27,999 bases of DNA from Ginkgo biloba (taxonomy: Eukaryota; Plantae; Ginkgophyta). Location of the stretch: contig JANKJI020000002.1 in assembly GCA_024626585.2 (NCBI GenBank), positions 184,383,501 to 184,411,499 on the forward strand. The letters are read 5' to 3'. The notes below the pieces were generated by a model that worked only from the letters and a program-made list of their open reading frames with translations, ran no database searches and was not told the DNA's origin. A program made the position numbers and the translations under genes. Positions 1-27,999 of this stretch are shown here, in pieces (positions within the stretch are counted from its first letter, which is position 1; every line of letters starts with the position of its first letter).

Positions 1-477
1 ATAGAATTGAGACTAATATACATAAGTGATACAATAGTTGGCCAGTTACAATTGTACAAATGCCTTTCATACAAAAAAATAAGAAAATTACAAAGACAAG
101 TAAAAAAGCATTACTTTGCTTAATTGAAAAAAAATTATATTAATGTAGATTGCACGAATTATCAACGAGTCTCTATTCACCTTAATAATGTCATTCTTTG
201 TGCCATAGAAAATAACATCATTTCCATCTAGAAGACTAGTGATTTTATTACCAAATGAGAAGTTGGTGGCTTTCTGTAGCTTTTCTCTTAGCCAAAATTG
301 ATATAAAACATCAAAATCATAAAAACATTCCATTAGAGGAAATTTTTTAATGCAAATTTATCTAGAGTTTGGTGTGAGCATTTTCAGTTATAGCTCACAC
401 TTTGATGCTGTAATTAACAACGAGCTAGGACAGTTGCTTGGAGTAGTCTACAACAACTTGGAAAGTTAGGCAACAAT

Positions 478-903
478 TAACTTTTAGTTGTAACAACCTC
501 TAGAGAATAAACTGGAGCCACCACAACATATAAGAAGTAGAATTCACTAGGCATTATTGTTGAGAGAATTTTTCAAGTATGGGAGGAGTGAAAGAAATCT
601 CTATAGAGCATATTAGAGAATACCATATGAGCCATCATGCAGTTACAAGCAGTGAGTGCTACTTCTTAAAATGCATTGGGTTTATAACTTGGAGTATATA
701 TTCCCTCATTCCTCAATTAAATGGAAGAGATTGAGCAAGTTGTGTTGTCATAACATTTAGAACCTCTAACTTATTTTGATCATGTTATAGGTTGCAAGTT
801 TTAGAATTAAATGTTTGTTTATTCTTTCTCTATACACAATTTTCTCTTGATTCCTTTTCTTTTTCTTTGAAATTTCTATCCTCTGTAATTTTTTTTGATA
901 ATA
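478..903 (+). repeat. 3' part of the 5' LTR of Ty1/copia copy A (true start unresolved, may lie upstream of the window)
   Basis: Lies directly upstream of the PBS at 904. Shares blocks with the region upstream of copy B: 480-513 vs 2731-2765 (agtt..aacaacctct.gagaataaact), 558-618 vs 2832-2891, and the pyrimidine-rich end 835-903 vs 3124-3195. Confidence 0.6.
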
Positions 904-917
904 GGTTATGGGCCCAC
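904..917 (+). promoter_or_regulatory. Primer-binding site complementary to the anticodon arm of plant tRNA-iMet (half-tRNA primer), copia copy A
   Basis: GGTTATGGGCCCAC is the exact reverse complement of GTGGGCCCATAACC in plant initiator tRNA-Met. It sits 8 nt before the gag start. Confidence 0.9.
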
Positions 918-925
918 ATATAGAT

Positions 926-1748
926 ATAGGTGAAAGTTTAAGGATCATTGGGAAATTTGGTATTGAGAACTACCCTCACTAGAAGTTCAAGATGAGGATG
1001 GTGATGATCAAGGACGACATGTGGAGTGTGGTCGTTGATGATGGAGGTGTAAGGTCATAAGAAGAGAAGAAAAAGTTTAAAGTAAAGGATCAAAAGGATT
1101 TAGTACCCATATTATTAAACATAAAAGATTCACAACTTGGATTTATTTGTTTTGCTACCACCTCTCGACAAGATTAGAATCTATTGGAGCAACATTATAA
1201 GATGAAGAGTCTTGAATATTCTAAGGAAGAAAATTATTCACTTTTAAATGAGTGAAGGTGATAGCATATTTTATCATATCAACAAGATAAATATGACTAA
1301 AGAGTAGTTGGAATCCATGGATACAAATCTCTTTGAAAGAAGTCGTCAATATTATGAAACTTTTATAAAGTCTACTAAGAACTTACAATAATTTGATTAT
1401 CTCTGTTGAGGCAAGGGATGATGATCTAAAGTTGGAATTTGTGTGTACTTGTATTCTACATGAGAAGACACAAAGGATAGAGACTGTATACTCTTCTAAG
1501 GAAGAATTAAATTTTCTTGTAAATAATAAAGATGAAAAGAAGGTAATGAAGGAGAATAAGACCATGATATGCTTTTACTATAGAAGGCCAAGACATATGG
1601 GTCATTACTATAAGAAGAAGAAGGATAAATTGTGAAGTAATAAGAATGGAAAGCAATCCAAGAGAGATGATAAAGAAAGGGTTATGGCCACTAAAGAGAT
1701 TGAAAACTTATTTGTATCAATAATTGGATCAAATCTATAAGATACATG
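926..1748 (+). pseudogene. gag: Ty1/copia gag remnant (copy A), cut off by an N gap
   Basis: Start codon decayed to ATA. Reads IIGKFGIENYPH*KFKMRMVMIKDDMWSVV (copia gag N-terminus) and has a decayed knuckle MICFYYRRPRHMGHYYKKK. Co-linear with 3218-4028. Many stops and frameshifts. Confidence 0.9.
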
Positions 1749-2228
1749 NNNNNNNNNNNNNNNNNNNNNNNNNNNNNNNNNNNNNNNNNNNNNNNNNNNN
1801 NNNNNNNNNNNNNNNNNNNNNNNNNNNNNNNNNNNNNNNNNNNNNNNNCACCTTCCTAATTATCTCTCTCTCACTTGCATGCACGAGTGTACGCACACAT
1901 TCATTCATGTTGGTTTTAAAATATTTTAATTCAATTTCCTAAAATTCTCTAAAGAATAGAACTACAAGTATTCCAACAAGCTAGTGAAATTGTTAAATAG
2001 GTAGCATTCTAGAAGGTTTATTACAATAGTAAAAGATGCAATATAACTCAATGTTATACTATTAAAGGAGATTCCACAAGGAAGTTCTCTTCTTCACATT
2101 TCAACGATGCAATTTTAGCAACATTGTTCTTCAGTTGGGTTTTTTGGGGGCCATTTATAAGATAAGTGATACTGAGGAATCAAAGAAAGTAATCATTGAA
2201 ATTGAACATCTATAATTCCTATGGGAGA

Positions 2229-3195
2229 TGTTGGAATACAGTTACAACTCATACTTTGAACTATTGTTATTCACAGTCTATTATGTGAGAGTTAAAACGC
2301 AGTCCCATGGTGCAGGAAACAGGAACAGAAAGGACAGAGATTTCTTGCACAACGGGTCACATGAGAATTTTTTAGCAAGCGACTACTTAAATTTTCAGAA
2401 AATGTGGAGTGACCAAGCATTTTTCAGCTTCCTGCAAAATACAGGGGCTACATTTTTCTCCTACAGTTTAGGGGATTTGTATTGACATCTGTGAGTGATT
2501 TTTAGTTGTTGCATGAATTCAAATCTCTTCTCTTCAATATTTTCCTGGCTATTTTCGATTTTTTCTATTTGTTACTATTTATTTCCGGTTTGCTCGTGAA
2601 CTTATTTTCTAAAAAATTTCCATGTGACTGCGATTTCAAGAAACTTGGTCTGCATACTTCTAAAATTATGGAGCATTGCAGGCTGGAAAACTTTCCTGCT
2701 CCTGCCGCATGTGACCGTGCTCTTAACGACCACCTTCAGTTACAACAACCTCTTGAGAATAAACTCCAAAATGTGGAGATGCCGTATGTTGCATGGGTTC
2801 TTTTAAGAACTTATATTCAATAGAGATTGGCTATGAGAGAATTATTTAGTGTGTGGAAGAAGAAGAAAAAGCCTCGTAGAGCATGTTAGAGGTTTTGGGT
2901 CTTGGGGGTTTCCCACTTCATGAAATACTATTAATACCTCTTCATCTCCATCACTTCCAAGTCTAGGCATTTCTTCCTGGCTTATACCAGGAGTCCTTTT
3001 TGTTCATCTCTTAATACAGTGAGAAGGAATTTTGTTTCACCTATCACATCTTGGACAACATTCTTTGGTGGCCTGTGAACCTCTCTGCTCTTGAAATCAT
3101 TTCCCACATTGGTTTGATTTGTAAACATTTTCTCTCTTTATTCCTTTTCTTTTTCTTGTGAAAATTTTGTGTTGTGCAATTTTTTTTTTATTATA
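2229..3195 (+). repeat. Probable 5' LTR of Ty1/copia copy B
   Basis: Candidate start TGTTGGAATA at 2229 and end adjacent to the PBS at 3196. Shares blocks with the copy A LTR. No 3' LTR or TSD is available to confirm the left boundary. Confidence 0.5.
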
Positions 3196-3209
3196 GGTTA
3201 CGGGCCCAC
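3196..3209 (+). promoter_or_regulatory. Half-tRNA-iMet primer-binding site, copia copy B
   Basis: GGTTACGGGCCCAC, 13/14 match to the motif at 904-917, 8 nt before ATG 3218. Confidence 0.88.
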
Positions 3210-3217
3210 ATACAGAC

Positions 3218-6000
3218 ATGGGTGAAACTTTAAGAATCATTGAGAAATTTTGTCGTGAGAACTACCAAGACGATGATGGTGTTGATCAAGGACGAGTTGC
3301 AGAGTGTGGTCGTTGATGACGGAGGTGCAAAGACAAAAGAAGAGAAGAAAAAGTTCAAAGTGAAGGATCAAAAGGATTTAGCATCCATGTGCTTGAAGCT
3401 ACAATATTCGTAACTTGGACTTGTTTGTTCTGCTATAACCTCAAAGTCAGCTTGGAATATGTTGGACCAACATCATGAGATGAAGAGTCTTGTTCTTTGA
3501 CTATTCTTATGGAGAAAATTCTTTACTTTTTGGATGAGTGAAGAAGACAACATGATTGATCACATCAATAAGGTCAAGATGATGGCAGAGTAGCTGGAAG
3601 CCATATATGCATCTCTAAAAGAAGACAACATTGTTATGAAACTTGTGTGCACTCTACTATAAACCTACAACAATTTCATTGTATCCCTTGAATCAAGCGC
3701 TAATGATCTAAAGGTGGACTTTGTGTGTGCTTATCTTCTATATGAGAAGACATGAAGAAAGCGAGTTAGACATTCTTCTAAGGAAGAATAAGCTTTTCTT
3801 GTAAAGAAGAAAGAGGAAAAGAAGGAAAGGAGGGAGAAGAATCCCATGATATGCTTCTATTATGAAAACCTAGGTCACATGGCTCATGATTGCAAGAAGA
3901 AGAAAGTTGATTTGTAGAGCAAGAATGATGGAAAGGAATCCAAGAAATATTTTAAGAAAGGGTTTTAGTTGTTGAAGGGATTGAACACTTGTTTGTATCA
4001 ACAATTGGATCAACTCTAGAAGTTGCATGGTATATTGATTCTAGAGCATCACAACATATTATAACTCAAAAGAAGTGGTTTGGTTATGTCCAAAAAATCA
4101 AACCAAGAAGAACTTTGATGGGAGATGACTCAACTGTCATAATAGTTGAAATGGGGTAAGTTTGAGTAAAGCTCAAAGGAAGTGGAGAACACTTGTTTGT
4201 ATCAACAATTAGATCAATGCTAGAAGTTGCATGGTATATTGACTACGGAGCATCGCAACATATAATAGCTTAAAAGAAGTGGTTTGGTTACATCCAACAA
4301 ATCAAACCAAGAAGAATTTTGATGGGAGATGACTCAACTAGCACAACAATTGAAATGGGGTAAGTTTGATTAAAGCTCAAAGGAAGTGGAGGTAACTTAG
4401 TAAAGGGGATCTTCCAAGAGGTTCTATATGCCCCAAACATTGTAAAAAATCTATTTTCTATAAGTAAGATGAAAAATCAAGGTCTTCATATAATTTTTTG
4501 TGGGAAGAATTACAAAATTTTAGACCAACAATGGAATCCCTTTGCATATAGAGTTAAGGAGAGTAATCTTTACAAGTTACTCTATGTGCACACCAGAAAG
4601 GAGGAGAGTGCAAGTGTAGCAACTTATCCAATTGGAGTCACCATGTGGCATCAATGGTTCAGGAATTTGAGTGAACAAAATCTGAGAATCTTGGAAGAAA
4701 AGGATATGAGTATTGGCATGAAGTTGGAAGATCGAAGCAAGTTGTCGTTGTGTAAAGGATGTGTGCATGAGAAGCAACACGATGGGCCTTTTTCCACTGA
4801 AGGAGGCAAATGTATGGAGGAAGTGTTAATTTTGATCCACACATATCTACATGGTCCCGAAGACAACATCAATTAGTGAAGCACGCTATTTCATCACATT
4901 CATTGATGATAAGACTCGAAAAACTTTTTTTTATTTCTTGAAGACAAAGGATGATGCTTTTTCTAAATTACAAGTGTTTCAAGCTATTATGTTAGAGAAA
5001 GAGACATGAAATAAGATTAAGATCATTTATTCTAATGGAGGTGGGGAGTACACCTCAAGGGAGTTTGTCAACTATTAAGCAAAATAGGGTACCAAGCACC
5101 AAATTTCTACTTGAGACTCAACAACCCATAAGAGTTGTTGAGCGAATGAATTGCACGTTGGTAGAAAAGACATGAAACATGCTCCATGCNNNNNNNNNNT
5201 AATGGGATTAGAGTTTTGGAATAAATCTATCTCTATAGCAGCATCCTTACGAAATTTGAGTCCTATAAAATCTGTGATGGAGATAATACCAAATGAAGCT
5301 TGGTTGGGTAAGAAACCTTTAGTTTCACACTTCAATTTCTTGGATGTCATGCCTATGCATATGCCTCAAAAGAACATATACTAAGTTGGATCCGAAGACT
5401 ATGAAGTGTATCTTCCTTGACTACTACACAGATAATAAAGCATACAAGTTGATCAACCCTGAGACAAAGCAAGTCATCAAAATTCAAGATGTGATCTTCA
5501 ATGAAGAGAATCGGGAGTTCACATTCTATCCTCTCAAGAAGCAAGATGAAGAGTAGAGTTCAAAAGCTTCATCGATATAAGAAGAGCCATAGTTGCAGAA
5601 AATAGAAGAATAAGTGGAACCAAAGTTGGAAGTAGTTGAAGAGTGCATTCCCCCATTAAGGTGTTCAACTCTAGAAAAGAAACCTTCGACAAGATTTGTA
5701 GATTATGAGATGAATGATAGCATTGCCATTATTTCTGAACCTCATAGTTTTAATGAATCTTTATCCAAAGATGATGTGAAGAAGTGGGAGGATTCCATGG
5801 AAGAAGCATTTGGTTCATTGATGAAGAATAAGACTTGGATGTTGACCAAGTTACCTCAAGGATGCAAGGTAGTTGATTTCAAGTGGGTGTAATGAATCAA
5901 ATGTAATGTATATGGAGAAGTAGAGAGGTACAAAGAAAGGTTGGTTTATAAAGGATATTTTCAAACTACACAAGTTGATTTTAATGAATCTTTTTCACTG
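3218..6000 (+). mobile_element. gag-pol: Ty1/copia gag-pol pseudogene (copy B): gag, zinc knuckle, protease (duplicated), GAG-pre-integrase, integrase, start of RT; 3'-truncated
   Basis: MGETLRIIEKF at 3218; CFYYENLGHMAHDC at 3852; WYIDSRASQH at 4028 and WYIDYGASQH at 4232; WHQWFRN..CKGCVHEKQ at ~4645-4775; RYFITFIDDKTRKT and SNGGGEY at ~4885-5050; KLDPKTMKCIFLDY..KAYKL..DVIFNE at ~5383-5505; EP.SF.E..W..SMEEAFGSLMKNKTW..LP.G.K..KWV and ERYKERLVYKGYFQ..DFNESFS at ~5737-5998. INT-before-RT order is diagnostic of copia. Numerous stops. Confidence 0.95.
3983..4390 (+). repeat. Tandem duplication, 2 x 204 bp, covering the protease catalytic core
   Basis: Unit 1 3983-4186 and unit 2 4187-4390 both begin gaacacttgtttgtatcaacaatt and end aagctcaaaggaagtgga. 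About 20-25 substitutions by eye and no indels. Confidence 0.95.
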
Positions 6001-6006
6001 AAACAT

Positions 6007-6388
6007 ATCCTCCCACTTCTTTGAATCATCTTTGGATAAAGATTCATTAAAATTTTAAGGTTAAAAAATAATGGCAATGATAGTTCTCATTTCATAATCT
6101 ATAAACATTTCAAGGGTTTCCTTTCTTGAGTTGAATGCCTTAATGTTGGAATGCACTTTTCAACTACTTCTAAATCTAGTTCTTCTTCTTCTTCTATTTT
6201 TTGGAACTATGTATTTTATTCTATTGATGAAGCTTTTGAACTCTTCTCTTTATATTACTTTTCTAGAGGATATAATGTGAACTCTTTATTCTCTTCATTT
6301 AAGGTAACATCTTTACTTCTAATGAATTTATTTGTCTCAATATTAAACAACATGTATGCCTTCTTATTTGTGTATTGGCCAAGGAAGA
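6007..6388 (-). mobile_element. Inverted fragment of the same copia family (integrase C-terminus to pre-RT linker)
   Basis: Diverged reverse complement of 5411-5793, e.g. 6007 atcctcccacttc vs 5781 gaagtgggaggat; 6027 catctttggataaagattcattaaaa vs 5748 ttttaatgaatctttatccaaagatg; 6226 gatgaagcttttgaactc vs 5556 gagttcaaaagcttcatc. Confidence 0.92.
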
Positions 6389-6403
6389 AGAGTTTAGTTC
6401 ATT

Positions 6404-6953
6404 ATTTAACTCTTTTATATTCAAGTTTAGTATTCTTGCCTTATAAAATATTTCATAAGTCTATTCATTGTAGATTGTAGTACTTTCTTATGGTCAAATG
6501 CACCATCTATTTATAGACATATGATCTATCTACCTTACTCCTAAATTGATCCTTCCAATTTTTCCTAGATTCTAACTGTCAAGTCAGTATTCATTTCGTA
6601 CTTCTTCCTATANNNNNNNNNNNNNNNNNNNNNNNNNNNNNNNNNNNNNNNNNNNNNNNNNNNNNNNNNNNNNNNNNNNNNNNNNNNNNNNNNNNNNNNN
6701 NNNNNNNNNNNNTGTATGCCATATGATCTGTTATGAACCTGACAATGGAACCAATGTTTAACTCTTTTCTAGCTAAGTTTAGTATTCTTGCATTGCAAAC
6801 TATTCACCAATCTATTCAGTGCAGACTACGGTGCTCTCTTATGATCGAATGTCCCGACTATTTATAAGCAAACGATCTATCTACCTTGCTCCGAGACCAA
6901 TCTTTTCTACGTTCTAACTGTCAAGTCAGATTTCACTATGGATTTCTTCCTAC
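6404..6953. repeat. Diverged direct repeat (~200 bp x 2) on either side of an N gap; non-coding, probably LTR/UTR-derived
   Basis: 6404-6612 vs 6757-6953 share tttaactctttt, aagtttagtattcttgc, gatctatctacctt and ttctaactgtcaagtcag in the same order. Confidence 0.8.
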
Positions 6954-7829
6954 AAGGCATCAAAACATTTGCATACAACCAAGTATTATCGCACATCAAT
7001 AAATCACATATATAAAGATTAGTTTGGGAAATAAACAATAATTCATTCATTCAAAAATAAATAATACATAAAATCACACTTGATTCTCACCCCCTTGGGG
7101 CTATTTATAACATCTACTTATATGCCAATATCCTTTTATAAAACTCAACGAAGGAAACATTCCCACCAATAGTCCTTTCCTATCAAATCATAATACAATT
7201 AACATGTTGTTCTAATTATGGGCATGCCTCATCACCCCTAAATATTCTAGTACACACCATATGCATGATATGATTATTTATTATAAAACCTCCCTTACAT
7301 TATTTGTTCCACATAATTAGGGTTGTGATGAGGGTGTTAATGTGGATGGGTGAGCTAACACCTTGAATAGTTATGCTTGGTGGTAAATGTATTGGATTTG
7401 ATCATGGAGGAGCTTTAGGGGATCTATTTTGGCATCCATCGAACAAGCAAGAGAATAATTCCCATTTGAGTTATGCAAGCTACACTAACAACATATGAAT
7501 ATCTTTCTTTGTAATGGGAGTTTCTCTTTGGAGTGTTTATATTATCTCAGCTAATTCTTCCTTCATATGTGTCTTGAGATCTCATGAAGTATTCCTTTGG
7601 GGACCCTCATTAGGTATGAGGATCTCATGTTACTTATATAGTTCGTATTTTTCATGGAGTAAGGTGAATTCATTCTCTGCTATCCTATATGACATCAAAA
7701 AATGGTCAAGCTCATCATTCTTCATATCCATTGGAAAGGATTGGGCATCAAGAACATCTAAGTAGTTGAGAATCTATGTTTCTTATGTAGTGGCCTCTAG
7801 TGTCTATGGTATGATCACTTTGACCCAGT

Positions 7830-8583
7830 TCAAATTGTCCCAATCTACATATTGATTTGTGGATCCAAGTCAAGGTTAGGCTTCATTCGTCATATGTTTT
7901 TGTTGGCCACTATTGTAGTATTAGGTTTCCACCAATCCAAGATCTTCACCAATGGGATTTTGAGTTCCATGTTCTTCGCTAACTTCCATAAAATTTTGAG
8001 TTTTTGCTCGTATGTCATTTTCTCTACACTGAGGTTTGGATTCTCGGGAGTTGCTTCTTGCTTAGGTTTTGAAGACTCAGCTTGTTTCCGTACACACCTT
8101 TGTTATGTTCTATTTATGTCGGATTCACTCGATCTCTTCATCTGCTTTCTTCCTTCGGAGTGTTTCCAGTAATGCCTTGGCGTTTGTAGCAACTTTTTTC
8201 TTTGCTTTCGCTTGTTTAGCTGCTTGCTTTAAGGTCTCTTTAGCTTTAACGAATCTTTCCTTTTCTAGCTTAAGGTTAGGAAAGTTTGAATCGTCTACTT
8301 TTGACTTGGTCTCTTTTTTGGACCTCGTGCATACATTGGCATTGGTGTTGTCCGTTGTTCGACTAAATAAATTGGTCGTCTTGATTTCGTATAATCGTTG
8401 GTACTGTGATTGTGAGGCCCACAATTGCTGTATACCAATTTCTTGGTTTATGGCTCGGAGCAACGATCTTCATCATGCCCCCACTTCGTACATTTAAGGC
8501 ATAAGATTGGGGGTAGGCCATTGTCGTCCACTCCTTGGCAGTTGACATTCTTTCCCTTCTTCTTTCGGTACTCGTCTCGTTTC
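7830..8583 (-). pseudogene. gag: Ty3/gypsy gag C-terminal region with two CCHC zinc knuckles, running toward the protease
   Basis: Minus frame not in the ORF track: DDNGLPPILCLKCTKWGHDEDRC (intact C-x2-C-x4-H-x4-C at 8501-8460), then YSNCGPHNHSTNDY (8432-8391, both outer Cys decayed TGY>TAY). After a frameshift ANVCTRS..FPNLKLEKERFVKAKE, then MELKIPLVKIL..DPQINM*IG. Confidence 0.75.
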
Positions 8584-8973
8584 NNNNNNNNNNNNNNNNN
8601 NNNNNNNNNNNNNNNNNNNNNNNNNNNNNNNNNNNNNNNNNNNNNNNNNNNNNNNNNNNNNNNNNNNNNNNNNNNNNNNNNNNNNNNNNNNNNNNNNNNN
8701 NNNNNNNNNNNNNNNNNNNNNNNNNNNNNNNNNNNNNNNNNNNNNNNNNNNNNNNNNNNNNNNNNNNNNNNNNNNNNNNNNNNNNNNNNNNNNNNNNNNN
8801 NNNNNNNNNNNNNNNNNNNNNNNNNNNNNNNNNNNNNNNNNNNNNNNNNNNNNNNNNNNNNNNNNNNNNNNNNNNNNNNNNNNNNNNNNNNNNNNNNNNN
8901 NNNNNNNNNNNNNNNNNNNNNNNNNNNNNNNNNNNNNNNNNNNNNNNNNNNNNNNNNNNNNNNNNNNNNNNNN

Positions 8974-9877
8974 ATGAAGTTTATCGAGTACTCTCAATTA
9001 GCAACATAGATCATGACATTGTCAAGTATCCCCTCAGGTTTCACTATGGATTGATCTACCATTTGCAGCATAGTATAGGTGGACCTCAGCCTAGAGAGCT
9101 ACAACATTTTCATAGTCTTTAGGGTCATCATGTTAATGGATGCTCTGATGTCTATTAAAACTCCTGGGATTTAAGTATGGTGGATACAAATATCAACCAA
9201 TGGAGGTCCTAGATATTCATACTTCAAGATGGGTTTCTTAAGAGGACATTTGAGGTGGCCCTAACCACATTAATTCTAGTCATACCTCTCATCTTCCTTA
9301 CCTTATTTACACATAAGTCTCTTACTTTATTTGCATAAATCAAAATATCTTTCATGGTTTAAACCAAAGGAATCTTAACAAAGAGATTCCTTAGTTATTC
9401 TTCAAAGATGAATTCAGTTCCCTCCTTCTTAGGCTATGTGTTCTCCATTCATTGAGGAAAAGGAATAATAGGGGATGTTTTGTCTATAGGGACATTATCG
9501 TCTTCTTCAAATTCTCCCACTTCCTAGATGACCACTTTATCTTTTGACTTTGACACCTGAAGTGTCAGGTCATTTATGGCTTTACCTGATCTAAGAGCAA
9601 CAAGTGCACACTGCTGCATTTCAGGGGTAACCTGCTCTATTCTATGGTTCTACATAGGCCATTAGGAATAATCATATATTTTAATCATAATTATATTATT
9701 TCTTATTAACAATTGGGTTGGGAATAACCTATGTTGGTAACATAAGTTAGGAATTTGGGGGTTATTTTTTATGTTGATTTTGATAAGAGTTAGTCAGTCT
9801 TGCTAGTTGTGGAAGACTAGGTGCATAGTTAGGTAAATAATAATTAAGTTGGTTCATGGGATTAACATAGAAATTGC
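8974..9877 (-). pseudogene. Athila-like Ty3/gypsy gag C-terminus plus aspartic protease remnant
   Basis: Minus translation gives a Q/N/P-rich segment, ALRSGK (~9580-9600), PIIPFPQ*, then KYEYLGPPLVDICI..VLIDIRASINMMT..LRSTYTMLQMVDQSIVKPEGILDNVMIYV, matching the Athila-type KxxDPG..LxDLGASIN..LQxADRS..PEGILEDV protease pattern. Confidence 0.85.
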
Positions 9878-10359
9878 NNNNNNNNNNNNNNNNNNNNNNN
9901 NNNNNNNNNNNNNNNNNNNNNNNNNNNNNNNNNNNNNNNNNNNNNNNNNNNNTCACATTGATAATGATCATAAAGAGGTCAAGTATACTGGTACATACTA
10001 GGAGCGTACCTCGGAGGTGCCTAATATGACTTGGGTTGGCCAATCATTCCCTTGTTGCCTTGATTCCATCCTCCTCTTCTTTTCTACATCTTCATCAAGC
10101 ATAACCGCATGGATGCATCATCATCTTCCCTCGTTATCTCCTTCATATTCCTTAAAAATTCCATGTCTTATTCTTCTTCAATAGCATCAACATCCATTTT
10201 GCATCAGTTCTTTGAATGCTTCTTCCTATATGTTGGGCAACAAATAGCTAACGTTGTAATGTTAACATGCTCTTTATGAGGAAGATTCTCTCATCGTACC
10301 CTTTATAGATTATAGATTATAACACAATTATAGATCGTAACATTTATCCGTTAAATGCT

Positions 10360-10790
10360 ACCTGTATCCTTAAGTGTGTAAGTAAAATATTGTGCATGAC
10401 TAATCATAAGGTTGTGTTCTCGTGGGGTGGCATCCATATTTTTAACTTGTGTCTTTGAGTGTGTAAGTGAAATGTTGCATGTTATTGGTTATAAGGTTGT
10501 GCCATTGTGGGATCATTTCCATCTCCTAGTTTGTAGGCTACTTTATGCCACTTGCGTCCTTTGACTATACAAGTTCTATATTGCAAATGAACGATTGTAA
10601 GGTTAGACCATCGCAGGATGGTTTCTATTCTTTAGGATTGCATCTTGTACCCCTTGATTACTTAAGTGATATATTTCATGTGATTAGTTGTCAAATTATG
10701 CCATTATGGGAGGTGTCCATTTTTTTATCTTGGAGTGTATCTTGTGCATGATCGATCACAAGATTACCCCATCATGGGATGATGTTCATA
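10360..10790. repeat. Degenerate tandem array, about 5 units of ~85-105 bp
   Basis: Recurring core (t)tgagtgtgtaagtgaaat.ttgcatg...ataaggttgtgccattgtgggat...tccat starting near 10371, 10456, 10561, 10655 and (partial) 10742. Confidence 0.7.
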
Positions 10791-11157
10791 ATTATGTTTT
10801 TAGAATATTTGGTACGATAAGGAGAAGTTTTGAATTTGACACTTAGTAATTTTTTTTTCTACATCTTGAAATGTTGTAGTGTGGCACCAAGGCACTATCA
10901 TGATATAAAATTAAGGAATTGACCTTCCTTAGCGATAAGAACACATCTTGTGATTATTTAAAATATGATGAAATTATGCAACCTTGATAAAGGGTCATAT
11001 TTTGAATAGTTTTAGGTGGGAGTTATTACCTTGATATGGAATATACTCCCCATATAAATTTGCTAANNNNNNNNNNNNNNNNNNNNNNNNNNNNNNNNNN
11101 NNNNNNNNNNNNNNNNNNNNNNNNNNNNNNNNNNNNNNNNNNNNNNNNNNNNNNNNN

Positions 11158-12840
11158 AGAGGAGAATCAAATATCCTTCCTAAAATCATATATATCACAA
11201 CCTATAATCATGTGCTTCCTTCATGCACCTCTATACTATTTTTTGATGCCAAATATATATCATGTGAGTTTCTTCTAGCTTATTAAGTTAGTCTTGTCTT
11301 TCTTTTAAGGATTGTTCATCATCCATTTTTCTCCAATTGCAATTCAAAGGCTAGGAATTTGGGGTTTTATTAGTAGGACTACTTCTTGGTCATATACTAT
11401 TTGGAATGGGGTATGGCTTATGGTTGGATTATAAGTATTATGAAACAGCTACAACGCTGCATGCCATTTCTTTGCCTAATTGCATCTTCTATCTGTACAC
11501 ATCTTTATCAACATATTGCATATGAATTTATTTAAGGATTCAAATAATCCATTTCATCTTGGATAGTAGGGTGTTCTCTCGCAATTCTATATCATAAACT
11601 CAAAAGTTAAAGTTTTAATGAAATGTGTCTTTTTATCACTTACCAACTCTACTGAAAGACCAAACTTCACCATCATGCATTTATATAGGAAGAGAACCAT
11701 CATATTAGTCATATTATCTAGGGTGGATATAGATTCAAACCATTTGTTAACATAGTTTATTGTGACTATGATGTATCATACCTAGGTTCTACGTGAAGGT
11801 GGCTTAATAGGGCCAATGAAGTTAATTCTCCATTTCTTAAAAGGGAATTATTATTTAACTATATTTAGGGGAATGAAGTCTTAAACTATCACTTTACCAA
11901 GTTGTTGACATATATTGTACTATTTGCACCGAGGATGAACATATTAAAATAATGATGACCACTATAGACCATCCATTATAAATTTCTTGGCCATTTTATT
12001 ACTAGATATTTGTCTACTTGCAACTCCATCATGAGATTTATACGAACATTTGGTATATCCTTAGGTATATCACATATATAAAGTACTTTATCTTTCCTAA
12101 GATTTTATAATTATCCACCAATAAGAGTATAAGTGAGCATCTTCCTTGCTTAATTCTTCTTTTAATAAGTGATGTGATAAGAAGGTTCTTGGTTTATAGA
12201 TAGGAATTTATCTATCTCTTGGATATCATATGGAATAACATTCACCTTAAAGAAGTGAACATTAGAAAAGTCATCCTAAATTTCCTCTCTGTCTCTATTA
12301 TCTATAAAAGATAATTGATATTGTATGACACATGATTTTCTTAGTTTTGAGAATATCTCAAAATCATATTCCTACAGGAGCATGATCCATTGGCTTTAAC
12401 AACCTTGTTGAATAGGCTTGTTCACAATATACTTCAGTTCTTAGTGATCCACATAGAATTCCAACTTGTGTTCAAAAAAATAATGTGGGAAAATTTTCAC
12501 TGAGTAAATCATAATAAGTGCTTTATTATCAATAGTGGTGTAATTCTTCTCTACCTTACTAAAGTTCCTACTTGTATAATATATAATATGCTCAATATTA
12601 CTAGATCCTAACTATGCTAAGATTTCTCTAATTTCCACTATAGAGGTATCTATGTAGACATGAAAGTAGATATTCTATTTAGGAAATTATAGAATCAAAT
12701 ATTATTCTAATCTTATATTCAAGAGTTCAAATGATTTCTCATAATGTGTTTTTCATGAGAAGGGACTATTTTTTTTTAACATGTGTTCCATGGGGATTAT
12801 AATTTTTTTTATGGATTTTAATGAATTTCTGGTAATAACC
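11158..12840 (-). pseudogene. pol: Ty3/gypsy (non-chromovirus) pol remnant: RT thumb, RNase H, integrase
   Basis: GYYQKFIK at 12840; FHVYIDTS at ~12665; EKNYTT, FYVDH.ELKYIVNKP and WIMLL*EYDF at ~12550-12360; PFKKWRINFIGPIKPP..YIIVTINYVNKWFES at ~11845-11730; VKFGLSVELVSDK at ~11670; IPSL near 11355. RH-before-INT order. Confidence 0.9.
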
Positions 12841-13043
12841 NNNNNNNNNNNNNNNNNNNNNNNNNNNNNNNNNNNNNNNNNNNNNNNNNNNNNNNNNNNN
12901 NNNNNNNNNNNNNNNNNNNNNNNNNNNNNNNNNNNNNNNNATTGAACAAAATAAAAATATTAACTCAATAGACACCATGGTGGGATGCCTAACTCATCTC
13001 TTGGATTTAAAACAACTAATAAAATAACTATACATATCATAAA

Positions 13044-13065
13044 AGAGAGAGAGAGAGAGAGAGAG
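13044..13065. repeat. (AG)11 microsatellite
   Basis: Perfect AG dinucleotide run. Confidence 0.95.
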
Positions 13066-13751
13066 TTTTATTCTTAAATATTTGCATCCATAACATATCT
13101 TGTTTCTAGTAGCAACAAGGATTTTTACTCATTTATTTCCATTGAGGACCTTAACAATTCTAGTCAATTAATGCACCTATAATGTAGATACCTTGCTTCA
13201 CTTAAATGGTTTCTAAAATTTAAGGGACATTCTCACTTACATTCATGTTATTCCCTCTTCCTTCCTTAAAAAATAATAAGAGATTAAGATGAAATTTAGA
13301 AATGGTACACTTTGATGGACTAAAAAGTGGCTATTAAGACCCTGATTAAGGAAAATAAAATACTTTGTCTTAGCTCAATAAAATGCCAAACCTCATGTCC
13401 TCTCTCTAGTCTTACAAAAATTTATATATATACATAGTGTTTGTTAACCAAGGTGGGAAGTTATTATGAAATATCATAAAGGTCTTAATATTCATATTGT
13501 AGATGGAAATAGTCTTGCTACAACAGTTGTTCCAAATTCAATTTCAGATGATAAAAAGAAGGTTTTTTTGTGTAGGGAAAGATCAAATCTAGCATGCACC
13601 ATTTCCCATCTTCTTTGTTGGCTTCAAAGTTGTCCAAGATATAAATTACTAAAGGTATCCAAATAATGTTATGCTGAAGGGCATAATGGTGGTCATAAGA
13701 TCACCTAATAGTTTTTTGGAAAATATTACAAGCCATAAATTTTACAGAACC

Positions 13752-14190
13752 ACCTTGATTGAGGTCCTAAGAAATGTTGATCCAGGTACTCATAAACCTT
13801 GATCGAGGTATTTTACATACCTAATATGATATTAGTTTAGGATACAAAATATATATCAAGAAAAAACATTAGCATGATCAAGCTATAAAACCAACCTTGG
13901 AAAATCTCCAGGCCATCAACTAACTGGGCATATGACCTCAATTGAGCTAGACTAGATTCTAAACTAGACACGATGATACCTTGATCTAACTCTCTACTCA
14001 TTTTTGAGTTGGAAAAGAGATAGCTTAATCAAGGTAGTAAATATCACATTCAAGGTATCTAATTATCCTTATCATGTTGACTTCCTCAAATGAGATACTT
14101 ACTAATGCAGACAATTGGATAACACCATTGTTCTAATTAGATGACATGGAAATAACTTGATAAAGGTATCTAATGATATCAACAAGATAA
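13752..14190. repeat. Array of decayed 14-bp palindromes (inferred consensus ACCTCGATCGAGGT) with ~22-bp period
   Basis: accttgattgaggt 13752, atgttgatccaggt 13774, accttgatcgaggt 13796, agcatgatcaagct 13871, acctcaattgagct 13935, accttgatctaact 13978, agcttaatcaaggt 14022, atcacattcaaggt 14043, aacttgataaaggt 14154. Confidence 0.75.
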
Positions 14191-14808
14191 TTTAGTAAAG
14201 TCACCATGCATATTAGATTGAAAATTTTTATGATACTCTCAATTTTTGTAGGATATGACAATTAAACTCATCATGTGTTAATTTTTTAAATCATGCTCTA
14301 TATTTTATAAGATTAACTATATAAACTCCACTTTTGAACTTAAGCCAATTTTATCTTAAACTTTAACTCTCTTATGAAAATAATAACATTAAATATTAAG
14401 CTAAAGCTGCATAGCAAATATTTATTANNNNNNNNNNNNNNNNNNNNNNNNNNNNNNNNNNNNNNNNNNNNNNNNNNNNNNNNNNNNNNNNNNNNNNNNN
14501 NNNNNNNNNNNNNNNNNNNNNNNNNNNATGTATCATTATCTTATTTGATGTTCACTATGATGATATAATTGAGTCTTCAATAAGAATATATTCTTTATTC
14601 TTTGTTCCATCAATATATCTTATTTGTACCTTCAATCATACTATCATACTGAATAATCTTATGGTGCTAAAATTTTCTTTCCTTTATAAATCTTTGGTAC
14701 TTATAGATCATATCCCTATAATGGTGTGTTTCCACCCTTATATGTTGAATGCAANNNNNNNNNNNNNNNNNNNNNNNNNNNNNNNNNNNNNNNNNNNNNN
14801 NNNNNNNN

Positions 14809-16240
14809 CATTAGACCCCTAATACTACATCCACTCCCTCTATCTCTATTACATAAAAGGAATCCTTGAATTTATAATATCCTAACTTTAGTTCCACATA
14901 TCTGATAACCCTTTCACAAATTATTTCTAATTTCTCTAGTATCAATACGAGAAACTTCTCACTCCTGTCCACATACAATACTTATATTTTAACTTGACAT
15001 TTATCCATGAAGTTGAGGGGTCTTCCTATATCTACCATAACTAGTACCTTACTCTTCTTAATCAACCCATGATTTTTAAAGATATCTAGTTTTTAAAATC
15101 TAGTCATATAAGAAATAAAATCTCTTATTCACTTATATCTAATGCTTATTGGACTTTTAGCTCTTCAACTATATCATGTTCCTCTTCGTTATTCTTTGGT
15201 TTAGGTTATTTTGGTATCACTTCAACCATTGATTCATCCTAATATTCTTCTCTTTGTTCCTTACCCATGAACAAATTTGTAGGAAGGCATTTTTTCTCTT
15301 GTGACTATGTATTTCCATAGTGATATCACTTTATTACTTCATCTCTTTGCATTCCTTCTTATAGTATTGCTACCTTGCTAGGTTGTGGACATCCCATCAT
15401 TGATGCTTATATTTCATTAGTTGTACTAATCACTATTTGTTTTTGGGTAGGGATTACCTTTGTCTAAATGAAAGTTATATTTCCTTAGCGTGATGGGCAT
15501 AATATATAGATTTTTCAAGGGTATTTAGTTTGAACATTTTAAATTTTTCCCTTAATTATACTCTTACATTTGGGATGCAGAATTATTATACGTAATTTTA
15601 CTCTATATCTTATTTGAATTATAAAATTTAGAATTTATTTGTATATTATTTTACTGACATATCCCTTTGGTAGTGATGTTTTATTTTAATGTTATATGAT
15701 TCATTCTAATTTTAATCAACTCATTGATAAAAACCCTCATCAAAATTCTTATATGATCCTTTTATAATTTGGTTCCTTCCCCACCATATTTACCCCCATG
15801 AATGTATTATTCTTTCCATAAACTAAATTATGGTTTGGATTTATTCTTATTCTTTAGATATCCCTACTTAAAAATTTCATCTTGATCTTACTTATCCATT
15901 TGTGTGGTTCTGCCAAAACCTTAAAATCAAAATTTAGAATTGTCAACTATAGGTTGTGAGAGACCTTGCTATTATTTACTAGAATTCTATTACCACATAA
16001 TTTACTATCAATCCTTAGAACCTCTTGGTGTAGTAATCTTTGATTTCTTGAGATTTTTCTTATACTAGATTGATTGTATAACTTTTGGTCCATTATTTCT
16101 AATAAGGCATATATTCCTAATATATCTCTTTTTATGCTACTAATCTTGGCATCCACACTACTATACCTAGAATCCATTTTCCCTTAGATGTCGATATGTA
16201 ATTCTAGGATGTTTCTTTCAATATTTGTTTTATGTTTTGT
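14809..16240 (-). pseudogene. Chromovirus-like (Reina/Tekay-type) Ty3/gypsy gag-protease remnant
   Basis: ORF 16177-15947 is the gag N-terminus; EPHKWISK at ~15910; KFKMFKLNTLEKSIYYA at ~15550; protease GLIKKSKVLVMVDIGRPLNFMD at ~15068-15003 (cf. VLIDSGSTHNFID); GVDVVLGV*W at ~14837-14809 (cf. DVVLGxQWL). Confidence 0.8.
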
Positions 16241-16275
16241 CTTCACTATATAGCGTCTTAATCAAGGATTATTGA

Positions 16276-16288
16276 GGCTCTAATACCA
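16276..16288 (-). promoter_or_regulatory. PBS complementary to the 3' end of tRNA-iMet
   Basis: Minus strand TGGTATTAGAGCC is the canonical TGGTATCAGAGCC with one C>T, positioned upstream of the gag remnant. Confidence 0.85.
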
Positions 16289-16290
16289 TT

Positions 16291-16743
16291 TATAATTATC
16301 CAAATGGAGAAACTACTAAATAATATATATAATTAATAATTTATATATAAGAAAATATAAATAATATAAATAAAGAAACATTCATACATTTATGCATGTG
16401 AATAATATTAAAAAAAAATATAATAATCATAAATATGTTGTAGTATCAAAATTAATTAGAATTGTACAAATTTGGGGCACCTACTATCTAGAGAGAGAGA
16501 AAGATACATGTGGATACCTACTACCCATAACTAGTCTCTAAACTAGGGTAACCTACTACCCCAAAGTAGAAAAATACTCTCAAAAGAGAAGAATGGATGA
16601 TAATATTCTTAAGATATGATGATAAAGGGATGGAAGAATGTCCCTTTATATTAAATTCTTGGGCACCTTATCCCAAGAGTCATAGCACTTGAAGAGGAGA
16701 TGAATTTTGGCCTTAAATGACCTCCTTTATCTAACTAAACTTG
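16291..16743 (-). repeat. Partial 5' LTR of the chromovirus-like element
   Basis: Adjacent to the PBS. Non-coding, with a minus-strand TATA-like aatataaaggg at ~16642-16652. Interrupted by an N gap. Confidence 0.55.
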
Positions 16744-16843
16744 NNNNNNNNNNNNNNNNNNNNNNNNNNNNNNNNNNNNNNNNNNNNNNNNNNNNNNNNN
16801 NNNNNNNNNNNNNNNNNNNNNNNNNNNNNNNNNNNNNNNNNNN

Positions 16844-17470
16844 CAAGAATCCCCACAAAATAAGGAATAGGGGCCTTAAGAGAAAATGTTGATGAAGATA
16901 TTTTTGAAGAAGGTTTGTTATCAAACTTATACAAAAACATGATCATGCAAATCACATAACTCATTTTCACAGAGGACTACCTCGATTTTAATAATGTTTG
17001 TAACAAAAAAATTCAACAAAAAACTATGGGGAGTAATTTCATAGTAGTATATACATACCTTTTCCTTTTCCACCTACAAAAGGAAAGTATTTGAATGAAT
17101 TTGACTAAAGAATATCAAATAATTAAGAGGTATATTAATGACATCTTTAAATTCTAGAGTAGAACCAAAGAAGAATTCAAAGAGTATATTTATTCTTATT
17201 AAAAAATATACCCAAATAACATCAAAATTACCACTTTGATCTCATATTACACCATAAATATCCTGGATATTAACTTCTACAAATATGGGGATTTTTAAAA
17301 TATAGGAGTTCTTTCCACAAGATGTTATCAAAAGGAACTAAATGCTTACTAATACATTCAATTCTTATCATTGTATCCACATCATCAAAAGGAGTATTTT
17401 ATCATAAATAAATTACATTAATTCTTGTTAAGATAAAAATACCCTCATGTATTTATCATATTAAATAATC
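16844..17470 (+). mobile_element. Penelope-like element (PLE) reverse transcriptase fossil, RT motifs 3-7 plus thumb
   Basis: Single frame +1: RIPTK*GIGALRE..LIFTEDYLDFNNVCNKKIQQKTMGSNFIVVYTYLFL..IKRYINDIFKF*..IKIT..INILDINFYK..GVLSTRCYQKELNAY*YIQFLSLYPHHQKEYFIINKLH*FL. Matches the PLE pattern IP..G / F.F....Q..G.AMGS..A..YA.LF / RYIDDIF..W / IK.T / FLD / L.T..Y.K..N..Y....S.HP. Nine in-frame stops, no frameshift. Confidence 0.88.
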
Positions 17471-19874
17471 TTGTTGTACATATATTATGTATTGTTAGTG
17501 AAACATGGCTATGAACATATTGCCCTGGAGGAGTATCATGAAAGAGGCAATAAAGAGGAAGATAGAATTCCTCCACTATTTTAAGGGGTTAATACCTTAT
17601 TAAAAAAAAAAGGGAATGTACACTAAGTGGGGTGGTATTTACAATTAGAATGCATAAAGTTTTGACATTCCATTTGATTTTTATTTTATAGAATGAAGAA
17701 CAACATGAAAAAGAAAACATGGGAAGATAAAAAATAAAGAAATATTTTATTAGAGTCCACAATACTAATTATTGAATATCCAAACTCTAATAACAAAGCA
17801 ATGTGGAATGATANNNNNNNNNNNNNNNNNNNNNNNNNNNATGACTGAGGAATAGTTAACCATTAACACCCTCTTAAGGATTCTCTTAGTGTCATAAAGG
17901 AGGTCTTTCTAGTAACTCAAACTTTGGGGTCAATGAATTATATCATTCTAGTTGTCATATCATTGAAAATTATTGAATTATTTAATAGAATAAAATATCA
18001 TAAAATTACTTTCAACACTCTTCAATAGTTCTCTAAGAGTATGTGGAAAAAATAATAAATTTATTTGGATGATGAACAATATTTTTAAATAACAAACTCT
18101 AGTAACACTCGAAGCATAAAATAAAAAGATAATTTATTTTAGCATAAAAAAAATTTGGTCCAATTTATAACTCAATTCTTAAGGACTCTCAATATTAACA
18201 TATAAAAACAAAAGGAAATCAACATGTATGGACAATTCTCATAGAGTTAAAAAATTCATCATCATCATTTATCAATAGTGATTGATACTTAATGAAGATG
18301 AGATCAATAGAATATCACTAAAATTTAAGCCATAAACACTCAAACATAACTCCAATTATAATTCAATTGATGACGTAAAGAAAAAATGATTCCCACTTAA
18401 ATAATAATAGTTCTTGATATTTAAACATAAGAAATTATTCACCATATTACTATTAAGAATAATAACACCTTTAATAGAGTTTATTCTTTAAGAAATAATA
18501 TCTTGAGTCACATGTCCACAAATAAAAAATATTCCAACAATTACAAGCCTTTATAGGCCAATGTACATCAAAGTTGCAATGGAAGGAATGCATGAAAATT
18601 CATGAGGTAACACTTAGGTGAATTGTCCTGATTAGTAATCTGTGAGAAAATAAGGCATTCATGTCAATAACCAAATAGGAAGAGTGACAAGAAATAACAA
18701 TAATATGAAGGGTAAGAATACAAAGTGATTCTCTCACTAGTAGCACTCAGAGGAACCCCATATTTTTATTTTCTCTTCTCTTTTTTATCCTTCTGTTTAA
18801 TTATATTGTTGGAGAAATTAGACACAACTAAAAACTAACTTTTATTAGTCTCCCCTATGACTATTTCTTATTTCAATTGNNNNNNNNNNNNNNNNNNNNN
18901 NNNNNNNNNNNNNNNNNNNNNNNNNNNNNNNNNNNNNNNNNNNNNNNNNNNNNNNNNNNNNNNNNNNNNNNNNNNNNNNNNNNNNNNNNNNNNNNNNNNN
19001 NNNNNNNNNNNNNNNNNNNNNNNNNNNNNNNNNNNNNNNNNNNNNNNNNNNNNNNNNNNNNNNNNNNNNNNNNNNNNNNNNNNNNNNNNNNNNNNNNNNN
19101 NNNNNNNNNNNNNNNNNNNNNNNNNNNNNNNNNNNNNNNNNNNNNNNNNNNNNNNNNNNNNNNNNNNNNNNNNNNNNNNNNNNNNNNNNNNNNNNNNNNN
19201 NNNNNNNNNNNNNNNNNNNNNNNNNNNNNNNNNNNNNNNNNNNNNNNNNNNNNNNNNNNNNNNNNNNNNNNNNNNNNNNNNNNNNNNNNNNNNNNNNNNN
19301 NNNNNNNNNNNNNNNNNNNNNNNNNNNNNNNNNNNNNNNNNNNNNNNNNNNNNNNNNNNNNNNNNNNNNNNNNNNNNNNNNNNNNNNNNNNNNNNNNNNN
19401 NNNNNNNNNNNNNNNNNNNNNNNNNNNNNNNNNNNNNNNNNNNNNNNNNNNNNNNNNNNNNNNNNNNNNNNNNNNNNNNNNNNNNNNNNNNNNNNNNNNN
19501 NNNNNNNNNNNNNNNNNNNNNNNNNNNNNNNNNNNNNNNNNNNNNNNNNNNNNNNNNNNNNNNNNNNNNNNNNNNNNNNNNNNNNNNNNNNNNNNNNNNN
19601 NNNNNNNNNNNNNNNNNNNNNNNNNNNNNNNNNNNNNNNNNNNNNNNNNNNNNNNNNNNNNNNNNNNNNNNNNNNNNNNNNNNNNNNNNNNNNNNNNNNN
19701 NNNNNNNNNNNNNNNNNNNNNNNNNNNNNNNNNNNNNNNNNNNNNNNNNNNNNNNNNNNNNNNNNNNNNNNNNNNNNNNNNNNNNNNNNNNNNNNNNNNN
19801 NNNNNNNNNNNNNNNNNNNNNNNNNNNNNNNNNNNNNNNNNNNNNNNNNNNNNNNNNNNNNNNNNNNNNNNNNN

Positions 19875-19970
19875 TGTTGGGTTTATGAGCCATACTTCAC
19901 TCTTATATCTTTTCCTTTTCAATTTTAGATATTTTTCAAGATTTTTTTACACAATCGAGGAAACATAGAT
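19875..19970 (+). repeat. ~95-bp dispersed repeat, second copy at 26711-26808
   Basis: atacttca..ctttt(t)cctttt.a.tttta.at.tttttcaag..tttttacacaatc..gaaa.ata.ataa is shared by both sites. Confidence 0.7.
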
Positions 19971-19984
19971 AATATACAAGAATA

Positions 19985-22900
19985 AGGTTGGAGAATAATA
20001 CCCTTCCTAGAGGATTCATTGAGTAATGGTTTGTGAGGCATAATATCCTATAAAGACTCCTAAATGACGCTCATTCAATACTTGATTCACTTGTTCATTA
20101 TCAAAACACCTTAGCAAAAGACCATCATAGCTCCTAAAAAAAAGTATTTTATTAACCAAGACATACTTCATAACTTGAAACTTTATAGGTTACCTATACC
20201 TTTTAGTTAATCAATTTTGATGCATACAATTCTATAAATAGTAGATGATTTCATAGTACTTGGAGTTTGATCTAGCAGTGATAACATTTTCCTCAACATT
20301 TAGGGTTTGTTCATCATAGTCTTCAATTGTTATTTAACTAAGTGTGTATGTGTCTATCTTATATAATTCTTGACTCTTTATGATTCTTGTATGATTAATA
20401 TCTACGTCATACTCCTAGATATTTTAAGACTAATTATCCCACTTTCCATTAAGGTCTTATTGGTTCAACATTATATTCATAGGGGAGAGTGGTACACAGG
20501 CTACTGTGTGTCTAGATAGAATATATGATCTAAAATTTCTTATAGTCAATAATAATCTTACTTTTCTACCATTATGCACCTCAAATCATAATCCTCCAAT
20601 GAACACAATGGTATGTTTATGGCCCTCATCATATTTTTGGAGTAAATGGCCATAACATCCTCTAAGGTGTAGGCTTATATAATGCAATCATTATCAAAAT
20701 ATGGTGCTATAAGCACAAGAGAAATTTTGATTTCCTCTTTGATTTTAAAAAAATCATCTTTAGCCTCCTTTGTCCACCTTAATTCAACTTCTTTCTTTAA
20801 TAATTGAGTAATTGGATAGACAATGCTAGCAAAATCAAGGATGAACCTCATGACAAAATTAATTTTTCCTAGGAAATATTGAACCACCTTCTTAATCGAC
20901 GGTAGTGGAAATTGATGAATAGCCTTAACCCTTCTAGATCAATGTGATCTCCTTCTTTAGAAATAATATACCCCAACAATTTTCCTTGAGTTAGACTAAA
21001 ACTAGATTTTTTTGGATTCAAAGATATGCCAAATTATCTACACCTCTTAAAGATTGATATGAGATACCTAATATGATCTCTTCTATTTCTGGAGAAAATA
21101 GTGAGATCATCTAGATATATTTCAAGGATATTACCAGTCAAACCTTTGAATGTGTAATCCATTTCTCTTTGAAATATAGTGCCTACATTGATTATTTTGA
21201 GAGGTATTTAATAAGTAAAAGTTCCCCATAATGTGGTGAATGTAATTTTATGTCTATCTTCCTTAGTGATCAAAACTTGATTGTAGTCTAAAAATCCATC
21301 CAACATTAACATCATCTCAAATGCAGTTACCATCTGTAGAAATTGGTCCATCCTAAGTAACAAATAATTATTTTTCAGTGAATCTTTATTCAAATTATAA
21401 AAATCCACATAGAGGAAAATCTCTTAATTCTTCTTTCTTATTGGGACAAAATTAGCTAACCAAGTTGAGTAGCATATGGAAAATATAATTACCATAGAGA
21501 GAATATTTTGTAATTATTTCTAGATTATTTCCTATAGATTAGGAATAGCAGGTCTCTAATTCTTCTTGAATGGATTCACTCTAGGCTTTAATAGGATATT
21601 ATGTTGAATGACCTTAGGACAAAAACATTTGAGGTGATCATATGACCAATAAAAAGCATCTTCAAATTCTTATCATAGAAATGTCAACTCTAACTTTTAT
21701 TTCTCAATGCAACATTCACCAATATGAATGATCTTTGGATTTTCTATTGATCTAATATCAATTTGAAGTGTTTTCTAGACAACCTACTTAGATATCTCCT
21801 CTAATTTTAAACTCATTTGTGGCACATCATCTAGATTAAAAAAATACTCTAATATGACCAATCCCTTGGGAATTTTATTTGATATCAACTGAATGATTCC
21901 TTTTTATTTTACAATCTGATTTATCAGGGATTGATTTTGAAGCTTCTTGTCTTCAATGCAATCTACTTTGAACTCTCCATCTNNNNNNNNNNNNNNNNNN
22001 NNNNNNNNNNNNNNNNNNNNNNNNNNNNNNNNNNNNNNNNNNNNNNNNNNNNNNNNNNNNNNNNNNNNNNNNNNNNNNNNNNAATAAGGCAATCCTTAAG
22101 ATTTTCCCTGATTTTATCACTCAGATTCTCAAGAATAATTCCAACACCTATCCTCAATTTTAATTTCGCTCGATCAAAATGCATATTCCAAATGTCGACA
22201 TCCACATCATCTTTCTCCTCTAGATTAATTCAATTGTCCTTAGTTTCTAATGTTGTTAGTATAGTGTATGTACCTAGGCCTATTTCTATGAAGCAAACTT
22301 CATCTTTCACAACGTCTGCATCTTCTATATAAACTTGGTGTCACATCTCTCTTTTTACCTGAATCAACTGGTGTTGATTAGGAATCATCATAAATGATTC
22401 ATTTACGCTCATTAATCCTCTAAGTACCATGATCCCGTCATGTCCTATTAACATGGCATAAGCCTGTAGGAGTTATACTACCAACATGTTCATGACTGTA
22501 TTAAATTGTGGAAATGAATGTATCCTAACACAAAGATCTTTGATTTCACCCACCATCTTCTCAGGTTTAGAATTTATTTCCAATACGAGCTCAAAGGACT
22601 TGGTACATTCCAAACCCAACTTTTTCATAATTGTGTAAGGAATTATGTTATGATCTTCTTAAGTATCAATCATATAATTATGTGATACATAATTATGTAT
22701 CCTTAATGATACATTAAATGATATATTTGAAGGTGATGTAGGTCCCTAATTTCTCATGAGAACTATAATTAGATTAGTGACATTTTCTTGTAATGATTTA
22801 TTTAAATTATCCATTTGGATAGGGAATTTTAACACATCCAATAGAGTCATACTCATTAGGTTTTTAAATAAATTATTAAATACATTATACCCTATACAAG

Positions 22901-24009
22901 TGGAATTATCTACTCTCCTAATTTATTCCAGTCTCTACTGAGGTATAGGTATTTTCTTAGTAGGGTGGGACTTGAATGTCGAAGGTTGATCCTAAGTGAT
23001 ATTCTTTCATCAAAATTAGTTAGTTGTGCTCTAGGTATAAATATATATTTCTTGCATAACTTCCTCCTCACTCTATGCTTTCAATTTAATCACATGGGAC
23101 TACATACAACTTGTTGTTGACATGGAATGGGTGTTACAAGTACCTACTTCCTTTATCTTTTCTGGACAATTCCTAAAATATAACAAAAAATGGGCATGTC
23201 TTCCCTGGATGATCCTCCTAGAAAAAATTATAATAACAAAAGGTTTTAGTATTGGTTGTTCATAAGGGCACCCTCAATTTAGCCTACTAGTTGTGATTCT
23301 AGAAATGGTTATAGTTTGGATGGTACATTGGTCTTCTTCCTTCTCCTACCTATCTCTTTAAAAAGGTTAGTTCATTATTAAGATTTTGGATCAACCTCAA
23401 CATATATAGGGACTTATTAGTAGGTGGTGGATTTATATTTTCTACCTTTATGGGGAAAAGTATAGACTTGTCATCTTACTAGAATAAATAGGGCTGTTAT
23501 CTATTATCTTAGTAGTTATCATTGCATTAGCCAAATTATCCATATTTTTATCCTTAATACTATACCTGATTTTAGGGTCCATAGATTGAATGTGGAAGAA
23601 AAAATAGATCTCATGGTAGGCATAAATTATTATATAATCTTACTTTTCACTTGGTTGAAATGTATATTGAAGTCTTTGATATACTTGATTTCATTTTATA
23701 AATTATCACCAAGTCTTTCAGTAAAGCATGATTATTGACTAGGATACTATATTNNNNNNNNNNNNNNNTGTTAAATTATGCAACTAATATGGCCCAATAT
23801 ATAATGGAGTTCATAGGTGAAGAATTATACCAATGCAAATATTCATCTTCAAAAGTATTAATAAAAAGTATCATGATTACATTTTCTGATGTTACAACTA
23901 GTATAGTATAGGCTTTAGAGACAATGACCAAATATATTCTGGACAAATTGATCCATCTCCTTTGAATCTTGGAAGACAATATTTATATCCACTTGGTAAA
24001 GCATATATA
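19985..24009 (-). mobile_element. gag-pol: Ty3/gypsy Tat-clade gag-pol pseudogene with domain order gag-PR-aRH-RT-RH-INT (integrase truncated)
   Basis: gag LPRFKGDG..ENVIMILFINTFEDEYLHWYNSSPMNSIIYW (23980-23780); protease HNYMIDT*EDHNIIPYTIMKKLGL (~22683-22610); aRH WNMHFDRA..GVGIIL (22190-22130); IQLISNKIPKGLVILE (~21894-21847); RT DFYNLNKDSLKNNY..LDGFLDYNQ..KITFTTLWGTF and IYLDDLTIFS (21408-21090); VQYFLGKINFVMRFI (20887); RH ..EYDVDI (~20410); INT zinc-finger region RSYDGLLLRC..GYYSPTLF (~20135-19985). Confidence 0.93.
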
Positions 24010-25394
24010 NNNNNNNNNNNNNNNNNNNNNNNNNNNNNNNNNNNNNNNNNNNNNNNNNNNNNNNNNNNNNNNNNNNNNNNNNNNNNNNNNNNNNNNNNNN
24101 NNNNNNNNNNNNNNNNNNNNNNNNNNNNNNNNNNNNNNNNNNNNNNNNNNNNNNNNNNNNNNNNNNNNNNNNNNNNNNNNNNNNNNNNNNNNNNNNNNNN
24201 NNNNNNNNNNNNNNNNNNNNNNNNNNNNNNNNNNNNNNNNNNNNNNNNNNNNNNNNNNNNNNNNNNNNNNNNNNNNNNNNNNNNNNNNNNNNNNNNNNNN
24301 NNNNNNNNNNNNNNNNNNNNNNNNNNNNNNNNNNNNNNNNNNNNNNNNNNNNNNNNNNNNNNNNNNNNNNNNNNNNNNNNNNNNNNNNNNNNNNNNNNNN
24401 NNNNNNNNNNNNNNNNNNNNNNNNNNNNNNNNNNNNNNNNNNNNNNNNNNNNNNNNNNNNNNNNNNNNNNNNNNNNNNNNNNNNNNNNNNNNNNNNNNNN
24501 NNNNNNNNNNNNNNNNNNNNNNNATGCCAATTTGAGATCTTCAAGATTGTTGACTAAAGCACGTTTTTGCATTTTTCAAGCTCTGAATAGCCTTACATGT
24601 CATGTATACTTTTTTGGTCATCAACATTCTCATTTCAACACAAAAGTGATTATTAGAGAGCCCCATACTACTATGAATTTCATCTTTAAGACGTTGGGTA
24701 TTATCGTCTTTTGACTGCCTATTATTAGTCTCTGTGTTGCCCATTGTCTCTCTTATAGCAAGGGAATCTCAAAGGAGAAACATTTGAGCATGGAAAGGCT
24801 TGATTGAAATAGAATACTTTTGTAGAAGCCTAACACAGTTGTCTTTTTGAGCTCGATGACTAAAGGAACAAAACAAATTAGACATCCTCCCACACTTTGA
24901 GTAGCACATAGGGTAAAAAAATACCAGCCACTGAGTCTAGGAAATGTCTTATACGTGTTGGAAATAAACCATGTCAAGCGGATATATTGATAGTTGTGAA
25001 GTTGGCAAGCAATATTAAATTTTGATTTAGATATGCTTATAGTCCAAAATGTGGATAAGCAATATTTAGTTTAGATCATGCAAGTTCTTTTGTTCCATTC
25101 ATACCTGATCATTTAGCAACCTATAAAGGGTAAACATAATTGTTCTAGGTTTCTAATCTTGTTGCAGTCCTTTGTATTCTATCATTGTTGTTATAATTTG
25201 TTGTTCGTAGCAATTGCCATTTGTTGTTATTTATTCTCCTACCACTGCTTTTCTCTTCAAGTTTTAGTCTACTTAGTCGATGTCCATTGATTCCCATCTA
25301 CACCTACCTTCTTTCTTCATCCTTGCTATTTAGTCATCATCAATATTTACCTAGGGAGAATTTGGACTCATTCCATACTATCAAAAGACAAAAG

Positions 25395-26007
25395 GTAAGA
25401 CTTGGGATGCAATAAAGATAATGCCAAACAACTCTACCCTAGGCCCAAATGAATTAGTAATAGAATAGTATAAGGTATGCTAAGATCATTAAGCCTCGAG
25501 TAATAGATATTGTGAAGGAATCCCAAGAAAAGGGGTTTATCCATCCAATTGTCAAATTCAAGTTATTTATGTCTTTTCCCAGAAGGCAAATTAGAGGTCA
25601 ATTGCCTTAATCAATACACCTTACAAAATCATCTTAAAAGTCATAGGCAAAATCATAGCAATAAGATTGCAGAGCTTCAACTCACTACTCATTTTGGTCT
25701 CACGAAAATAATTGGCTTAGACTAAATAAAGTTTGAGATGATACAGCATGATTGATGAAATTATGCATTGAATACAAATAAAAAATGGAAATTAAAGGGT
25801 ACAAAGTAGATATAATAAAGGCACTCGAGATGAGATAATGGCCTCTAGGATGGGCAATTTTAGGACAATGGAACTTTCTTAGACTTTTTGTAAAATGCAC
25901 AACAACATGCCTCAAAACTTCAAAATTATCTCTCAAGTCCAATGGAGGCAAACCATTCTTTTTTTCTTTTATGATAGGGATGCCCATTATCACCTACTCT
26001 ATATATT
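25395..26007 (+). mobile_element. LINE (L1-clade) reverse transcriptase remnant
   Basis: WDAIKIMPNNSTLGPNELVIE*YK (cf. KxPGPDGxxxEFY); N*RSIALINTPYKIILKVI..IRLQ at 25589-25672 (cf. WRPIxLxNxxYKIIxKxxxxRL); VDIIKA (cf. LDxxKA); **GCPLSPTLYI at 25972-26007 (cf. RQGxPLSPxLF, CGA CAG>TGA TAG). Confidence 0.88.
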
Positions 26008-26710
26008 CAAGGAATAAATACTTTATCTAGATTCCTGAATTGGTTCACGCGTGGTCAGATATGACGCGAAAGAGTGAGAATAGAAAATGCTACTTACAAG
26101 GTAGGTGTAGGTGATTAGAAATAGAGTTGTGGGATTGCAAGAAAATGACTCATTATATTTTTCCTCCAAAAACTTGAACCCCCTGCAAACCCAATCTCTC
26201 AAAATTTGGTGGGATTATCACTTAATTATCCTTTCTTTCTTTATTTTTAGGTTTTCATTATTGATTTTCTTTAGGAATTATTTTAAGAAGAGAATTTAAG
26301 TGTGCCCATATAATCCTTCTAAACCTCTAAAAAACCAAAATTCAATTGTACTTTATTAATTTTTGGGTCCATGGGATGGAGTAAAGTGACTTGTTCACTA
26401 TTTATCCTTGATCCATACCAAAATCCAAATTCTAAATATGGCCATTGGTATAGTTTTGTATGTGATCTCCTAATTAACTAAAATTTATTTTACACTTAGG
26501 TCCATAATAAAGTAGAATTTCCTTGCATGATTCTAAACTTTAAGAACATAAAACCTTAACAAATTCTTTTTCAACTTAAATTGAATTTGTGTTTGGGTTT
26601 TGTTAGGGGTTGATTTTATTCACTTAACATTCCTCAAAACCCTGAATACTAAAAGGTGTCCTAAAGTGATGGAAGAATTAAGAATTATTTTACTATAAGT
26701 TTACTCTCCT

Positions 26711-26808
26711 ATTGTGTCTCTGATAAATACTTCATAGTTCCCTCTTTTCCTTTTTAGTTTTATATGTTTTTCAAGGTATTTTTACACAATCAATGAAAGA
26801 TAAATAAA
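26711..26808 (+). repeat. Second copy of the ~95-bp dispersed repeat at 19875-19970
   Basis: Direct alignment by eye with 19875-19970. Confidence 0.7.
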
Positions 26809-27999
26809 TTTGCCTCCATTGTAAAACCCCTGAAATACCAAAACTCTGAGTAGTCCTTTTTATAAGTATGAATTGCATATAATAACTCATACGTAAATCC
26901 CCCCTTTTTATGTTCTAAATACCAAATGATTCTAAACAAAAAACTTCTCATATTGAAATTGATCCCATTATTATGATGAATTTTATGCCTATTATCATCC
27001 TCTTCATTACTTGAAGAACTTCCTCAATATTTGATTCCATGTTGATCTCCTAAGTAGCCTTCTCTTGATTACGTATAAAAGTACATGAAAAGTATGGTTT
27101 CTATACATGGGTCAACAAATATATTCTATAAAATACTTTTAGAAAGATGATGTACAAGTAAATATCTATTATAGTGCTTTAACAAAGTGTCTATAAGAGA
27201 TCATTTCATGCTACTCAAAAAATACTTCTTAAAAATAGTAAAAATAGGCCAGAGAGCCCCCTTGGTGATGAAATTGGACTATTATAAAAGGTCCAAAAAC
27301 TTGAACCTAGGGGATACCCTAAACCCTATACTTTTAGAGATTATGTAGAAAGACCCAGCATGTGGCACACTTTAAAGATAATAGTCTATTAGAGAAACCC
27401 TAATAAGTTGGGAAGCCTTCTCACACATTACAATTTTTCCTTAGAAAATAATAAAATGGAATCAATGTATGAATAAAGGAAGAATACGATAAATACATCA
27501 AAATATTTAGTTTTTTAGGAAATCCTAAGGCCTCTGAAATGAAAATAGTGACTTAAAAACCCTTATGTTAATTATTTAAAAAAATGTTCCTCAATAATGA
27601 AAGGGAGTTTTTTGAGTAGTTTTTCCAGCTAACCTTCTTTACATGTGCATTTTGATGATAATTTAAAATGTATATGGATTTCACTTTCTTATTTCCTCTC
27701 TTAAGAAAACTTATCTACCAATGATATAATAAAGATTAAAATGCATTCAATTACTAAGAGAAGATATTTTTTGACATATTGTGAACCTTTATTCAAATAT
27801 TTTATGTCAAAGTCATATTTTCATTGTTGTAATGTTTTTTCACTAGTTAGTTTTCTATAATTAATGTTATAATTTTTTCTATACATATATTGTTTCTTGC
27901 CAAATTTCATACTATTAAAACTAAAAATGGATCAAAAAATGAATCACGAGGATCATATGCTACTTCAATATAAAAGATAAAGATAAGCACATAAACCCA

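What the first reader, a model, noticed from the sequence alone, without database searches (positions are those of the whole stretch)
16844..17470. Hidden Penelope-like reverse transcriptase, apparently not of the conifer Dryad type
Seen: about 209 codons in one frame, broken only by 9 stops so absent from the ORF track, carrying TMGS, RYINDIF (YIND at 17131-17142, GAT>AAT from YIDD), IKIT, ILD and STRCYQKELNAY*YI...YPHHQK. Established: this motif order is PLE RT (the telomerase-related class). PLEs are patchy in land plants, and the well-known seed-plant group is the conifer Dryads of the Penelope/Poseidon type, whose thumb motif is typically YRKPT(H/N)TxxYL. Inference: the YQKxLNxYxYI..S.HP form recalls the Chlamys/Naiad-type PLEs described from green algae and lycophytes. 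If the host is a gymnosperm, as the Tat element suggests, this could be an unreported seed-plant PLE lineage, either vertically retained or horizontally acquired.
Basis: partly seen in the sequence, partly recalled or inferred. Interest (0 to 1): 0.8.

Follow-up and report, generated by a model that had tools for sequence, protein, structure and literature searches.

The report
Dead endonuclease-free Penelope-like retroelement relic
The stretch is a real but long-dead piece of a Penelope-like retrotransposon of the endonuclease-free, telomere-associated kind already known from spike moss and conifers, here most likely in Ginkgo, so it is a modest addition rather than a new lineage.

Summary
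Frame 16846 (+) reads a Penelope-like (PLE) reverse transcriptase with 9 stops, from the end of motif A to the thumb. It scores 47 bits (E 5e-15) against generic PLEs and 183 bits (E 5e-56) against its own family. No other frame or contig matches, except a second piece of the same ORF at 27118-27428. The two pieces meet at the same codon, so one copy was split by about 9.6 kb of other repeats.

The closest protein is Ginkgo biloba gene model Gb_11119 (215 bits, 56% identity). Next come Cryptomeria, Picea, Selaginella and Closterium proteins of about 600 aa. All of these end before the point where canonical PLEs carry the GIY-YIG endonuclease.

- "Not Dryad" is supported.
- "Chlamys/Naiad-like" is not supported. 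The family has no insertion-in-fingers domain, no CxC motif and no N-terminal endonuclease, and one relative carries a hammerhead motif.
- "Unreported seed-plant lineage" is not supported. A review lists EN(-) PLEs in Pinus, Picea and Selaginella.

The copy is an interstitial pseudogene. It lacks ORF1 and the 5' 300 codons of ORF2.

First readers of this scan noted PLE RTs at several other places in this genome. In passing, I found a telomere-like 11-mer inside ORF2 that is invariant in eight relatives.

The parts
16844..17471 (+). PLE ORF2 fragment 1: end of RT motif 3(A) ('IP'), then motifs 4(B) TMGS, 5(C) RYIND, 6, 7 and the thumb, plus about 25 codons. Frame of 16846; 9 stops.
   Evidence: Family profile positions 300-502 of 604, 182.6 bits, E 5e-56. 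215 bits, 56% identity to Ginkgo Gb_11119 residues 455-647.
17131..17142 (+). Degenerate catalytic motif YIND. Relatives have YIDD.
16744..16843 (.). Left assembly gap. The 5' 300 codons of ORF2 and all of ORF1 are missing from here on.
   Evidence: No hit to family profile positions 1-299 or to ORF1 anywhere in the window. One contig (X6 record 24) carries 245 more bases to the left of 16844, and the listed pieces do not bridge the gap.
17472..27117 (.). Intervening 9.6 kb of other repeats, with 6 assembly gaps, that splits the PLE copy. Its ends read TGTTG...CAACA.
   Evidence: Profile position 502 ends at the left junction and position 500 resumes at the right one. Contig depth jumps at about 17460. 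No LTR pair was found between the two ends.
17467..17471 (+). AATCT, a possible target-site duplication. Its partner is AATAT at 27118-27122.
   Evidence: Read from the sequence; inference only.
17814..17840 (.). A gap of 27 N that is really about 0 bp.
   Evidence: X1 record 5 (823 nt) spans 17616-18465 with exactly the 27 N left out.
27118..27378 (+). PLE ORF2 fragment 2: the region after the thumb. 4 stops.
   Evidence: Family profile positions 500-582, 36-39 bits, E 1e-11.
27381..27428 (+). Last conserved block of ORF2 (..RNPNKLGSLL..), after a frameshift and with one stop. In relatives the ORF ends a few codons later, with no endonuclease.
   Evidence: The alignment with relatives ends at the same point.
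27317..27327 (+). Telomere-like CCCTAAACCCT inside ORF2 (codons for T-L-N-P). It is the only such 10-mer in the 28-kb window.

Best explanation
This is a decayed, non-functional copy of an endonuclease-deficient (EN-) Penelope-like retrotransposon. It belongs to a streptophyte family whose living members have two ORFs: ORF1 (about 430-630 aa, no known domain) and ORF2 (about 600 aa, holding the PLE N-terminal motifs with DKN, RT motifs 1-7, the thumb and a C-terminal extension). ORF2 stops exactly where canonical PLEs continue into the GIY-YIG endonuclease. The family has the features of the Coprina type. The host is most likely Ginkgo biloba. The window keeps only the 3' half of ORF2. That half is broken into two pieces (16844-17471 and 27118-27428) by about 9.6 kb of later repeat insertions, and it carries 14 stops and one frameshift. 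Active relatives are thought to transpose without an endonuclease: their RNA pairs with an exposed telomeric G-rich 3' end, the element's RT extends that end, and telomerase re-caps it. That mechanism is inferred from the literature and from the telomere-flanked relatives. Nothing here shows it for this copy, which lies inside a chromosome and cannot work.
For: The PLE RT homology is frame-specific and colinear. A whole-library search with the 44-aa piece found Ginkgo gene models Gb_11119 and Gb_23740. The fragment scores 215 bits against Gb_11119, 142 against Cryptomeria, 97 against Selaginella and 66 against Closterium, but at most 56 against any EN+ PLE. The first ~58 relatives of Gb_11119 lack GIY-YIG, and nearly all of the full-length ones end within a few residues of the same profile end. 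The alignment shows EN+ PLEs running on into the Zn-finger linker and GIY-YIG at that point. In the tree, EN-less and EN+ rows are split with SH-aLRT 99, and the window is sister to Gb_11119 (99) inside a gymnosperm group with Cryptomeria and Picea. The second ORF piece resumes at the same codon. All relatives have DKN, no CxC motif and an A-to-B spacing of 59-64 aa. ORF1 lies upstream of ORF2 in L121, L122, L124 and L126, and has no endonuclease. A hammerhead motif with an intact core is present in L121. Telomere arrays flank copies in Cryptomeria (L128) and Selaginella (L124). Literature: EN(-) PLEs are listed for Selaginella, Pinus taeda and Picea abies (PMC9033089); Coprina elements have DKN, may have two ORFs, and sit between telomeric repeats (PMC13159263).
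Against: No curated Coprina, Athena or Dryad sequence could be put into the tree, so the label 'Coprina' rests on architecture, the DKN motif, the telomere context of relatives and the literature. The tree root is arbitrary. The window copy has no telomeric array, no hammerhead and no ORF1, so the family's defining context is seen only in relatives. The host name comes from the nearest protein only, because run and organism names were coded. The block between the two pieces spans 6 assembly gaps, so its true length and make-up are uncertain.
Confidence: 0.85

Rival explanations
1. It belongs to the N-terminal-endonuclease clade (Chlamys/Naiad) or its endonuclease-less offshoot PLE-X.
For: A Selaginella protein and streptophyte-alga (Closterium) proteins are among the relatives. 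PLE-X elements also lack the endonuclease and have hammerheads (PMC8557442).
Against: The motif A-to-B spacing is 59-64 aa, the same as in canonical PLEs, so the 20-40 aa IFD is absent. No CxC motif lies upstream of the GxKF motif in 22 relatives. There is no GIY-YIG in ORF1 or in N-terminal extensions. The Selaginella copy sits between telomeric repeats, with no rRNA hit, and not in 28S rDNA. The thumb form Y.K..(D/N).(H/Y)QY(L/I) also occurs in canonical C-terminal-EN PLEs.
Confidence: 0.06
2. It is a Dryad: the EN(+) Penelope/Poseidon-type element of conifers, here with the endonuclease lost or not assembled.
For: The host is a gymnosperm, and conifers carry Dryads (PMC8557442, PMC9033089).
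Against: The ORF end is present at about 27430, and nothing with GIY-YIG similarity follows or occurs anywhere in the window. The fragment scores 25 bits against Poseidon-type ORFs but 215 against the EN-less Ginkgo protein. The EN+ rows, including Poseidon-type ones, are separated from it with support 99. Secondary sources state that EN(+) PLEs are absent from non-conifer gymnosperms (PMC10473749).
Confidence: 0.03
3. It is a chance motif string or another class of RT (LINE, LTR element, caulimovirid), or a contaminant or mis-scaffolded contig.
For: Pfam finds nothing on the stop-free pieces. The contig is short and lies between gaps.
Against: The match has E 5e-56 in one frame only. Twenty runs of one organism from six studies hold the contig. 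Independent contigs reproduce it and bridge the right gap.
Confidence: 0.01

Closest known systems
Coprina-type EN(-) Penelope-like elements (Repbase Coprina Sm1/Sm2 of Selaginella; EN(-) PLEs of Pinus taeda and Picea abies; fungal Coprina)
   Same: RT of PLE type with DKN, no endonuclease and an ORF ending after the thumb extension. Relatives have an upstream ORF1, a hammerhead motif, head-to-tail arrays and flanking telomeric repeats.
   Different: The window copy is interstitial, 5'-truncated, split and dead. The host (Ginkgo) is not named for such elements in the papers I could read. Classic Coprina is described with one ORF, whereas this family has two, as does Coprina-1_Alen (PMC13159263).
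Athena (EN- PLEs of bdelloid rotifers)
   Same: Two ORFs, no endonuclease, telomere association, hammerheads.
   Different: It is an animal clade. No Athena sequence was available to compare, and the relatives here are all streptophyte or unlabelled.
Dryad (conifer EN+ PLEs, Penelope/Poseidon group)
   Same: A PLE RT in a gymnosperm genome.
   Different: Dryads carry a C-terminal GIY-YIG, which this family does not. RT similarity to Poseidon-type ORFs is low (25 bits).
Chlamys / Naiad / PLE-X (N-terminal EN clade)
   Same: Presence in the green lineage. PLE-X also lacks the endonuclease.
   Different: No IFD, no CxC motif, no N-terminal GIY-YIG, a different target context, and a hammerhead motif in one relative.
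Telomerase reverse transcriptase (TERT)
   Same: Sister RT class by the literature. The family's RNA holds a telomere-complementary string.
   Different: This is a mobile element with its own ORFs. No similarity to TERT was tested here.

Membership tests
Penelope-like element RT | RT motifs 3(A)-7 plus the PLE thumb, in PLE order and spacing, matching PLE profiles | tested here: met
   47 bits E 5e-15 against a generic PLE profile; 183 bits E 5e-56 against the family profile.
Penelope-like element RT | N-terminal motifs (GxKF/Y, DKG/DKN) and RT motifs 1-2 | tested here: inconclusive
   Absent from the window, where the copy is cut at the gap. Present in Gb_11119 and all full-length relatives.
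EN(-) PLE (Coprina/Athena type) | No GIY-YIG endonuclease at either end of the RT protein | tested here: met
   The window's ORF end at about 27430 is followed by no EN. The EN profile finds nothing in the window. The first ~58 relatives of Gb_11119 lack EN, and nearly all of the full-length ones end at the same point. ORF1s lack EN.
EN(-) PLE (Coprina/Athena type) | Location at or in telomeric repeats, with reverse-complement telomeric repeats at the element's end | tested here: inconclusive
   Met in relatives: L128 (Cryptomeria) has arrays of 40 and 90 units, and L124 (Selaginella) is also flanked. Not met in the window, which has no array and lies more than 124 Mb into a chromosome-scale piece.
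EN(-) PLE (Coprina/Athena type) | Hammerhead ribozyme motif in the flanking repeat | tested here: inconclusive
   L121 has an HH9-like hit of 29.6 bits (below the gathering score of 52) with an intact CUGAUGAG..CGAAAC core. None was found in the window or in five other relatives' loci.
Coprina clade specifically | RT groups with curated Coprina references | not testable with these tools
   Repbase sequences and the supplements of Craig et al. are not held. Gladyshev & Arkhipova 2007 and Lin et al. 2016 are not held.
Dryad | C-terminal GIY-YIG endonuclease | tested here: not met
Dryad | RT inside the Penelope/Poseidon clade | tested here: not met
   The window groups with EN-less plant proteins. 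Poseidon-type ORFs (no linker Zn-finger) lie across a branch with support 99. No bona fide Dryad was in the tree.
Naiad/Chlamys | N-terminal GIY-YIG endonuclease | tested here: not met
   No EN in ORF1s or N-terminal extensions of relatives. Not testable in the window copy itself.
Naiad/Chlamys | Insertion-in-fingers domain: 20-40 extra aa between RT3(A) and RT4(B) | tested here: not met
   In the window, 'IP' to 'MGS' is 58 aa, against 56 in the canonical profile. Relatives have 59-64 aa, against 59-63 in EN+ PLEs.
Naiad/Chlamys/PLE-X | CxC motif upstream of GxKF/Y | tested here: not met
   None in 22 relatives.

The most novel reading that the evidence does not exclude
The invariant telomere-like 11-mer CCCTAAACCCT inside ORF2 may be a working cis element of these gymnosperm and lycophyte EN(-) PLEs. 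When reverse transcription reaches it, the new DNA end reads as a telomere end, and telomerase can extend it. Alternatively, it may be the site where the RNA pairs with the G-overhang. If so, these elements take part in building chromosome ends in Cryptomeria and probably Ginkgo, and interstitial relics such as this one would mark old chromosome ends or healed breaks.
Probability: 0.3. Interest if true: 0.6.

Novelty: new member of a known kind. Interest (0 to 1): 0.4.

Why it matters
It corrects a tempting reading. The PLE relics in this gymnosperm genome are neither Dryads nor Chlamys/Naiad elements. They belong to the endonuclease-free, telomere-associated PLE family that runs from streptophyte algae through Selaginella to conifers and Ginkgo in a pattern that fits vertical descent. 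That extends the known host range of plant EN(-) PLEs to Ginkgo, where gene models Gb_11119, Gb_23740 and Gb_17826 are such elements annotated as genes. It also gives a profile for masking them. The single copy in the window has no function. The conserved internal telomere string and its in-register junctions with telomere arrays in Cryptomeria are the part that could interest people who work on telomeres and retroelements.

Tried and rejected
- Pfam on five stop-free pieces gave no hit.
- The word-index protein search with the 44-aa piece found nothing, probably because of its length filter.
- The protein-atlas features search gave only weak rotifer hits of 0.81-0.83, which I did not use as evidence.
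- The thumb-motif DNA pattern found nothing in viral contigs.
- By eye, 'GVVFTI'/'GWY..C' at about 17626 and 'HGYE' at 17504 looked like a GIY-YIG start and an NGYP linker. Neither an EN profile of 86 sequences nor a C-terminal profile scores them above the window's background, and the true continuation of the ORF lies at 27118. I rejected this reading.
- I looked for a simple LTR-retrotransposon insertion between the two ORF pieces. Only an 81-96 nt repeat was found (19877-19972 / 26712-26807), and local alignment of the two ends scores no better than shuffles. The 5-bp near-repeat and TG..CA ends remain a hint only.
- No hammerhead was found in the window at gathering or E<=1 thresholds.
- No ORF1 and no 5' half of ORF2 were found anywhere in the window.
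- Lin et al. 2016, Gladyshev & Arkhipova 2007 and the supplements of Craig et al. 2021 are not held, so no curated clade references could be used.
Stops were read as X.

Full report
**1. The observation**

The window is a gap-rich, AT-rich plant scaffold with 15 runs of N and about 30% G+C. The finding lies on a 970-bp contig (16844-17813) between two gaps.

Translating 16846-17470 on the + strand gives 208 codons with exactly 9 stops. The longest stop-free piece is 44 aa. That explains why Pfam and the word-index protein search returned nothing.

**2. Is it more than chance?**

I fetched 120 metagenome loci with a DNA pattern for the canonical PLE thumb and took their ORFs as references. With stops read as X, only the 16846 frame matches them. 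The match is colinear over about 150-180 residues (best 27.9 bits), and the other five frames give nothing.

A profile of seven near-full PLE ORFs was run against all 96 six-frame contig translations of the window. It hits this frame alone, at 47.1 bits and E 5e-15. The match covers profile positions 414-585 of 801, from the end of RT motif 3(A) to the thumb. [quoted passage not shown] The PLE RT reading is therefore confirmed.

**3. Is the contig genuine?**

Twenty sequencing runs of a single (coded) organism, from six studies, hold the contig. An independent contig reproduces 16844-17642 without a difference. Another spans 17616-18465 with exactly the 27 N left out, so the right-hand gap is about 0 bp and that link is real.

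The left gap is not bridged by the pieces listed. Several contigs about 81-82% alike cover parts of the RT, so a few paralogues exist. Contig depth rises sharply at about 17460, where a much more repeated sequence begins.

**4. Closest relatives**

The whole-library HMMER search with the 44-aa piece returned three proteins. Two are Ginkgo biloba gene models in EukProt: Gb_11119 (658 aa) and Gb_23740.

Scores of the X-read fragment against relatives:

| Relative | Bits |
|---|---|
| Gb_11119, residues 455-647 (E 1e-65, 56% identity) | 215 |
| Cryptomeria japonica LOC131042973 | 142 |
| Selaginella moellendorffii LOC112343723 | 97 |
| Closterium proteins | 66 |
| Any endonuclease-bearing PLE | at most 56 |

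A word search from Gb_11119 lists several Cryptomeria proteins (47-53% identical, about 490-626 aa). It also lists the Selaginella protein (41%), Closterium proteins (33%, about 1040 aa) and many unlabelled proteins of about 600 aa. One cluster contains Picea glauca KUM45112.1.

**5. Architecture of the family**

- **No endonuclease.** The first ~58 relatives lack any GIY-YIG match, and nearly all of the full-length ones end within a few residues of the same profile end. In a joint alignment, canonical PLEs continue at that very point into the Zn-finger linker and GIY-YIG.
- **Two ORFs.** Contigs of relatives show an upstream ORF1 of 298-633 aa with no Pfam domain and no endonuclease, followed by the RT ORF2. 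The N-terminal 200 aa of Gb_11119 is homologous to that ORF1.
- **Diagnostic motifs.** All relatives have DKN where EN+ PLEs have DKG. None has a CxC motif upstream of GxKF. Their motif A-to-B spacing is 59-64 aa, against 59-63 in EN+ PLEs. In the window itself, 'IP' to 'MGS' is 58 aa, against 56 in the canonical profile.
- **Hammerhead.** One relative (L121) carries an HH9-like hammerhead with an intact core, at 29.6 bits, which is below Rfam's gathering score.
- **Genomic context.** Copies lie head to tail in Cryptomeria and Closterium. They are flanked by telomeric arrays in Cryptomeria (L128) and Selaginella (L124).

**6. A second piece of the same ORF**

The family profile (604 positions) matches 16849-17475 at positions 300-502 (182.6 bits, E 5e-56). 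It also matches 27118-27378 on the same strand at positions 500-582 (36-39 bits, E 1e-11). After a frameshift, the last conserved block follows at 27381-27428.

The two pieces meet at the same codon, so one copy was split by 9.6 kb of other sequence (17472-27117, including 6 assembly gaps). The intervening block begins TGTTG and ends CAACA, and it is flanked by AATCT and AATAT. That suggests an LTR-type insertion, but I found no LTR pair, so it remains a hint.

No ORF1, no 5' half of ORF2, no endonuclease, no hammerhead and no telomeric array occur in the window.

**7. Tree**

The tree has 71 rows, built by a quick IQ-TREE search with SH-aLRT support.

- All endonuclease-bearing rows are separated from all endonuclease-less rows with support 99. 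The former include those with the linker Zn-finger and the Poseidon-type ones without it.
- The window fragment is sister to Gb_11119 (99).
- That pair sits in a group with Cryptomeria and the Picea cluster (98).
- Selaginella branches outside that group (99), and then Closterium (92).

This order fits vertical descent in streptophytes. The root is arbitrary, and no curated clade reference was in the tree.

**8. Comparison with what is known**

- Craig et al. (PMC8557442) define Naiad/Chlamys by an N-terminal GIY-YIG, a CxC motif, an IFD of 20-40 aa and, mostly, no hammerhead. Each of these was tested here and not met.
- PLE-X lacks the endonuclease but keeps CxC, and in Selaginella it targets 28S rDNA. 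The Selaginella relative here sits in telomeric repeats with no rRNA hit.
- Dryads are EN(+) elements of the Penelope/Poseidon group (PMC8557442; PMC9033089). This family has no endonuclease and is remote from Poseidon-type RTs.
- The review PMC9033089 lists EN(-) PLEs for Selaginella, Pinus taeda and Picea abies.
- PMC13159263 describes Coprina elements with DKN, sometimes two ORFs and telomeric repeats on both sides, and it names Repbase Coprina Sm1/Sm2 from Selaginella.

The family therefore has the features of the EN(-), Coprina-type PLEs. I found no paper in the held library that reports PLEs in Ginkgo.

**9. How it works**

- **Shown here:** the copy is a pseudogene fragment and cannot act.
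- **Inferred for the family, from the literature cited above and the context of relatives:** transcripts from head-to-tail copies are cut by the hammerhead. A telomere-complementary stretch of the RNA pairs with an exposed G-rich chromosome end, the element's RT extends that end, and telomerase re-caps it.

**10. Seen in passing**

The string CCCTAAACCCT (codons xCC CTA AAC CCT) lies about 130-150 nt before the ORF2 stop where the full 3' end is held. It is identical in the window and seven relatives, from Selaginella to Cryptomeria. The flanking codons each show 3-7 variants. The first codon changes its amino acid (T, A or S) yet keeps CC.

In the Cryptomeria contig L128, two long (CCCTAAA)n arrays run in register into this string at the start of partial copies. 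Positions 369-1023 are 99.5% identical to 4604-5258, so this segment acts as a pseudo-LTR that begins at the motif. This points to constraint at the nucleotide level and to a role in joining the element to telomeres. It is not established.

**11. Verdict**

It is a PLE RT and it is not a Dryad. It is not Chlamys/Naiad-like, and it is not an unreported seed-plant lineage.
- It is a new member, probably in a new host, of a known kind.

First readers of this scan noted PLE RTs without a C-terminal endonuclease at other places in the same genome. That agrees with the family picture given here.

Noticed in passing
window 27317-27327; L121 3486, L122 3433, L123 3564, L124 5616, L126 3736, L127 2171, L128 4604: The telomere-like 11-mer CCCTAAACCCT inside ORF2 (codons for T/A/S-L-N-P) is invariant at the nucleotide level in eight family members, while neighbouring codons vary freely. 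It is the only such 10-mer in the 28-kb window.
   Followed up: partly
L128 (Cryptomeria japonica BSEH01001123.1) 96-375, 369-1023, 4604-5258, 5255-5884: Two long (CCCTAAA)n arrays of 40 and 90 units flank an element and run in register into the internal 11-mer of a partial copy. That partial copy is a 655-bp pseudo-LTR, 99.5% identical to the element's 3' end. A second, more diverged element follows the second array.
   Followed up: partly
L121 202-272 and contig ends: An HH9-like hammerhead with an intact CUGAUGAG..CGAAAC core, whose helix II holds ACCCUAAA. The contig's first and last 29 nt are identical, so the unit of about 3.9 kb is tandem or circular. Its ORF2 cluster includes a protein annotated on the Picea glauca mitochondrial genome (ABT39_MTgene4059).
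   Followed up: partly
window 17589-17864: Several contigs of other copies of the flanking high-copy repeat join 17588/17589 directly to 17865. So this 276-bp stretch, which includes the 27-N 'gap', is an insertion here or a deletion elsewhere.
   Followed up: no
window 19877-19972 and 26712-26807: A 96-nt direct repeat (77-80% identical) 6.8 kb apart inside the block that splits the PLE. It may be a remnant of the LTRs of a nested element.
   Followed up: no
P0122 (Ginkgo Gb_11119), P0121 (Gb_23740), P0223 (Gb_17826): Ginkgo gene models that are in fact PLE ORFs. Gb_11119 fuses part of ORF1 to ORF2 and ends early after the thumb.
   Followed up: partly
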